A stretch of 64,000 nucleotides of DNA from Nannocystales bacterium. GTDB lineage: Bacteria; Myxococcota_A; Polyangia; Nannocystales; Nannocystaceae. The stretch spans positions 352,001 through 416,000 of the forward strand of contig JBOEGF010000005.1 of assembly GCA_050633305.1 (NCBI GenBank). The letters run 5' to 3'. Of this stretch, positions 1 to 64,000 are shown one piece after another. Both the position numbers and the translations under genes were made by a program. Below the pieces are notes generated by a model. It did no database searches, had not been told where the DNA came from, and was given only the letters and a program-made list of their open reading frames with translations. How positions within the stretch are numbered: position 1 is the first letter of the stretch; every line of letters begins with the position of its first letter.

Positions 1-390
1 GGCGAAGCTCTCACCCATGATCTCCTCATCGAATGAATCTCCCCGCATCGCATTCGTGATGTCCTCCCGCGAGAGGCGAAGCTCTCCGCGCAGGCCTTGC
101 GTCTTGTCCGCAAACTGTTCCACTTCGTTGCGGATCACGCGGTACTGCTCGGGTGTGGCTTCGAGTTTGGAGGCGAGCCAGCCGACCATCCGCTCGGTTC
201 CACGGGCTCGCTTTCGCCAGCTGGCCCCTGCGGAGTCCCGGCTCCACGGTGCCCCATCGTTCGAGGACATGGGGCCCCTGTACCCGCGGGGTCCGTGCCC
301 GCAACCGGGTCCGCGCATGCCGTGGTGACGGCGGTGAGAGAACCGATAGGCTCCGTAGACGAGGGCTGCACCAACAAAGAATCCGATCAT
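1..390 (-). CDS. Spy/CpxP-like (periplasmic heavy-metal sensor-type) helical protein, 3'-truncated by window edge
   Basis: Not in the ORF track because it has no stop in the window. ATG at 390 follows AAGGAGA. Reads MIGFFVGAALVYGAYRFSHRRHHGMRGPGCGHGPRG...WLASKLEATPEQYRVIRNEVEQF...LRLSREDITNAM: hydrophobic N-terminus, Gly/His/Arg linker, L-x-x-T-P-E-Q motif. Confidence 0.65.
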   Translation of the reverse strand, partial: MIGFFVGAALVYGAYRFSHRRHHGMRGPGCGHGPRGYRGPMSSNDGAPWSRDSAGASWRKRARGTERMVGWLASKLEATPEQYRVIRNEVEQFADKTQGLRGELRLSREDITNAMRGDSFDEEIMGESFA

Positions 391-450
391 CGTGTCTGTC
401 TCCTTGCTCAACAGCTTGCGTCGCGCTTGTTTCACGACGTCGTGGGTCTT

Positions 451-467
451 CATGAAGAAGTGTGAAG
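451..467 (-). promoter_or_regulatory. Possible OmpR/PhoB-type direct-repeat operator upstream of the Spy/CpxP-like gene
   Basis: Minus strand CTTCACA-ctt-CTTCATG, 10-bp period, about 60 bp upstream of the ATG at 390. Confidence 0.3.
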
Positions 468-510
468 GGCATCGCCGTGTTTCGCGCCCACAGCTCCGGA
501 GGCCTCTGTT

Positions 511-1332
511 ATGAAGCAAGGCATGCGAAAGACTGGTTTGTGGGTGCTGGGTGCGTTTTTGGCAGCCTGTGGAGGCGATGCCGACGCAGGGTCGGCGGGT
601 GGAAGCACCGGCGACGAGGAGACGTCGAGCTCGACCTCGGATACGGCGAGCACCACCACGATCACGGCCACGGGGCCCAGCACGACCAGCACGACCGACC
701 CCTCGACGGGTCCCACCGATCCTTCGAGCACCACGACATCCACCGGTGTCGTCGAGGGCAGCAGCACGGATGAAACCGGAAGCTCCAGCGGCGGTTGCAC
801 GCTCGGCGAGCTGGACTGCGGGTGTGACGAAGGGGCTTGTGCAGACGGACTCGAGTGCGATGCATCCGACGTGTGCACAGCTCCGGGCGTCTGCGAGGAT
901 GATGAGTGGGGCGACATCAGCTCCGAAGACAACGCCCACTTCCTCGGCTCGATCGACGACGACGACGACAACGGCGGCAGCGTGATGGGCGTGCTCACCG
1001 GCCCGGACGACGTGGACTGGTTCCGCTACGACGGGGAGGACTCGTCCTTCGATTCTGTCGACCCGTTCCGCACGATCGCGGCCTCTGCAGAGGTCCGGTT
1101 CTGTAAGTTTGCGGAGTGTGCTGACGGTCTCGAGGACACGGAGTTCGCCTGCGGCGAAGGGGCAAGCGCGACGACGTCACCAGGCGGGCGACCGGGTTGC
1201 TGTGCCGAGGATGTCATCCACGTACCGGATGCCAACTGCAGCGGGACCATCAGCGACGACATGACGGTCTGGATCCGCGTGGACCAGCCCGACGCCGCGT
1301 GCGTCCAGTACGCGTTCGACTATCACTACTAA
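511..1332 (+). CDS. Cys-rich acidic lipoprotein with Ser/Thr linker and PPC-like C-terminal domain
   Basis: Lipobox FLAAC, long S/T/G linker, many Cys, DDDDDNG and LTGPDDVDWFRY (PPC-like) motifs. Confidence 0.75.
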   Translation: MKQGMRKTGLWVLGAFLAACGGDADAGSAGGSTGDEETSSSTSDTASTTTITATGPSTTSTTDPSTGPTDPSSTTTSTGVVEGSSTDETGSSSGGCTLGELDCGCDEGACADGLECDASDVCTAPGVCEDDEWGDISSEDNAHFLGSIDDDDDNGGSVMGVLTGPDDVDWFRYDGEDSSFDSVDPFRTIAASAEVRFCKFAECADGLEDTEFACGEGASATTSPGGRPGCCAEDVIHVPDANCSGTISDDMTVWIRVDQPDAACVQYAFDYHY

Positions 1333-1382
1333 GGAACGCCCAAAGCGGCGTGTGCGGGAGCCTAGGGGTACTCTTCCCGCAC

Positions 1383-1745
1383 GTGGCGAACGAACGCGCG
1401 ACATCGCTGCAGTGGCTCCCCGCGACGTTCGTTCTCGAGGTCGTCGCCTGGGAGGTCGGTTCGCGACTGGACCTCGCGATGCTCGACCCGTCCTGGGAGG
1501 AACTCGGGCGGAGCATCGACGTGGAGCGCATCACGTGGGGGCTGGGATGTGCCGCCACCGTGTTGTTTGTCCTGTTCATGGTGCTGCCCACCCGGTGGTC
1601 AAAGGGCGGTGTCTCGTGCGTTCAGCTCCTGGGGGTGCTCGGACTCGGGGCGTACTGGATCGGGGCATCGGTGGTCGCGAGCGGAGCCGTGGTGGTGGTC
1701 GCGAGCGTTGCTGCGTTCCTTCTGAGCGGTCGGACCGATGCTTGA
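1383..1745 (+). CDS. Small membrane protein, unknown function
   Basis: 3' part of ORF 1197..1745 with 3-4 hydrophobic segments. The GTG at 1383 avoids overlap with the upstream gene. Confidence 0.5.
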   Translation: MANERATSLQWLPATFVLEVVAWEVGSRLDLAMLDPSWEELGRSIDVERITWGLGCAATVLFVLFMVLPTRWSKGGVSCVQLLGVLGLGAYWIGASVVASGAVVVVASVAAFLLSGRTDA

Positions 1746-1832
1746 GCGGCCCGATGCGTCAACCGATTGGAATTTCGCTCTCCGGCGAGCACGTGGCGGG
1801 ACACCGGTTCCCTTCGAGGGGATAAAGGACTC

Positions 1833-2855
1833 ATGAATGCTCCGCCGCTTGATGTCGTCCTGAGCCAGTTCCACGCGACAGCGCCGACGTACGACGGCGG
1901 GATGAGCAACCACGGGCCGATGGTGGTGGAAGCGCTGGAGGCTGCGGGTCTCGAGGGGCATGCAGCGGCGTTCGCCGAACTGGCCCTCGAGACACTCGAG
2001 CCTCTGAACGGTGGTGCTTGCGGAAGCCTCGAGCTCGGCGACTTGCAAGAGGCGGGGTGGATCGAGCACTACCGGGCTCGTATCGCTGTGTCCTCGGTCG
2101 AGGACATGGTCCGCGAAGCCCTACCGACGCTACTGCCCGGGGCGATGGCAGGGGCAACCCACGGACTCATCCGGCTCTCCCATGCTGTTCGAGGGTGGAC
2201 GCGCGCGCCCTCGGAGGTCCGAGCCGAGGAGGTTGCCCACGCCTTGGGATACTGGGCGTCGGCCTATCAAACGCTCCCTGGGAATGTTGGCAGTGCACCG
2301 TCGGTCGAGCTTCGTACGGTCATGGCGACGCTACCGGGCCTTACGGACGAGGAGCGTTCGAGCGCGGGGATGATCTTCGATCGGGTCCGGGCGGTTGACG
2401 GCGTACAGCGCTTCGCCGACGCCGTCGCATCCGTCGACCTACGGGACCTATCGACCTCTGATTTCATCTCGGAGATGGTCGGGATCGCAGCGAGGATGAT
2501 GCTGACATCCCGCGGGTCCGGGTTTGCCTACTTGCACGCGATCACCGCGACATCTGCGGTCCGCTCGCTCCTCCCGTTCATCGATGCGGGGTCCGAGCTC
2601 GCGGTGCGGCATGCCGTCTTCCATTGCGTCGCAGCCCTGCACGCTGCGCATGGTGGGTCCGATGCGTGGCTGTCCTGGGAGCCTCCAGCGTCGCTCCCGG
2701 ATGCACAGACGCTCCCGCTGGAAGCGGCGCGCTCGCAGGGCGACCACGCGATCAAGCTCGCAGTGACCGTCGCCGATGAGGTCTCGCGGCGCCCAGACCC
2801 CGCGCTGCTGTGTGCGGCGCAGGCGGAGATCGACCGGTCGTTGGCCATCGCGTAG
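1833..2855 (+). CDS. Questin oxidase-like (DUF4243) family protein
   Basis: ATG after AAAGGA. Motifs SNHGPM, ATHGLIRL, ALGYWA, LHAIT and DHAIK. Confidence 0.8.
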   Translation: MNAPPLDVVLSQFHATAPTYDGGMSNHGPMVVEALEAAGLEGHAAAFAELALETLEPLNGGACGSLELGDLQEAGWIEHYRARIAVSSVEDMVREALPTLLPGAMAGATHGLIRLSHAVRGWTRAPSEVRAEEVAHALGYWASAYQTLPGNVGSAPSVELRTVMATLPGLTDEERSSAGMIFDRVRAVDGVQRFADAVASVDLRDLSTSDFISEMVGIAARMMLTSRGSGFAYLHAITATSAVRSLLPFIDAGSELAVRHAVFHCVAALHAAHGGSDAWLSWEPPASLPDAQTLPLEAARSQGDHAIKLAVTVADEVSRRPDPALLCAAQAEIDRSLAIA

Positions 2856-2865
2856 GGCGACGTCC

Positions 2866-4785
2866 TCACCCTGTCAGGGTCGCCAGTGCGTGCTGCATGT
2901 CGCGCTCGTGTTGCGCTGCTGGGTCCTGGACCGCCAGCCCCATCGCGATGGTGCGGTGAAGCAGGGCCTGAACCTCGAGGAGCCTGTGAAACATCGTGGC
3001 TCTGTGGTCTTCGAGCGACCGGAGTCGGTCGAGGCCTTCGAGCATCGGCTGGCGAGCGACGGCGGCGTCGCCCCGGGCCTCGGATGCCGCGAGTGCGCGC
3101 ACCATCGCGCCCTCATCGAGCGTGGAGAGTTCCGCGGAAATGCTGGCCAGGCGCTGCACCGATTGTTCCACGGCGCCGACCAGCGCTTCGACCGGCTCGG
3201 TCACCATGTCGATCTCGTCTGCGTTCGCGCCTTGCAGCGCGGCTCGATGGTCGACCAAACGCTGGACCATCAATGCGAGGTCCGCGATCACGGCTCGCAC
3301 GTCCGCGGGGGGGTCAGCCTGGAGCAGCGCGGACAGCCGTGCCACGAACGGGTCTGATGCGGGCAGCGCGACCGGAGCCTCCCGCAGCCGGAATGTGCCC
3401 GGGGTCCGTTTTTCGATCGCGTGGTTGCTGAATCGGACCATCATGGCCCCGGCGGCGACGATGAACACCACCAGCGTGGGTGCCCAGATGGGCGTGGAGA
3501 CGAACTGGACAAGCGTCGCGAAGACGCCCGCCAAGACAATGCTGAGCCCCAGGAACTGCAGCCCGCTGGTTCGGGATGCGGTGGGGGAAACCAGGGCGAC
3601 CTTGAGGCCTTGGTCCCGCATCTCGTCATGAAGGGCCATCGCGGTGTCTTGGTCGAGGTCGGAGTACAGGCGGGCGGGCAGTCGGATTCGGCCGACCTTC
3701 TCATCGTCGTCGTAGAGGTGAACGTTGCCGATGATGAAGTCGGGGGTTCGCATCGGCGCACGAGACACCGCCGTGAGGAACCGTTGTAGCCACTCGAGTT
3801 TCGCGGCGTCCTCGCTCAGCGCGCGAAGCTCGAGGCCCCAGCCCCGATCCCCGATCGGGACATGAGCGAAGCGCACGGCGACCCGTCCACACGATAGACA
3901 CAGGCGTTGTCCGACGCGGAGCGATGCATCGCAGTGCTGGCAGCTCGACGTTCCATCGGCGAGGGCTAGGCCCGGCCCTCCCCGCAGCACCCATGTGACA
4001 TCCATGGCGCTCGGTGGGCGGTCCTCGGGTCGCTCGTTGAGCAGCCTGGCCACGAGCTCGGCCAACACGGGTGGGGCGTCCGCTCGAAGCGTCCGCAGCT
4101 CGGGCAGCGGCGTTCGTTCTCGGAGCAGAGATGGACCGTCGCTGAACGGGACCGACCCCGTCAGGGCGTGCCACATCAGCGCGCCAACGCTGTACAGGTC
4201 GCTGCGCTGATCGACCGTGGTCTTGAAGAGTTGCTCGGGAGCTGCGTACGGGCTGCCTTGGAGGAGCAGGCTGGAGGCGGTGTGGCTGGAGAGGACATCC
4301 ACCCGGGCCAGGCCGATGTCGCACAACACGATCGAGCCGTCGGCTGTCCGCAAGACCTGCTCGGGTCTGAGGTCGCGCAAGACCGCTCCACAGCGATGAA
4401 TGTCGTGTACCGCGTCGGTCAGACCGGAGAACACGGCGGTGAATTCCTCGAGTCCGATCGGCGCGCGCGCCAAGATGGCCGTGAGGCTCTCCGCGTCCGG
4501 GATCGGGCGCATCCGCCACGGCGGGGGGGCTGCCGGGTCGCGCGGGTCGGGCTGCGGCCCCAGGGCGAGCGTCTCGACAAGCGCGTGGGCACCCAGCTGC
4601 ATGACGCGCTCTTGGTCGCGCACGTACCGGCGGCGGATGGAGTCGTCGCGAGCGAGGTCCGGGGCGAGCTGGGCGACCAGCGCGTTGCGGCCATCGCGCA
4701 GCCGGACCACCCATCGCTGCTCGGTCCCCACGTCGGCCGGTCCTTGCAAGACCTCGTGGGGGGGCTGTAGGAAGTCGAGGATCAC
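2866..4785 (-). CDS. Membrane Ser/Thr pseudokinase with Zn-ribbon and C-terminal coiled coil
   Basis: Kinase fold retained (LRDLRPEQV, DIG, GSPYAAPE, SDLYSVG) but no Gly loop and no VAIK Lys. CQHC..CLSC, two TM segments. GTGA overlap with the upstream kinase. Confidence 0.8.
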   Translation of the reverse strand: MILDFLQPPHEVLQGPADVGTEQRWVVRLRDGRNALVAQLAPDLARDDSIRRRYVRDQERVMQLGAHALVETLALGPQPDPRDPAAPPPWRMRPIPDAESLTAILARAPIGLEEFTAVFSGLTDAVHDIHRCGAVLRDLRPEQVLRTADGSIVLCDIGLARVDVLSSHTASSLLLQGSPYAAPEQLFKTTVDQRSDLYSVGALMWHALTGSVPFSDGPSLLRERTPLPELRTLRADAPPVLAELVARLLNERPEDRPPSAMDVTWVLRGGPGLALADGTSSCQHCDASLRVGQRLCLSCGRVAVRFAHVPIGDRGWGLELRALSEDAAKLEWLQRFLTAVSRAPMRTPDFIIGNVHLYDDDEKVGRIRLPARLYSDLDQDTAMALHDEMRDQGLKVALVSPTASRTSGLQFLGLSIVLAGVFATLVQFVSTPIWAPTLVVFIVAAGAMMVRFSNHAIEKRTPGTFRLREAPVALPASDPFVARLSALLQADPPADVRAVIADLALMVQRLVDHRAALQGANADEIDMVTEPVEALVGAVEQSVQRLASISAELSTLDEGAMVRALAASEARGDAAVARQPMLEGLDRLRSLEDHRATMFHRLLEVQALLHRTIAMGLAVQDPAAQHERDMQHALATLTG

Positions 4786-6743
4786 AAGGACTGAACCTCC
4801 TCCAAGGACTCGACCGTGGCTCGCAAGGAGGCGAGCGCCTCGGCCTCGGGCGCGTCGCCCAGTCGGTGCGAGGCAGACGCTTGGCGGGCCCCGAGTGCGT
4901 CGAGCGTCGCGGTGAGGTCGAGCAGGCGCCCAGACCAGAGGTCGCGCTCGTGCATGCTGTTTCGATGCTCGGGGTGCGCGGGGTCGAAGTCAGCGCGGGC
5001 CATCTGGGCGTCGAGTTCGTCCATCCGGTGTGCGGCCACGGCGGCGAGGTTGATCGCATGGGCCATCTCGTCGGCGACCTCGGCCTGCTGGGCTTCAGTC
5101 AGAGTACGCGTGAGGTCGACGGTCCGGTGAACGACGGCCCGGAGAGCCTCACGATGTCGCGCTTCTTTGAGCTTGGGGACGGTTCGGTAGAGCCCGTCGA
5201 GACGCTGTTGCATCGCGAATGGGAGGGCACGCTGCTCGCTGCCTCGACCCACTCGCAACGCGGTACGGAACGCCGAGCGTCGACTGAACAACAACACGAA
5301 GGGGAAGGCGGCTGCGATGGCGACGGCGGTGACCGGTAGTCCGAGGAGCGGGTTGAGCATGAGTGGGATGGACGCGACAGCCCCGGCGAGTGTCATTCCT
5401 CGCCGCAGCAGCGCCCACGCGGCTCGTCTGACATGGGGGTGGGACGTGGCGCCTCCTCGGGTCGTTTCGACCAGGATCCCGAGGTGGCGCATCGAGTCGA
5501 CCAGCGTTTGTGCGCTCGCGGCACTCAGGCCGACCGCGAGCGGGAAGGCGAGCCGTGGGATCCGTTGTTCGAGTCCTTCGGGATCGAGGCCGGCTGCTGC
5601 GTTGGCCCGAACCCAGCGCACGAGCTTGTCGCGGAGCTCACTCGAAAACTTGTGCGACAGCTTGCCGGGGCCGACGACGAACACCGAGCAGGGTCCCGAC
5701 TCGACGAGCAACTGAACCATCCCGCAACGAAAGCAGACCCGTAGCTCCGCAAGCACTCTCGCCCCACATCCCGCGCAACGACCCTCGGTGGCGTCTCCCG
5801 CATGGTGGGCGAGGGCGTGTTGAACCGGGACCAGCGAGGCGTCGGTCTGGGGCTCGCTCAAGTGCTCGAGCGCGTCCAGCACGGCGGCGGCGGCTTGGGG
5901 GCGTTCTCCGGGCGCCTTCGCGAGCAACCGTCGCGTGAGCTCATCGAGTCTGCGGCCATACGCTCCGGGGAGCGATGGAATCTCCGCGGTTCGGTGGGCT
6001 TCGAGGACCGCGTAGGGGGTGCTTCCACCGTACGGCGGAGCGCCGGTGGCCAACTCATAGATGATGCAGCCCAATGCGTAGAGGTCGGTCCGCGGATCGA
6101 CCGCGAGGGGGTCCAGGCATTCGGGGGCCATGTACGGTGGCGTCCCAAGGACGGTCAGCGCCCTCCGATCCGCGGCGGCGAACGATGCCGCGCGGGCCAT
6201 GCCAAAGTCGGCGATCTTCGCGACCGGCGGATTGTCTCGAGTGAGCAAGACGTTGGCGGGCTTGAGGTCGCGGTGGATGACCCCGCGGGCGTGAGCGTGG
6301 GACAACCCGCGTGCGATGTCGCGAGCGATCGGGACCAGCGTTTCGAAGCTCAGCGTCTGGTGGGTCGCGAGGTGGGCCGCAAGGGTTGGGCCTTCGACCA
6401 ACTCCATGAGCAGCGCGGTCCGCTGTTGGACGTCCCGGACCCCGAACACTCGGACGATGTTGGGGTGAACCAGTCCCGATGCCAGCTCCGCCTCTCGCTG
6501 GAAACGCGCTCGGGCGCCTGCATCCCGTTGGTGGCGCGCATGCAGCACCTTGGCGGCGAGGCGGGACCCGCTCTGTGCTCCGATGACCTCGCGAACCGTC
6601 GCGATGGCTCCACTACCGATCTCACGCCCCGGGGCGAGCGACTCGTCGAGCAGGGGCACCGCGGGGTTCAACGTGAAAACGTTGGCAAATGCAGACCCGT
6701 AGGGCAACCCTGTGCGGGTTTCGGGCAACGGGTCGTTGGGCAT
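4782..6743 (-). CDS. Membrane Ser/Thr protein kinase with Zn-ribbon and C-terminal coiled coil
   Basis: GSGAIATV, LAAKVL, HRDLKPAN, DFG, GTPPYMAPE; CAGC..CFRC; TM hairpin. Start ATG 6743 (or GTG 6659). The longer track ORF overlaps ruvX. Confidence 0.9.
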   Translation of the reverse strand: MPNDPLPETRTGLPYGSAFANVFTLNPAVPLLDESLAPGREIGSGAIATVREVIGAQSGSRLAAKVLHARHQRDAGARARFQREAELASGLVHPNIVRVFGVRDVQQRTALLMELVEGPTLAAHLATHQTLSFETLVPIARDIARGLSHAHARGVIHRDLKPANVLLTRDNPPVAKIADFGMARAASFAAADRRALTVLGTPPYMAPECLDPLAVDPRTDLYALGCIIYELATGAPPYGGSTPYAVLEAHRTAEIPSLPGAYGRRLDELTRRLLAKAPGERPQAAAAVLDALEHLSEPQTDASLVPVQHALAHHAGDATEGRCAGCGARVLAELRVCFRCGMVQLLVESGPCSVFVVGPGKLSHKFSSELRDKLVRWVRANAAAGLDPEGLEQRIPRLAFPLAVGLSAASAQTLVDSMRHLGILVETTRGGATSHPHVRRAAWALLRRGMTLAGAVASIPLMLNPLLGLPVTAVAIAAAFPFVLLFSRRSAFRTALRVGRGSEQRALPFAMQQRLDGLYRTVPKLKEARHREALRAVVHRTVDLTRTLTEAQQAEVADEMAHAINLAAVAAHRMDELDAQMARADFDPAHPEHRNSMHERDLWSGRLLDLTATLDALGARQASASHRLGDAPEAEALASLRATVESLEEVQSL

Positions 6744-6758
6744 GGTAAGACCCGAGAA

Positions 6759-7205
6759 ATGCGGTCCCTGGGCCTTGACGTCGGTTCCAAGACCATCGGC
6801 CGGGCCTTTGGTGATGAAGGGGGCCTGATCGCGACGGCATTCGACGTGTGGCGACGCAAGGGCCACGTGGAAGATGCGAGGGAGATTGCGCGTCAAGCTG
6901 GGGCGGAGGCTGTGAAAGCGATCGTGGTGGGATATCCCCTGGAGCTGGACGGACGGGTCGGCAGACGCGCCCGAGCGGTGCACAAGTTCATCGAGGTGCT
7001 CGAGGTCGAACTCCAGGGTCAAAGCGTCGGGGCCGAGATCCACTTGTGGGATGAGCGGTTCAGCACCGCGGCAGCCGAGCGAACGCTGCTGGAGGCTGAC
7101 GTCTCCCGGGCGCGGCGGAAGTCCAAGATCGATGCTGTCGCGGCCCAGGTGATCCTGCAAGGTTGGCTCGACGCGGAACGCAACAAGCGGGAGGACAATC
7201 GATGA
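6759..7205 (+). CDS. ruvX: Holliday junction resolvase-like RuvX/YqgF
   Basis: MRSLGLDVGSKTIG, IVVGYP, WDERFST, KIDAVAAQVILQGWLD. ATGA-coupled to mltG. Confidence 0.93.
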   Translation: MRSLGLDVGSKTIGRAFGDEGGLIATAFDVWRRKGHVEDAREIARQAGAEAVKAIVVGYPLELDGRVGRRARAVHKFIEVLEVELQGQSVGAEIHLWDERFSTAAAERTLLEADVSRARRKSKIDAVAAQVILQGWLDAERNKREDNR

Positions 7206-8407
7206 GTGCCGCACGAGCGAAGGCCAAGGCCAAGCCGAAGTCCACGCGTCGCAAAAAACGACCGTGGTGGAAGCCGAAGGGCTCCGCTCGGACCCAGCGG
7301 TGGGCCTTTGGTGTCGTTTTGATCAGCCTCGGTGGTGCTGCATGGGCTGCGCATGGCGCCTATGAGCGGTTGCTCGACTATCCGAGCAAGGCGCTGGAGG
7401 GCGACACGACACCGATCGAACTCGAGGTGCCACGCGGTGCTTCGTTTCCGCAGGTGCTCGAGTTGTTGGTCGAACACGAGGTCTTGGCCTCGGGTGACGC
7501 GAGTGCGTTCAAGGTCTACGTTTTACACAAAGGCGCGGCGCGAAAAACGACCGCGGGCCCGCACGTGTTTCGCGGGGACATGACGCCCGAGGAGATCCTC
7601 GAAGAACTACAGCGCAAGCAGAAGGTCGCGGAGGTGCGGGTTACGGTTCCCGAGGGGAAGAACCTGCTCGACGTCGCCAAGATCCTCGCCGATTCGGGGC
7701 TGGCCACGGCGGATGCGTTTGAAGCTGCGATGCGAGACCGGGCGCTGCTCGATTCGCTCGACATCAAGGGGGAGACGGCCGAGGGGTATCTCTTCCCCGA
7801 CACCTACAAGTTCGCCGCCAAGGCGACTCCGGCCGACGTTGTCACCCGAATGGTGAAGCGGCACCAACAAGTCTTTGCTGGCTTGGCCCGCACGCACCGG
7901 GACTCCATCGCGAGTCTCGACAAGAGTCTGGGGTGGGGGCCGCAGGAGGTCGTGACACTCGCGTCCATCGTCGAGAAAGAGACCGGGGCCAAGCACGAGC
8001 GCCCGCTGATCGCAGGGGTGTTCCTCAACCGGATGAAGTTCTCCAGCTTCAAGCCCAAGCTGTTGCAGACCGACCCCACCATCATCTACGGCTGCACGGT
8101 TCCCGCAGAGAAGTCCGCTGCATGTCAGAAATTCGAGGGCCGTATCCGCAGGATCCACCTCGACGACAAGGACAACGCCTACAGCACATACGCGAACGAG
8201 GGGCTCCCGCCGGGTCCGATCTCCAACCCGGGCAAGGCTGCGCTCGAGGCTGTCCTCGCGCCCAAGAAATCGCGGTTCCTGTATTTCGTTGCGCGGAACG
8301 ACGGGACCCACGAGTTCAGCAAGTCGGTGGCTGAGCACGAGAGATGGGTCGACCTGTACCAGCGCAAAGGCCAGGTCGGGAGACCCAAGAAAAAGAAGAA
8401 GCCGTAG
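7202..8407 (+). CDS. mltG: Endolytic transglycosylase MltG (YceG)
   Basis: N-terminal TM; EGYLFPDTY, LASIVEKE, LQTDPT, GLPPGPISNPG, LYFVA. Confidence 0.95.
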   Translation: MSAARAKAKAKPKSTRRKKRPWWKPKGSARTQRWAFGVVLISLGGAAWAAHGAYERLLDYPSKALEGDTTPIELEVPRGASFPQVLELLVEHEVLASGDASAFKVYVLHKGAARKTTAGPHVFRGDMTPEEILEELQRKQKVAEVRVTVPEGKNLLDVAKILADSGLATADAFEAAMRDRALLDSLDIKGETAEGYLFPDTYKFAAKATPADVVTRMVKRHQQVFAGLARTHRDSIASLDKSLGWGPQEVVTLASIVEKETGAKHERPLIAGVFLNRMKFSSFKPKLLQTDPTIIYGCTVPAEKSAACQKFEGRIRRIHLDDKDNAYSTYANEGLPPGPISNPGKAALEAVLAPKKSRFLYFVARNDGTHEFSKSVAEHERWVDLYQRKGQVGRPKKKKKP

Positions 8408-8419
8408 AGGCCAGGCGTA

Positions 8420-9133
8420 CTACTCGAGACTGTCGACCGCCCAGCCGTCGCCCTTGCGCAGTAGTGACACGGTGGTCTGCCCCCAGCGGACCGAGGCTCG
8501 GCGCTCCGAGCCCTGTGGTGCCGACGGTGTGGCGGTGTTGGCGAGTGCGGCGAGAGCACGTGACAGTCCGGTGCGGCTGAACAACAGCGCGTCGTCCAGA
8601 CCTCGGGTGAAGGCTGCGAGGGCCTCGGCGCGGGCCTCAGGGGTCGCATCGGGGTCGAGTGCGACCGTGGCGAACCCGTGCAGGCTGAGCAGTGCGGACG
8701 GGGCATCCGATGCGGCGATGCCTTGCGGGCGCCCACCGACGGTATGGCCGGCCGCGCGGGTGCGGACGATCTCCTCGAGGCTGTCGGTGTCGGTTGTTTC
8801 GGTGGCCCGCAGCGCGAGGAGAGGCTGCGGTGGGCCCACGGGTACCAATGTGTCGTCGTCGCCCGTTGAGGTAAAGCGCCACAGGGCCAACGAGAGCGTA
8901 GCCCCATCGTGGTGGGCGATGACCAAGGAGAGTTTTCCCGTTGCAGCATTTCCCACTTCTGCCACCAGGGCGACGGCCGACCCCTCGGGACGATGAGCGT
9001 TCAACGTGGTTTCAAACTGAAACCCGCTTGGCTTTGCGGCTGAGGCTGGGGGGTCCGCGGGGGGTGGTGCGGGGGCCTCATTGCAGCCTCCCAGTGCAAG
9101 GGCACCGACGAGAAGGACCACCAGGCGCGACAC
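8420..9133 (-). CDS. Lipoprotein, unknown function
   Basis: Signal peptide with lipobox LGGC followed by a Pro/Ala linker. Confidence 0.7.
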   Translation of the reverse strand: MSRLVVLLVGALALGGCNEAPAPPPADPPASAAKPSGFQFETTLNAHRPEGSAVALVAEVGNAATGKLSLVIAHHDGATLSLALWRFTSTGDDDTLVPVGPPQPLLALRATETTDTDSLEEIVRTRAAGHTVGGRPQGIAASDAPSALLSLHGFATVALDPDATPEARAEALAAFTRGLDDALLFSRTGLSRALAALANTATPSAPQGSERRASVRWGQTTVSLLRKGDGWAVDSLE

Positions 9134-9188
9134 GCCTCAGCGTCCCCGACAGCGCCCGAAGCGGTCAAGCGGGTGGTACGCTCCAAGT

Positions 9189-10319
9189 GTGAGCGCTGTT
9201 TGGAGACGCTGTACCGCGTTTTGGGTCGCTGCTTGCCTGTGGGGCTTGGGTCTTCCGGTTCCCATGGCGAACGCTGCGGCGACCCTCGTTCCCGCTGCGG
9301 CACCTGGGGAAGGCACGGCGACGGTCGCGGTGCTGCCTCTGCAGGTCGAGGGCGAGCTCAGTCCTGCCGACCGCGAGAGCCTGACCAATGAACTGGTCTC
9401 TGGGCTCGAGCGTGGCGCCTTCGGTGTCGTGGGTCCGGCCGAGGTGTTGAGCGCGTCGCCCAAAGCCGAGGGCTGTGAGAAGGCAAAGTGCCTTGCCGCT
9501 GCGGCGAGCGACACGGACGCGACGCACGTCTTGAGGGCTCGGATCACGGTGGTCGATCGCGACTACACCGTGGCGGTTGAACTCTACGACGGTCGAACTG
9601 GCGACTCGCTGGCCAAGACGGATGAGTCTTGCGAGATCTGCGGCATCACGGACGCGGGGAACCTGATGGAGACCGCCGCCGCGACGCTTCGGACGAAGCT
9701 CGACGCGCTTGCGAAGGGTCCCAGTACGCTTTCGATCGTGTCCGAGCCCGACGGGGCAGAGGTCATGCTCGATGGGGAGATCATTGGGGTGACTCCACTG
9801 GAACGTCCCGTCATTCCTGGGAAGGCGGTCGTTCGAGTCTCCAAGGAGGGCTTCATCGGCATCGAACGAGAAGTCGAGCTCGTCGAGGGCGTCGCAGAGA
9901 GCCTGTCCTTCGACCTCGAGAAGGTCCCAAGTCGGCTTCCTTCACGTCCGTGGGGATGGGTCTCGCTGGGGCTTGGTGTTGCGGCTCTCGGCGCTGCGAC
10001 GACGTTTGCCGTGTTCGGCGCGACCGAACGCGAGTACAAGCTCGGCGGCGACACCCAGAACAACTGCTTTCGCAACGAGGACGAGAGCGGAAACTGCAAG
10101 TACGTGTGGAACACCGAGTGGCACGCGTTGGGGTTGGGCATTGCGGGCGGCGCACTCACGACCCTGGGCATCGCCATCCTGCTCAACAGTCGAGGCGGGA
10201 AGCGAGCGAAGAGCGAGGACTCCGGTGGTGAACTCGACAGCAAGACCGCACGTCGCCGCAGCCGACGACCGCGAGTTGGGATCGGCTGGGGCAACCTGAC
10301 GCTTCAGGGCCGCTTCTAA
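9189..10319 (+). CDS. PEGA domain-containing exported/membrane protein
   Basis: Signal-like N-terminus, TolB-N-like segment (VAVLPL...), PEGA motif SEPDGAEVMLDGEIIGVTP, two C-terminal hydrophobic segments, terminal LTLQGRF. Start approximate. Confidence 0.8.
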   Translation: MSAVWRRCTAFWVAACLWGLGLPVPMANAAATLVPAAAPGEGTATVAVLPLQVEGELSPADRESLTNELVSGLERGAFGVVGPAEVLSASPKAEGCEKAKCLAAAASDTDATHVLRARITVVDRDYTVAVELYDGRTGDSLAKTDESCEICGITDAGNLMETAAATLRTKLDALAKGPSTLSIVSEPDGAEVMLDGEIIGVTPLERPVIPGKAVVRVSKEGFIGIEREVELVEGVAESLSFDLEKVPSRLPSRPWGWVSLGLGVAALGAATTFAVFGATEREYKLGGDTQNNCFRNEDESGNCKYVWNTEWHALGLGIAGGALTTLGIAILLNSRGGKRAKSEDSGGELDSKTARRRSRRPRVGIGWGNLTLQGRF

Positions 10320-10329
10320 GGGAGCGTCC

Positions 10330-12750
10330 CTAGCCGCCGGTCTTGGCGTGGACTTTGTCGATCCGGGCCTGAGCTCTCTTGGAGCCTTTGGCCTTCGCTT
10401 TCTCGTACTGCTCGAGCGCGTCGCGGTAGCGCAGCACCTTGAAGTACGCGTCGCCGAGCTTGAGGCGGTAGCTCTGGTTGGCGGGTGACGCCCGAACGGC
10501 CCGCTCGGCGTATTCGAGCGCCTTCTGGCTCTTTCCGGTATCGAAGTAGACGTCGCTGAGACCCATCAGGGCCTTGGCGTTCTTCCGGTCGAACGAGATC
10601 GCCTGGTTGAACAACGATGATGCTTTGGAGCGCTGACCGGCTCGCAGCGCGGCGAGTCCCTGTTCGGCGAGCTCGGTTGCTTTGTGAGGGTCGCGCTCAG
10701 CCTGGCCGAGGAGCTCGGTGGGGTCCTTGGTCCTCGTTCGACGGGTCTTGCGTGCGCGGTGACCCGTGTTGACAGCCGGCTCCTCGGTCACCTCAACCGG
10801 AGGTTCTTCGGGGGCCGGGTCCAGCGCGAAATCGGCAGGGTCTGGGGTCGGCGGTGCCTTGGTGACCGCCGCGACAAGGGGGTCGACGTCGTCCTGTTGT
10901 GCTTTACGTCGGCGTCTGCCTTTGAGCAGCTTGCGGCCGACCCCGGCACCGACCATGACCATCGAGGGATCGTCCTCGGCCTTGTCCATGATGGCGGCCA
11001 TCTCCGCGAGCTTGGCCTCCTTCTTCTGGGGGTCCTGCTCGACCTCGGCTGCTGCGGCGACGGACATCGCCCGGTCGGCGTTGGTGAAGACGCCTTGCTT
11101 CGCCTTGTCGATGTACATGCCCAGGGCGACGGGCGAGGTCTTCGAGCGCTCGAAGGCGTACTCGTTGGTCTCGTCGAAGACGAGCGCGTAGAAGTAGTAC
11201 TGGCTCGCAAGCCCCTTCGCGTCGCTTTCGTACAGCTCGTCCGCGTACTTGATGAGCGTTGAGGAAAACTCCTTGCGCAGGAGGAGGCCCCGCTCGTCGC
11301 CAAGGTCTTCGGCGCTGCCTTCGAGGTCCTCGAGCTCGAGTACCTTCACATAGGCGCTCGCCTCCGGGTCGTCCTCGGGGGGCACAACCCAGTGGGTGCG
11401 GGAGGCTTCACTGCGTGCCTCGGTCGTCAGACGTTCGACGTCGTCGACCTCCTCCTCCGTCGGTCCGCCGCTTGTCCACAGGAAGAGTCCGAGTCCCGCG
11501 GCGGCGAGCGTGCTGAGCCCTGCGACGACGGGCCAGAGCCAGCTACGGTGGGTGCCTGCGCTGGCGTGCGCCGAAGGCATGCGAGCAGCGATCGCCGCCA
11601 TACGCTCTGGCTCGTCGGGGAGGTCCGGCAGTGGGAGGTCGTCCCAGTCTGTCTGAATCCCCGCGGCGATCTGGGCCTCGCAGAGCGCGGCTTCGAGGTC
11701 CGCGGTGTCGGTGAAGCGGTCGGCGGGGTTTTTCGCCAGGCACCGCATGATGACGTTGTCGAGCGCCGGGTGGATCTCTGCGCCTGGGCGGGCCTGCCTG
11801 GGAGAGATTGGGGTCTCGTGGACCTGCAGCTCCAGCAGGGCCTCGATCGTCTTGGCGTCGAAGGGTGGCTTGCCGACGAGGAACTCGTACGCCATGCAGC
11901 CGACCGCATAGATATCGAGCCGGCCATCGAATGGTTTGGAGAGGATGAGCTCCGGCGCCATGTAGTGGGGCGTGCCAGCCAAGCCGCTGCCTCCCTGAGC
12001 GCTCGCCGCCAACATCGAGGAGATCCCGAAGTCGACGATCTTGATCTGCTCGCGACCGTCGGGCGCCGACGTGGTGAGAATGTTCTCCGGCTTGATGTCT
12101 CGGTGAACGACGCCAGCTCGGTGCGCGACGCCCAGACCCTTGCAGGTCTGCCGCAGGAGCGCGATGAACGTCCCCGGGTCCATGCTGTACTGCTCGTCAG
12201 GCGGCACGAGGTCGTGCCCGTCGAGAAGCTCCATGACGAAGAACAGTCGCCCATCGGACAGCTCGCCAAAGTCGTAGAGGTCGACGAGGTACTGTGAGCC
12301 GAGGCGACCTGCTGCCTTCGCCTCGTCCTTGAAGACCTTGGTCATGTGCGCCTGCTGGCTCAGGTCGAACCGCAGGATCTTCAGCGCCACACGACGCTCG
12401 ATGTCGACATGTTCGGCCTCGTAGACGACGCCCATGCCGCCCTCGCCGAGCCATCGGATGATCTTGTAGCGCGTCCCGGGGATGACCTTTCCCTGGGTCA
12501 GGCGTAGTTTGGCGTCGGAGCCAGGGGTTTGCAGCGCTTCGCCGCCGTGCACGTACGTCCCCACCCGGTTCTCACGGGGAAGGGTCGGGGCGTTGTCGGC
12601 CTGTGGAGGGCCTACCGGACGCGTCGGTCCGGGGGGCGCGGAGGGGGGCACCGCACCCCGGGCGATCTGGGTCGGGGCTCGACCGATGACAGACTGGCTG
12701 GGGTCGGTCGTGTCGGACACGGCCGGTTGTGTCGATGGGCGAGCAGGCAT
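10330..12750 (-). CDS. Transmembrane Ser/Thr kinase with C-terminal TPR repeats
   Basis: GEGGMGVVY, VALKIL, HRDIKPEN, DFG, TM WLWPVVAGL..., TPR-like C-terminus. Confidence 0.93.
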   Translation of the reverse strand: MPARPSTQPAVSDTTDPSQSVIGRAPTQIARGAVPPSAPPGPTRPVGPPQADNAPTLPRENRVGTYVHGGEALQTPGSDAKLRLTQGKVIPGTRYKIIRWLGEGGMGVVYEAEHVDIERRVALKILRFDLSQQAHMTKVFKDEAKAAGRLGSQYLVDLYDFGELSDGRLFFVMELLDGHDLVPPDEQYSMDPGTFIALLRQTCKGLGVAHRAGVVHRDIKPENILTTSAPDGREQIKIVDFGISSMLAASAQGGSGLAGTPHYMAPELILSKPFDGRLDIYAVGCMAYEFLVGKPPFDAKTIEALLELQVHETPISPRQARPGAEIHPALDNVIMRCLAKNPADRFTDTADLEAALCEAQIAAGIQTDWDDLPLPDLPDEPERMAAIAARMPSAHASAGTHRSWLWPVVAGLSTLAAAGLGLFLWTSGGPTEEEVDDVERLTTEARSEASRTHWVVPPEDDPEASAYVKVLELEDLEGSAEDLGDERGLLLRKEFSSTLIKYADELYESDAKGLASQYYFYALVFDETNEYAFERSKTSPVALGMYIDKAKQGVFTNADRAMSVAAAAEVEQDPQKKEAKLAEMAAIMDKAEDDPSMVMVGAGVGRKLLKGRRRRKAQQDDVDPLVAAVTKAPPTPDPADFALDPAPEEPPVEVTEEPAVNTGHRARKTRRTRTKDPTELLGQAERDPHKATELAEQGLAALRAGQRSKASSLFNQAISFDRKNAKALMGLSDVYFDTGKSQKALEYAERAVRASPANQSYRLKLGDAYFKVLRYRDALEQYEKAKAKGSKRAQARIDKVHAKTGG

Positions 12751-12820
12751 GTCTATCTAAGTGGGCTAGGCCGCCTAATTGTAGGGATCGCCGCCGCGCC
12801 TTTCAAAGATGCGACGCGCG

Positions 12821-13960
12821 CTACAGCTCGGGCTTTGGCGGTGGCAGAGCCTCGTAGACCCCAGCAAGCCCGGAAGACAAGCGTACCGTGCCATCGCGCT
12901 GGATGATCACGGCATCGAGGTCCGGGCGCGATTCCACGAACGCCAGACCCGCTTCGGCACCCATGACCGTGACAGCTGTACAGTACGCGTCGGCTTGGGA
13001 TGCGTCCTTCGCCAGCAGTGTGACGCTTTTGGGACTCTTTCCCTGCTCGATCGGCCATCCGGTTGTCGGGTCCAAGATGTGGGCGTAGCGCCGACCCTCG
13101 TGCTCGAAGAACCGCATGTAGTCGCCCGACGTCACCACGGCGCGTTCCTGGATCGAAAGCACGCCGAGCGAGCCCGAGGTTTCCGGGTCCTTCACGCCGA
13201 CGCGCCACGGGTCGCCGCCCTTCGAACCAGCTGCGTACGTGTCGCCGCCGGCTTCGACAACGTGGTTGGCGAACCCGCGCTCGCGCAGCAGAGCCGACGC
13301 TCGGTCGACTGCGTAGCCTTTTGCGATGGCCCCGAGCCCAATCTTCATCCCGGAGGTGGGAAGCCGAGCTGTGCGTGCATCAGAGTCGAGTTCCACCGCT
13401 GCGCCGTCGACCGATGGAAGTGCGGCCTCGATTTGCTCAGCGCTCGGAGGTGTCGATCCGGCCTTGAAACTCCATAGGTGCCCAACGCCGTGAAACGTGA
13501 CGTCGAAGGTCCCGCGGGTCTCGGCGTGAATGCGTTTGGAGAGCTCCAGAACCTCGAACAGCTCCTTGGAAACCAGCATCGCGGCGCCGCCGGCCCCCTC
13601 GTTGAGGCGCGAGAGCTCGGTGTTGGGTTTCCACTCGCTCATCAGGCCCTCGATGCGGGCCATCTCGGCGAGCGCGTCCTGCATGGCGATGCCCGCTTTC
13701 TTGGCGTCTCCTTGCGGTCCAACGAAGACGTTGAGGGACACCGTGGTGCCCATCAGCTCGGACGTGCCGAACATGGTCCCGTCGCGTCGCACAGGAGGGG
13801 TGCCCTCCTGCGGCGCATTGATGTCGGGCGGCGCCTTGGAGGGCGCGTTCCCTGCCGCATGCCGGGCCGAAGTTTCGGGCAAGGGCTGGGGCTTCGGTGC
13901 CTCGGACTTGGAGCATGCGCTCAACAACGGCACTGCGAGCAGGACAGCAAACGATCTCAC
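12821..13960 (-). CDS. apbE: FAD:protein FMN transferase (ApbE) lipoprotein
   Basis: Lipobox LSAC; MGT, LGAIAKGYAVD, TSGDY, HILDPTTG, ADAYCT. Confidence 0.93.
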   Translation of the reverse strand: MRSFAVLLAVPLLSACSKSEAPKPQPLPETSARHAAGNAPSKAPPDINAPQEGTPPVRRDGTMFGTSELMGTTVSLNVFVGPQGDAKKAGIAMQDALAEMARIEGLMSEWKPNTELSRLNEGAGGAAMLVSKELFEVLELSKRIHAETRGTFDVTFHGVGHLWSFKAGSTPPSAEQIEAALPSVDGAAVELDSDARTARLPTSGMKIGLGAIAKGYAVDRASALLRERGFANHVVEAGGDTYAAGSKGGDPWRVGVKDPETSGSLGVLSIQERAVVTSGDYMRFFEHEGRRYAHILDPTTGWPIEQGKSPKSVTLLAKDASQADAYCTAVTVMGAEAGLAFVESRPDLDAVIIQRDGTVRLSSGLAGVYEALPPPKPEL

Positions 13961-15297
13961 GGTTCTTTTTTCTTGCCGACGCCAGGCGGAGGCGGTGGAG
14001 GGCTGGGCCGCGGGGGCGGCAACAGAGCCTTGATCCGTTTGAGGGTCTCGCCGGGCCGGTGGGCGTCGACGTGGACCAACTCGACTTCTTCGTCGTCGAG
14101 CTCCTCGACCGCATCGCCAACCACCGCCTGGTTGGAGTCGAACTCCAGCACCTGATCGAGCAGGGCGTCGAGGTTGGTATCGTTGCTCGGGTCGGGTGAT
14201 GGGTCGTCGAGCAGGGCCCTGATCGCGTCGTTTTCTGCGGCCTCGGAGCGGATGATCTTCCGTGGGGCCGTGATGCTTTCATCCGAGCTGTTGCCAGCCG
14301 GTGTGGCGCTGCTCTCGTCCGCATCGAAGTCGACGTCGAGTTCCGCTGCCGCGGTGTCGTCGGGCAGGGTGCCGGCCTCAGCTTGCGACCACAAGGTGTC
14401 CAAGCCGGGGAACCTGCGCCAGTACCGAGCGCCGGGGAGCACCCGCGGGTCCTCCCCCTCCATGGGCCGCTGCACGATGATGGCGCCCGCGACCGCGCTG
14501 ACCGTGAACAGCCCCGACGCGCAGTAGGCATCGATCGCCTCCTTGAACCGGAAGAAGGCTTGCTGCGGGTCCCCATCGCCGGAGACGACGGCTTTCCACA
14601 GTCGAAGCGGTCCCAGCTCGACCAGCGGAGAGAACAGGAACTCGCGTCCTGAGCCGAACAGCAGGGCGAAACGTTCCTGCTCGACGACGTAGTGGGCCGG
14701 GGTGAGCTGAAGGCGTGCCAGGGCTTGCGCGATCGCCGGGCCGGTTGGCCGCAGATTGGCCATCCGTCTCAGTCGGTTCTGCGCGTCGTCGAGCCCTTCG
14801 TCCCGGAGAACCTCGCGCAGGAGGTCTTCGGCTTCGGACCACGTCCCGTACATCGGGAGCGTGGCCATCAAGGTGCCGCCGGGCTTGGTGACGCGGAGCA
14901 GGCCTTCGAGGGCGTCGCCCAGGTCGTGGGCCTCGCGGAGCACGAGGTTGGCCACGACCAGGTCGTACAGCGAGTCGCCCATGTCGGCAACGGCCGCCGC
15001 GTCCTCAGCCTTGAGATAGACTCGGTTTTTCCACTCGGGTGCGATCTTGCTCTTGGCAAGGGCGCGCATGGCCTCCTGCGGCTCGAGTCCGAGGACGCGG
15101 ACGTTCGCAGGGAGGCGAGTGAGGAGCTGCTCGATCGTGTTGCCGACGCCGCTGTGGATGTCGAGCACCATGCCCTCCCGCAGGGGCGGCAGGTGACGCC
15201 ACAGGAGCCGTGCAAACCGCTCGTTCCAAACGGGGCCGACCTCGCGTTCGACCAAGCGCGCGACCTTTTGCTCGCGCAGGTTGGTAGCGATGGCCAC
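13957..15297 (-). CDS. Class I SAM-dependent methyltransferase-like protein with acidic/Pro-rich tail
   Basis: VLDIHSGVG (degenerate motif I), YDLVVAN, VTKPGG. GTGA-coupled to apbE. Confidence 0.7.
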   Translation of the reverse strand: MAIATNLREQKVARLVEREVGPVWNERFARLLWRHLPPLREGMVLDIHSGVGNTIEQLLTRLPANVRVLGLEPQEAMRALAKSKIAPEWKNRVYLKAEDAAAVADMGDSLYDLVVANLVLREAHDLGDALEGLLRVTKPGGTLMATLPMYGTWSEAEDLLREVLRDEGLDDAQNRLRRMANLRPTGPAIAQALARLQLTPAHYVVEQERFALLFGSGREFLFSPLVELGPLRLWKAVVSGDGDPQQAFFRFKEAIDAYCASGLFTVSAVAGAIIVQRPMEGEDPRVLPGARYWRRFPGLDTLWSQAEAGTLPDDTAAAELDVDFDADESSATPAGNSSDESITAPRKIIRSEAAENDAIRALLDDPSPDPSNDTNLDALLDQVLEFDSNQAVVGDAVEELDDEEVELVHVDAHRPGETLKRIKALLPPPRPSPPPPPPGVGKKKEP

Positions 15298-15303
15298 GAG
15301 TCT

Positions 15304-16467
15304 CTACTCCGGCACCATCAGGATGCTGAGTTCGATTCCGCCGTCGCCGTTGGCGCGGACGTTCTGCCCACCGTCGCAGGGACCGTCTGTGTTCGAGAGG
15401 CAGTAGTCCAGGCCGATGTTGACGGTCCACGGCCGGTCTCGGAACGCTTCGTCGACCTGGGGGCCGCCGATGGTCAGACCGTGGGTGAAGCCTTCGGGAC
15501 CGCCTGCTCCGCTTGCGATCGTTGCGTTGGTGATTTGGAACGTGTCTGCGTCGAACGGCGAGGCGTTGATGTTGAACGCAAACCCGAAGAAGCAGCTCGA
15601 GCCGCAGTCGTCGGGTGAGGTGATCGTGAACAACGGGTCGTCGTCGACCCCGACCGAAAGGGCGGCGCCGGGATTGAACGTCCGGAAGATCGGGACGAGC
15701 GTGCTGTCGACCCCGTCGTCGCTGAGGTCGGAGTGGTCGACGGCGACGTCGTAGCCACCGGGTTCATCGTTGGTGACGCAGTACGGGACGAACACCTCGG
15801 CCCCGGATTGGCTTCCTCGGACGATGAACACCCAGGTGCCGAAACGGTCTTCGGTCACCGAGCCTTCGATGGCGCAGGTCTCCGCGTTGACCGAGATGCC
15901 GGCGGGGCGGCGCCCGTTTCCGGTCCCGCCATCGCTGCTGCATCGGATGGGCGTGCCATCGCCCGTGCCGTCGACAACCAGGTCGAGCAGGGTCTCCTCA
16001 CCCGGTCGCAGGCAGAACGGGACCTCGCCGACGGCCAGCGCCTGATCGACGTCGAGACCCTCGTTGATCACGATGTCGCAGGTGGTCGCGGCCATGCCCG
16101 TGCTGTCCATCACGGTGAAGTCGACCGAGGTCGTCGCCGCGGTGGTGGGTGTGCCCGTGATCCGACCGGAGCGCTCGTCGATCTCCAGGCCTTCGGGAAG
16201 CGTCTCCGCGATCCAGGTGCGAGACCCGTCGTCCATCGCCGACACCTCGGGGGTGAAGTCGTAGTCGGCACCGACCGCGCCCTCGGGGAATGCATCGCAG
16301 TCGAGGTCGAGGTCCCCGGCGGTGTCATTACCGGCGGTGATCGAGGGCTCGGAGTAGGCGTCTGGAGCGTCGAGATCGCTCGTGCACGCACCAAGGAGTC
16401 CGGCTGCGAACAGAGCAAGCCCGGCAGCGGGTCGAGCGAGGAGGGTGGCGTCAACGCGTGGGCGCAT
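15304..16467 (-). CDS. Lipoprotein with putative Ig (He_PIG) domains
   Basis: Lipobox LGAC; LPEGLEIDERSGRITGTPT motif plus a second degenerate copy. Confidence 0.8.
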   Translation of the reverse strand: MRPRVDATLLARPAAGLALFAAGLLGACTSDLDAPDAYSEPSITAGNDTAGDLDLDCDAFPEGAVGADYDFTPEVSAMDDGSRTWIAETLPEGLEIDERSGRITGTPTTAATTSVDFTVMDSTGMAATTCDIVINEGLDVDQALAVGEVPFCLRPGEETLLDLVVDGTGDGTPIRCSSDGGTGNGRRPAGISVNAETCAIEGSVTEDRFGTWVFIVRGSQSGAEVFVPYCVTNDEPGGYDVAVDHSDLSDDGVDSTLVPIFRTFNPGAALSVGVDDDPLFTITSPDDCGSSCFFGFAFNINASPFDADTFQITNATIASGAGGPEGFTHGLTIGGPQVDEAFRDRPWTVNIGLDYCLSNTDGPCDGGQNVRANGDGGIELSILMVPE

Positions 16468-16508
16468 GGCGAAAAACCGGAGTGAACCCTAACACGACGG
16501 GGGCAGCT

Positions 16509-17927
16509 CTATGAAGCGGGGGTGCCGACCGCGGCTTCGACGTCAGCGATCTCTTTCGGGATCGCGGCGCTGAGGATCTCTGGCTCAGCGTCCGTACACA
16601 GCACATCGTCCTCGATGCGGATGCCACGGACGTCTGCGAACCGGGCCAGCGCTTCTTTGTTCAGGGTGCCGTCGGCCAGGAACGGGCCAGCGATCCGCTC
16701 GCTCTCAAGGATGGCGGGGACGAGGTAGATGCCCGGTTCGATGGTGACGACCATGCCGGGTTCCAGGTCCCGGTCGAGGCGGAGGAATCCCAGACCGAAC
16801 TGATCGCTGCGGGTACGACCTTGTGCGTATCCGGCCCGATCGCCGAGGTCCTCCATGTCGTGCACGTCGAGGCCCAGGACATGTCCCACGCCGTGCGGGA
16901 AGAGCAAGGCATGGGCTCCTCGCTCGACGAGGCCCTCGGGATCTCCACGGAGGATGCCTTCGTCGACGAGGCCGCGGGCCAGCACGAGGCTCGCGTGCAG
17001 GTGAATGTCGCGGTAGCGGGCGCCCGGTTTGACCATGGCGCAGGCTTCCTTCTCGGCTTGAAGCACGATGTCGTACAGGGCTCGTTGCGTCGCGCTGAAC
17101 CTCCCTTGTACGGGCCACGTGCGGGTGACGTCACTGGCCCAGCCGCGGTGCTCGCCGCCAAGGTCGGCGAGCAGCAGGTCCGAGGGCCCGAGACGATGGT
17201 GGTACTCGGTGTTGTGCAGGACCTCGCCGTGGACTGTGACGATGCTGCCGTACGCGGGCTCGCACCCGCGAGCGAGAAGCTCGCGTTCCATCGCCGCGCG
17301 AATGTCGTGCTCGAGCAAGCCTGGTTTGGTGACCGCCATACCGGCCCGGTGCGCAGCGGTCGTGGCCTCGACGGCCGAGCGGATCATGTCGATCGCGCCG
17401 GGGTCGTGGCGGAGTCGAAGCTCGATCATCGCATCGGCGAGCGTGAGGTCGAGTTCGTCCAGGTTGTCGACGGACGGTGCTCGGGCCGGGTCCCACGTCC
17501 GGCCGAGCAGCGCGCACTGTTTTGCCCGAGTCTGAGGGTCCGCGGAGGGCAGGGTGCCGATCTCGCCAGCGGCTTGCAGCGCGTCGGTCAACTCGCTCAA
17601 CGGGCGGACCGCGTCGACGCCGGTCGCCTTGCCGATGGCTGCGAGGGAGGGCGAGGCGCCGTGCCACAGCGCGTCGTCGGCATCGGGCGGGATGATGAAC
17701 AGCTCGCAGCGGCCCGCGTGCAGGATCAGCGCAGCCTCGGGCATGCCGGCACCGACCAGATACAAAAAGTGTGAGTCGGCCCGGTACGGGTAGACGTTGG
17801 CAGGGTAGTTCCGCGAGCGTTGCCCCCCGGAGAAGATGACGGCGGCCTGGTTCCCCAGCGCGCTGCAAAGCGCGGAGCGGCGGTTGGAGAAGACTTGGGG
17901 CGACTGCACCGGAAGCTGGCCCGACAT
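16509..17927 (-). CDS. pepP: Xaa-Pro aminopeptidase (aminopeptidase P, M24B)
   Basis: YRADSHFLYL, LADLGG, SDVTRT, HGVGHVLGLDVHD, TIEPGIY, GIRIEDDV. Confidence 0.93.
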   Translation of the reverse strand: MSGQLPVQSPQVFSNRRSALCSALGNQAAVIFSGGQRSRNYPANVYPYRADSHFLYLVGAGMPEAALILHAGRCELFIIPPDADDALWHGASPSLAAIGKATGVDAVRPLSELTDALQAAGEIGTLPSADPQTRAKQCALLGRTWDPARAPSVDNLDELDLTLADAMIELRLRHDPGAIDMIRSAVEATTAAHRAGMAVTKPGLLEHDIRAAMERELLARGCEPAYGSIVTVHGEVLHNTEYHHRLGPSDLLLADLGGEHRGWASDVTRTWPVQGRFSATQRALYDIVLQAEKEACAMVKPGARYRDIHLHASLVLARGLVDEGILRGDPEGLVERGAHALLFPHGVGHVLGLDVHDMEDLGDRAGYAQGRTRSDQFGLGFLRLDRDLEPGMVVTIEPGIYLVPAILESERIAGPFLADGTLNKEALARFADVRGIRIEDDVLCTDAEPEILSAAIPKEIADVEAAVGTPAS

Positions 17928-18096
17928 GCGGTGAGAATACTTGGTTCGTCCGAGGTGCGACGATCGGTTTGAATTCGAGCCGCAACGGACGCCTATGGGG
18001 ACGTACTGTGCGGGTCGCCGCAGTTCGAGCGCTGCTCTGCGCCATCGCTCGGTGGGGTTTTCCGCCCGAGGCGCCAGACTGTTACCCTCCCGCCCC

Positions 18097-19551
18097 GTGA
18101 GCGAGCCGTCTGACGCGTCGCCAAAGAGCGAAGAAGCCCCGACCGCGCCCCCGCTGCGGTCCGGCTTTCTGTCGCGTCTCCCACCGGACCGTCGCTTCCT
18201 GCTGCTGTTGCTGGTGCTGGGCCTCGCGAGCCGCTTCGCGTGGGTCCTGTGGATTCACCCGCCGGTGGATTACGTGTTCTCGGACATGGCCAAGTATGTC
18301 CACCGTGCCCAGGCGCTGGCCGAAGATGGGTTCGTTTGGGGCGATCGCACGCTTGCTTGGCAAGCTTGGGGCACGCACTACATCCTCGCGATTCCCCTGC
18401 GGCTGTTCGGCAAGGACAACCTCGTCGCGGGCTCGGTGTTGTGGGGGATGATGGGCGCGCTGACCGTGCCGCTGGCGTACCTCGTCGGCTGCCGGGTTTG
18501 CAGTACGCCGCTGCTGGCGAAGATCGTTGGCGTGGCGGCGTTGGTATGGCTGCCCAGTCTGAGCAACTCGGGCAGCTTCCTCTCGGAGACCCCGTTTCTG
18601 TTCTTTCAGTTGTGGTCGACGTACTGGCTGCTGTGCACGCTGCAAGACGGCAAGCGGGCGCTGGGGGCCGGTCTCGTGTCGGCCGTGGCTCTGGCGGTGC
18701 GTCCTCAGAGCGCGCTGTTCTTCCTACTGGTGTTCATCGCGTGGTTGGTCAACATCAAGCGGCTTCGTCACGTCCGATGGTTTCACCTCGTGGCGATCGC
18801 CGCTCCGATCATCGCGATGCTCGGGTTCTCGATGTGGCGGTTCGAGCAGCACACCGGGTACGGCCCCGGCGTCGCGGAGAACGCCAACATGAACCTGACG
18901 GCGGCGCGATGTCACAACATCGTCACGCAGGCCTTCCGGACCGAGGCGCACAAGAAGCGGAGCGAGCGGCGTAAGAACACGCGAGATGGACGAAGGGTGA
19001 GCCTGCCGGGCTATCGGCTCATCGCGAAGAGAGTCCCCGACGACAGTCTTCTCGGGCTTCGGCCGGCCCTGGGCGGCCAGACCATTCGTATGGTTGGCTA
19101 CATCGGTGACCCGGAGATCCACCGGGAGATTCGCAATGAATGTTACGAGCAGACGGGCGTCGTCGAACAAGTCCGCTACAGCATGGTGAACATGTCCCTG
19201 CTGTGGTTTGTCGGACAGCAGTGGCCCGAGAAGGAGAAGGGGCGCAAGTGGTTCTTGCCGCCCGTGGAGGGGTTCAAGCACCTCTACCAAGTGGCGATCT
19301 GGATCCCCTCGCTCATCGGCATGGTCTGGTTCATGGTGTGGATTCGGCGCCGGCCGTCGATGTCGCTCATCGCGTTCCAGACCTTCACCTCGACGGCGAT
19401 CGCGGGGTTGTTCTTCGGGTCGATTCGGCTGCGAACCCCGTACGACATCTACGCGATCATTCTGGCTGCCGAGGTCTTCGCTGTGGTGTACGTGCGTGTG
19501 CAGGCATATCGTGCTGCGGCGGCACTCAAAGCCGAAGCTGAATCCGAGTGA
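18097..19551 (+). CDS. GT-C (ArnT/PMT-like, GT39/83) membrane glycosyltransferase
   Basis: Polytopic membrane protein; FSDMAKY after TM1, LSETPFLF, AVRP. Start approximate. Confidence 0.7.
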   Translation: MSEPSDASPKSEEAPTAPPLRSGFLSRLPPDRRFLLLLLVLGLASRFAWVLWIHPPVDYVFSDMAKYVHRAQALAEDGFVWGDRTLAWQAWGTHYILAIPLRLFGKDNLVAGSVLWGMMGALTVPLAYLVGCRVCSTPLLAKIVGVAALVWLPSLSNSGSFLSETPFLFFQLWSTYWLLCTLQDGKRALGAGLVSAVALAVRPQSALFFLLVFIAWLVNIKRLRHVRWFHLVAIAAPIIAMLGFSMWRFEQHTGYGPGVAENANMNLTAARCHNIVTQAFRTEAHKKRSERRKNTRDGRRVSLPGYRLIAKRVPDDSLLGLRPALGGQTIRMVGYIGDPEIHREIRNECYEQTGVVEQVRYSMVNMSLLWFVGQQWPEKEKGRKWFLPPVEGFKHLYQVAIWIPSLIGMVWFMVWIRRRPSMSLIAFQTFTSTAIAGLFFGSIRLRTPYDIYAIILAAEVFAVVYVRVQAYRAAAALKAEAESE

Positions 19552-19556
19552 GGCAC

Positions 19557-20165
19557 ATGCGCCTTCGAATCCATCCTGAACGCCCCGCGCCGCGGAAGCT
19601 CGCACCGGCCATCGACGCCTTGCGCCGGGGCAGTGTCATCATCTACCCGACCGATACCGGCTATGCATTCGGCTGCGCCATGTCGAGCATCAAGGGCATC
19701 GCGGCGCTCCGAAAGCTCAAGGGCATTCACGAGAAACACGCAAAGCCGCTGACCATGCTCGTCAACGACCTGTCGCAGATCGGTCGCTACGGACACATGG
19801 GCAACAAGCACTTTCGTGTGGTCCGGCGTCTTCTGCCCGGGCCCTACACGATGATTCTTCCCGCGACGCAGGACATCCCGCGCAGCATGAAGAACCGCAA
19901 CCACGAGGTCGGGCTTCGCATGCCCAACTCTGCGATCTGCACCATGCTGGTCGACTTGCTCGAGGAGCCGCTGCTGACCGGATCCGTCACGCCCGGGGAG
20001 AGCGAGCCCGAACTCGAAGAGCCCGAAGACTTCGAGCGAATCCATGGCCGGGACGTCTCCGTGATCATCGACGCGGGTCCGCTATGGCCCGAGCCGAGCA
20101 CGGTCCTCCGGCTCTTCGACGACCAGATCGAAGTGCTCCGCGAAGGCCAGGGCGAGGTGCCCTGA
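19557..20165 (+). CDS. Sua5/YciO/YrdC family protein (threonylcarbamoyl-AMP synthase-like)
   Basis: IIYPTDTGYAFGC, LLPGPYT, VGLRMP, PSTVL. Confidence 0.9.
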   Translation: MRLRIHPERPAPRKLAPAIDALRRGSVIIYPTDTGYAFGCAMSSIKGIAALRKLKGIHEKHAKPLTMLVNDLSQIGRYGHMGNKHFRVVRRLLPGPYTMILPATQDIPRSMKNRNHEVGLRMPNSAICTMLVDLLEEPLLTGSVTPGESEPELEEPEDFERIHGRDVSVIIDAGPLWPEPSTVLRLFDDQIEVLREGQGEVP

Positions 20166-20176
20166 CCCTCTGCGAT

Positions 20177-20779
20177 CTATTCGACCTCGTGGGCCAAGCG
20201 CCGGATTCGTTCCATGCGCTTTTCCATCAGGGTGAGCTTGTCGGGGAGGATCGTCGCGATGAGTTTGTCGAAGCCCAGCGAGAAGAAGAAGTTGAGGTTG
20301 CGGAGCAGCCACAGGTCCAGCTGGGCCCGCTTGGCTTCGGGACCCACGCCGAACGTGAGGGGCTCCAGTTCTTCCACGCGGACATCGACCGCACCTCGGA
20401 ATCCGTGAACGGCGACCGGATCCAAGTCGGTGTGTAGGAACAGACAGATCCCCAGCCGGAGCATCTCCCGGTAGACCCGCAGCTGCCCGTCGAGCATCGC
20501 GAGGGCGGTCTTGACCGCGTCGGCATCGGTCATCGACTCTTCGAACCGATAGGCGCCGTCACCGATGGGTGCGCGTGCGCGAAAGATACAGACGGAGGCG
20601 GCTGCGGACCGAGCGTCGCGGGCTCCGTCGAGGATACGCTGGTCCGACTCGGACATGCCTACATCCGCGGGCGCGCGGTCCCGCGCAGACACGACGACGT
20701 CTTCAAGCGGGGTGATCACCAGGGCGGTCCGAGGTCCGCCAGGCGTCTCGATCTCAAGCGTGTCGAAGTCCATACTCAT
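20177..20779 (-). CDS. Hypothetical cytoplasmic protein
   Basis: MSMDFDTLEIETPGG...; protein-like composition; starts 5 bp after the stop of the upstream lipoprotein. Confidence 0.65.
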   Translation of the reverse strand: MSMDFDTLEIETPGGPRTALVITPLEDVVVSARDRAPADVGMSESDQRILDGARDARSAAASVCIFRARAPIGDGAYRFEESMTDADAVKTALAMLDGQLRVYREMLRLGICLFLHTDLDPVAVHGFRGAVDVRVEELEPLTFGVGPEAKRAQLDLWLLRNLNFFFSLGFDKLIATILPDKLTLMEKRMERIRRLAHEVE

Positions 20780-20784
20780 CGGCG

Positions 20785-21246
20785 TTACGCGGCCTGGCTT
20801 CGAATCCCAGGGACCACGACGCGAAGGGGCGGAAGGGGGTCGGTCGGTGTGCGGATGGCCCACAGCCCCAGGGTTCGCACGTGCGGCTCGAGTCCGCCGA
20901 TCGCGAAGGCAAAGCGCAAGACAGTCGACTCCCCGGCAGGGATGACGAACTCGGCCGGCTGACCCGTGAGTGCGAGGGGCGCAATCTCGAGGCCGTCGTC
21001 GTCGAGCAGCACGCCCTCGAGGTCGATGGTCACGGCGCTCGCTCCGGCGTTCGCGACGGCGCATTCCACAGTGAGTTGACGCTCTGCGTAGCGCGCCTCC
21101 ACCACGTCAATTCGAAGGTCGCGAACCTTCGCTTGGTGTTCGCCCTGTTTGAACGACAACACGAGGTCTTGGTTTCCCGCGCATGCGGTTGGCAGACCGA
21201 GGAGGAGTGCAGCCAGAGCGCCGAAGGCCGCTCTACGAACCGTCAT
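20785..21246 (-). CDS. Small lipoprotein with an Ig-like beta-sandwich (DUF4352-like)
   Basis: MTVRRAAFGALAALLLGLPTAC; motif IPAGESTVLRFAF. Confidence 0.65.
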   Translation of the reverse strand: MTVRRAAFGALAALLLGLPTACAGNQDLVLSFKQGEHQAKVRDLRIDVVEARYAERQLTVECAVANAGASAVTIDLEGVLLDDDGLEIAPLALTGQPAEFVIPAGESTVLRFAFAIGGLEPHVRTLGLWAIRTPTDPLPPLRVVVPGIRSQAA

Positions 21247-21270
21247 GGTTCCATGGTACACGGGCGGGCG

Positions 21271-22530
21271 ATGAAGCTCGCAATCCCGTCCTTCCAGTTC
21301 CGCTTCGTCCCGTCGATGGGCAACGTGGTGTTCCCCGGGAACTTCCATCCGGTTGGTACTCAGAAGGCCGCCGACGCGATGCTCGAGCGCGTTGGCGCCT
21401 GTGAGTCGCAAGGTGGGGAAAACTGGTTGGTCGTAGGCGGATCCGGTGGTTTCGGGAGCGCTGCGCGTGCGGTCTTGGGCGGGCGTCACGGCGCGAACAC
21501 ACTGAACGTCTCGCTTGATGCGCAGCCCACACCGGAGAGCAACAACAAGATTCGGAAGATCGGCTCCCCGGGATTCCACCGGACGTTCGCGCTGGAGCGT
21601 GGGCTGACCGAGCGTGGCACGAAGGCTGGCTCGATCATCGGCGACGCGTTCGACCCCGCGATTCGCGACGAGGTCGTCGCAACCATTCGTGAGAGCTTCG
21701 ACGGAAAGATCAACGGTCTGGTGTGGGCCCTGGCTGCACCTCGCGCCAAGGACCCCCGCACGGGGAAGACTGTGGCCAGCGCCCTGAAGCCGTTGGGAAA
21801 ACCGCTGAACGTCAAGACGTTCACGGGCCGGGACGAGAAGCGCGGCAAGGTCCCTCAAGTTGTCGAGATGGAGCTTCCGCCAGGCAGCCCCGAGGAAGCC
21901 ATCTCCACGATCTTCGTGATGGGCGGTGGCATCGTCCGTCAGTGGATCGACGTGCTCATGGCGGCTGACGTGCTCGCTGAGGGCTTTACGCTGTACACGA
22001 TCAGCTATCGAGGCAACCCCCTCAACGCGGGCATGTACCGCGATGGGCTGATCGGTCTCGCCAAGGCGGACCTCGAGTTCGAGACCGCCGTCCTCAACGC
22101 GCAACTCGAAGAGCGGGTGGGCGGCAAGGCTCTTGCGGTCGAGGGACCCGCCGTGGTCACCGAGGCATCCGGCGGCATCCCTGGCGTCCCGTTCTACCTG
22201 GCGCACATGCTCGAAGTGATGGGGGACAAGTTCGAAGACCCGTTGGCGTCCATGCAACGCATGTTCGCCGGGCACTTCGCCGAGGGTGGTCTCCCCACCG
22301 ACGATGACGGCTTGGTGCGAATGGACGATGTCGAGCTGCAGGAGGCTTTCCAGACCGAGCTCGCGTCTCGGTACGCGGCGGCCGAGGTTGGCTCGACCTT
22401 TGACGACGGGCTCTACGACAGCTTCATGTCGGAGTACTCGAAGACCCGCGGGTTCGACATCGCGGGCGTCGACTACGACGCCGAGTTCGACACGGACACC
22501 GTCTGCGGACTGCCGCCCTCCGAAGGGTGA
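21271..22530 (+). CDS. fabV: Enoyl-ACP/trans-2-enoyl-CoA reductase, FabV-like
   Basis: LVVGGSGGFG, GDAF, WALAAPRAKDP, SALKPLG, TIFVMGG, catalytic Y-x8-K (YRDGLIGLAK), AVVTEAS. Alternative start at 21316. Confidence 0.85.
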   Translation: MKLAIPSFQFRFVPSMGNVVFPGNFHPVGTQKAADAMLERVGACESQGGENWLVVGGSGGFGSAARAVLGGRHGANTLNVSLDAQPTPESNNKIRKIGSPGFHRTFALERGLTERGTKAGSIIGDAFDPAIRDEVVATIRESFDGKINGLVWALAAPRAKDPRTGKTVASALKPLGKPLNVKTFTGRDEKRGKVPQVVEMELPPGSPEEAISTIFVMGGGIVRQWIDVLMAADVLAEGFTLYTISYRGNPLNAGMYRDGLIGLAKADLEFETAVLNAQLEERVGGKALAVEGPAVVTEASGGIPGVPFYLAHMLEVMGDKFEDPLASMQRMFAGHFAEGGLPTDDDGLVRMDDVELQEAFQTELASRYAAAEVGSTFDDGLYDSFMSEYSKTRGFDIAGVDYDAEFDTDTVCGLPPSEG

Positions 22531-22637
22531 ACCGACGGTACCGCGAGCGGTTGGACCTATCCGTCCAACCACGACGGCGCGTGCTGAGAGTGCATCCCGC
22601 AGCGCCATCGTGAGGGCCGTGTCATGATGCTCGGTGC

Positions 22638-24254
22638 ATGAACGGGCAGGGCGACGTGGGGACGGTGGCGGGCAGCGATGTCGCGACCTTCGCTGATGCC
22701 CCGCAGCCCGACATCACGCACGAGCGTGTCTCGCCGATGGGCCCGACGACGGCCGGGATCATCGGGCGAGAGATTCTCGGGCAGTACCGCGTCATCTCGA
22801 AGCTGGGTCGCGGGGGCATGGGCACGGTGTTCTTGGCCGAACAGCCGGGCATGAACCGGCAGGTGGCCATCAAGGTCCTGCACGCCGACGTGAGTTCCGA
22901 GCCCGATGCGGCCCGGCGATTTCAGGTCGAAGCCGAGGCCGCCGCGAGGCTTGCCAGCCCGCACATCGTTTCTGTCTACAACTTCGGTCGGCTTGAATCT
23001 GGCGAGCTGTACCTCGCGATGGAGTTCCTCCAGGGGCGAACCCTGCAGGCGGAGCTGGCAACGTACGGCCGCCTTGCGTTGGAGCAGGTTGTCGACTTGG
23101 TGCAGCAGATCGCACGCGGTCTCGACGAGGCGCACCGCAAAGGCGTGATTCACCGCGACCTGAAACCGGGGAACATCATGGTGGTTCGCGGGGCGGATGG
23201 GGATGTCGCCAAGCTGCTGGACTTCGGCATTGCCAAGCTGGATGCAGGCTCAGGGACACAAACCCGGGGGTGGGTGGGTACGCCTCGGTACATGGCGCCC
23301 GAGCAATTCACCGGCGCTGCGATCGACGCGCGGACCGACATCTACGCCCTGGGTCTGATCACCTACGAGATGCTGTGTGGCCGCACGCCGTTCGTCTCCG
23401 ACAACCCGATGAGCTACGTGCACAGCCACGTCTATTCGGCGGTGCCAAGCCTGCAGGAGCTCGTTCCGGGGATGGTTCCGCCGGCGGTGGAGCGCGTGGT
23501 CCTCTCTGCGTTGGCGAAAGACCCCGGCGGACGTCCGCACAGCGCGTCGGCGTTTGCGGATGCGCTGCGAGCCTCACTGCATACGGCTCCACGCGCGCCC
23601 GAGGACCCCTCGGTACTACCCATCGTCCTCGCAGCGGGTTTGGGTGTTGCCGCTGTTGCCGGGTTGGGGTGGTGGGCACTCTCGCAGTGGGGCACTTCCG
23701 GTGCGGATGTCGATGTGCCCTCGCCGGAAGCCGCGGTCGAGCCGGATTCGTCCGGGGCTCCCCCTGCCGCGGAGCCAGGGCTACACGTGCCTCAGGTTCC
23801 CGCCGACGAGGGCTTCGACCCTGCCTACGTCGCGACGCTTCCGGAGGCATTCAAGGCGCTGGTGGACCTCGATGAGGTTGAGCTCCTCAAACGCCTGGAC
23901 GCGCGGATGTCTGTGTACCCCCCGAGCATGCGTTCCCAGATCCGCGGGCAGTACACCCTGCAGCTCGCCGCGATGCCGCGCGAGCCCGCGACGCCTCGCC
24001 GAGCGATGCTGATCAACGCGATTGTCGGAATGGACACCGCGCAGAAGTATTTGCCCGAGGATCCGCGGACGACCAAGGAGCTGGTCGCTGACTACCTCTC
24101 TCGTCCGGGCCCAATCCCAAGGGCGAGTCGACAGGAGATCATCGACAACATGCGGGCTGCGGTTCGCGAGGAGGCTGATCGAGACTGGACCGTCCGTCAG
24201 TGGCTGATCAGCCTCGAGGAGCACGAGTCGAAGACCGAATCGGACGGCGCCTAG
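22638..24254 (+). CDS. Transmembrane Ser/Thr protein kinase
   Basis: GRGGMGTVF, VAIKVL, HRDLKPGN, DFG, GTPRYMAPE, TM segment, helical extracytoplasmic domain. Confidence 0.93.
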   Translation: MNGQGDVGTVAGSDVATFADAPQPDITHERVSPMGPTTAGIIGREILGQYRVISKLGRGGMGTVFLAEQPGMNRQVAIKVLHADVSSEPDAARRFQVEAEAAARLASPHIVSVYNFGRLESGELYLAMEFLQGRTLQAELATYGRLALEQVVDLVQQIARGLDEAHRKGVIHRDLKPGNIMVVRGADGDVAKLLDFGIAKLDAGSGTQTRGWVGTPRYMAPEQFTGAAIDARTDIYALGLITYEMLCGRTPFVSDNPMSYVHSHVYSAVPSLQELVPGMVPPAVERVVLSALAKDPGGRPHSASAFADALRASLHTAPRAPEDPSVLPIVLAAGLGVAAVAGLGWWALSQWGTSGADVDVPSPEAAVEPDSSGAPPAAEPGLHVPQVPADEGFDPAYVATLPEAFKALVDLDEVELLKRLDARMSVYPPSMRSQIRGQYTLQLAAMPREPATPRRAMLINAIVGMDTAQKYLPEDPRTTKELVADYLSRPGPIPRASRQEIIDNMRAAVREEADRDWTVRQWLISLEEHESKTESDGA

Positions 24255-24853
24255 AGTCCGCGGAGCGTCCCGGCGGCGGCGTCCAGGTCGAAGTCTTGGC
24301 CCGGAGCCATGAGCCGCTCGATCGCTTCTTGGAGTTTGCCTCGTGCCCGGTGGAGCCGGACCCGGACCGCTCCCGCGGTGATTTGCAGGACCACAGCGAT
24401 CTCCGGACCGCTGAGGGCTTCCCAGTAGAACAGCTCGAGCAGCGTCTGCTCGTCGACCGACACCTGCTGGAGCGCGAGCAACAGCAGTTCGTGTTCCTGC
24501 CGTGCCGCGACGATTGAACTCGGTGTCATGCCCATGGCGGCGACTGAGGAGACGCCAAGATCTTCGTCGAGCAGGTTGCGCTGGCTGGTGCGCGAGCGGA
24601 AGAACTTGAAGAGCTGGTTGCGGGCGATCGCAAACAGAAACGTGCGAAACGAGGCGTCCTCGCGGAAGCGCTCCTGGCTCTCGACGCAGCCGACGAACGT
24701 GCGTTGAATGAGATCCTCGACGTCGTCCGGCGAAACCTTGTTGCGGAAGAACCGGCGCACCGAGGCGAAATGGCGTCGGAACAGGGCATTGCCGGCATCT
24801 GCGTTGCCTGCCCGCCACTGCCCAAGCAGCGTTCGATCATCCTCCTGCACCAT
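24251..24853 (-). CDS. ECF (sigma-70 group 4) sigma factor
   Basis: DRTLLGQWRAGNADAGNALF, EDLIQRTF, SFRTFLFAIARN, region 4 EIAVVLQITAGAVRVRLHRAR. Confidence 0.9.
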   Translation of the reverse strand: MVQEDDRTLLGQWRAGNADAGNALFRRHFASVRRFFRNKVSPDDVEDLIQRTFVGCVESQERFREDASFRTFLFAIARNQLFKFFRSRTSQRNLLDEDLGVSSVAAMGMTPSSIVAARQEHELLLLALQQVSVDEQTLLELFYWEALSGPEIAVVLQITAGAVRVRLHRARGKLQEAIERLMAPGQDFDLDAAAGTLRGL

Positions 24854-24959
24854 GCGCCGAGGCTTCGAGCGTACAACGCGGGAGGAGGTCGAGCAGACGC
24901 GTTCTGTTGTTCTTGTCGCCAGCCGCTCGAATTCGGCCCTTGACGGCCCGCTTAGACAT

Positions 24960-24975
24960 GTGACCAAATGGTCAC
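24960..24975 (+). promoter_or_regulatory. Palindromic ArsR-type operator
   Basis: Perfect inverted repeat GTGACC-AAAT-GGTCAC, 3 bp before the TTG start of the ArsR gene. TTGACG at 24940-24945. Confidence 0.65.
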
Positions 24976-24978
24976 GCT

Positions 24979-25770
24979 TTGACTCCGGACGACAACGGGC
25001 TCTGGAAAGCCCTCGGCGACCCGACCCGACGTGCGTTGCTCGACCACCTTCGAGCCGGCCCACGCACGACGGGCGCGTTGTGTGCGGAGTTCGACATGAG
25101 TCGGTTTGGGGTGATGAAGCACCTCAAGCAGCTCGAGGAGGCCGGGTTGGTTCTGGTGCGTCGCCAGGGCCGACAACGCTTCAACCACCTCAACGCCGTC
25201 CCGATCGAGCGCATCGCGCAGCGATGGATGGGCCGGCTTACCCGAGACTCGGCGCGGCGTTTGCTCGCGCTCGAGGAGCACCTCGAACAAACACGAGAGC
25301 CAGACACGATGAGCAACCAACCGTCCTTCAGTTTTCACATCGAGCAAGCCATCACCCTGAACGCACCACCCGAGCGGGTCTGGCGGGCGATCACCCACGA
25401 GGTCGCGTCATGGTGGGGATTCCACATCGGGCCCAGCGATTCGGAGATCACGCTCGAACCACGCGTGGGCGGGCAGTTCATCGAACGCTGGGGGGACGGA
25501 GAGGGCGAACTCTACGCGACCGTCACGTTCATGCGTGCGGGCAAGAAGATCACGCTGGAGGGCGGGATGGGGCTTGGGGGTCCTGGATTCAGCAAGTTCA
25601 GCTACGCGCTCGAAGCGAGCGGTGAGGGCACCGTGGTGAGCTTCAACCACTACTGCCATGGGGCGGCAACCCCTGACGTCGAGGCGAGTTTTCGCGAAGG
25701 TTGGGCAGCTCTACTCGGCGAGAGCCTCCCAGCCTGGGTGCACGACGGCAAAGTTGCCGAGCCCGGCTGA
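24979..25770 (+). CDS. ArsR/SmtB HTH regulator fused to SRPBCC (AHSA1-like) domain
   Basis: KALGDPTRRALL...MSRFGVMKHLKQLEEAGLV, then IEQAITLNAPPERVWRAIT...GWAALL in the same frame. Confidence 0.88.
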   Translation: MTPDDNGLWKALGDPTRRALLDHLRAGPRTTGALCAEFDMSRFGVMKHLKQLEEAGLVLVRRQGRQRFNHLNAVPIERIAQRWMGRLTRDSARRLLALEEHLEQTREPDTMSNQPSFSFHIEQAITLNAPPERVWRAITHEVASWWGFHIGPSDSEITLEPRVGGQFIERWGDGEGELYATVTFMRAGKKITLEGGMGLGGPGFSKFSYALEASGEGTVVSFNHYCHGAATPDVEASFREGWAALLGESLPAWVHDGKVAEPG

Positions 25771-25858
25771 TCCCCGCGACGACACTCGCCAGCGTCGAAG
25801 TGAAAGAGGCACCGTGCGAATGCGACGGTGCCTCTGTACGTGAGCGCGGAGCGTTCGG

Positions 25859-26173
25859 CTAGACTTCGCCGTTCTTCGCCTTGACGATCCACTTCTCGAT
25901 TTCGCCGCCGACCACCTTCTCGATCTTGCCTTCGAACGGCTTGAAGATGAATGGGATCTTGCCTTCGATGCGAACCTCGTCGTCCGTGATTTCGAAGTCG
26001 GTGTTGAGGGACTTCTTCATCACCGAGAACGAAACGGTGGCGTTCCGGTCGTCCTTCCAGGTGAGGCTCGGGCTGTACTCCGAAAGCCGTTCTTTGTAGG
26101 AATCGTAGGCCTTCTCGATGACGGCTTTCACCCGGTCGAGGTCGTCGATCCCGTGCTTGGTGACGTATTTCAT
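25859..26173 (-). CDS. Polyhydroxyalkanoic acid system (PHA_gran_rgn-like) protein
   Basis: 104 aa; EVRIEGKIPFIFKPFEGKIEKVV pattern typical of this family. Confidence 0.7.
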   Translation of the reverse strand: MKYVTKHGIDDLDRVKAVIEKAYDSYKERLSEYSPSLTWKDDRNATVSFSVMKKSLNTDFEITDDEVRIEGKIPFIFKPFEGKIEKVVGGEIEKWIVKAKNGEV

Positions 26174-26373
26174 GTTCGTGTTCCAGGCGGCACGAGACGC
26201 CGCCTGGCGAAACTATAGCAACCGAGCGCACCCATTCGACAGCTGCGAGTGCGAGAACCCATCTAGGCCATCCGCCTGGCCGCGTGGGGCCCGCTGAGAC
26301 GCCCGTGGGCCGGGGACTCAAATCGTCTGACGAGCAGGCGTTCCCTGCACACTAGGGCTATCGTGCGCTCCGC

Positions 26374-29300
26374 ATGGCCTCGATGGGTTCTTCCAAGCGA
26401 TGGCGCTTGCTGTTCCTGCTGTTCTTCGCTTCGGGGGTCAGTGGTCTGATCTACGAGTCGATCTGGTCGCGGTACATCAAGCAGCTCGTCGGGAGCGCTG
26501 CCGAGGCGCAGATCCTGGTCCTCAGCCTGTTCATGGGAGGCATGTCCCTGGGAGCGTTGCTCTCGGGGCGGTTGTTGGCGCGGGTTCGGGTCCCGATCGT
26601 CGCCTACGGTGTCATCGAGGGATTGATCGGCTTGTACGCGTTGGCGTTCCCGTACCTCTTCGCGTTCACCTCGCGCGTCGCCTACGACACCGTGTTTCCA
26701 GCGTTGGGCGGAGGGTCGTCGGTGTTGCTGGCCAAGTGGGTCATCGCTGCGTTGCTCATCGTCCCTCCGTGCCTTCTGCTAGGGATGACGTTCCCGCTGA
26801 TGTCCGTGGGAATTCTACGGCGGGAGAAACGGCGGTCGGGCGAGGTGTTGGCGGTGCTGTATTTCTCCAACTCGCTTGGTGCTGCGTTCGGAGCGCTGCT
26901 CAGCGGGTTCGCGCTCGTGCCGTGGCTGGGGTTGCCCGGCGCGTTGATGGTCGGCGCTGCCGTGAACCTCGTGATCATGGTGGTTGCCGTGCGCGATCGG
27001 GAGGTCGCCGAGCCGATCGCCGAGAATTCGGAGCCGGGCGGGAACGGCGGGCACATGGTGTTGCTGTACCTGGCAGTGGCGTTCGGGACCGGGCTCTCCT
27101 CGTTTCTCTACGAGGTCGGATGGATTCGTCTGTTGTCGATGGTCCTCGGAAGCGCGACGCACTCGTTCGAGGTGATGCTGTCCGCGTTTGTCTTCGGTCT
27201 TGCGCTCGGCGGGTTCTGGGTACGCAAGCGGATGGACAAGTTCAAGCGGCCGGAGCTCACGCTGGCGATCGTTCAGATCATCATGGGCGTGTGTGCCGTC
27301 GCGACGTTGCCCGCGTACGAAGTCGCGGTGGAGGCGATGGCGTGGTTGCTGAGCCCCGCCGAGCGCACGGTGTCCCTGTGGTACCAGTTCAACGTCCTGC
27401 GTTACCTGCTGTGCTTGCTGATCATGCTCCCGGCCACGTTCTGCGCAGGCATGACACTTCCACTGCTCACCCACTTGATGCTGGGCCGCGGACAGTCGGA
27501 GGCGGTTGTGGGTCGGGTCTACGGGGTGAACACGCTCGGGGCGATCACCGGCGCGACGCTGGGCGGGTTGGTGCTCATGCCGTTGCTTCGCCTGCAGGGG
27601 TTGATCGTCATCGGAGCCCTTGCGGACATGCTCCTGGGGATCGCCCTAATCCGGGGAGAGATTCGCCAGGGGAGGGCCAACGCGCTCACGCCCAAGCTCC
27701 TACGAACCGCCACCATCGGCGCCGTGTTGGTGACCGTGTCTGGGCTCCTCATCAAGCTTGATCCGATGGTGCTGACCTCGACGGTGTTTCGGAAGAGCCG
27801 CACATCGCTGCCCGACTCGTTCGAGGTGCTCAGCTACGTGGATGGCCGTACCGCGACCGTCGCCGTGGTCGAGAACATCCACTATCCCGGGTACCGGATC
27901 ATCTACACCAACGGAAAACCGGACGCCTCGGTCATCCTCAACCGTTGGCCACAGGACCGCGATCCGCTCGATGGCCCCGACATCGCCGGCGATGAACCGA
28001 ACCAGTTCTTGGTCGGGCTGGTCCCGCTCATGGTCCGCCCCGATGCCAAGAACGCTGCGCTGATCGGATTCGGCTCGGGTGTCACGTGCCACACCGTGCT
28101 TGGCTCGCCCACCCTAGAGCGGCTCGACACCGTTGAGATTGAGCCGGAGATGGTCGAGGGGTCCAAGTTCTTCCGGGCGGTGAACTGGCGGGCATACGAC
28201 GACGAGCGCAGCCACATCCACTTCGACGACGCGAAGGCCTTCTTCGCCAGTTCTGGCATCAAGTACGACTTCATCGTCTCCGAGCCCACAAACCCCTGGG
28301 TAAGCGGGGTCTCGAGCTTGTTCACGGTCGAGTTCTACCAAGAGACCAAACGCTACCTCGCCGAGGATGGCGTGCTTGCGCAGTGGCTTCAGGGGTACGA
28401 ACTCTCCGACGACCTGCTCATCAGTGTTCTCGCCGCGCTGGATCAGGAGTTCGAGGACTATCTGATCGTGCGGATCGGCTCGCGCGACTGGGTGATTCTC
28501 TCGTCCCCCAAAGGACGTATCGGCCCGCTTTCGAACGAGCCCCTCTCTTGGCCTGGAGCGCACGAGAGCTTCTCGCTGCTTGGGATTCACGACATCGCTC
28601 AGATCGACGGGCTCATCGTCGCCAACCGACAGCTCTTGCACCCCTTCCTTCGGGACCGCCAGCCCAACCGCGACAGTCACCCCATCCTCGATACCGGAGC
28701 CGAGCGCGAGCGGTTCCTTCGCTCGTCGGCCGAGTTCTTGCACAAACTCCGTTTTTCGCCCGCCCCGTTGACGGAGACACTGGCTTCGGTGGAGCGCCGA
28801 CCCTACCCGCTCTCGGGGATCGGGGACCTTCGAAAGCCTCACATCCTGTACGAGTCCGAGCAGGCGGTCCTGTTGATGCGGCGCTACGTGGACCCCGGAG
28901 CCCCTGTTCCGGCGACCATGTCCGCGGCTGCGATGGACCACTGGCAGTCGATGACGCGGTTTATCGACAGTGACCCCGAGCCCTGGTCGCGCTGGATGTA
29001 CGCCACGTACGAAATCTACGCGCAGGTGGCCTCCCATCTTCCGATTCACGAGACGCCGTTTTGGCAGCACGTCCGCACGCTCATGTTGCGGGACGATGTG
29101 CCCCCTCAGGTTCGGGATGCGGTCGCGCTGTTGACCGATTTGTCGAGACGGGACGGTGAATCGCTGCTGCCCTTGGTCCAACGATCCTTGGAGTCTGAGG
29201 GGTTTCCTCTGCCGTTGGAACTTCGGACGATCGCTGGCGTGGTGGCGTTGGAGGAGACGAGTGCCTCACCAGCCGAGCGACAGGCGTTCGTCGACCGTTG

Positions 29301-29379
29301 GATGATGGATGTCGCGACGGGGAACAGCAGCGAAGACCTGGCGTACCAGGTTGTCCGTGCCTACGCGGCTCGAGAGTAG
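26374..29379 (+). CDS. Fused MFS-like membrane domain / spermidine synthase-like protein
   Basis: SGVSGLIYE and LSSFLYE duplicated TM halves; NGKPDAS, IGFGSGVT, VEIEPEMV, DFIVSEPTNPW. Confidence 0.88.
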   Translation: MASMGSSKRWRLLFLLFFASGVSGLIYESIWSRYIKQLVGSAAEAQILVLSLFMGGMSLGALLSGRLLARVRVPIVAYGVIEGLIGLYALAFPYLFAFTSRVAYDTVFPALGGGSSVLLAKWVIAALLIVPPCLLLGMTFPLMSVGILRREKRRSGEVLAVLYFSNSLGAAFGALLSGFALVPWLGLPGALMVGAAVNLVIMVVAVRDREVAEPIAENSEPGGNGGHMVLLYLAVAFGTGLSSFLYEVGWIRLLSMVLGSATHSFEVMLSAFVFGLALGGFWVRKRMDKFKRPELTLAIVQIIMGVCAVATLPAYEVAVEAMAWLLSPAERTVSLWYQFNVLRYLLCLLIMLPATFCAGMTLPLLTHLMLGRGQSEAVVGRVYGVNTLGAITGATLGGLVLMPLLRLQGLIVIGALADMLLGIALIRGEIRQGRANALTPKLLRTATIGAVLVTVSGLLIKLDPMVLTSTVFRKSRTSLPDSFEVLSYVDGRTATVAVVENIHYPGYRIIYTNGKPDASVILNRWPQDRDPLDGPDIAGDEPNQFLVGLVPLMVRPDAKNAALIGFGSGVTCHTVLGSPTLERLDTVEIEPEMVEGSKFFRAVNWRAYDDERSHIHFDDAKAFFASSGIKYDFIVSEPTNPWVSGVSSLFTVEFYQETKRYLAEDGVLAQWLQGYELSDDLLISVLAALDQEFEDYLIVRIGSRDWVILSSPKGRIGPLSNEPLSWPGAHESFSLLGIHDIAQIDGLIVANRQLLHPFLRDRQPNRDSHPILDTGAERERFLRSSAEFLHKLRFSPAPLTETLASVERRPYPLSGIGDLRKPHILYESEQAVLLMRRYVDPGAPVPATMSAAAMDHWQSMTRFIDSDPEPWSRWMYATYEIYAQVASHLPIHETPFWQHVRTLMLRDDVPPQVRDAVALLTDLSRRDGESLLPLVQRSLESEGFPLPLELRTIAGVVALEETSASPAERQAFVDRWMMDVATGNSSEDLAYQVVRAYAARE

Positions 29380-29392
29380 GCGCGCGGCGGGC

Positions 29393-29869
29393 TCAAGACG
29401 AAGGCGGTTCGGTGTTGGTGCGCTGTGCCTGCCGTAGGCCGCTGAGTCCCACGACAAGGACGCCGGCGGTGGAGGCGGCCATGTTCGCCAGTACCGGAAC
29501 GAGCGACGCTCCGAACATGAAGCAGAACGTCGCGAGGATGGCCGGGATCTGCGGCAGCGACGTGAACAGCACCAGGGAGTCGAAGGTGTCCTTGTCTCGG
29601 AAGCGTTGGGTCTGTTCTTCGGGCGGTCGCGCCGCCATGCGTCTCTCGATCCGGCGGGCTTGAGCACGAACGCCGAACCAGGTGGTGAGCGCGACCAAGC
29701 TCAACAGGCTCCAAACCGGCAGCTCCAGCGACGGCCGAAGGTACGCCCGCACCTCGTCGAACTCGGGCGGAAACATCAGCTGGCGCAGGTACGTCTCCGC
29801 GACCAGGGCCATCGGCGTGGAGAGGGCGACGAGCGCCAGCATCAGCCAGGTCTGTCGCCGCAGCGTCAT
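29393..29869 (-). CDS. Four-TM membrane protein, unknown function
   Basis: Four hydrophobic segments; 42 bp downstream of the LysM-FecR gene on the same strand. Confidence 0.7.
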   Translation of the reverse strand: MTLRRQTWLMLALVALSTPMALVAETYLRQLMFPPEFDEVRAYLRPSLELPVWSLLSLVALTTWFGVRAQARRIERRMAARPPEEQTQRFRDKDTFDSLVLFTSLPQIPAILATFCFMFGASLVPVLANMAASTAGVLVVGLSGLRQAQRTNTEPPSS

Positions 29870-29911
29870 GACCTGGGCATGATAGCCGGTCGACCGCCTG
29901 CTACACGACCT

Positions 29912-32047
29912 CTACCGCGCCTTGGCGGAGCTCCGGCGGAACACGCCGCTGATGCCCAGCAAGAACTGGGGAGAGTGTGACGCCCCCGCGTCGTCGCTCC
30001 GCTTGAGCACGACGTCACGTAGCCCGGCGCGAACCGCAAGGTTCCTGGTCGCGAAGAACTTGACGCCGCCTCCCCAGTGGAAGCTTGCGTCCGTATCGTC
30101 GCCGAGGACGCTGGGGTCCGAAGTGAGTCCGGTGACGCCACCGCCGAGCAAGACGTAGGGCGTGACGCGGCTGGGCATCTGCGCGATGAGAGATGCGCGG
30201 CCCTCGAACAGCAAAACGTCGCTGCCCTCGCGTAGGCGGGTGGGTGCGAGCCCCCCCTCGAACTCGATACCGAACTGCCGCACGGGGTAGTAGCCAAGCC
30301 GAAGACCGACGTCGGGAGAGACCCGCGCGATCCTCCGGTCGTTGGCCAAGGGGCTGTCGGTGGTCACCAACTCGTGGTTCGTCGACATCGAGATGAAGCC
30401 GCCGTAGACGCCGGCTTCGAACATGTGGGTATCCCGCTTCTTCTCGGGCTCCGGCACGTCGGGCTCCGGCTCGCCGGGTTCGAGGATGGTGACCGGAAAC
30501 TCGGCCAGCGTGACGTCTGTGCCCGCGATGATGATCCCGAATGTCGCAGGGGAGAGGGCGGAGTTGTCTGTGGAAACGTCGACAACCCAGCTTCCGTCGT
30601 CGGTCTTTCGCATCTGGCTCACGTCGAAGCCCGCCGGGGCCTCGACCGCCAGCTCTGCCGGAAGCTGGTCGGCGGAGGAGAGCGCCAGGTCGAGAGTTGT
30701 CGACGAGCCTCGCCGTACGGTGAACGAGCCGGAGCCCTCGCCGTCGGCCTGCGCGACCTTGATCTCGATGACGTCGACCGCGAAGCCTCCCACAGGCTTT
30801 CCTTCCGCGTCCTGGCAACGCACCTGCTGTACGCCAGCCCCGGAGGCGGTCACGGTCGTCGTGAGGTCCTGCGTGCCGAGGCCACACGTGAGCCCTTCAG
30901 GAGCGTCGAATCGAGCGCCTGGGAGCACACGAACCGGCGCCATGGGTTGACCGGCATCGGGCATTGGCACCGGGACCGCGTCCCCCGTGGGAGCGACCAG
31001 GGGTGTGGAGATGACCTTGGTCTTGTACAAGCGCGAAGGCGGACTCTCGAACTTGTCGTCGTCGACGGCGGCGACCGTGGCGAAGTACTCGCCCGTGGGA
31101 AGGCCATGGACCTCAAACGCGGTGGCGCTCTTGGGAACTTGGACGGAGGTCATGATGAACCCTCCTTGCGCCATCCGGCCGACTTCGACGCGGTAGGTCT
31201 CCGCTTTGGGGACGGACTTCCAGCCACCGGCGATCGTCCCTGACGCACCATCGGGGATGAGGAAGGTGCCCGCGTTGTCCGATGCCCAACTTGGGGTGTC
31301 GGGGAGGGGTTTGGGTGGGGTGGGGGCTTTGCCTTTCTTGACCTTGGACCCCATGAGTTCGGGGACATTCGTCGGCTTCCCTCGCTTGCCCGAGCTGACC
31401 TTTGCCTTGCCGCCTCCGTGGTTGGCGACCCGAGACGTGCCCTCCGTGTCGACCGTGATCAGGGCCGAGCCTCCGGTGAGCTCGGTGTTGGCCGATGGGG
31501 TCTCGACCGCGAGAGTCTTCCCTCCTGAGAGTTCTCCTAGCCGGCTACGCAACGCGCCCTTGTCCAGCTTCGCGGTGGTGCTGGTTCGGCGTGCGGCCCC
31601 GTCGGTTCCCCCGTAGATGATGACGAGGGTGTTCTCGCGCATGTAGATGCGCGACGTGTCCCGGAAGGTGACCTCGGCGAACGCTTTTTCGAGCGTGGAG
31701 ACACGCCAGCCCCGGAACAGATCGAAGCCTTGGCCTGCGGTCTTCCATCCGGTGTCCGAGGGCGAGCGCGCTTCCACCTGACGTTCTGATGCCGTGACCT
31801 GGGCGGCGGGCTTGACGGTCTCGCGGGGGAGCTTGAGCACCTCTCCGGCCACCAGCTTGTGTGGCGTCGGGCCCATGTCCGGGTTGTGCTTGTGAATGCG
31901 GTCGTAGGCCTTGCGGCTTCCGAACTCACGCTTCGCGATCTTGGCGCACGAGTCGCCTTCCTTGACGGTGTAGTCGTACAGCTCGACGTCGGAGTCAGGG
32001 GCGTAGATCGCGAGGAGAGAGACGGCGGAGGCGATGAGGGAGAGCAT
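29912..32047 (-). CDS. LysM - FecR - Fn3/Ig-like - C-terminal outer-membrane beta-barrel protein
   Basis: Signal peptide; YTVKEGDSCAKIA (LysM); VSTLEKAFAEVTFRDTSRIYMRENT...VETPSA (FecR); WKSVPKAETYRVEV (Fn3); amphipathic beta strands at the C-terminus. Confidence 0.85.
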   Translation of the reverse strand: MLSLIASAVSLLAIYAPDSDVELYDYTVKEGDSCAKIAKREFGSRKAYDRIHKHNPDMGPTPHKLVAGEVLKLPRETVKPAAQVTASERQVEARSPSDTGWKTAGQGFDLFRGWRVSTLEKAFAEVTFRDTSRIYMRENTLVIIYGGTDGAARRTSTTAKLDKGALRSRLGELSGGKTLAVETPSANTELTGGSALITVDTEGTSRVANHGGGKAKVSSGKRGKPTNVPELMGSKVKKGKAPTPPKPLPDTPSWASDNAGTFLIPDGASGTIAGGWKSVPKAETYRVEVGRMAQGGFIMTSVQVPKSATAFEVHGLPTGEYFATVAAVDDDKFESPPSRLYKTKVISTPLVAPTGDAVPVPMPDAGQPMAPVRVLPGARFDAPEGLTCGLGTQDLTTTVTASGAGVQQVRCQDAEGKPVGGFAVDVIEIKVAQADGEGSGSFTVRRGSSTTLDLALSSADQLPAELAVEAPAGFDVSQMRKTDDGSWVVDVSTDNSALSPATFGIIIAGTDVTLAEFPVTILEPGEPEPDVPEPEKKRDTHMFEAGVYGGFISMSTNHELVTTDSPLANDRRIARVSPDVGLRLGYYPVRQFGIEFEGGLAPTRLREGSDVLLFEGRASLIAQMPSRVTPYVLLGGGVTGLTSDPSVLGDDTDASFHWGGGVKFFATRNLAVRAGLRDVVLKRSDDAGASHSPQFLLGISGVFRRSSAKAR

Positions 32048-32050
32048 GGG

Positions 32051-33598
32051 TCAGGTCTTGCGCTTGCGTTGGCGTCTGGCGTGGACGCGTCGAACCTTGC
32101 GCGTGAGTTCTTCGATACGTACGGGGATCGGGACGACATCCGCGACCCCGAGCCGCAGCAGGTGCGAGATCCGTTCCACTTCTGATGTGTCCGCGATGGC
32201 GACCACTGTGTGACCGTCTTGGACGGTTCGCGCCAGGGCCCCATCACCGCCGCCTGAGACGATGACGACACTGCACTGGGGCGTATCTCCACCATGGGGC
32301 TCAACGGGGGGCTCAACGGGGGGCTCAACGGGGGGCTCAACGGGGGGCTCAACGGGGGGCTCAACGGGGATCACTCGGATCCCGTTGCTCGCGAGGGCCA
32401 TGACGATTTCTTCGGTCAGCTCCCCTACGAATCCTGCATCGATGATCTCGACGCCGCTGGGGAGCGAGGCGTCGGGGGCGAGGGCCATGGCGGCTGGCAC
32501 CGAGATCATGCGGTCGGTGCGCTCGCCGAGCATCCGGTCGCTACGGCTGCGGTGCCGGGCGCCGGAGAGGGTGCCCGAAACACGCTGCAGCTCTTCGCCG
32601 ACCCGCTCGATGCTTGGTCTCTCGAACGGCTGCTTGGCGAGCATGTGTAGGACGAGTGCTTCGAAGTCGCTGGGGATGCCCGCATCCGGAGCCCGCTCTC
32701 GGAGGGAAACGGGCGCCACGTACAGATGCTGGGTGAGCACGTTCATCCAGCTGCCGAGGAACGGTGGCCACCCGGTGGCCATCTCGTACAGCATGCATCC
32801 GAACGAGTAGACGTCCCCTGGGGGACCGACGACCTTGCCTTGGGCCTGCTCCGGCGAGAGGTACGCGGGCGTTCCCACGACGAGTCCCTCCTTGGTGAGG
32901 CGTCCCATGTCCTCGCCGCCTTCGACGAAGGCCAGTCCAAAGTCGAGCACACGGATGGCTTCTCGTTCGCCGTCCTGCTCGAGGAAGATGTTCTCGGGCT
33001 TGAGGTCGCGGTGAACGAGCGGGATCGTGTGCGCGGCCGCGAGAACGTCCACGAGCGGGGTCGCTATTTCGAGGAGCCGGTCCAGCGGGAGTGGAGTTCC
33101 GTCGTGCATGAAATCGCGAAGCGGCGCGCCCTCGAGCAACTCCATCGCGATGTAGACATGGGACTCGGAAGCTCCGACATCGAAGATGCGAACCGCGACC
33201 GGATGGGTGAGCGTGGCCGCAACCCGGGCTTCTCGCTCGAAGCGACGACGCCCCAGATCGTTGACCGCGAGGTGCGGCGCGAGCAGTTTGAGCGCGACTT
33301 CACGACCGAGGTTGAGCTGGGTCGCTCGGTACACCGAGCCCATCCCGCCTTGGCCGATGAGCTCCGCAATCTCGAACTTACCGTCCACGATCGTGCCCCG
33401 AGGAATGAGCTCGTCTCCCTCGTTCGCGTCGGTGAACTGCTCGTGCTGCGCGTCGCGAGTTGTCGAGGGGTCTTCGAGTCCGCGAAAGGCCTCGGTGACT
33501 TCGACGCGTTGGGGAGGCGCTTGAGGCCGCTGTGTTTGTGGCGACCGACCGGCCGCAGGCACGGGTGCTTTCGCGATGATCGTCTTTCCGGACTTCAC
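32051..33598 (-). CDS. Cytoplasmic Ser/Thr kinase with C-terminal degenerate receiver-like domain
   Basis: GQGGMGSVY, VALKLL, HRDLKPEN, DFG, GTPAYLSPE; tail LLRLGVADVVPIPVRIEELTRKV resembles REC beta5-alpha5. GTG start overlaps the cyclase stop (GTGA). Confidence 0.88.
   Translation of the reverse strand: MKSGKTIIAKAPVPAAGRSPQTQRPQAPPQRVEVTEAFRGLEDPSTTRDAQHEQFTDANEGDELIPRGTIVDGKFEIAELIGQGGMGSVYRATQLNLGREVALKLLAPHLAVNDLGRRRFEREARVAATLTHPVAVRIFDVGASESHVYIAMELLEGAPLRDFMHDGTPLPLDRLLEIATPLVDVLAAAHTIPLVHRDLKPENIFLEQDGEREAIRVLDFGLAFVEGGEDMGRLTKEGLVVGTPAYLSPEQAQGKVVGPPGDVYSFGCMLYEMATGWPPFLGSWMNVLTQHLYVAPVSLRERAPDAGIPSDFEALVLHMLAKQPFERPSIERVGEELQRVSGTLSGARHRSRSDRMLGERTDRMISVPAAMALAPDASLPSGVEIIDAGFVGELTEEIVMALASNGIRVIPVEPPVEPPVEPPVEPPVEPPVEPHGGDTPQCSVVIVSGGGDGALARTVQDGHTVVAIADTSEVERISHLLRLGVADVVPIPVRIEELTRKVRRVHARRQRKRKT
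32296..32369. repeat. 12-bp perfect tandem repeat (GGGGCTCAACGG) x6 encoding (PVEP)6
   Basis: Read directly; in frame within the kinase C-terminal domain. Confidence 0.95.
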
Positions 33599-35346
33599 AG
33601 GTTCAGCTCGAACAGGCGGGTCGGAGTCTCGTGCCCCGCCAGCGTCCGCTCGCCCAGCTCGGTGAACGAGAACCCGTCGCCCGCCGCTTCCTTCGTCTGC
33701 TCCGTGATCAAGATCTGCTGAGGTCGAGCGATCGCCTCCAGACGGGCTGCCACGTTCACGGCGTCGCCGATCGCCGTGTACTCCATCCGAGTCTTCGAGC
33801 CGATGTTCCCCACGACCGCTTCCCCGGAGTTGATCCCCACGGCGATCTGGATCGTCACGCCGTACTTCTTCTTCCAGTTCGCGTTCCCGATCTCCAGCCA
33901 TGAAACGATCTCTTCCGCGGCTTCCAAGGCCCGTGCGGCGTGGTCCGGCTCGTCGCTGGGAGCGCCCCAGATCGCCATGACGCAGTCGCCGATGAACTTG
34001 TCGACCGTACCATCGTGACGAAACACGATGTCGGTCAGGATCGTGAACAGCTCGTTGAGGATCTGAACCGTGGCCTCGGGTTCGAGCTCCTGAGTCAGCG
34101 GCGTGAATGCCACGACGTCTGCGAACAACACTGTAATTTCACGGCGGGCCCCGCCAAGGCCCATGTCCTGCTCGCGCTTGACCACTTTGTCGACCAGTTC
34201 GGCCGGAAGGTAGCGGCCCAAGTCGGCACGAATTGCTTCCTCTTCGCGGATCCGGACCTCGGAGGCTTGCAGGTCGTTCGCGGCCTGACTCATGGCGCGC
34301 CCCAAGACGGCCAGCTCGTCAGAGGTCTTGATCTCGACGGTCTCTGTGAAGTTTCGCCGCGCCAGTGAATCCGCGAACGTGCTCAGTTGCTCGATCGGGC
34401 TGGTGACCTGCCGGGACAAGACCACGCTGGCGATCATGGCGATGACGAGCGCGGCAATCACGGCCCCGGTGACGATGCGCTGGACGCGAGTGACCGGGGC
34501 ATACGCGACGTCGCGAGGGACCTGTGCGACCAGAGCCCAGCGGCGCGCTCTCAGACCGACGACGGTTCCGACCCATTGGCTCCCATCCGAGCCCGTGTAC
34601 TCCGCGGATTGGGAGAATCTGCGTTTCTCGCCCAGCTCGATCCCTCGCAACGCGCCTTCATCCGCTCCGCTGGCCAAGGTGTCTGCGAGCTCGCGGTTCG
34701 GGTGTGCGAGGTAGCGCTGCTCCTCGTCGACGACGTATAGAGCGTTGGTCAGGTCCGTGAAGTGGGCGTCTGCCTGGGACTCGACCCGTCGCTGGATCTC
34801 GGCCGTGGAGACCAGGCTGACCGCATATCCGGTGACCGTGTCTTCGGCGCGCAACGGAACCACGATGGGCAGCCGCGGACCGTGAGCGGTGACCGTTGCG
34901 AGTCCGGTCGCGACGCCCTCGATCGTTGCCACCTCCCGGAGCTCGGCGGCGAGCGTTGGAGGCGTCTGGAAGTTCTCAAGGCGGCCCTCGACGATGGGGG
35001 TAATGACCTCTCCTTTTGCGTCGTAGATGATCGCGTTGTCGAGGACCTCGTTGCTCTCGACGAGCACCGTCGACATCGAGATGCGCGCATCCTCGGAGAG
35101 GGTGTCGTTGGTGAGCGTCCGGCCGATCGCGTCGAGGCCATCCTGGGCTTGGGATAACTCGTGTTCGATCGCCTCCGCGACAACCTCGAGCACCGCGATC
35201 TGGAGCTCTCGATATGAGGTCTCGACCGTCGCACGGGTGAGCTCGATCGCCGCCCAACCAACGCCGACGATGTGGACGATGAGCAGGAGGGCTGCGAAGA
35301 CCGCGAGCTTGATCCGCAGGGGGAAGCGGACGGAGCGATCGCTCAT
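33595..35346 (-). CDS. Class III adenylate/guanylate cyclase with periplasmic Cache-like and HAMP domains
   Basis: Two TMs, HAMP (PIEQLS...DELAVLG), TVLFADVVAFT, VDKFIGDCVMA, YTAIGDAVNVAARLE. The Lys of DKFIGD and the Thr suggest ATP specificity. ATGA-coupled to the HK. Confidence 0.93.
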   Translation of the reverse strand: MSDRSVRFPLRIKLAVFAALLLIVHIVGVGWAAIELTRATVETSYRELQIAVLEVVAEAIEHELSQAQDGLDAIGRTLTNDTLSEDARISMSTVLVESNEVLDNAIIYDAKGEVITPIVEGRLENFQTPPTLAAELREVATIEGVATGLATVTAHGPRLPIVVPLRAEDTVTGYAVSLVSTAEIQRRVESQADAHFTDLTNALYVVDEEQRYLAHPNRELADTLASGADEGALRGIELGEKRRFSQSAEYTGSDGSQWVGTVVGLRARRWALVAQVPRDVAYAPVTRVQRIVTGAVIAALVIAMIASVVLSRQVTSPIEQLSTFADSLARRNFTETVEIKTSDELAVLGRAMSQAANDLQASEVRIREEEAIRADLGRYLPAELVDKVVKREQDMGLGGARREITVLFADVVAFTPLTQELEPEATVQILNELFTILTDIVFRHDGTVDKFIGDCVMAIWGAPSDEPDHAARALEAAEEIVSWLEIGNANWKKKYGVTIQIAVGINSGEAVVGNIGSKTRMEYTAIGDAVNVAARLEAIARPQQILITEQTKEAAGDGFSFTELGERTLAGHETPTRLFELNL

Positions 35347-37172
35347 GGAATCCTCGAAAGGGCCTGCTCCAGCTCACCGAACCGAAGTTGAAGGCCCGGC
35401 CAGTCCACGATCCCGCTGGCGGCGACCGTCCGCAGCGCGTCCTCGACGTCCGAGCGGAGTTTGAGTGCCACACCACGCGCGGATTCCCCTGTGAGCATCG
35501 CCGCCAAGATGTTGAGGTTGGCGTGCGCGTCGTCGAGCGCGGTCTGGGAAGGCATCGAGCCATCTCCGGCCAGGAGGGGGCGCAGTGCCGCCATGCGCTC
35601 TGTCGGGCTCGCGAGTGTGTCCTGCGAGAACAGGCCAGAGTCCATGGCCATGGTCTCTCGTCGTTGGCCTGAAGGGGTCGACTGCGGCCGCACCACGGGC
35701 CGCGCTCGCGTCTCGGAGACCGGTCTGGGAACCTCGAACGAGAACGTCGAGCCGTGCCCGACCTCGCTCTCCACCCAGATCCGCCCGCCGTGGGCGTCGA
35801 CGATCGACTTGGAGATGACCAACCCCAGGCCCGAGCCCATCTTGGTGCGGCGGGTGCTGGAATCGAGTTGGCTGAACTTCTTGAACAGGCGGGGAAGATC
35901 GCGGGCGGCGATACCTGGGCCTTGGTCGCGGACGCGGACGCGGACCCGGCTGCCGTTGGTTGGCTCGATGTCGATCGTGACGACGCTGGACTCCGGGGAG
36001 AACTTGATCGCGTTGGAAACCAGATTTGTGATCACCTGGTGGATGCGGTCGCGGTCGATGTGGACGGCGTCGGGCGCGGTGGACTGCACGTCCAGCGTGA
36101 CGCCCGCTTGGGTCGCGAGTGCACCGATCTCGCGAGCGACATCGTGGGCAACCTCGCCCATGGAGACGGTCTTGCGTTTGAGCCCCAGCCGTCCCGACTC
36201 CATCTTCTCGAGGTCGAGGATGTCGTTGATCAGGCGGATCAGACGGTCGGTGTTTGTCCGCGCGATCCGGGTCAGGTCTCGCGCCTTTTGGGGGAGTTCT
36301 CCTGCGACACCGCCTTCGAGCAGGCCCAATGAGCCCCGGATCGAGGTGAGAGGCGTGCGAAGCTCGTGCGACACGATCGAGACGAACTCGTCCTTCATGC
36401 GTTGTGCCTTGAGCCGCTCGGTCACGTCGGTCGCGACACCGACCACGCCGTCTCGCGCTCCGTCCCGAGAAGAGTAGGGGGAGCACCGAACCTCATAGGC
36501 GAGCGAACCAACCTCGATCGTGCTGACCGCAACGCGGCCCGAGAGTGCCTCGCGCACGATCTCCAGCAGGTCGGGCATCTGCGCGTAAGCCTCGAACACG
36601 CTCTCGCCCACAAGCTCGGGGGAGGCGAAGGCCGCCCCAACCGCGCCCATGCCCTCGATCAGGGTGAACTGTCCTTCATCGTTGAGCGCGAACAACACGA
36701 TGGGTGCTCCGGTCACGATCGTGCGCAGGCGGGCCTGCGAGCGGCGGAGTTCTTCCTCCGTCTTTCTCTGCGATGTGACGTCGCGATGCGAGAGGACCAG
36801 ACAGCGAGGCTCGATGTCGGCGGGACGAACCTCGGTTCGCCACCATCGAATCTTGTGCTCGGAGGTCCGGACCCGGTACGTCAGGGTCCGAGGATGAGGG
36901 GCGCTGCCATCGAGCGCGGCATCGATGGCTCGGCCCAGCTGCGCACCCGCGTGGCGAAGCGTTGGCTCGAGGTCGTCGAGGCTCGCCCGGTAGGCGTCAC
37001 CGACGTCTCCTCGAGCCTTGCCGGCCAAGGGCGGGCCGTCGTCGGCGAGCCAAGCTGCATTCGCAACCCAGAGCTCACCGGAGGGGCCGACGAGCGCGCT
37101 GGGAAGTTCCAGCGCGTCGACGATGGCCTGGGCGTAGCGCCGCGCATCGGGAGCCATGCCCATGGATACCAT
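35343..37172 (-). CDS. Cytoplasmic PAS-domain sensor histidine kinase
   Basis: Two PAS-like domains; SHELRTPL, NLVSNAIKF, DQGPGI, GSGLGL; extra helical C-terminal tail. Start may be 37163 or 37157. Confidence 0.92.
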   Translation of the reverse strand: MVSMGMAPDARRYAQAIVDALELPSALVGPSGELWVANAAWLADDGPPLAGKARGDVGDAYRASLDDLEPTLRHAGAQLGRAIDAALDGSAPHPRTLTYRVRTSEHKIRWWRTEVRPADIEPRCLVLSHRDVTSQRKTEEELRRSQARLRTIVTGAPIVLFALNDEGQFTLIEGMGAVGAAFASPELVGESVFEAYAQMPDLLEIVREALSGRVAVSTIEVGSLAYEVRCSPYSSRDGARDGVVGVATDVTERLKAQRMKDEFVSIVSHELRTPLTSIRGSLGLLEGGVAGELPQKARDLTRIARTNTDRLIRLINDILDLEKMESGRLGLKRKTVSMGEVAHDVAREIGALATQAGVTLDVQSTAPDAVHIDRDRIHQVITNLVSNAIKFSPESSVVTIDIEPTNGSRVRVRVRDQGPGIAARDLPRLFKKFSQLDSSTRRTKMGSGLGLVISKSIVDAHGGRIWVESEVGHGSTFSFEVPRPVSETRARPVVRPQSTPSGQRRETMAMDSGLFSQDTLASPTERMAALRPLLAGDGSMPSQTALDDAHANLNILAAMLTGESARGVALKLRSDVEDALRTVAASGIVDWPGLQLRFGELEQALSRIP

Positions 37173-37193
37173 CGAGGGGCCGAGCGGAGCGGC

Positions 37194-38099
37194 CTAGATG
37201 AAGCGAACGCCGAGCAGGACAGAGGTGATCGTGTCGAGCTGCTCGACCTCTGGGAGGGGGTCGTTCTCGTACCGGAGCGTGAAGGTGGTTGAAAGGCTGA
37301 CCCGGTTGTTGAGGTTCGCCGTGAGGGCCGTGGCCCAGTTGATCCGGAAGACCGGCGCGTCGACGACCGACTGTAGGTACTCGATCCCGGTATCGAACGT
37401 GACGTATTCGTTGAGGTTGTTGGTGTAGCCGCCGAACAGGCGTGCGGCGTGGTTGGTAAACGTCTTCGCCTCCAGTGAGATGACCTCGCCGGCGTCGTCG
37501 CGAGTTGCCCGACCGTCGTACGTTCTGATGTCGTACTGGAAGTCGTATCCTGCTTCGAACCAAAGCCGCTGCTTCGGGTCGGTGAGGGCGTAGAACGAGA
37601 AACCGGGGTCCACGTTCATTCGGTAGGCGAGCCCCTGGAAGGAGTCGGTGCGCGCTGTCGTCTGCAGGAACATCGACCATCGCTTCGCGAAGAACCAGTC
37701 GTAGCGGACCATCCCCTGTAGGTTGCGAACTGTGACCTCAGCCTCGGGATCGCTGTCGAGCTCCGTCGGAACCGATGCCCGCCCGTAGTTTCCTGCGGCG
37801 TCGGTGCGGAACTGGTGAGCGCCACGGCGGAGACGGAAGTTGATGAGGGCGGTCGCGGAGGTTGCGACCGCGTTGCCTGTCGACATGAAACCCCCCAGGG
37901 AGGCGTTCAACTCGGTCGCGTCGTCGGCTTTCTCGTCGTCGGGGGTCGCTGACGCGGCGAACGTTCCCTGCCCGGCGACTTCTGTGTTGCCGGTCGTGGC
38001 GGGGTCTTTGGTGACGGTGCCTTCGGGGGGCTGAGCAAGCGTGTAGCCTGCGGTTCCGAGATTGATGGCGGAGAAGGTCAGTAGAGCGAGGGCGTTCAT
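37194..38099 (-). CDS. DUF481 (YdiY-like) outer-membrane beta-barrel protein
   Basis: Signal peptide; GGFMSTGN, DSFQGLAYR, LRYENDP...DTITSVLLGVRF. RBS GGAAGGA. Confidence 0.82.
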   Translation of the reverse strand: MNALALLTFSAINLGTAGYTLAQPPEGTVTKDPATTGNTEVAGQGTFAASATPDDEKADDATELNASLGGFMSTGNAVATSATALINFRLRRGAHQFRTDAAGNYGRASVPTELDSDPEAEVTVRNLQGMVRYDWFFAKRWSMFLQTTARTDSFQGLAYRMNVDPGFSFYALTDPKQRLWFEAGYDFQYDIRTYDGRATRDDAGEVISLEAKTFTNHAARLFGGYTNNLNEYVTFDTGIEYLQSVVDAPVFRINWATALTANLNNRVSLSTTFTLRYENDPLPEVEQLDTITSVLLGVRFI

Positions 38100-38130
38100 G
38101 CGCGTCCTTCCGGTAGCTGTGACTGACCAT

Positions 38131-38147
38131 TGCAGGACCGGGGCCAA
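38131..38147 (-). promoter_or_regulatory. Putative sigma54 (-24/-12) promoter of the DUF481 operon
   Basis: Minus strand TTGGCCCCGGTCCTGCA (GG-N10-GC). Predicted TSS near 38120, upstream of the RBS and the ATG at 38099. Confidence 0.6.
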
Positions 38148-38204
38148 CGTTGCCAACTCTTGCGAAATTCGGAGTTGTGGGGGTGTTCGGACCGGTCGGC
38201 CCTC

Positions 38205-38219
38205 GGGGCACGCTGCCCC
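38205..38219. promoter_or_regulatory. Putative enhancer (bEBP binding site) GGGGCA-N3-TGCCCC
   Basis: Perfect inverted repeat GGGGCACGCTGCCCC about 90 bp upstream of the predicted TSS. Related sites occur at 39731-39759. Confidence 0.5.
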
Positions 38220-38318
38220 AGCGCGGCGCCTCGCCTCCCCCGCACGCCCGCTCAGACCGCGTTTTCACGCAGGTTTGGCGACCGCTGGCTTGGAACGAAC
38301 AATGCTATAGAGGGAGGC

Positions 38319-39698
38319 GTGCCCGACGCGAAAGACAACGGCCGCCTCCTCGTCGTTGAGGATGATCAAGACCTTCGAGAACTCCTCAGCGCGGGCTTAA
38401 CCGCGCACGGGTTCTCGGTCGAGAAAGCGGGATCCGCCGAGGCGTCACTCAAGCAGCTCGAGTCCGAGCGCTTCGATGTGGTCCTGGTGGACTTGAATCT
38501 CCCCGGTATGAGCGGCCTGGAACTCTGTTCACGGGTGGTGGCAGAAACCACCTCCGCTGTCGTGATCATGACGGCGTTCGCGTCGATCAAGAGCGCGGTC
38601 GAGGCGATGAGGGCTGGGGCCTACGACTACATTCTCAAGCCGCTCGACGTCGACGCGGTCGCCCTCCGGCTCGGACGTGTCGTCAAGGAGCGATGGATTC
38701 ACGAGGAGGCCCGCCGCTTGCGGGACGTCGTGCATCCCACGGGCGGCTTCGGCAGCCTCACCGGAACGAGCGCTCCGATGCAGCGGATCTACGACCTGTT
38801 GGGTCGGGCCGCGCCGTCGGAGGCGTCGGTGTTGATCACCGGCGAGAGCGGGACGGGCAAAGAGCTGGCTGCGCGTGCGTTGCATGATCACAGCAACCGC
38901 CGGGACGGACCGTTCGTCGCCCTCAACTGCTCGGCCGTCCCCGAGCAGCTCATCGAGAGCGAGTTGTTCGGCCACGCGCGAGGCTCGTTCACCGACGCAC
39001 GGAACGATCGCGTGGGTCTCTTTGCCCAGGCCAACGGTGGAACGTTGTTTCTCGACGAGATCGGAGAGATCCCCGGGCCGATGCAAGCCAAGCTTCTGCG
39101 GGCGCTCGAGGAGCGGCGGGTTCGACCCGTCGGCTCCAACAAGGAGATGGAGATTGATGTCCGCATCGTCGCGGCGACGAACCGTGACCTCGAGGCTTGG
39201 GCCGAGCAGGGGCGTTTCAGGGAAGACCTCTACTTCCGGATCAATGTCATCCACGCCCAGCTTCCCCCGCTACGCGCTCGTGGCACGGACGTACTGCTGC
39301 TGGCGCAACACTTCCTGCGTCGGTTCTCCGCGCAGGAGGCCAAGGAGGTCAACGGAATCGACCCGGTTGCCGCGCAGCGTCTGTGCGACTACGAGTGGCC
39401 AGGCAACGTCCGGGAGCTTCGCAACTGCATCGAGCGCGCGGTCGCATTGACGCGGTTTGCAGAGCTGTCCCTCGAGGACCTCCCCGAGCGCATCCGAACC
39501 TTCAAACGGTCGCATGTTGTGGTGGCATCGGACGACCCGTCCGAACTCGTGCCGATCGAGGAGGTCGAACGCCGCTACATCATGCGAGTGCTCGAAGCCG
39601 TCGGCGGCAGCAAGACCGCCGCCTCGAAGATCCTCGGTCTCGATCGGAAGACGCTTTATCGACGGCTCGAGCGCTACAAGGCGCAGGGCCTCACGTGA
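38319..39698 (+). CDS. Sigma54-dependent response regulator (NtrC/AtoC family; REC-AAA+-Fis HTH)
   Basis: GTG after GGGAGG; VDLNLPGMSG, GESGTGKE, ESELFGHARGSFTDA, LFLDEIGE, WPGNVREL, LGLDRKTLYRRL. Confidence 0.95.
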   Translation: MPDAKDNGRLLVVEDDQDLRELLSAGLTAHGFSVEKAGSAEASLKQLESERFDVVLVDLNLPGMSGLELCSRVVAETTSAVVIMTAFASIKSAVEAMRAGAYDYILKPLDVDAVALRLGRVVKERWIHEEARRLRDVVHPTGGFGSLTGTSAPMQRIYDLLGRAAPSEASVLITGESGTGKELAARALHDHSNRRDGPFVALNCSAVPEQLIESELFGHARGSFTDARNDRVGLFAQANGGTLFLDEIGEIPGPMQAKLLRALEERRVRPVGSNKEMEIDVRIVAATNRDLEAWAEQGRFREDLYFRINVIHAQLPPLRARGTDVLLLAQHFLRRFSAQEAKEVNGIDPVAAQRLCDYEWPGNVRELRNCIERAVALTRFAELSLEDLPERIRTFKRSHVVVASDDPSELVPIEEVERRYIMRVLEAVGGSKTAASKILGLDRKTLYRRLERYKAQGLT

Positions 39699-39730
39699 GC
39701 AACGCGGCGGAAGCGGGACATGGCCCCGTC

Positions 39731-39759
39731 GGGGCACCGAGCCCCGGGCACGGTGTCCT
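39731..39759. promoter_or_regulatory. Tandem putative enhancer sites
   Basis: GGGGCACCGAGCCCC and CGGGCACGGTGTCCT, similar to the 38205 palindrome. Confidence 0.45.
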
Positions 39760-39797
39760 GCTTTCGTCGGAACTGGCCGACCTTTTGTGGTGAGTGG

Positions 39798-39814
39798 TTG
39801 GCCCGACGCATGCA
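39798..39814 (+). promoter_or_regulatory. Putative sigma54 promoter of the receiver-Hpt pair
   Basis: TTGGCCCGACGCATGCA (GG-N10-GC), followed by GGAGG and the GTG at 39837. Confidence 0.6.
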
Positions 39815-39836
39815 AATCTCGAAGGGTGGAGGCGGA

Positions 39837-40217
39837 GTGGTGGCGATTCGCAAGGTGGTGCTGTGCGACGATGATCCCGATATTCGGGCGATTGGCGAGA
39901 TCTCTCTCCGCGATGTGGGCGGGTGGGATGTCGTGTGTGTGAACGATGGCTTCGCGGCGGTGGAGGCGGCTCGGGCGGAGATGCCGGACCTGATCCTGCT
40001 GGACATCATGATGCCGAGGCTCGATGGCCCGGGCACGTTCGCGAAGCTCCGGGAGGATCCGCAGTGCAGTGCGATCCCCGTTGTCTTCATGACCGCGAAG
40101 GCGCAGTCACACGAGCTGCGCGGATACACGGACCTCGGTGCGGCCGGAGTCATCGCGAAGCCCTTCGACCCGCTCACACTGCCCGAGCAGATTCGCGCGC
40201 TGGTGGAGACACCATGA
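39837..40217 (+). CDS. Single-domain response regulator (CheY-like)
   Basis: VLCDDD, LLDIMMP, FMTAK, AKPFDP. ATGA-coupled to the Hpt gene. Confidence 0.92.
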   Translation: MVAIRKVVLCDDDPDIRAIGEISLRDVGGWDVVCVNDGFAAVEAARAEMPDLILLDIMMPRLDGPGTFAKLREDPQCSAIPVVFMTAKAQSHELRGYTDLGAAGVIAKPFDPLTLPEQIRALVETP

Positions 40218-40525
40218 GTTCGGACGCATCCAAGGCCGCCGCGCGAGACAAGCTCGCCGCGCTTCGCAACGGCTTCGCAACGAGGCTGCGTGAGCGGGTG
40301 CGCGTGCTCGAGGATGCGGTCGAGGCTGCGTGTTCTCGAGACGATCTCGGCGTGCGTCAGACCGAGGCGCTCGCCCATCAACTCGCTGGGACCGCGGGGT
40401 CATACGGGTTCGTCGAGGTTGGGGAGCTCTCGGCCGAACTCGAGGCGCTGTGTCAGGCCGGGTTTGAGCCGGATGCGGCAAGGGCGATCATCGAGCGTCT
40501 TTGGACCGCGCTCGGACGCCCCTGA
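40214..40525 (+). CDS. Stand-alone Hpt phosphotransfer protein
   Basis: ALAHQLAGTAGSYGF...LSAELE. Confidence 0.88.
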   Translation: MSSDASKAAARDKLAALRNGFATRLRERVRVLEDAVEAACSRDDLGVRQTEALAHQLAGTAGSYGFVEVGELSAELEALCQAGFEPDAARAIIERLWTALGRP

Positions 40526-40606
40526 GGCCCGCCTCCCAAACAGATCGGCCCCGTGCGAGTACGCTCCGGGGCCGACGATGCTGCGCCCCCGGTCGGGGTC
40601 CGCAGG

Positions 40607-41992
40607 CTACTCGTCCTGCAGCTTGAACTCGATCCGGCGGTTCTCTGCCCGCCCGGACTTCGTGTCGTTGTCGGCGATCGGCTCGTCTGGCCCCAAGCCC
40701 TTGGTCTCGATGCGAGATGAGTCGATCCCCGCATCCACGAAGTACTGCTTCACAGCGTCGGCCCGGCGCTCCGAGAGGTCCACGTTGGAGGTCCGCGATC
40801 CCACGGAGTCGGTGTGCCCCGAAACCTCGATACGAATCTCGGGGTACTTGTTGAGGACCCGAATCGCGCGCTTGAGCACCTTGTAGCTGTCGCGCCGGAT
40901 GGTGGCCTTGCCCGAGGCGAAGTTGATACCCTTGATGACGCCGTTGAACTCCTCGATCTCGGCGGGCCGTTCGTCGGGGCAGCCGTCCTTGTCCTTGAAC
41001 TTGTTGTAGTTCTCGGCCTCGTCCGGGCAGGAGTCGTCTCGGTTCATGATGCCATCGCCGTCGTCGTCGGGGATGGGACAGCCGCCGGGGTTGTCGCTCC
41101 ACTGCGTGGGACAGCGGTCGCGGCTGTCCGGAATTCCGTCGGCGTCGGAGTCCTTCTCCTTGGTGGGGCATCCGTCGTTGCCGTCTCCAGCCTCGTCCGG
41201 GCACACGTCGTAGAAGTCGGGAACGCCGTCGTCGTCGGAATCACTGCGTCGGCCGCCTCCCTTGCCGTTGCGAATGCGTTTGAACCGGAGCGTGACATCG
41301 AGGCCGAGCAAGAGCTCGCCGTGGTGGGCCCGCTCGCCGTCGTTGCCTCCGCCCTCGACGATGTGTCGGCCATCGAGTCGGAGCGCGATCCACTTGTTGA
41401 TGTGGGCCTTGACCCCGGGTCCCCAGTGGAAAACGCCCTCCGCGGCTTGCAGAAGCGGGTCACTTGAACGGATGCCGAGCAGGCCGCCGCCGAGGACGAG
41501 GGTGGGGGTGATGCGGTAGGGCAGCTGCCCGACGATATGACCGCGGAATGTCCAGAACGCGCCGTTGGTGTCGCGTTGCGGGGCTCGGGTGGGCATGGCG
41601 CCGCCTTCGAGGCCAATACCGACGAACCGGATCGGGAAGTACGTCGCACGACCGCCGATGTCGGCGTTGGTCTTGTTTACGAACGGTTGCGTGTCGACTC
41701 CCTGGTCGAACAGGCCGTGGTTGTCCGCCCGAAAGAACAATCCTCCGTACAGCCCGAGGTCGAGCTCGTTGTTCTCAGGGGCCCACCGTTGCATCCACGG
41801 CTTTTCGCGCTCCGCCTCGACCTCTTCGGACGCCTTCTTCTTTTTCTCAGCCTTCCCCAACGCCTTGCCCCCCTTTGCAGAGAATTCAACCTTTCCCTCC
41901 GCTGAAGGGGCGGCTCGAGCGGTCCCGGGAAGGAGTGCCGCGGAGGCGAGGGTGCAAAGCGTAGTTGGGAGCAGCGTTCGAAGGACGTTCAT
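40607..41992 (-). CDS. OmpA family protein (N-terminal barrel, TSP3 Ca-binding repeats, OmpA C-terminal domain)
   Basis: DxDxDGxxD..D.CP repeats; INFASGKATI, GHTDSVG, NVDLSERRADAV, NRRIEF. Confidence 0.93.
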   Translation of the reverse strand: MNVLRTLLPTTLCTLASAALLPGTARAAPSAEGKVEFSAKGGKALGKAEKKKKASEEVEAEREKPWMQRWAPENNELDLGLYGGLFFRADNHGLFDQGVDTQPFVNKTNADIGGRATYFPIRFVGIGLEGGAMPTRAPQRDTNGAFWTFRGHIVGQLPYRITPTLVLGGGLLGIRSSDPLLQAAEGVFHWGPGVKAHINKWIALRLDGRHIVEGGGNDGERAHHGELLLGLDVTLRFKRIRNGKGGGRRSDSDDDGVPDFYDVCPDEAGDGNDGCPTKEKDSDADGIPDSRDRCPTQWSDNPGGCPIPDDDGDGIMNRDDSCPDEAENYNKFKDKDGCPDERPAEIEEFNGVIKGINFASGKATIRRDSYKVLKRAIRVLNKYPEIRIEVSGHTDSVGSRTSNVDLSERRADAVKQYFVDAGIDSSRIETKGLGPDEPIADNDTKSGRAENRRIEFKLQDE

Positions 41993-42020
41993 GCGCGAGT
42001 ACCGTGGTCGTCCAGAGTCC

Positions 42021-42036
42021 TGCAAGCTCTAGACCG
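42021..42036 (-). promoter_or_regulatory. Possible sigma54 promoter of the OmpA gene
   Basis: Minus strand CGGTCTAGAGCTTGCA (GG-N10-GC with TTGC). A GGGGCA half-site lies at about 42097. Confidence 0.35.
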
Positions 42037-42429
42037 TCGTAGTCTACGCACGACACGCTCGGTTACCAAACTCAGCCGCTCTATCCTTGTCCCTTTGGGG
42101 CAGATTGGGACGGGGCCTGCCGATGTTGTCTCGGCATGAGTCGGATGTTCGGGGGCCGGTGTCCTGCGAAGGCAGGAGGTCCGACGGCCGACGCGAGGGG
42201 GATGACCGTCAGAACTCACCGTCGTCGAGGTCGGGTACGCCACGGCGCGGAGGTTCCGAGGACCGGCGTGCCTGGTGCGTCCTGGGCCCAACAGACCTCC
42301 GGGTGACGTTGGTGTATTTCAGTTCGCAGGATCGTCCGGAACGACCCCGCCAAGCACAGGATTTCCGTCGTCTGGGTTTGACGCAACACTCGCGCTGTTC
42401 CGAAGTTCTCGGTTCCGGCACAGTGAGGC

Positions 42430-42828
42430 ATGACCATCTCCGTCCTGGTTGTCGACGATGACGCGGACCTGCGTCGCGGGCTACGGGCACTGCTGGAGGT
42501 GCACGGTCTCGAGGTGCTCGATGCAGGCACGTTGCGCGAGGCGGATGCGCTGGCTCGTCTCTACGAGCCGGCCCTTCTGGTGGTGGACGGGGTGTTGCCC
42601 GACGGCAATGGAATCGAGTGGATTTCGATCCTCCGCTCGGAAGGTATGGCGACCGAGGTCATCTTCATGTCCAACATCCTCGCGAAGGGGCGGTGGCTCG
42701 GAGTTCTGGGAAAGCTTGGTGTCCGTCACCGGATCAACAAGCGGGAGACCCCGCTCGAGCGCATCGCAGAGATCGTGGTGCAGTCGATGCCGCTCAAGGG
42801 CCAGCATCGAATTGGGGACGACCCGTAG
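42430..42828 (+). CDS. Single-domain response regulator
   Basis: VLVVDDD, VVDGVLPDGNG, IFMS; GAGG RBS. Confidence 0.85.
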   Translation: MTISVLVVDDDADLRRGLRALLEVHGLEVLDAGTLREADALARLYEPALLVVDGVLPDGNGIEWISILRSEGMATEVIFMSNILAKGRWLGVLGKLGVRHRINKRETPLERIAEIVVQSMPLKGQHRIGDDP

Positions 42829-42851
42829 GGGACGGCCCCCCGGCTTCGGTC

Positions 42852-43970
42852 CTATCGTGAGAGCGTAAATCGCTGAACCTCGTTGCTCTCGGCGATGAGG
42901 ACGAGGTCGTGATTCGGCCCGACCAGTGCGACGCCCTCCCACTGGTTGGGCGAGAGCATCAGTTCGCCGAGAATGGTTCCATCGCCGGAGGGGTCGAGCT
43001 GAATCACGCGCGTCCCGGTGTGCGAGATGATCAACACGTTGCCGTCGCGTGCGTCGAATGCGATGCCCGCGAGGTCCAGAGAACTGCCGGAGCCGGGCAA
43101 GGCTTCGTCCGCGATGAACGGCTCCTCAACGGTGAGAGCGGCGTCGTTCCAGTCGAGGTCTTCGTCTGTCACGTCCGGCCGCGCGAAGCGGAAGAACCTG
43201 CGAGGGGCGTTGGGGTCCTGTCCCTCGCCCACAGCGTAGAACACCTCCGCTGCGGGGTCGTAGGTGATCCCTTCGAGTCCGTTGTTGCCGACCGGCGGTG
43301 GTGGCGCGAGTGTCAGCGTTTGTTTGACCGCGACGGAGACGCTTTCATCGCCATCGGGGACGTCGGCGATGTAGACGCCGTAGCCCCCCTCAAAGGCGAC
43401 CGCAACCTCGCCGCCGCCGAGGTAGGTGAGGCCTTCTGTGTCGTTCCCGTTGATCCCACCGAGGCTGATTGAGCGAATCGGGGCGGAGAAGTCGTCCGCG
43501 GGGTACTCGAAGAATCGTGCGGCGCCGTTCTGCACGACCCACACGCGGTCGGTGTCGTAGTTCCAGGTGACGCCAGACGCATCGTCTCCGGGCGCGGGGA
43601 GGGAGGTGGTGGGCCCGGCTTCTTCATACTCGGAGACGTTGACCGGGGTGTTGGACCCCGACGTTGCCTCGCCGGACCCAGTCGTTTCATCTCCGGAGGA
43701 AGAGCCGGTCTCGACGGAACTGGAGGCGGTTGTCGGGGCGTCCGTGCTGGTCCCGGAAGTGGAAGGGTCCTGACTCGTGGCGCTGGTGGCCCCCGTGGCC
43801 GTGGCGCCTGCGGACGAGCCCTCCGTAGGGTCGCCGGACGAGCTGTCGAACCCACCTGTCGATGCGGCCGCAGTCTCGGTGTTCCCGGAGGGGGTCTCTG
43901 CATCGTCGGCGCATGCGAGGAGCGCGACCGAGGGAAGAAGAAGGACGAAGACAGACCGTGACAAGCTCAT
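42852..43970 (-). CDS. SdiA-regulated (YjiK-like) beta-propeller lipoprotein
   Basis: Lipobox LLAC, S/T linker, repeats ASGVTW, DTEGLTY, GLEGITY, DLAGIAF, QWEGVA. Confidence 0.8.
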   Translation of the reverse strand: MSLSRSVFVLLLPSVALLACADDAETPSGNTETAAASTGGFDSSSGDPTEGSSAGATATGATSATSQDPSTSGTSTDAPTTASSSVETGSSSGDETTGSGEATSGSNTPVNVSEYEEAGPTTSLPAPGDDASGVTWNYDTDRVWVVQNGAARFFEYPADDFSAPIRSISLGGINGNDTEGLTYLGGGEVAVAFEGGYGVYIADVPDGDESVSVAVKQTLTLAPPPPVGNNGLEGITYDPAAEVFYAVGEGQDPNAPRRFFRFARPDVTDEDLDWNDAALTVEEPFIADEALPGSGSSLDLAGIAFDARDGNVLIISHTGTRVIQLDPSGDGTILGELMLSPNQWEGVALVGPNHDLVLIAESNEVQRFTLSR

Positions 43971-44037
43971 GCGAGGACAAGACGTGCGGCGGAGTGCACA
44001 TGGCTCGTTTTTCTTGGACTCCGGCGGGGGGGGAGCG

Positions 44038-46128
44038 CTAGGGCGCATGCTCCACGTACGCGATGCCGCTGAGGCCTGCTTCGTACTCCGCCCGAACGGC
44101 GAAGCTGGAGCATCCGGAGTCGTCCACGAACACGAGCTGGGACTCAGGCACCGACGCGAGCTCCTGTTCCGCACCTCCGTCCATGCACGAGACTCTCCAG
44201 CCGATGACCGCATCTCGCCGCTCGCTGCTGTGGTGTTCCCAAGCCACGCGTTGGCCGTTCGGCACGGTCTTCACCCGGACGACCAAGGGGGGGATGAGGT
44301 CATCGAGGTAGCCCCAGAAGTACTCCGACATGGATTCTCCTTCGGCGGTTGCACCGCGATCGCCTCGAAGGTCCATCGTTCCACCACCCACGGTGATCGC
44401 CGCTGGGTTGTGGTAGCTCGCCATGTTGCGCGCGATGATGTCCTCGCCAGGGATGGGCCATCGTCTTGTCTGGGTCAACTCGTCGTACCCGTCGTCGCCG
44501 TAGAACGTGTCCGAACGCCCGCGAAAGTAGAGCTGGGATGAGGGAAGGTACTGAGGGGCCTCGCCCTGGTCGGCTGTTCCCGACACGTCCCAGAGCACGA
44601 CGCTGCTCGTCATGTCGATGTTGTCGAGGAATGCCGCGCCCTGGGTTCCACCTCCGAAGCCCCGTGCCAGGCCGAAGAACGAGTTCTCGACCCGGACCGG
44701 CTTGTCCGACTGAAGGAGCCATGCGCCGCAACGGTTGGACTGCGGGGTGCAGGTCCCCTCGGAGTCGTAGGAGACGATGTGGTCCCAGACATGGGTTCGT
44801 CCGGCGCCTTGGTCCATCAAGGATAGGGACAGGTCGTTGTTGACCGCGAGCAGACCCGAGGACGCCAACGTGGCGGGCATGCTCTCGCAGTTCGTCGCGG
44901 GAAACGCCGAGAGACCCGCGTAGTTGTTGTAGTGCGGGGCGGTCTCCGCGAGAGAATCGAACACCGTGTTGTCCTGACTGAGATGCTGGGCATCGCAGTA
45001 GTCGCTGAACCCACCGTACGGCTGGTCTCCGCGGTGTTCGTCCAGGCGGACGAGGGAACGCCGGGTGAGCGATGCATCGGAGGAGCGCGTCATGATCCCG
45101 TAGCGGTTGTGACCCCAGTCGTAGCTGTTCTGGATCAGGGGCGAGCCTCCGTTGACGCGGAGTCCGGCTTGCGAGCAAACGCCCTCGGATGCCTCCTGGA
45201 AGTTCGAGCAGGGGCGCCCTTCGGTCCCGGTCCCCTGAGTTCCCATGAAGTCCAGCAGGATGCGGGAGTCGGTAGAGGCCATGAAGGAGGCTCGCAGGGC
45301 GTCTCGTGAGACGAAACCAACGAGCGCGACGTACTGCGGCCCTTCGAGCTGAAACCCGTTCTTCTGGGTCGGAATGCCGTCGTGCGCCTCGCCGGTCACC
45401 TCGACACCACCGGGTGTGCGGGCGATGACCGTACTGAACTGCCCCGCGACTCCGGCGGTTGGGGTGGTTTCCTTGAAGGCGTTCTCGTAGCTCTCGTCGC
45501 CGCTCGTCGAGATCGGGTAGATGCCGTCGGGAAAGACGATCGTGTCACCGCTGGCCATCGTAAGGCTGGCGTCTCGAAGGTTTGGCGAGAGGCCGTCTTC
45601 CCCGGCAACCCGCAATCGGCTGCTGCCGGTGTTGTCCACGTGCACGACCATCGACGCGTAGGCCGAACCGGCGTAGTTGCTGCACTTGATGCGGATGTGA
45701 AACCCGCGGCCAAATGTGAGACCCGTCGTGTCCCATCGGATGTGGCCGGTTTCAGGGTCCACCTCGACATCGTCGTCGCCCAGGTCCTTTCGGCAGACCG
45801 CGACCTCGCCGTCGATGGTGGGTGTGAACTCGAACGTGTCGCCCAGGCGGACCTCGTGCAGCCCCATGTCCTCGATCGTGGGCGGCTGGGTGGGAACGGA
45901 GCCGTCCCCGGGGTCGGTGGCCGAGTCCGAGCTGTCTGCCCCCGTTTCGCCTGCGGACGAGGACGCGGACGCCGACCCTCCAGCTCCCTCTGTCTCGCTC
46001 GGGTTCGTGGCTGCAGAGCCCCCGGTGTCGGTTCCTCCCCCAAGCTGCTCATCGGAGGGGGATGAACACCCCGTGGCGAGGACTCCGAGTCCCAGGATCG
46101 TCGAGTACAGCGGGGTGCGGGCGTGCAT
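44038..46128 (-). CDS. Large lipoprotein with Ig/cadherin-like domain and probable beta-helix region
   Basis: Lipobox ATGC, S/G/A linker, VDPETGHIRW, MASGDTIVFPDGIY (typical beta-helix start), Fn3-like end. Confidence 0.65.
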   Translation of the reverse strand: MHARTPLYSTILGLGVLATGCSSPSDEQLGGGTDTGGSAATNPSETEGAGGSASASSSAGETGADSSDSATDPGDGSVPTQPPTIEDMGLHEVRLGDTFEFTPTIDGEVAVCRKDLGDDDVEVDPETGHIRWDTTGLTFGRGFHIRIKCSNYAGSAYASMVVHVDNTGSSRLRVAGEDGLSPNLRDASLTMASGDTIVFPDGIYPISTSGDESYENAFKETTPTAGVAGQFSTVIARTPGGVEVTGEAHDGIPTQKNGFQLEGPQYVALVGFVSRDALRASFMASTDSRILLDFMGTQGTGTEGRPCSNFQEASEGVCSQAGLRVNGGSPLIQNSYDWGHNRYGIMTRSSDASLTRRSLVRLDEHRGDQPYGGFSDYCDAQHLSQDNTVFDSLAETAPHYNNYAGLSAFPATNCESMPATLASSGLLAVNNDLSLSLMDQGAGRTHVWDHIVSYDSEGTCTPQSNRCGAWLLQSDKPVRVENSFFGLARGFGGGTQGAAFLDNIDMTSSVVLWDVSGTADQGEAPQYLPSSQLYFRGRSDTFYGDDGYDELTQTRRWPIPGEDIIARNMASYHNPAAITVGGGTMDLRGDRGATAEGESMSEYFWGYLDDLIPPLVVRVKTVPNGQRVAWEHHSSERRDAVIGWRVSCMDGGAEQELASVPESQLVFVDDSGCSSFAVRAEYEAGLSGIAYVEHAP

Positions 46129-46163
46129 CGGGGAGTAGACGCCGGGCCACAGGGCGATGGCTC

Positions 46164-46189
46164 AAAAAACTCCGGGGGCCGGGAACGGC
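46164..46189 (-). terminator. Possible intrinsic terminator after the DUF6029-like gene
   Basis: Minus strand GGCCG-TTCC-CGGCC, then CCCGGAG and T6. The U-tract is offset from the stem. Confidence 0.3.
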
Positions 46190-46211
46190 CGCAAACAGCG
46201 CGTGCCTGGCG

Positions 46212-48212
46212 CTAGAAGCTGAACACGAGCTCGCTTCGCACGCCTTCGAAGTCGGGCAGCGTGCGACATGAGCCGTTCACACAAACCCGCCCTCCGACCT
46301 GCCGACCGGCGAAGATTCGGATGAAACTGGAGCCCCAGAAGTTGATCTGTGCCTGCATGCCCGGCCAGAGATGAGGGCGGCACGTGGAGCCTGAGCCCCC
46401 GCTACATTCTTCGTCGGTCAGCGAAGGTTCACCAGGCGGTGTTGGAAGCTCGGTATCGAAACCCTGCAGGTAGGTGACCGAGAACCACGGGCTCATGCTG
46501 TAGCCGAATGTGAACAACCCGCGGAAGAAGTCCTCGCGTTGACCGACGGTCGCCAGGTTTTCCCAGCGTCCCTCTCCGCGGAAGGCCAGTGCGTGAACCA
46601 GGGCGCCTGTGCGGGCAACAGGGACGGTGACGTAGAACTCGGCATGGGGAAAGCGTCGCCGCAGTGCTCCTTCGCCCGGGGTCGGCTCGCGGAGCCACCG
46701 CTCGTACCGATAGCCGGCGGAGACCTGGGCGACGAGGTCGGACTTGGGCTTGCGAAAAATGATGCCACCAAAGTTGTGGGTTGCGAGCAGCCCTTCGCTG
46801 TCCTCGAGGCCAAACTGGTCCTGTCGTTCGTTCTGCGCATAGGCATAGGCGAGGGTGTTTCCAAACACCGTCAGTCCGCGTTCGCGCCACGTGTGGTCGA
46901 CGCGCATCCGTCCGCCGGTCGCGTTGAGGTTGCCCGGAACCTGCTGGTCTTCCCGCTCGAGTGTGGGATTCTCGGTGTACTGCAGCAGGGCGTTCTGGCC
47001 GACCGCCAGCAGGTAGTCGCGGTAATGTTTGCCCTCGACGAGGATGGTTGTCGTGCCCGTGTAAAACGTGTTCGAGCTGTAGAGGCTGTACCCGTTGTAG
47101 CCCTGGGATTCGAATTCGGTTCCTGCCAGGTTCGGGTTCCGCATCAGGCCGCTCGCGCCGACGAACGTGTCCCAGACGCCTCCGATCCGAGCGCGGCCGA
47201 TGTCGCCTCCGAACTGATGCAGGTACTCGTCGATGACCCCCGCCGTCACCTCGTCGCCAAAGTCGAGGTAGACGTAGTTCGCTCCCACATCGACGCGTCC
47301 GGGCAACGGAACCTCGACGCGGCCGCCCGCAAGGAAGTCCGAGCACACCGTCCACAACGGGTTGCCCGTATCGGGGTCGATGGCCCCATCGACGTCGCAT
47401 CCGGCTTCGTTGGCGTCTTGACTGAAGGTATAGGACTTGGCGGGGTACCCGGGGTCGGAGATCAGTTGGCGTGTGGCGAAGTCGCTGTTCTGGCGGTTGG
47501 CGAAGCCCGCGATCGCGGTCGCGCGGATGGGTTTGGTGCGGACATCGACTCGGCCACCTTTGATGGTTGCGTCGACCCCGATCTCGTCGATCTTCCGGAC
47601 GGACAGGCCCAACCCGCGCCCCATGTTGACGTTGAAGTCCCCGCCGTACGCGCTGACGTGTTTGGTGTCGAGTCGGACCGTGGCTCGCTCGAGTCTGACG
47701 TCGCCCTCCACGGGAACACATGTGCCCATCGCCTCGGAGCAGCCCCTGTCTTCGGTGAACCAGATGTTCTGCGAGTCCAGTCGGAACTGAGTGCCGAGAG
47801 TGGCTCGTTTCATCCTCGTGTCCTGGCCGAGGTTGAGGCGGTTCACGAGGGAGACGAAGTTGTCGTCAGAACCCTCGGTGTTGTAGTTCTCGCGGTACCA
47901 CTCCGTGTACAGCGTGTTGCGGACCCAGGGCTGCACGACGGCTCCGCTCGCGGCCTCGAGCTTGGGGATGCGGGGGTTGAAGCTCTTCTTGGCCGACCGC
48001 CGAGCGTTGTCCGGCACGGGTTGCGCAGGGGGGGACGGGGACGTACCCGAGGAAGGCGGTGCGCCTGGTTTGGCGGGGGCGGTCTGGGCCGGAGGTTCGG
48101 GGGCTCCACGGACCTGCATCGGGCCACTGTATTGGCGTGCATCGTCTGGCGCGCCCCGGGCGACGGAGGGCGCCAGGAGGATGGCGACCCCGAGCACGCA
48201 ACGCAGAGTCAC
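46212..48212 (-). CDS. DUF6029-like outer-membrane beta-barrel protein
   Basis: Signal peptide; GDFNVNMGRGLGLSVRKIDEIGVD and C-terminal GRQVGGRVCVNGSCRTLPDFEG...F, as recalled for DUF6029 proteins; adjacent to TlpA genes. Confidence 0.7.
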   Translation of the reverse strand: MTLRCVLGVAILLAPSVARGAPDDARQYSGPMQVRGAPEPPAQTAPAKPGAPPSSGTSPSPPAQPVPDNARRSAKKSFNPRIPKLEAASGAVVQPWVRNTLYTEWYRENYNTEGSDDNFVSLVNRLNLGQDTRMKRATLGTQFRLDSQNIWFTEDRGCSEAMGTCVPVEGDVRLERATVRLDTKHVSAYGGDFNVNMGRGLGLSVRKIDEIGVDATIKGGRVDVRTKPIRATAIAGFANRQNSDFATRQLISDPGYPAKSYTFSQDANEAGCDVDGAIDPDTGNPLWTVCSDFLAGGRVEVPLPGRVDVGANYVYLDFGDEVTAGVIDEYLHQFGGDIGRARIGGVWDTFVGASGLMRNPNLAGTEFESQGYNGYSLYSSNTFYTGTTTILVEGKHYRDYLLAVGQNALLQYTENPTLEREDQQVPGNLNATGGRMRVDHTWRERGLTVFGNTLAYAYAQNERQDQFGLEDSEGLLATHNFGGIIFRKPKSDLVAQVSAGYRYERWLREPTPGEGALRRRFPHAEFYVTVPVARTGALVHALAFRGEGRWENLATVGQREDFFRGLFTFGYSMSPWFSVTYLQGFDTELPTPPGEPSLTDEECSGGSGSTCRPHLWPGMQAQINFWGSSFIRIFAGRQVGGRVCVNGSCRTLPDFEGVRSELVFSF

Positions 48213-48216
48213 CCGA

Positions 48217-48735
48217 TCAGCCTGGGCGGAGCACGGTTTCGAGGAAGGCTGCGAGGTCTTCGGTGTCGCCGGTCATGTATCCCTGGTGCTCCTTGAGGAC
48301 CTTGCCCGTCGCGTCGAGGACAACGTAGTACGGGATCTCGCCTCGGGGATTGAAGCGCGTGAGGACCTGAGTCTCGCGGTCGAGGAGGACCGGGAATTCG
48401 TAGCCTTCCCGCTCCGCCCACGGCCCGACTTGCGCAGCGGTATCAGGGCCGTCGATGGAGATCGCATAGATCTCCAGGCCACGATCTCTCATGCCCGGAT
48501 ACATCTTGTTCATCTTGGTCAGCTCTTGCTGACACGGCTGGCACCACGTGGCCCAGAACGCGAGCACAAACACGTCATCATCAGCCGCAGCGGTGGGAGT
48601 GACCATCGCGCCTTGGAGGTTGGGGAGCGCCAGGTCGATGCCGCCGGAACCGCCGGGGCTGGAGGAGCCGGGCGCGCCTGATCCTGCGCAGCCGATCAAC
48701 GTCATCGCGAGGAGCATCGGCAGGAAACGGCGCAT
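48217..48735 (-). CDS. TlpA-family thiol-disulfide oxidoreductase lipoprotein
   Basis: Lipobox LIGC; FWATWCQPC; IPY cis-Pro loop. Confidence 0.9.
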   Translation of the reverse strand: MRRFLPMLLAMTLIGCAGSGAPGSSSPGGSGGIDLALPNLQGAMVTPTAAADDDVFVLAFWATWCQPCQQELTKMNKMYPGMRDRGLEIYAISIDGPDTAAQVGPWAEREGYEFPVLLDRETQVLTRFNPRGEIPYYVVLDATGKVLKEHQGYMTGDTEDLAAFLETVLRPG

Positions 48736-49475
48736 CACGGCACCTCGTAGGGCGACGCCAGCACGGCGCCGATCTGGGTTCGAAGGACATCGAGTCCGAC
48801 CTTCTGTCCCTCGGACTTCCATCGGATGTTCCCGTTGGCATCGATGAGCATGTTGATCGGTGTCGCTGCCTGTGGATTCTGAAGGTACACGCCCGTCCAC
48901 GCGTTGGTCTGGTCGACCAAGACGGGGAATGCGAGGTCGAGTTCGATCTGGCGGTCTGCCCATTCTCCCGTGACCCAGTCCTCGCAGAAGGAACTGGTCG
49001 GGAGCTGCGAGGTCCAGTCTTGAAACATGACCTGGACGATCTCCAACCCCTGGCCTTCAAACTCCTCGTACAGCTCGGGGAACTCCAGGGTCTCCTCTTG
49101 GCAGGGCCCGCACCAGCCGGCTCCAATGTTGATCAACAGCGCCTTGTTGCCCGCCTCGGGGCACATGAAGCTGTCGAACTCGACGACATCGCCGTCGCAT
49201 CCCTCGAGGTTGAAGCCGAGCGTGTTGGCGAGGCGGTCACCGACGCCGGTGCCGTAGGGGCCCGCGGGGTATCCACATTGGCCGTCGGCAGCGCGGTCGA
49301 GTTGCGATTCGTCGAGGCTGGAGCCGTTGCCCGTCTCGGCCATGGTTTCCCCAGCGGTCGCTGCCCCGGTCTCGGGAGGGGGCGCACAAGCCGCGATGGA
49401 GGCACTCGCCCAAACAAGGATGGCTCGGCGGGTGGCCGAACGAGGGAGTCGAGGCATCATCCGTGGCAGTCGCAT
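48735..49475 (-). CDS. Thioredoxin-like (redoxin) lipoprotein
   Basis: Lipobox IAAC; AGWCGPC; ATPINMLID. TGATG-coupled to the downstream TlpA. Start approximate. Confidence 0.85.
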   Translation of the reverse strand: MRLPRMMPRLPRSATRRAILVWASASIAACAPPPETGAATAGETMAETGNGSSLDESQLDRAADGQCGYPAGPYGTGVGDRLANTLGFNLEGCDGDVVEFDSFMCPEAGNKALLINIGAGWCGPCQEETLEFPELYEEFEGQGLEIVQVMFQDWTSQLPTSSFCEDWVTGEWADRQIELDLAFPVLVDQTNAWTGVYLQNPQAATPINMLIDANGNIRWKSEGQKVGLDVLRTQIGAVLASPYEVP

Positions 49476-49577
49476 CGTTGGCTCTTGAGTGCACCTCATC
49501 GTACACGTGTTGCGCAAACCGGCGCCGGGGAGAGGTTTCCTGCGGCCCGGGCGTACAACGGGGCGCAGCTGCCGAGG

Positions 49578-50096
49578 TTACTTCTGTCCGTCAGGCCTGC
49601 GGGTCGACTCGGATCGTGGCTCGGCCGGCTCGAGCTGCGTTTCGAGGAACGCTTCCAGTTCCGCGACGCCGCTTGGGGAGTAGCCACGGCGGGTCTCGAT
49701 GCGCTCGCCCTCCGCATTGAACACCACGAGGTAGGGAATCGACGCGGTTGGAGAGAACCATGCGAATAAACCGGACCCGGACTCGATCAGAACGGGGAAG
49801 GCGTAGTGGTTGGACTGGACCCACGTCTCGACGTTGTCGAGCGTATCCGGGCCGTCGACCGAGATCGCATACAGCTCGAGACCGCGCGGGTGCAGTCGCA
49901 GGTACATCTCGTTCATCTCGGCCAGCTCCCGCTGGCACGGGCCGCACCACGTCGCCCAAAACGCGAGCACCACCACGTTGCCGTCCGAAAGCGGCGTGAC
50001 CTCGTTGCCGTCGAGGTCGGGCAGCGTGAAGTTGAGCGACGGCGCGCAGCCGGTCAGCCCGAGCAACGCGACAACGGCCAGACGTTGGGCCCGCAC
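49578..50096 (-). CDS. TlpA-family thiol-disulfide oxidoreductase lipoprotein
   Basis: Lipobox LTGC; FWATWCGPC; IPY. Confidence 0.9.
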   Translation of the reverse strand: MRAQRLAVVALLGLTGCAPSLNFTLPDLDGNEVTPLSDGNVVVLAFWATWCGPCQRELAEMNEMYLRLHPRGLELYAISVDGPDTLDNVETWVQSNHYAFPVLIESGSGLFAWFSPTASIPYLVVFNAEGERIETRRGYSPSGVAELEAFLETQLEPAEPRSESTRRPDGQK

Positions 50097-50097
50097 C

Positions 50098-51477
50098 TCA
50101 GTCCACCAGTGGCGTATGGGTGAGGTGCTCGTAGAGCTCGCCCGGGGCGATGCCCTGGGTGCGCGCGGCCGCGACCCGTTCCAGCTCCTCTTCGATCAGC
50201 AGCCGGATGTGAATCTCGGGGTAGGCACCCTCGAGCGGGCGGCCGTTGATGAAGTAGCCCGGAGTGCCGTTGACGCCCAGGGCCATGGAGAGCGCGAGGT
50301 CGGCCTCGACCCGGTCGGCGGCACTCTGCGAGCTCATCTCCTTCTCAAACACGGCCATGTCGAGCCCGATCTCTCGGGCGATGGTGCGCAGGTCCTCGGA
50401 CCCGAACTTGGGGCCGAAGGCATACAGCGCGTCATGGAACTCCCAGAACTTGCCCTGGCTCTGCGCTGCGACGCCGGCACGAGCGGCGGGGTCTGCGTGA
50501 CGGTGAAACGGCAACGGCTTGTGCTTGTGCACCACTCGGATCTTGTCCCCGTAGTGCGCCTCGATACGCTCCATGGTGGCGTTGCCTTTGGCGCAGAACG
50601 GGCACGCGAAGTCGCCGAAACTCACGATGGTGATCGGAGCGTCGTCGGGTCCCTTGCGTGGTGAGTCTCCCAGCGGGACGACGTAGACACCGTCGGGATC
50701 GAGTCCCCGCCGGCCCTTGGCGTATTGCACCTCTTCGAACCCGCCACGGAGCGTCTCGTCGTAGAGCTGCTGGTCCGGCACGCCTGCGGATCGGAGATCG
50801 TCGGCGTAGCGCAGTTCTTCGCCGATGATTCGGTCGAACTCCGCGAGGGGCTTGGCCCCAGAGATGACGCGGCCGTTGATGAAGAACGTGGGGGTCGAGG
50901 ACACGCCCAGGCGCCGGGCTTGTCGAGCGTCGCGGCGGACTTCGGGTCCGTACTCGAGGGTGTCGAGGTCGCGGACCAACGCGTTCATGTCGAGCCCCAC
51001 GTGCTTCGCGTACGAGAGGATGACGCCCGGGTCGAGACGTTGACCGGAGAACAGCAGGTCATGGAACTCCCAGAACTTGCCCTGCCCCTGCGCCGAGCGG
51101 GCCGCCATGGCTGCAAGCAGCGCGTTGGCGTGGTTGTCCAGAGGCAGGGCCTTGTAGGCAATGCGGACATCGTCCGGGTACAGGTCTCGTAGGCGCTTGA
51201 GTGTTTCGAGCCCTTGCACACAGAACGGGCACTCGAAGTCACTGAACATCACCACCGTCACCGCAGCGGTCGCCGGGCCGAGCGTGGGCGCGTCGCCGAG
51301 CTTCACGACAAAACGTTCGACGTCGGCGTCGGTTCGAGCGGCTTGGGCGCGATCGGAACCCGCAGCCGACGGAGCGGCAGGTTCGGCGGGAGGCTGCGGC
51401 GCGGCGGGGCCCTTGGTGCAGGCCAGGAGCAGGCTCGCAGCGAGCGAAGCCGAGCAGATCGCGGTGCGCGTACGCAT
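50098..51477 (-). CDS. Tandem DsbA/Com1-like thioredoxin-domain lipoprotein
   Basis: Lipobox LLAC; two domains, FSDFECPFC...GVSSTPTFFING and FGDFACPFC...GVNGTPGYFING. Confidence 0.92.
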   Translation of the reverse strand: MRTRTAICSASLAASLLLACTKGPAAPQPPAEPAAPSAAGSDRAQAARTDADVERFVVKLGDAPTLGPATAAVTVVMFSDFECPFCVQGLETLKRLRDLYPDDVRIAYKALPLDNHANALLAAMAARSAQGQGKFWEFHDLLFSGQRLDPGVILSYAKHVGLDMNALVRDLDTLEYGPEVRRDARQARRLGVSSTPTFFINGRVISGAKPLAEFDRIIGEELRYADDLRSAGVPDQQLYDETLRGGFEEVQYAKGRRGLDPDGVYVVPLGDSPRKGPDDAPITIVSFGDFACPFCAKGNATMERIEAHYGDKIRVVHKHKPLPFHRHADPAARAGVAAQSQGKFWEFHDALYAFGPKFGSEDLRTIAREIGLDMAVFEKEMSSQSAADRVEADLALSMALGVNGTPGYFINGRPLEGAYPEIHIRLLIEEELERVAAARTQGIAPGELYEHLTHTPLVD

Positions 51478-51567
51478 GAGCACGGGTTGTAACGCTACAA
51501 TCGACGTCCTCGCTACGTTGATGGGAACCGAAATGGCGCTTCGTGCGTCTGACGAGAAGGATTCGCA

Positions 51568-52548
51568 GTGGAACACGTGCAATGCCGACAGATCCGCCAC
51601 TCCTACGACGGCGTTCGAGACGCCATCGGGGGGCTCGACCTCGAGATCAAGCGCGGAGAGGTGCTTGCCCTGATCGGGCCCAACGGCGCTGGGAAGAGCA
51701 CCACGCTGCGGATCCTCGCGACGTTGCAACGGCCCGATGAGGGCACCGTGACCTGGGATGGTTCGGATGCCTGGACCGAGCGCTACGCACTGCGCCAGCG
51801 CATCGGCTTCTTGGGTGATGGCACCGCGCTGTACCCCAGCATGACCGCCGCGGGTTACCTGCGGTTCTTTGCCGAGTGTTACGGGCTCAGCGATTCAGAT
51901 GCCAAGAAGAGGGTGGCTGTCGTGCTCGACATGTTCGATCTCTCGACCAAAGCCGAGGCGACGATCAGCGCCCTGTCCAAGGGCATGCGGCAGCGATTGG
52001 CGATCGCCCGGACCATGATTCACGACCCCGAGCTGTTGCTGCTCGACGAGCCCGCCGATGGGCTCGATCCCCTTGCGCGTCGGCAGCTTCGAGACGTGTT
52101 GCGACGCGTGGCCGACCAAGGCGTTGGCATCGTCGTCAGCTCGCACATCCTTCGAGAGTTGGATCGCTTCGTCGACACCGTCGCCCTCATTCAAAAGGGG
52201 CGACTCGAGGTGCACGGCGGCGTCGAAGAGGTCATCGCCGACTACGATGTTGGTCGCCGGTTGCACCACGTCGAGGTGACGAACGGACTTGCGACCGCGC
52301 TCGAAGTGCTGCGAAAGCACGAGGGATTGATCGAAGGCGTCGAGCCGCTGCACAAGGACGAAGAGGCCGTGGATCCGAAGACCAGCCCGCGCGGGCGGAT
52401 CAAGGTACGGATCCACGGTGATGAGCGTCGAGCCGCAACGATCCTCAAGGACATGGTCCTGGCTGACGTCGAGGTGATCTCGATGGCCAAGGTCCGCAGC
52501 GACCTCGAGGACGTGTATCAGAGCATCGGGCGTGACGAAGTCAGCTGA
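51568..52548 (+). CDS. ABC transporter ATP-binding protein (ABC-2 type)
   Basis: GPNGAGKST, LSKGMRQR, LLLDEP, SSH. Confidence 0.92.
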   Translation: MEHVQCRQIRHSYDGVRDAIGGLDLEIKRGEVLALIGPNGAGKSTTLRILATLQRPDEGTVTWDGSDAWTERYALRQRIGFLGDGTALYPSMTAAGYLRFFAECYGLSDSDAKKRVAVVLDMFDLSTKAEATISALSKGMRQRLAIARTMIHDPELLLLDEPADGLDPLARRQLRDVLRRVADQGVGIVVSSHILRELDRFVDTVALIQKGRLEVHGGVEEVIADYDVGRRLHHVEVTNGLATALEVLRKHEGLIEGVEPLHKDEEAVDPKTSPRGRIKVRIHGDERRAATILKDMVLADVEVISMAKVRSDLEDVYQSIGRDEVS

Positions 52549-52650
52549 GCCACGGTCCTTCGTCCTCTCGTCTTGCGCGCCGACCGCGAGTCGGCTCGAA
52601 GAAATTGCCGCCGCACAGACATCTGCGGACCTGCGCGGTGTTGAGATGAT

Positions 52651-53871
52651 GTGACCAGCTCAATTGGCCCCCGTGCCGTCCTTGTCTCGATTTTCTTACT
52701 CTTAGGTCCCGCGTGCAGCTCCGACTCCTCGCAGGACGAGCCCGAGGGCGGTTCGTCGGGGGGGATTGGGAGCACCTCCGGCAATGAAACCTCCGGGAGC
52801 GGAGTCGGCAGTTCGTCGGGGTTACCGGGGACCTCCGGGAGCGACTCTTCGGGGACACCTGACGCCTCCTCCTCGGGAGGAGATTCGTCCGGAGAAGCCC
52901 CAGACCTCTCGCCCTACCAGCCCATTGTCGACAGTATCGATACCCCTGGCGCACAGGTCGCCGTGATCGAGCCGGACGGTGACGTTTGGTTCGGCGTCGG
53001 CGGTGACGCGGCGCAGGGCGAGCCCATGACGACGGACCACCGGCTCCTGATCGGGAGCAACACCAAGACATGGACCGCTGCGGTCACGTTGATGCTGGTG
53101 GACGAAGGGGAGCTTTCGCTCGATGACGCCGCGAGCACCTGGGTCGATACTCTCGACCCGGCGATCACGATCCGCGACCTGCTCCAGCACACCAGTGGTC
53201 TTGGCGAGTACTTCGAGCACCCCGACATGAAGGGGCACGGGGGCGACCCGTGGGCGCCCGCCGACCTCATCGCGCTTGGTCAGGGGGTCCGCGATGATGG
53301 TCCTGGAGCCTCCGTCTACTCGAACACCAACTACATCGCGCTGGGGTTGGTGCTGGAGGCGATCGAGGAGCAACCCTACGCCGAGGTCATTCAGACGCGA
53401 CTCTTCGAACCTCTCGAACTCGGCGATTCCGGTGTCGTCACTGACTCGTTCCCCGAGGACCTCGCACTTGGAGACGGCGGTGCGCTCGGCGTTGTGACGC
53501 CCGAGCATCCTTCGGTGGGGTGGGCGGCCGGGGCGGGCTATTCCACGGCGGAGGACCTCGCTGAGTTCTACCGAGCCATGCTTGCCGGGGAACTCTACAG
53601 CGACGCGTTGTTACAGCAGCAGCTCGACGACGTCCCCTCGGACCTTGGGTTTGGGCAACCGGGCGTGACGGAAGCTTATGGCCTTGGGCTGATGATGGTG
53701 GGCGTTGGCGGGCAAGAGCTCACCGGACACCTGGGCTCGCTGACCGGGTTCCATGGCTGGGGGCTGCGCGACGATGTGAGCGGTGGGCTCGTTGTCGTGC
53801 TGACGAACAACAGCGAGGTGACGTCGGTCGGTGCAGTCTTGGAGGCGCTCGCCGTTGCGGCCGAGGAGTGA
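52651..53871 (+). CDS. Serine hydrolase (beta-lactamase class C/AmpC-like, S12) lipoprotein
   Basis: Lipoprotein-like signal ending GPAC; SNTK (SxxK), LLQHTSG, YSNTNY, GHLG. Confidence 0.88.
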   Translation: MTSSIGPRAVLVSIFLLLGPACSSDSSQDEPEGGSSGGIGSTSGNETSGSGVGSSSGLPGTSGSDSSGTPDASSSGGDSSGEAPDLSPYQPIVDSIDTPGAQVAVIEPDGDVWFGVGGDAAQGEPMTTDHRLLIGSNTKTWTAAVTLMLVDEGELSLDDAASTWVDTLDPAITIRDLLQHTSGLGEYFEHPDMKGHGGDPWAPADLIALGQGVRDDGPGASVYSNTNYIALGLVLEAIEEQPYAEVIQTRLFEPLELGDSGVVTDSFPEDLALGDGGALGVVTPEHPSVGWAAGAGYSTAEDLAEFYRAMLAGELYSDALLQQQLDDVPSDLGFGQPGVTEAYGLGLMMVGVGGQELTGHLGSLTGFHGWGLRDDVSGGLVVVLTNNSEVTSVGAVLEALAVAAEE

Positions 53872-53892
53872 GAACGCGCCCCTGGGTTGCGG

Positions 53893-55287
53893 CTAGAGCT
53901 CGACCCAGCGGCGCATGCCCACCGCTTGCAGAAAACGCTCGTCGTGACTCACCACGACGAGTCCGCCGGCCCAGTTCCGCAGCACGGACTCCAGCGCCGC
54001 GAGGCCCTCGAAATCGAGATGGTCCGTGGGCTCATCGAGGACCAGAAGCTCAGGGATGCAGGTTTCGGCGAGCGCACAGATCAGCGCCGCGCGCAGTCGT
54101 TCGCCGGGGCTGAGGTTGCGCAGGGGGCGGTCGGCGAGGGCAAAGGGAAACCGATGCGCGCGGAGGACCGCTGCGACGTCTTCGAAGGGCTTTGCGTCGG
54201 CGAGTCGGTCGAGCACGCTCTCCTCCAGACACCAGTTGGCGGTGTTCTGCGAGATGTAGGCGATTCGGTGCCTTTCGCACTGGGCCCGGCCGGAACGAGG
54301 GGATAGCTCGCCCAAGAGCACGCGCAGCAGGGTGCTCTTGCCCGAACCATTGGGCCCAACGACGGCCACCCGGTCACGCCCAACCTCGAGGTCGATGCTC
54401 TCGAAGAGCGTCTCCTCCCCGTGGCGGACACAGACGTTCTCGAGGACCGCGAGGGGTCCCTGGGGCGGGGGAAGGTCTGGAAGTACGACGTCCAGAGGCA
54501 GATTCACAGTCAAGGCTCGGCGGGTCGCCTTCGCCCAAGCGCGTGCATCCCTCCGTCGAGCCCGCTGAATCCCGTCTCGCCGGCTTTGGCTCTCCTGCGC
54601 CGCAGACCTTTTCCCGTTCAGCAACGAGCGTGGGGTGCACCGCCCCAACTCACGCACCCGACCCAGGTTCTTTTTTCGGTCTCGGCTTTGTTGCGTACGG
54701 TGGTGGGTGCGTTCTTGGGCGACGAGGTTGTTGAGGGTCCGGACGTATCTTGTCTGCTCCGCATCGGCATGCAGCCGGAGGTCGTCTTGGAGCGCTTCGA
54801 ACGTGCCATGAACGTGACGACTGCCCGATTCTGCGACCACGAAGAAGTCTTCGAACGCAGAGAGGAGCCGTTGTTCGTGGGAGACGACGAGCAGCGCGCC
54901 TTCCCATCGTTGCAGCCGTCGCACCAGCCACGCGATCCCGTCGGAGTCGAGATCGTGACTCGGTTCGTCGAACAGCAAGAGGTCGGGAGCGGCCGCGAAG
55001 GCGGCTTCGAGTCGGCGTCGTTGGACCTGTCCCGGGCTGTGCAGCGGGGAGGAAACGGTGGCTTGTTGGGAGACCACGCCCCGGGTGCCCGTACGGTGAA
55101 CAACCCCGGCCGTCGGGGACGCCTCGCCTGCCAGGACCCGGAGCAAGGATGACTTCCCGACCCCGTTGCGGCCCACGAGCGCGACTTGGTCTCCCTGGCC
55201 GAGCTGCAGACTGAGCTCGCGCAGGAGAGGGCGCCCGCCCGGTGTGTCCAGACAAAGGCCTCGGGCGGAGAGCAAGGGAGCTGTCAT
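53893..55287 (-). CDS. ABC-F family ATPase (two NBDs, no TM domain)
   Basis: GRNGVGKS/SPGQ/FDEP and GPNGSGKS/LSPGE/LDEPT, joined by a basic helical linker. ATGA-coupled to hflX. Confidence 0.85.
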   Translation of the reverse strand: MTAPLLSARGLCLDTPGGRPLLRELSLQLGQGDQVALVGRNGVGKSSLLRVLAGEASPTAGVVHRTGTRGVVSQQATVSSPLHSPGQVQRRRLEAAFAAAPDLLLFDEPSHDLDSDGIAWLVRRLQRWEGALLVVSHEQRLLSAFEDFFVVAESGSRHVHGTFEALQDDLRLHADAEQTRYVRTLNNLVAQERTHHRTQQSRDRKKNLGRVRELGRCTPRSLLNGKRSAAQESQSRRDGIQRARRRDARAWAKATRRALTVNLPLDVVLPDLPPPQGPLAVLENVCVRHGEETLFESIDLEVGRDRVAVVGPNGSGKSTLLRVLLGELSPRSGRAQCERHRIAYISQNTANWCLEESVLDRLADAKPFEDVAAVLRAHRFPFALADRPLRNLSPGERLRAALICALAETCIPELLVLDEPTDHLDFEGLAALESVLRNWAGGLVVVSHDERFLQAVGMRRWVEL

Positions 55288-56654
55288 CGTTGCCTCCGTC
55301 GGGTCACGCGCGCGATCTTCTCCACGACGTGCGCCGGACCTTGAATGAGGAATTGGGTACCCGTGGGCGCTGCCGCAGACTTCAAGACACGGCAGCGTGC
55401 GTAGATGGCCTCGGTGACCTCCGAGCGTGTGTACGGAACGAACACCTCCCGCGTGGCGTGGTTGGCCCTGGATGCTTCGAGGAGTCGGGCGCGGAGACGC
55501 TCGATGTCTGTTGGGTTGTGCGTGCTGATCGCCTCGAACGGAGCGTCTTCGGCGAGCTGGCGGAGGTGCTCGATCTGCAGTCCGTCGCACATCTCGACCT
55601 TGTTGAACACGATGAACCGCGGCGTGTTCGCGGCGCCAAGCCGTCCCAAGACCTCCCGCGTTGACTCGAGGTGTCGCGCCACCTCTGGGTCCGAGGCATC
55701 GAGGACCACGACCAGCACAGATGCCTCGGCTGCTTCGGCCAGCGTTGTTTCGAAGCTGGCGTAGAGCCTCTCGGGGAGGTCTCGGATGAATCCGACCGTG
55801 TCGCTGATCAGGATGTCCCCGCCGTGCCGGCTCAGCGCGCGTGAGGTCGTGTCGAGCGTTTCGAACGGACGGTCACGGACCGAGAGGTCGGCGGAGGTGA
55901 GGGCGTTCATCAACGATGTCTTGCCCGCGTTCGTGTAACCAACGAGCACCAGGCGAGCGCAGTCGGACCGGCGCGTGCGTTGTGCCCGGTCTGCAACCTT
56001 GAGTTTGGCCAACCGACGTTGGAGTTCGGAGAGCCGAGAATCGAGCCGCCGGGCGAACAGCTCCGATGCCGTCTCGCCCGCGCCCTTGCTTCCCATGATG
56101 CCGCCCGCTTGCTGGTCCATGTTGAGCCCGATGCCGCGAATCCGAGGTCGCAGGTACTGGAGGTGGGCGATCTCGACCTGAATGCGGGCGCGTGGGGTTG
56201 TGGCGTGTTGCTCGAAGACGTTGAGGATTACCGCCTCTCGGTCGCAGATCGGCAACCCCACGAGGTCCTCGAGGTTTCGAGTCTGTGACGGGGTGAGCTC
56301 AGCATCGACCACCAACATGTCGGCGCCGCACTCCTCCGCAGTTGCAGCGACACGGCTTGCGACCCCGCGTCCCACGAACGTCCGCGGGTCGGCCTCGGCC
56401 AAACGCTGACTCTCACTGCCAACGATGCGGTCTCCCTGGGCCTGGACGAGCCCTGTGATCTCGGCGAGTTGTGCCTGAGGAACGCTTCGATGACGACGGA
56501 CGACCGACAACACGTAGCAGGCGTTGCCGTCCTCGTGAGCGGTACGAGGACGCCGTTGTTTGGCGTCCCAGTGGGTGGTCAGGTCCTCGAGTTGCCCCTC
56601 ATCTGCGAGCGGCACCTCGATGTGTTCGTCGATCGGTTTCGAATGGAATTTCAT
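55284..56654 (-). CDS. hflX: HflX-family ribosome-splitting GTPase (divergent paralogue)
   Basis: LTPSQTRNLE, DREAVILNVF, QVEIAHLQYLRPR, GYTNAGKTS, DTVGFI, NKVE. Confidence 0.9.
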   Translation of the reverse strand: MKFHSKPIDEHIEVPLADEGQLEDLTTHWDAKQRRPRTAHEDGNACYVLSVVRRHRSVPQAQLAEITGLVQAQGDRIVGSESQRLAEADPRTFVGRGVASRVAATAEECGADMLVVDAELTPSQTRNLEDLVGLPICDREAVILNVFEQHATTPRARIQVEIAHLQYLRPRIRGIGLNMDQQAGGIMGSKGAGETASELFARRLDSRLSELQRRLAKLKVADRAQRTRRSDCARLVLVGYTNAGKTSLMNALTSADLSVRDRPFETLDTTSRALSRHGGDILISDTVGFIRDLPERLYASFETTLAEAAEASVLVVVLDASDPEVARHLESTREVLGRLGAANTPRFIVFNKVEMCDGLQIEHLRQLAEDAPFEAISTHNPTDIERLRARLLEASRANHATREVFVPYTRSEVTEAIYARCRVLKSAAAPTGTQFLIQGPAHVVEKIARVTRRRQR

Positions 56655-56847
56655 GCGGTAGGCCCTTTCGGGCCGCTCTACGCGACATGCGTCGCGGGCG
56701 GCCTGGAGCGCGCAACCGGGGTTGTGAGCGCTCAGGTTCGTCGTGAGTTGGTGGCCACGGCGTGCGTCAAACAGCGCGGGTTCTGCAGAGAACCCGGACA
56801 CCGGACCGTTGTCCTCGAGGCGGGCAGTGCCGCCGAGGGACCAACAT

Positions 56848-56871
56848 TCAAACGAAGTTGAAGAACCGCAT
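56848..56871 (-). promoter_or_regulatory. Putative leader uORF MRFFNFV* of the hflX-ABC-F operon
   Basis: ATG CGG TTC TTC AAC TTC GTT TGA at the 5' end of a hairpin-rich leader of about 220 nt. Confidence 0.5.
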
Positions 56872-56937
56872 GATGGGGAAGGCGTAGCGCCGTTGTCGGG
56901 GAGGCGCAAGGACGAACTTGAAAAAGCGCGGCTCGTC

Positions 56938-57459
56938 TCAGAATCCAAGCCGCGGTGTCGCGCTCGCGTAACGCTTCCATCGTTCGCCGAAGCGCTCCGC
57001 CAGCGCGCGCTCTTCGAGTTGCAGTCGAGCGACCAAAAGCGGGAGCTGGGCGGCGGCGAGAAATCCCGAGAACAAACTTGGGGCTGCGACGAACAACCCG
57101 AGCGTCCAACACAGGAGGCCGAGTTCGGACGGGTGCCGCATCACGCCATGGATGCCGGTCGTCACGAGGTGCTCGGCGTTCGCTTCGGTGCGGAACAGGG
57201 AGCCAAGGTTGCGCATGGCGGCGGCGCGGAGCCAGCCCCCGCCAACCAAGAGCCCCGCGGCGATGAGGGCTTGGGGGACTCCGGCGGCCCGAACCGACGC
57301 GTAGATCGAGGCCCCAAGTAGGAGCACGCTTGCCGTCAGCGCGATGACTCGCAAGGCTTGGTCATTGCGGTGGGTGCCCTCGGCGCGGGCCGGAGGTGAG
57401 ACCAGCGCCTCTTGCAGGATCGCGGCACCGATCCCGCACAGGACGAGCAGCGAACTCAC
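56938..57459 (-). CDS. Isoprenylcysteine carboxyl methyltransferase (ICMT/PEMT)-like membrane protein
   Basis: LVTTGIHGVMRHPSELG, EERALAERFGERWKRY. GTGA-coupled to the upstream gene. Confidence 0.82.
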   Translation of the reverse strand: MSSLLVLCGIGAAILQEALVSPPARAEGTHRNDQALRVIALTASVLLLGASIYASVRAAGVPQALIAAGLLVGGGWLRAAAMRNLGSLFRTEANAEHLVTTGIHGVMRHPSELGLLCWTLGLFVAAPSLFSGFLAAAQLPLLVARLQLEERALAERFGERWKRYASATPRLGF

Positions 57460-58067
57460 TGGCCGGCGACGTGGGCCGCGACCGCCTGCTCGATCACATC
57501 GGCAGGCATGCCCATAGCTGCACCCGCGCGGTGCAGGACCTGGTGGTCCTGAGGCTGGACCTGCCGAGTGGGAGCGAGCGTGGAGAGCATCAAACGCAGC
57601 AGCAGAGTCTTGCCGTCGGCGGAGAAGTCTTGGGTTTGGGCTTGAAAGGTCGGCTCAAGTTGGGCCTGGGCCTGCTGCGCGAACTGGACATCCTGGTGAA
57701 TGACTTCTTCGGCGACGAAGTCTTGGGTCACCTCTTGAAGCGCCGTGCGGAGCGCGTTCACGTTCTCCGGCTGGTAGCGGTTCGCGAACAACATGGCCAG
57801 CACCGACAGTCGCCGGAGCCTGTCGAACATCTCGGCGCGCTCGGCCGCAGGGTCATGGTGGAGCGCTTCCATGTCGAAGGTTCCGGCGCACGCATTGCAT
57901 TCGAGGTACTCGCCCGCCGTTCCCAAGGGGATGACCGGGATGAAGTACAGCGTGAACCATCGCTTCTGCTTCTTGTGCGAGTAGGGCTTCTGGGGACCGC
58001 AGCGCGGGCAGTTGAACACCCCCTGTCCTGCTGTGGGGTTGGTCGTACGAGTGCCGAAGATGATCAT
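57456..58067 (-). CDS. Zinc-ribbon (zf-ribbon_15) plus TerB-like domain protein
   Basis: MIIFG..CPRC..RWFTLYFIPVIP..ECNAC, followed by a TerB-like helical domain. Confidence 0.8.
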   Translation of the reverse strand: MIIFGTRTTNPTAGQGVFNCPRCGPQKPYSHKKQKRWFTLYFIPVIPLGTAGEYLECNACAGTFDMEALHHDPAAERAEMFDRLRRLSVLAMLFANRYQPENVNALRTALQEVTQDFVAEEVIHQDVQFAQQAQAQLEPTFQAQTQDFSADGKTLLLRLMLSTLAPTRQVQPQDHQVLHRAGAAMGMPADVIEQAVAAHVAGQ

Positions 58068-58112
58068 GACCGGCCCGAACTGTACCGCACCCCGGTGTGC
58101 GAGACTGGGTGC

Positions 58113-58682
58113 ATGGCTGCGCAGGACGCCACTCGGTGGGACGCGAAGTATCGAGGGCGAGCCCTGCCGACGCCGGGCCCAAGTGCGGCGTTGGAGTCGG
58201 TCGCCTCGTGGATCCCCGGCCAAGGTCGGCTCCTCGATCTGGCGGGGGGCGACGGCGCACAGGCCGTATGGCTTGCGGCACGAGGATTGGAGGTCACGCT
58301 CTGTGACGTCTCCGGCGTTGCACTGGAACGGGCAAAACGTGTTGCCGCAGCATCCGGGCAGAGCCTCACGACGCTGCAGATCGATCTCGAGATCGTGCCG
58401 CTCCCTGAAGGGCCGTGGTCGGCCGTGGTGTGTTCGAACTATCTACAACTGTCGTTGTGGCCTGCGGTGGCGAGCGCGTTGCGCCCTGGCGGAAGAGCGA
58501 TCTGGCTGCACCCCACCATCGAAAACCTGACGCGGCACGAGAAACCGAGTCGTCGATTTCTCCTCGAGCCCGGACAGGGCGAGCGCGTCATCGCCGACGC
58601 TGGCCTCGGGGTCGAGTTTACCGAGGAATCGTGGGTCGCCGGCCGCCACCTGTCCTGCGTGGTTGGATCGCGGGGTGCATGA
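58113..58682 (+). CDS. Class I SAM-dependent methyltransferase (TehB-like)
   Basis: RWDAKY, LLDLAGGDG, DVSGVAL, LRPGG, FLLEPG. Confidence 0.85.
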   Translation: MAAQDATRWDAKYRGRALPTPGPSAALESVASWIPGQGRLLDLAGGDGAQAVWLAARGLEVTLCDVSGVALERAKRVAAASGQSLTTLQIDLEIVPLPEGPWSAVVCSNYLQLSLWPAVASALRPGGRAIWLHPTIENLTRHEKPSRRFLLEPGQGERVIADAGLGVEFTEESWVAGRHLSCVVGSRGA

Positions 58683-58701
58683 GCGGGGGGTTACTGCGCT
58701 G

Positions 58702-59613
58702 TCAGCCGAACTGAACCGCGCTGACATGGGCGTGCATGAGCTGCGTTTGTAGCGGGATCTTGGCCTGATCTTCTTGTGCCGCGCCCGCGGCCACCATGAG
58801 CGGGAGCAGGTGCTCCGCGCGTGGATGGCATGCTCGGGCGGCGGGGGCTTGTTGCCACTGGGCCAAGCGTCGGGCTCGCTCGGACGGCGAGGCGAGAGTC
58901 GTCTCGACCATCCAATCGTCAAACGCCTTCGAGTCGTTGGCGACTTGGCGTTGTCCAGAGGCACTACCGCGCGCGGCACCGAATCCTCGCATGTTGTGGT
59001 AGCTCATTCCGCTGCCCACGATCAGGATCCCCTGCTTGCGCAGAGGGGCGAGCGCGCGGCCCATCGCGAAATGCTGCTGCGGATCCAACGACGCCAGCAG
59101 GGAGACCTGGAAGGTCGGGATGGAGGCGTTGGGGAAGGGCACCATCAGTGGGACGAATGCACCATGGTCGAAGCCGCGACGTTTGTCGGCTGCGGTCTTG
59201 AAACCTGCCGCGCCGAGATGCTCCTGGACCAGGGCTGCGGCTTCCGGGTCTCCCGGTGCGTTCCACTGGTACTCGTACGCCTCGGCTGGAAAACCGCCGT
59301 AGTCGTAGAGCATCGGGGGGCGGGGCGCGGATTGCACGGTGGGGACGCCCTCCTCCCAGTGGGCTGAGATGCACAGGATCGCCCGGGGGGGCCGCGGGAG
59401 TCCATCGGCCATGGTTGCGAGGTAGTTGCGAAGCGGCGCGTAAGCGTCGCGCATGCCCATGTCGACGATGGTCCACGGACCACCACCGTGCGGGACGAAG
59501 AGCGTTGGCAGGACGATGTCGGTCATGGCTCGTTGCTGCTCCTTGGGGCGTGCACAGCCTCCGAGTGCGAGGCTCGCGGCTCCGGTCAGGAAGCTTCGGC
59601 GCTTGTGATGCAC
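58702..59613 (-). CDS. DODA/YgiD-type (LigB) extradiol ring-cleavage dioxygenase with apparent Tat-lipoprotein signal
   Basis: HGGGPW, ISAHWE, YDYGGFP, RGFDHGAFVPL, GSGMSYHN, HPRAEHLLPL. N-terminus KRRSFL...LGGC. Confidence 0.88.
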   Translation of the reverse strand: MHHKRRSFLTGAASLALGGCARPKEQQRAMTDIVLPTLFVPHGGGPWTIVDMGMRDAYAPLRNYLATMADGLPRPPRAILCISAHWEEGVPTVQSAPRPPMLYDYGGFPAEAYEYQWNAPGDPEAAALVQEHLGAAGFKTAADKRRGFDHGAFVPLMVPFPNASIPTFQVSLLASLDPQQHFAMGRALAPLRKQGILIVGSGMSYHNMRGFGAARGSASGQRQVANDSKAFDDWMVETTLASPSERARRLAQWQQAPAARACHPRAEHLLPLMVAAGAAQEDQAKIPLQTQLMHAHVSAVQFG

Positions 59614-59736
59614 GGCCGTAGCGTAGCTCCGTGAGGGGACCGATGGGGTGGAACGGTCCTTTGCCCGTCGCGAAACCGAGTCATCGCTGCGTCGGCAAAG
59701 TGGGCGGCCCGCTGCCGCAGGCCGCCCGGTGTTGTC

Positions 59737-60900
59737 TCAGCGAATACCGGTCACAAGACCGGCACCCACCGTCTTCCCGCCCTCACGCATGGCAAAACGC
59801 ATGCCGACCTCGACCGCCACAGGGTGTTGCAGCTCGAAGTTCACCGTCGCGCGGTCACCGGGGCGGATGAGGTCCCCTCCGGTCTCGAGTGCGGCCGACA
59901 CATCGGTTGCGCCGAAGAACAGCTGCGGCGTGTACCCGCTCCCGAAGGGAGTGTGGCGTCCGCCCTCATCCTTGCGGAGGATGAAGACCTCGGCGGTGCC
60001 CCGCTGGTGGGGCGCAATGCTGCCCGGCAAGGCGAGCACCGATCCCCGGGCGATCTGGTCCCGCTTCACACCCCGGAGCAGGAGACCGACGTTGAGTCCG
60101 GCACTGGCTTCGGGGATGTCGCGATGGAAAGCCTGGATGCCTGTCACCACCACTTCACCGCCCTGCTCGCCCACGATGTCGACGGACGCGCCACGAGGGA
60201 GGACCCCACGCGAGACACGACCCGTGACCACGGTTCCACGCCCTTCGATCGTGTGCACGTTCTCCACGGGCATGAGGAATGCGCCCGTGAGGTCCCGCGC
60301 GGGTTCCTCGACGTCGTTGTCGAGCGCGCGGACGAGCGCTTGCACGGCCAGCACGGACGGGTCATCCCATCGCTGTTCGGTTGCAGCCTGCATGGCTTGC
60401 AACGCCGAGCCGCGGACGATGGTCGCGTTCTCGAACCCGTTGGCATCGAGCAACTCGGTGGTTTCCAGCTCGACCAGCTCGAGCAACTCCTCGTTGCTCA
60501 GGTCGACTTTGTTCACGAACACCACGAGTTGTTTCACGCCCACTTGTCGTGCCAACAGGACGTGTTCACGGGTCTGGGGCTCGGGGCCCTGCGACCCGTC
60601 GACGAGCAAGATTGCGCCGTCCATCTGGGACGCACCCGTGATCATGTTCTTCACGTAGTCGGCGTGGCCGGGGCAGTCGATGTGGGCGTAGTGCCGGATG
60701 CGCGAGTCGTACTGGACGTGTGCGGTGTTGATCGTGATGCCGCGCTCTCGCTCTTCGGGTGCGTTGTCGATCTGCTCGAACGCCTTTGCGGTGCCGCCAA
60801 AGTCGTGCGCGCACACCAGACTCAATGCCGCGGTGAGGGTCGTCTTGCCGTGATCGACGTGGCCGATCGTGCCGATGTTGACGTGGGTTTTGGTGACCAT
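59737..60900 (-). CDS. tuf: Elongation factor Tu paralogue (divergent, stand-alone, 387 aa)
   Basis: [50 protein letters not shown] at 60900 after AAGGA. No str-operon or tRNA context. Confidence 0.93.
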
Positions 60901-61040
60901 CTTCTCGTTCCTTGGAGCAGTGCTCCCTCGAAGTCCCATGGGTTGAACGCCCCCAGGTGCGTTGGGACGGGCCGAACCTGGGCGCAGGCCTGCGGGGTCG
61001 CGGGCGGTCTCGGTGGTGCGCGCGCTCGGTTCGAGCACGC

Positions 61041-61072
61041 AAAAAAGCCCCGTGCGCTGCTGCGTACGGGGC
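61041..61072 (-). terminator. Intrinsic terminator within the tuf leader (attenuator)
   Basis: Minus strand GCCCCGTACGC-AGCA-GCGCACGGGGC-TTTTTT, 140 nt upstream of the tuf start. Confidence 0.75.
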
Positions 61073-61092
61073 CCTGGTGGCGAACCGGGATG

Positions 61093-61218
61093 TTAATCCG
61101 CGGCGTTCCCAGAAGAGGAGGTCCGTGCACAGCGAGCGCGCCTACGTTCCGATGTCCCCGGATCCGTAAGGACCAGGGCCAGTCGTAGGGCGCCATCGGC
61201 TGTGCAGGTGCGGACCAT
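61093..61218 (-). promoter_or_regulatory. Putative leader uORF (41 aa) of the tuf attenuator
   Basis: MVRTCTADGALRLALVLTDPGTSERRRARCARTSSSGNAAD*; the stop lies about 20 nt before the terminator stem. Confidence 0.5.
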
Positions 61219-61229
61219 TGTTGGTCGCC

Positions 61230-61257
61230 AACATGGCACCGAACAGGAGAACGTCAA
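61230..61257 (-). promoter_or_regulatory. Putative sigma70-type promoter for the tuf leader
   Basis: Minus strand TTGACG-N16-CATGTT with TGn extension, about 11 nt upstream of the uORF ATG. Confidence 0.45.
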
Positions 61258-61351
61258 GGGGTTTTGGCTCTGCATCCGCGGATGGACGAACGCCCCGGCA
61301 GGTCCGATTCGGAGACGGAGGTCTTGCTTGGAGGCGTGCACCTGCGGCGTG

Positions 61352-64000
61352 TCAGGGCCGCGGGTGTTGCTCACGCCAGCGCGCGACGTCCCGCCGAATC
61401 TTGTCGGCCCACGGCTCTTGTACGCCAACGGTGAGCGCCTCCGCCTCTTCGACAGCCTCGGTCGCGAGCGGAAAATCGGCGGGGTCGGCGACGAGTCGAG
61501 CCGCGACGAAGACCAGGTTCTCGGCGAAGAGCTGAGGGCTGGGGTGGTCGGCACGCAGGGCCTCCAGGGTCTGGAGCAGGGACCGTCGTGCGTCGTCGTG
61601 TCGCTCGAGCCCACGGAAGGCGTCGGCCTGTTCGAGCCGCAGCAGCGCCGGGACGAGCCCGGCGGTCAGCGACAGTGTCTGGGCGCCTCGGAGTCCCCGC
61701 GTGCTGTGGGAGAGCGCGGAGTCCCACTGTTGTGCGGCGTTGGCCATTTGGGCGGCCACGATCCGAGTTCGGACGATCGGCATCGAGCCCTCGGGGTTGA
61801 GGCGGGCTGCCACCTCGACGAGCTCTGTGGTGTGCACCCATGCTGCATGGGCTCCACGTGCGTCGAGTAGGCAGTAGGTCCGGTTTTGCAGCGACTCCAC
61901 GTGGAACTCGCCGTGCAGCCGGTCTGCGGTCTCGAACGCGGCGTCGGCACGCTCGAAGGTGTCGATTGCGTCGTCGCACCGCTTTGCGATGCCCAACACG
62001 GACCCGCGGGTCGAGAGGGTGCGGGCGAGCTCGAGCGGGTCCTGCTCGTCGAGTTTGCGGAACAACGTGACCGCTCGATCGATGCTGGCCAGCGCCTCGT
62101 CGGCTCGTTCGAGGTCACCGAGCACCATCCCCTGGTCGCGCAGGGCCCGGAGCAACGCATAGGACTCCCCTTGTGTCTCCTGCGCGATGGAAACCCGACG
62201 GGTGTGACGCCTGGCGGCGCCCTCGAGGTCCCCGTGCTGGGCGTCGAGGTTGGCCATGAAGCCAAGTGGAAACAGCAGACGCGAATCGGTAGGACCGTGG
62301 CGCGTCTGTAGGGCCTCGATGACCTGCTCACCCTCTCGCCGGGCTTCGTCGCCGCGTCCCATCAATGACAGAATTCGGGCGCGCTCGATTCTCTGTGTCC
62401 AGGCGGCGACGTCGTCGCCCTCGGACATTTCGACCTTCACTGCCAGCGCTTCTTCGATGAGTGTGAGCGCGGTGGTGAGTTCTCCCCGGCCGACGGCGAG
62501 CTGGGCTCCAACTTCCGCCAGGTAGCGTTGGGAGTTCGGGTCGGGGCGTCGCTCGAGCGCGCCCTGAGCGATCCTCAGAAGGCGCGCCCCCTCGGCCGCG
62601 GTGCTCTGGTGAGCGCCGACGAGCAGCGCAAGCCCACCTGCTCCCCGGGGAACGTACCGGTGGTACCCGCTGGCCAACGACCGGCTCAAGACTCGCTCGT
62701 AGTCCGCCTTCGCGCGTTCTCGGAGCCCGTCCGTGGCGGCAAGGTCTGCCCGCAGGAGCCGTACCTCGATCTCGGCGGGCTCGTAGCCGGTGGCTTTGGC
62801 AAGGTCGAGCAGTGCGTCGACGCGTCGCTCGAGCCGTTGCCTCGACCCTGTCGCGAGCAGCGTTCGAAGCTCGGCGACATCGGAGCGGAGTTCGGCGACG
62901 GTGGCCCGTGTCGCGGCGTCGGCCGGAGGCGCGACGTCCCCGCGCAGGAGCTCGGTGTCTTCGCAGTCGGAGACGCGCGGCAGTTTGCCCAAGACTTGGT
63001 CGACCCGAGACACGATATTCCGAGTCGGAACACGAACGGTTCGCAGGATGCCGGTGGCGGTGGCGAGTTGCTCGTCGAGACAGGTCGCGCGCAGGTCGTA
63101 CATGGCTTCGGACTGACTCTGCTCGACTCGCGCGGCGAGACACGCGTCGGTGCGGCTCGCTGCCCAGGCATTGGCGAACGCGTCCAATCTCGCCGCGATC
63201 AGGGTCCCAGCGGAAGTCGCATGGGGGATGTCGGCTTGTCCGTACGCCTGCTCGACGTGGTCGCGTTCCTCGTCGTTCCACAATGCCGACATCCCTTCAG
63301 CTGCGGCGATGCACGGCTTGTCTCCCAGTGCCCATTGAGCCGAGACGACGGCGCCCGCTGTGAGGCTGACAAGCGCCGCTGCGGCGCCGACCCTTCGTCG
63401 AGCCGTGGCAGGGTCTCGCTCGAGCGCGTCGAGCAAGGCGTCCATGCTCGGGTACCGCGCCTCGGGTGTTCCGGCCAGGCCTTGGCAGAGGATCGGCCAT
63501 ACTCTGGTAGGCGCTCGGCCGGGCGGCGGCGTCCGAATGCGGCCCGCCATAATCTCTGCGAGAGGGTCCTCGGCTGCGGCGTCAGCCCGGAATGGCGCCT
63601 GAGCATGGAGGGCCACGTACAGGCTCACGCAGAAGGCGAACTGGTCGGCGGCGGCCGTGAGGGGCTCGCCCCGACATTGCTCGGGCGGCATGTACATCGG
63701 GGTACCGACCGGGCTGAGCGTGGTGGTCACGCTGGTCAGTGGGTTGGGGGACGCCTCAGAATCTGAGGCCGAGGCCGAGGTCTCCTCGTTGACGACGCGG
63801 TGTGCGAGACCGAAGTCTGCAACGCGAGGCCGCCCTTCGGCGTCCAACAACACGTTATCGGGCTTGAAGTCGCGGTGCACCAAGTCGATCGCATGGGCAG
63901 CTGCGAGCCCGCGGCCCGCCGCGACGAACATGTCGAGGACCTGGGCAGGACTCCGGTGCTGCGCGGTCAGCCACCCGCGTAGCGAGCCCCCGGGCGCGAA
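61352..64000 (-). CDS. Ser/Thr kinase with TM segment and TPR repeats, 5'-truncated by window edge
   Basis: Open to position 64000; HRDFKPDNVL, DFGLA, GTPMYMPPE, DQFAFCV, Cys-containing helical domain and TPR repeats. Confidence 0.92.
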   Translation of the reverse strand, partial: FAPGGSLRGWLTAQHRSPAQVLDMFVAAGRGLAAAHAIDLVHRDFKPDNVLLDAEGRPRVADFGLAHRVVNEETSASASDSEASPNPLTSVTTTLSPVGTPMYMPPEQCRGEPLTAAADQFAFCVSLYVALHAQAPFRADAAAEDPLAEIMAGRIRTPPPGRAPTRVWPILCQGLAGTPEARYPSMDALLDALERDPATARRRVGAAAALVSLTAGAVVSAQWALGDKPCIAAAEGMSALWNDEERDHVEQAYGQADIPHATSAGTLIAARLDAFANAWAASRTDACLAARVEQSQSEAMYDLRATCLDEQLATATGILRTVRVPTRNIVSRVDQVLGKLPRVSDCEDTELLRGDVAPPADAATRATVAELRSDVAELRTLLATGSRQRLERRVDALLDLAKATGYEPAEIEVRLLRADLAATDGLRERAKADYERVLSRSLASGYHRYVPRGAGGLALLVGAHQSTAAEGARLLRIAQGALERRPDPNSQRYLAEVGAQLAVGRGELTTALTLIEEALAVKVEMSEGDDVAAWTQRIERARILSLMGRGDEARREGEQVIEALQTRHGPTDSRLLFPLGFMANLDAQHGDLEGAARRHTRRVSIAQETQGESYALLRALRDQGMVLGDLERADEALASIDRAVTLFRKLDEQDPLELARTLSTRGSVLGIAKRCDDAIDTFERADAAFETADRLHGEFHVESLQNRTYCLLDARGAHAAWVHTTELVEVAARLNPEGSMPIVRTRIVAAQMANAAQQWDSALSHSTRGLRGAQTLSLTAGLVPALLRLEQADAFRGLERHDDARRSLLQTLEALRADHPSPQLFAENLVFVAARLVADPADFPLATEAVEEAEALTVGVQEPWADKIRRDVARWREQHPRP

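What the first reader, a model, noticed from the sequence alone, without database searches (positions are those of the whole stretch)
60901..61260. Ribosome-controlled attenuator upstream of a spare EF-Tu gene
Seen on the minus strand, in order: (i) a promoter-like TTGACG..CATGTT; (ii) a 41-codon uORF (61218-61093); (iii) a long hairpin in which the uORF start (GGTCCG/TGCACAGC, 61216-61199) pairs with GCTGTGCACGGACC (61133-61120); (iv) a mutually exclusive helix GGCCCTGGT (61180-61172) : ACCAGGGCC (61078-61070) that takes the base of (v) a GC stem + U6 terminator (61072-61041). Established: this is the layout of ribosome-mediated transcription attenuators. Inference: a ribosome stalled on the first uORF codons, as expected when EF-Tu or elongation is blocked, would free the antiterminator and induce the paralogous EF-Tu. 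That would be an elongation-failure sensor for a backup translation factor. I am not aware of it being described in myxobacteria.
Basis: partly seen in the sequence, partly recalled or inferred. Interest (0 to 1): 0.85.

Follow-up and report, generated by a model that had tools for sequence, protein, structure and literature searches.

The report
Leader-peptide attenuator before divergent EF-Tu
A short translated leader and a terminator hairpin sit in front of an unusual extra copy of the protein-synthesis factor EF-Tu in this myxobacterium and many relatives, which suggests the factor is switched on when ribosomes stall, though nobody has tested this.

Summary
They lie upstream of a divergent EF-Tu paralogue (60900-59737, minus strand). 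The fold is far more stable than shuffles (z -4.45).

The layout is not a local accident. The paralogue occurs in 61 of 400 genomes of the class. In many families it carries the same leader: a TTGACR promoter, an ATG 7-15 nt after the -10 box, a 20-42-codon uORF and a strong hairpin. The uORF stop lies 10-50 nt before that hairpin in 21 of 31 leaders. The other two frames give 2 and 9 of 31.

It is near chance level, is not conserved, and is predicted at only one ribosome position. A different antiterminator is predicted more broadly: the 3' arm of the long hairpin pairing with the terminator's 5' arm. Controls make this suggestive only.

The closest relatives (G003, G005) lack a clean U-tract. 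No expression data exist.

The best reading is a ribosome-dependent transcription attenuator, a known kind of device on a new target. The inducing signal is unknown.

The parts
61252..61257 (-). -35-like hexamer TTGACG
   Evidence: Read. A TTGACN box with a 16-18 nt spacer is found upstream of the paralogue in 48 of 56 loci.
61230..61235 (-). -10-like hexamer CATGTT, 16-nt spacer
   Evidence: It matches TATAAT at 3 of 6 positions and was not listed by the scanner. The same position holds TATCTT in G018.
61093..61218 (-). uORF, 41 codons plus TAA. Its ATG lies 11 nt after the -10 hexamer, so the leader is very short or absent (the transcription start is inferred, not measured).
   Evidence: An ATG-started ORF of 15-60 codons begins within 15 nt of the -10 in 31 of 56 paralogue leaders. 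Among regex promoters elsewhere in the window the figure is 2 of 25, and one of those two may be this leader itself.
61120..61216 (-). Long hairpin P1. The 5' arm is 61216-61199 and the 3' arm is 61133-61120. It encloses an apical hairpin and lies wholly inside the uORF.
   Evidence: Minimum-free-energy folds. Equivalent hairpins occur in G003, G005, G018 and G038 with different sequence.
61085..61104 (-). Small hairpin with the uORF stop codon (61095-61093) in its loop. Coordinates are approximate.
   Evidence: Folds.
61041..61072 (-). Intrinsic-terminator-like hairpin: 61072-61062 pairs with 61057-61047, loop AGCA, followed by U6 at 61046-61041.
   Evidence: The stem is conserved in G003 and G005, but their tail is not a U-run. 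Analogous stems with T-runs occur in G018, G038 and many other families.
61059..61133 (-). Predicted antiterminator: 61133-61116 (P1 3' arm and the bases after it) pairs with 61075-61059 (terminator 5' arm and loop).
   Evidence: Nascent-transcript folds with a ribosome footprint at codons 1-4 and 9-14. Duplex z = -2.05. Shuffle control: 4 of 30 reach the observed value.
61070..61180 (-).
   Evidence: Exact 9-nt complement. Chance rate 10.8%. Predicted only with the ribosome near codon 6 in the nascent model.
60901..61040 (-). Structured spacer between the terminator and the EF-Tu start. It is partly conserved with G003 and G005.
   Evidence: Alignment and folds. No TTGACN promoter lies in it.
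59737..60900 (-). Divergent EF-Tu paralogue, 387 aa.
   Evidence: Pfam GTP_EFTU, D2 and D3. Scores 514.9 bits against a TIGR00485 cut-off of 522.4; a canonical copy scores 708. About 57% identical to canonical EF-Tu of relatives and 62-84% identical to clade members.

Best explanation
The 320-nt region upstream of the EF-Tu paralogue is most likely a leader-peptide, ribosome-dependent transcription attenuator.

Proposed sequence of events:
- Transcription starts a few bases before the uORF ATG. This is inferred from the promoter spacing.
- If no ribosome is on the first third of the uORF, the long hairpin P1 forms. The terminator's 5' arm stays free, the terminator folds, and transcription stops at about 61041.
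- A ribosome that has translated on to the stop codon gives the same result.
- If a ribosome is held on roughly codons 1-16, the 5' arm of P1 is occupied. The 3' arm of P1 is then free to pair with the terminator's 5' arm as it emerges. RNA polymerase reads through into the EF-Tu paralogue.

Shown: the sequence elements, their stability, and their recurrence and geometry in relatives.
Inferred: the transcription start, translation of the uORF, termination at the U6 tail, the switch itself, and the signal that stalls the ribosome.
For: - Stability. The fold has z = -4.45.
- Distribution of the paralogue. It is present in 38 of 72 genomes of the family and 61 of 400 genomes of the class.
- Promoter and uORF. 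Of 56 paralogue loci, 48 have a TTGACN promoter-like site. Of these, 43 have an ATG ORF of 15-60 codons within 75 nt of the -10, and 31 within 15 nt. The background in the window is 2 of 25. Other genera have strong Shine-Dalgarno sequences before conserved short ORFs.
- Geometry. I picked the strongest T-followed hairpin without reference to the uORF. The ATG-frame stop then lies 10-50 nt before it in 21 of 31 leaders (median 29 nt). The other two frames give 2 and 9 of 31. The stop falls inside or after the hairpin in 2 of 31 leaders, against 17 and 13.
- No room for a second promoter in some relatives. In G038 and L148 the terminator ends only about 25-40 nt before the EF-Tu start.
- Nascent-transcript folding of the window. 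The terminator 5' arm is paired upstream with probability 0.13-0.17 without a ribosome. This rises to about 0.7 with the P-site at codons 1-16, falls to about 0.1 at codons 17-21, and is 0-0.3 at codons 36-41.
- Same low-high-low pattern in about 10 of 27 leaders from several families.
- In G018, 9 nt of the P1 3' arm are a perfect complement of the top of the terminator.
Against: - No RNA data. No RNA run holds this sequence, so the transcription start, the 3' end and uORF translation are all unobserved.
- The nearest relatives G003 and G005 keep the stem but have no clean U-run.
- Full-length equilibrium folds destabilise the terminator only at codons 5-7 in the window. They never do so in G003 or G038. 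Of 14 leaders scanned they do so in only 4, one of them at a single codon.
- Shuffle controls of the terminator 5' arm reach the observed contrast in 4 of 30 trials for the window. For ten leaders that I had picked as the best of 27, the range is 0-9 of 30.
- About 17 of 27 leaders show no clear switch in the model.
- Strict terminators (T-run of 5 or more) were clear in only 4 of the first 35 leaders.
- The leader peptide is not conserved across genera. The window's uORF has no run of any one codon.
- Relatives are not independent samples.
Confidence: 0.55

Rival explanations
1. The conserved uORF and hairpin leader does regulate the paralogue, but not by switching an intrinsic terminator. 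Options are Rho-dependent termination, mRNA stability or processing, or control of EF-Tu translation through the structured spacer.
For: G003 and G005 lack a U-run. Many family-f1 leaders have a Shine-Dalgarno-led uORF and hairpins spanning the uORF stop, but no canonical terminator. The 140-nt spacer after the terminator is itself structured and partly conserved. Some loci carry a tRNA inside the leader that must be processed out.
Against: The window, G018, G038 and most leaders from other families do carry a strong stem followed by a T-run, at a fixed distance after the uORF stop.
Confidence: 0.2
2. It is a classical amino-acid-specific attenuator that senses the charging of one tRNA (Ser, Tyr or Cys) rather than general elongation failure.
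For: Many leaders outside the window's genus have runs of Ser codons early in the uORF. In-frame TCA is counted 36 times, against 4 and 1 in the other frames. All 7 loci with a tRNA-Tyr in the leader have Tyr codons in their short ORF.
Against: The window's uORF has no Ser, Tyr or other codon run in codons 1-19. Overall Ser richness is not frame-specific: 20.8% in frame against 22.8% in frame +1. An HMM of the Tyr-type leader peptides does not pick out the window's uORF among the top 12 hits.
Confidence: 0.1
3. The promoter-to-terminator unit is an independent small RNA of about 180 nt, or a micro-protein gene. The EF-Tu paralogue is transcribed from a promoter of its own.
For: The unit has its own promoter-like site and terminator, and a very stable fold.
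Against: It is always found directly upstream of the paralogue, in the same orientation, in several families. There is no TTGACN promoter in the spacer. In some relatives the terminator abuts the EF-Tu ribosome-binding site. The genome holds a single copy. No Rfam family matches. The peptide is not conserved.
Confidence: 0.1
4. It is chance structure in GC-rich intergenic DNA.
For: GC-rich sequence folds readily. The 9-nt helix (iv) is near chance level.
Against: The fold has z = -4.45. The geometry is conserved and frame-specific across diverged leaders.
Confidence: 0.03

Closest known systems
Leader-peptide transcription attenuators of amino-acid operons and of pheST (trp, his, thr, pheA type). 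Recalled textbook knowledge.
   Same: A promoter-proximal short ORF. A hairpin 1:2 that includes the early codons. A predicted alternative pairing 2:3. A terminator 3:4. A stop codon placed shortly before the terminator.
   Different: The window's uORF has no run of regulatory codons. The uORF seems to start almost at the 5' end of the RNA. The controlled gene is a translation factor paralogue. The antiterminator is only weakly supported by controls.
Antibiotic-inducible leader peptides of resistance genes. The ermC passages were read in PMC6685928. Attenuators of ABC-F genes are recalled.
   Same: Ribosome pausing on a leader peptide remodels downstream RNA and switches on a gene that protects translation.
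   Different: No drug dependence is known here. ermC acts on the ribosome-binding site, not on a terminator. The peptide has no recognised arrest motif. In the searches I found no case of an EF-Tu gene under such control.
Streptomyces tuf3 / EF-Tu3 (the 'actEF-Tu2' subfamily). Passages read in PMC4342817.
   Same: A third, divergent, non-essential-looking EF-Tu beside the canonical copies. There it is stress-induced and resistant to EF-Tu inhibitors. Here the clade has changes in the aminoacyl-tRNA and inhibitor pocket.
   Different: A different phylum. Orthology was not tested. That paper states that the actinomycete group is the only clearly distinct EF-Tu-like subfamily in bacteria, so the Polyangia clade is not described there. 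tuf3 is reported there as stress-induced; the cited title (reference 25) says 'positive stringent control'. No leader peptide is mentioned in the passages I read.
The tufB-type operon: tRNA-Thr, tRNA-Tyr, tRNA-Gly, tRNA-Thr, tuf.
   Same: Canonical tuf genes of relatives have exactly this tRNA set upstream. In 7 of the first 35 paralogue loci (7 of 56 overall) a tRNA-Tyr alone sits between the leader and the paralogue.
   Different: The window has no tRNA in its leader. The paralogue has a promoter and uORF of its own.

Membership tests
Ribosome-dependent (leader-peptide) transcription attenuator | Short ORF translated close behind the promoter | tested here: inconclusive
   The ATG is at a conserved distance from the -10 in 31 of 56 leaders, against 2 of 25 in the background. 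Other genera have Shine-Dalgarno-led ORFs. No ribosome or RNA data exist.
Ribosome-dependent (leader-peptide) transcription attenuator | Intrinsic terminator between the leader ORF and the regulated gene | tested here: met
   An 11-pair stem plus U6 at 61072-61041. The U-run is missing in G003 and G005.
Ribosome-dependent (leader-peptide) transcription attenuator | Antiterminator mutually exclusive with the terminator, freed by a ribosome on the early codons | tested here: inconclusive
Predicted in nascent-transcript folds. Equilibrium folds support it only at codons 5-7. In the shuffle control, 4 of 30 reach the observed value.
Ribosome-dependent (leader-peptide) transcription attenuator | Leader ORF ends shortly before the terminator | tested here: met
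   The gap is 19 nt in the window. It is 10-50 nt in 21 of 31 leaders in the ATG frame, against 2 and 9 of 31 in the other frames.
Ribosome-dependent (leader-peptide) transcription attenuator | Run of regulatory codons or a known arrest motif | tested here: not met
   There is none in the window's 41 codons. Ser- or Tyr-rich leaders occur only in other lineages.
Ribosome-dependent (leader-peptide) transcription attenuator | Condition-dependent read-through | not testable with these tools
   The genome is a metagenome assembly, and no RNA run holds it.
EF-Tu (TIGR00485 equivalog) | Three-domain architecture, with the GTPase motifs aligned to solved EF-Tu | tested here: met
   Pfam hits. Alignment to solved EF-Tu chains.
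EF-Tu (TIGR00485 equivalog) | Score above the curated equivalog cut-off | tested here: not met
   514.9 bits against a cut-off of 522.4. A canonical copy of a relative scores 708. The looser 'subfamily' EF-Tu models are passed.
Inhibitor-resistant spare EF-Tu (Streptomyces EF-Tu3 type) | Separate clade with substitutions at inhibitor-contact sites, and measured resistance | tested here: inconclusive
   Clade-wide changes in the pocket are shown. The link of these positions to resistance is recalled and was not found in the library. Resistance cannot be tested here.
Any Rfam family | Match at the gathering score | tested here: not met
   Nothing at E up to 10 on the window's leader. Nothing at the gathering score on the leaders of 39 related loci, other than tRNA, rRNA and one Pistol hit elsewhere.

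The most novel reading that the evidence does not exclude
A feedback loop for elongation failure. Ribosomes that stall on an almost leaderless uORF, for want of usable ternary complex, switch on an EF-Tu with a rebuilt aminoacyl-tRNA pocket. That EF-Tu is either insensitive to inhibitors that block ternary-complex formation, or specialised for particular aminoacyl-tRNAs. The second option is hinted at by the dedicated, atypical tRNA-Tyr and the Tyr-codon leaders in some genera.
Probability: 0.25. Interest if true: 0.8.

Novelty: new member of a known kind. Interest (0 to 1): 0.6.

Why it matters
EF-Tu is among the most abundant and most conserved bacterial proteins. Divergent extra copies are rare, and outside Streptomyces they are hardly studied. 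This locus offers two things.

- It points to a class-wide, apparently undescribed EF-Tu clade in Polyangia whose aminoacyl-tRNA pocket is altered.
- It gives that clade a recognisable regulatory leader. This turns the question 'when is the odd EF-Tu used?' into a testable one, using reporter fusions, Term-seq, and drug or starvation treatments.

If the leader senses stalled ribosomes, it would be the first case I know of in which a translation elongation factor itself is the output of a leader-peptide attenuator.

Tried and rejected
- **Rfam.** No family matched the window's leader at E up to 10, nor the related leaders at gathering score.
- **tRNA remnant in the window's leader.** ARAGORN found none.
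- **Peptide homology between the window's uORF and the Tyr-type leader peptides.** An HMM search of the six-frame window did not place the uORF among the top 12 hits. Dropped.
- **Ser-codon sensing.** Ser richness is equal in frame +1, and the window has no early Ser codon. Kept only as a lead for other lineages.
Chance rate 10.8%, not conserved, probability about 0 in equilibrium scans.
- **Equilibrium ribosome-mask folding as a general test.** Terminators of -20 to -32 kcal/mol are rarely out-competed. I replaced it with a nascent-transcript model.
- **Conserved neighbours.** The LigB-type dioxygenase and the methyltransferase downstream are shared only with G003.
- **The search for related loci in genome contigs.** One universal EF-Tu peptide pattern swamped the result with canonical EF-Tu. 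It was useful only for naming a Labilithrix MAG as the nearest named hit.
- **RNA evidence.** No RNA run holds the stretch. Read laying was not used, because contigs cannot show RNA ends.
- **RNAalifold on four leaders.** MAFFT misaligned G018 and the outer stem was lost. Not used as evidence.
- **Duplex-energy test over 17 leaders.** Only the five-leader version exists.
- **Papers on resistance residues.** PMC1855904 and PMC5701666 are not held. A search for the mutation names found nothing.
- **Earlier findings of this scan.** None bears on this locus.

Full report
**What is there**

On the minus strand, a Ser/Thr-kinase/TPR gene ends at 61352. A 450-nt intergenic region follows. An EF-Tu homologue of 387 aa then runs 60900-59737, with Pfam GTP_EFTU, D2 and D3.

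Reading, the intergenic region contains:
- TTGACG at 61257-61252 and, 16 nt later, CATGTT at 61235-61230.
- An ATG at 61218, opening a 41-codon ORF that ends with TAA at 61095-61093.
- A GC stem, 61072-61062 paired with 61057-61047, followed by U6 at 61046-61041.

The stretch 61260-61030 folds at -109.1 kcal/mol, against -88.2 +/- 4.7 for 200 dinucleotide shuffles (z -4.45, none as stable).

The simple promoter/terminator scanner listed neither the promoter nor the terminator. The -10 matches the consensus at only 3 of 6 positions, and the stem has one A-C mismatch. No Rfam family matches at E up to 10. There is no tRNA in the window. The 231-nt element occurs once in the genome.

**The gene behind it**

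The genome's canonical tuf copies lie on contig ends and are 51-68% identical to this protein. In relatives, canonical EF-Tu is about 57% identical. A separate set of proteins is 62-84% identical.

At E <= 1e-142, a threshold that canonical copies do not reach, the paralogue is found in:
- 38 of 72 genomes of the family.
- 61 of 400 sampled genomes of the class, in nine or more families. This count includes one unpublished genome, G349, whose DNA I did not fetch.

The nearest named record is a Labilithrix MAG, which belongs to Polyangia, Myxococcota.

The protein scores 514.9 bits against the EF-Tu equivalog model, just under its cut-off of 522.4. A canonical copy scores 708.

I compared 32 paralogues with 15 canonical EF-Tu sequences of the same class. 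The clade differs at invariant positions:
- The E-D-V-F stretch is E-x-[V/T]-[H/C] in 31 of 32. In the window these are residues E213, N214, V215 and H216.
- V-E-M-F becomes I-Q-[A/M]-F in most paralogues; the E-to-Q change is in 31 of 32 (window Q256).
- The Arg of F-R-T-T-D-V is Gly in 32 of 32 (window G330), and the next residue is mostly Ala.
- Further changes lie at window positions 46, 99, 104, 263, 265, 301, 336 and 350.

[quoted passage not shown] They also include sites where E. coli mutations give resistance to pulvomycin, and the window's N154 aligns with a kirromycin-resistance site. A search for those mutation names found no paper in the library.

Passages I read support three general points:
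- GE2270A competes with aminoacyl-tRNA for its site on EF-Tu, and pulvomycin acts similarly (PMC4307249).
- One resistant EF-Tu copy suffices against inhibitors of ternary-complex formation, whereas kirromycin sensitivity is dominant (PMC6685928).
- The only clearly distinct bacterial EF-Tu-like subfamily recognised in a 2015 survey is the stress-induced, inhibitor-resistant actinomycete one (PMC4342817).

So 'spare EF-Tu' is too simple. This is an old, distinct clade with a remodelled pocket.

**Is the leader conserved?**

The DNA from the promoter to the terminator is 67-68% identical in two species of the same genus, G003 and G005.

In G003, G005, G018 (70% protein identity) and G038 (another family), the sequence differs but the plan is the same:
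- TTGACG, a 16-nt spacer and a -10-like hexamer.
- An ATG 9-11 nt later.
- A hairpin of about 95-100 nt that begins at the start codon and lies inside a 30-41-codon ORF.
- A small hairpin, then a GC stem.

Leaders fetched from other families of the class show the plan again, mostly with strong stems followed by T-runs.

An automatic pass that uses no hand-picked sequence gave these counts:
- 56 paralogue loci examined.
- 48 have a TTGACN promoter-like site.
- 43 have an ATG ORF of 15-60 codons within 75 nt of the -10.
- 31 have it within 15 nt.

Among TTGACN-type matches elsewhere in the 64-kb window, 2 of 25 have such an ORF at 7-15 nt. One of these may be the leader itself.

The strongest single result concerns geometry. 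I chose the most stable T-followed hairpin between the ATG and the gene without looking at the ORF. The ATG-frame stop then lies 10-50 nt before that hairpin in 21 of 31 leaders (median 29 nt; 19 nt in the window). The other two frames give 2 of 31 and 9 of 31. The stop falls inside or beyond the hairpin in 2, 17 and 13 of 31 respectively. The ten leaders that fall outside the 10-50 nt range all belong to family f1; most are the Sorangium-like and MT[TA]KRQ-type groups.

In other genera of the family the short ORF has a strong Shine-Dalgarno sequence. Its peptide is conserved within groups, and a stretch inside the ORF pairs with a stretch after its stop.

These are related genomes, so the counts overstate independence. 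The sequences are, however, largely unalignable between groups.

**Does it switch?**

Such a pair arises in 10.8% of shuffles. It is not kept in G003 or G005. Its probability is about 0 at all 21 ribosome positions sampled (every second codon) in full-length folds.

*Full-length equilibrium folds.* The terminator loses probability only with the P-site at codons 5-7 (0.43, 0.07, 0.07). This happens through pairing of the freed 3' arm of the long hairpin with the terminator's 5' arm and loop. The same scan on relatives:
- G018: the terminator is abolished at codons 3-9 and stays weak to codon 11. Here 9 nt of the hairpin's 3' arm are a perfect complement of the top of the terminator.
- G003 and G038: never.
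- G005: only at codon 9.

Among 14 leaders scanned, only 4 show any loss, one of them at a single codon.

*Duplex energies.* Between the hairpin's 3' arm and the terminator's 5' half, z is -2.05 (window), -2.11 (G018), -1.0 (G003), -0.6 (G005) and +2.7 (G038).

*Nascent-transcript model.* Attenuation is a kinetic choice, so I also folded the transcript as it exists before the terminator's 3' arm is made. For the window:

| Ribosome P-site | Probability that the terminator 5' arm is paired upstream |
|---|---|
| no ribosome | 0.13-0.17 |
| codons 1-16 | about 0.7 |
| codons 17-21 | about 0.1 |
| codons 23-33 | high again (P1 3' arm covered; terminator 5' arm pairs with the 5' region) |
| codons 36-41 | 0-0.3 |

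The partner is 61133-61116 pairing with 61075-61059.

About 10 of 27 leaders from several families show the same low-high-low pattern. About 17 do not.

*Control.* I shuffled the terminator 5' arm and loop, 30 times each, for the ten leaders I had picked as best. The shuffles reached the observed contrast in 4 (window), 1, 0, 4, 9, 1, 2, 8, 6 and 4 of 30 trials.

The switch is therefore plausible and consistent with the classical 1:2 / 2:3 / 3:4 design, but it is not demonstrated.

**What argues against**

- The nearest relatives keep the stem but have no clean U-run.
- Strict terminators were clear in only 4 of the first 35 leaders.
- The leader peptide is not conserved between groups. An HMM of one peptide group does not find the window's uORF among the top 12 hits.
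- The window's uORF has no codon run.
- No RNA run holds the sequence, so the transcription start, the 3' end and uORF translation are all unobserved.

**Verdict**

The general interpretation, a ribosome-dependent attenuator in front of a paralogous EF-Tu, is the best-supported reading (about 0.55). The particular antiterminator and the proposed signal are not supported by evidence.

The main rival is that the same leader acts through Rho, RNA stability or translation (about 0.2). An amino-acid-specific sensor (0.1), an independent small RNA (0.1) and chance (0.03) follow.

As a kind of device it is known. As a regulated target it appears new. I found no description in the searches. For those papers I saw only listings or abstracts, apart from the passages named above.

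Noticed in passing
L018:1371-1458, L022:2739-2824, L126:2738-2820, L130:1337-1419, L132:2676-2764, L138:2720-2804 (and L143): In 7 of the first 35 paralogue loci (7 of 56 overall; four genera), a tRNA-Tyr(GTA) sits between the leader and the EF-Tu paralogue. No other tRNA species occupies this place in family f1. Canonical tuf genes of relatives carry the usual Thr-Tyr-Gly-Thr tRNA set, so this is a second tRNA-Tyr. ARAGORN draws several of them as atypical: first pair C-G or T-A, G after the anticodon, or a nearly absent D stem. The Rfam tRNA model at gathering score found only L138's among L018, L022, L126 and L138.
   Followed up: partly
Leaders of L018, L126, L130, L132, L143, L138, L022: The short ORFs of all 7 tRNA-Tyr-bearing leaders contain Tyr codons. 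Six of them have 2-4, mostly the rare TAT. Few of the other leaders have any. This looks like a Tyr-codon leader peptide tied to a dedicated tRNA-Tyr and an EF-Tu with a changed aminoacyl pocket. The loci come from only four genera, so independence is low.
   Followed up: partly
window 59737-60900 (-) and 31 related proteins: The clade shows wide remodelling of what I recall to be the aminoacyl/3'-end pocket of EF-Tu, with E-D-V-F becoming E-x-V-H/C, E becoming Q, and R becoming G, among other changes. From memory, engineered EF-Tu variants for bulky or charged non-standard amino acids change the same stretch.
   Followed up: partly
About 40 nt before the paralogue start in L024, L021, L025, L127, L128, L129, L133, L138: A conserved motif, CAGGCTGAC, is followed by a 4-5-pair hairpin with loop GAAAGA. 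The stem varies with compensating changes. The window does not have it.
   Followed up: no
uORFs of L043, L146, L148, L150, L151, L159, L160, L161, L163, L164, L017: Early runs of Ser codons occur. In-frame TCA is counted 36 times, against 4 and 1 in the other frames. Overall Ser richness is not frame-specific.
   Followed up: partly
L144:2749-3299: In G162 the paralogue is followed by an array of tRNA genes. Within the array is a match to the Pistol ribozyme family just above its gathering score (39.3 against 34.5 bits). tRNA-Asp and tRNA-Pro lie upstream of the paralogue.
   Followed up: no
L024, about 100-320 nt upstream of the paralogue start: Three tandem copies of a unit of about 100 nt fill the leader of G007.
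   Followed up: no
window 58702-59613 (-) and 57396-58682 (+): A LigB-type extradiol dioxygenase lies directly downstream of the paralogue, and a methyltransferase lies beyond it. Both are shared only with G003.
   Followed up: yes
After the terminator in L151, L159, L160 and others of family f15: A conserved TTTCGGGCC motif and a small hairpin GCGGA-TGG-TCCGC follow the terminator. The nine bases ATGGTCCGC of that hairpin also form the uORF start in the window and in L161.
   Followed up: no
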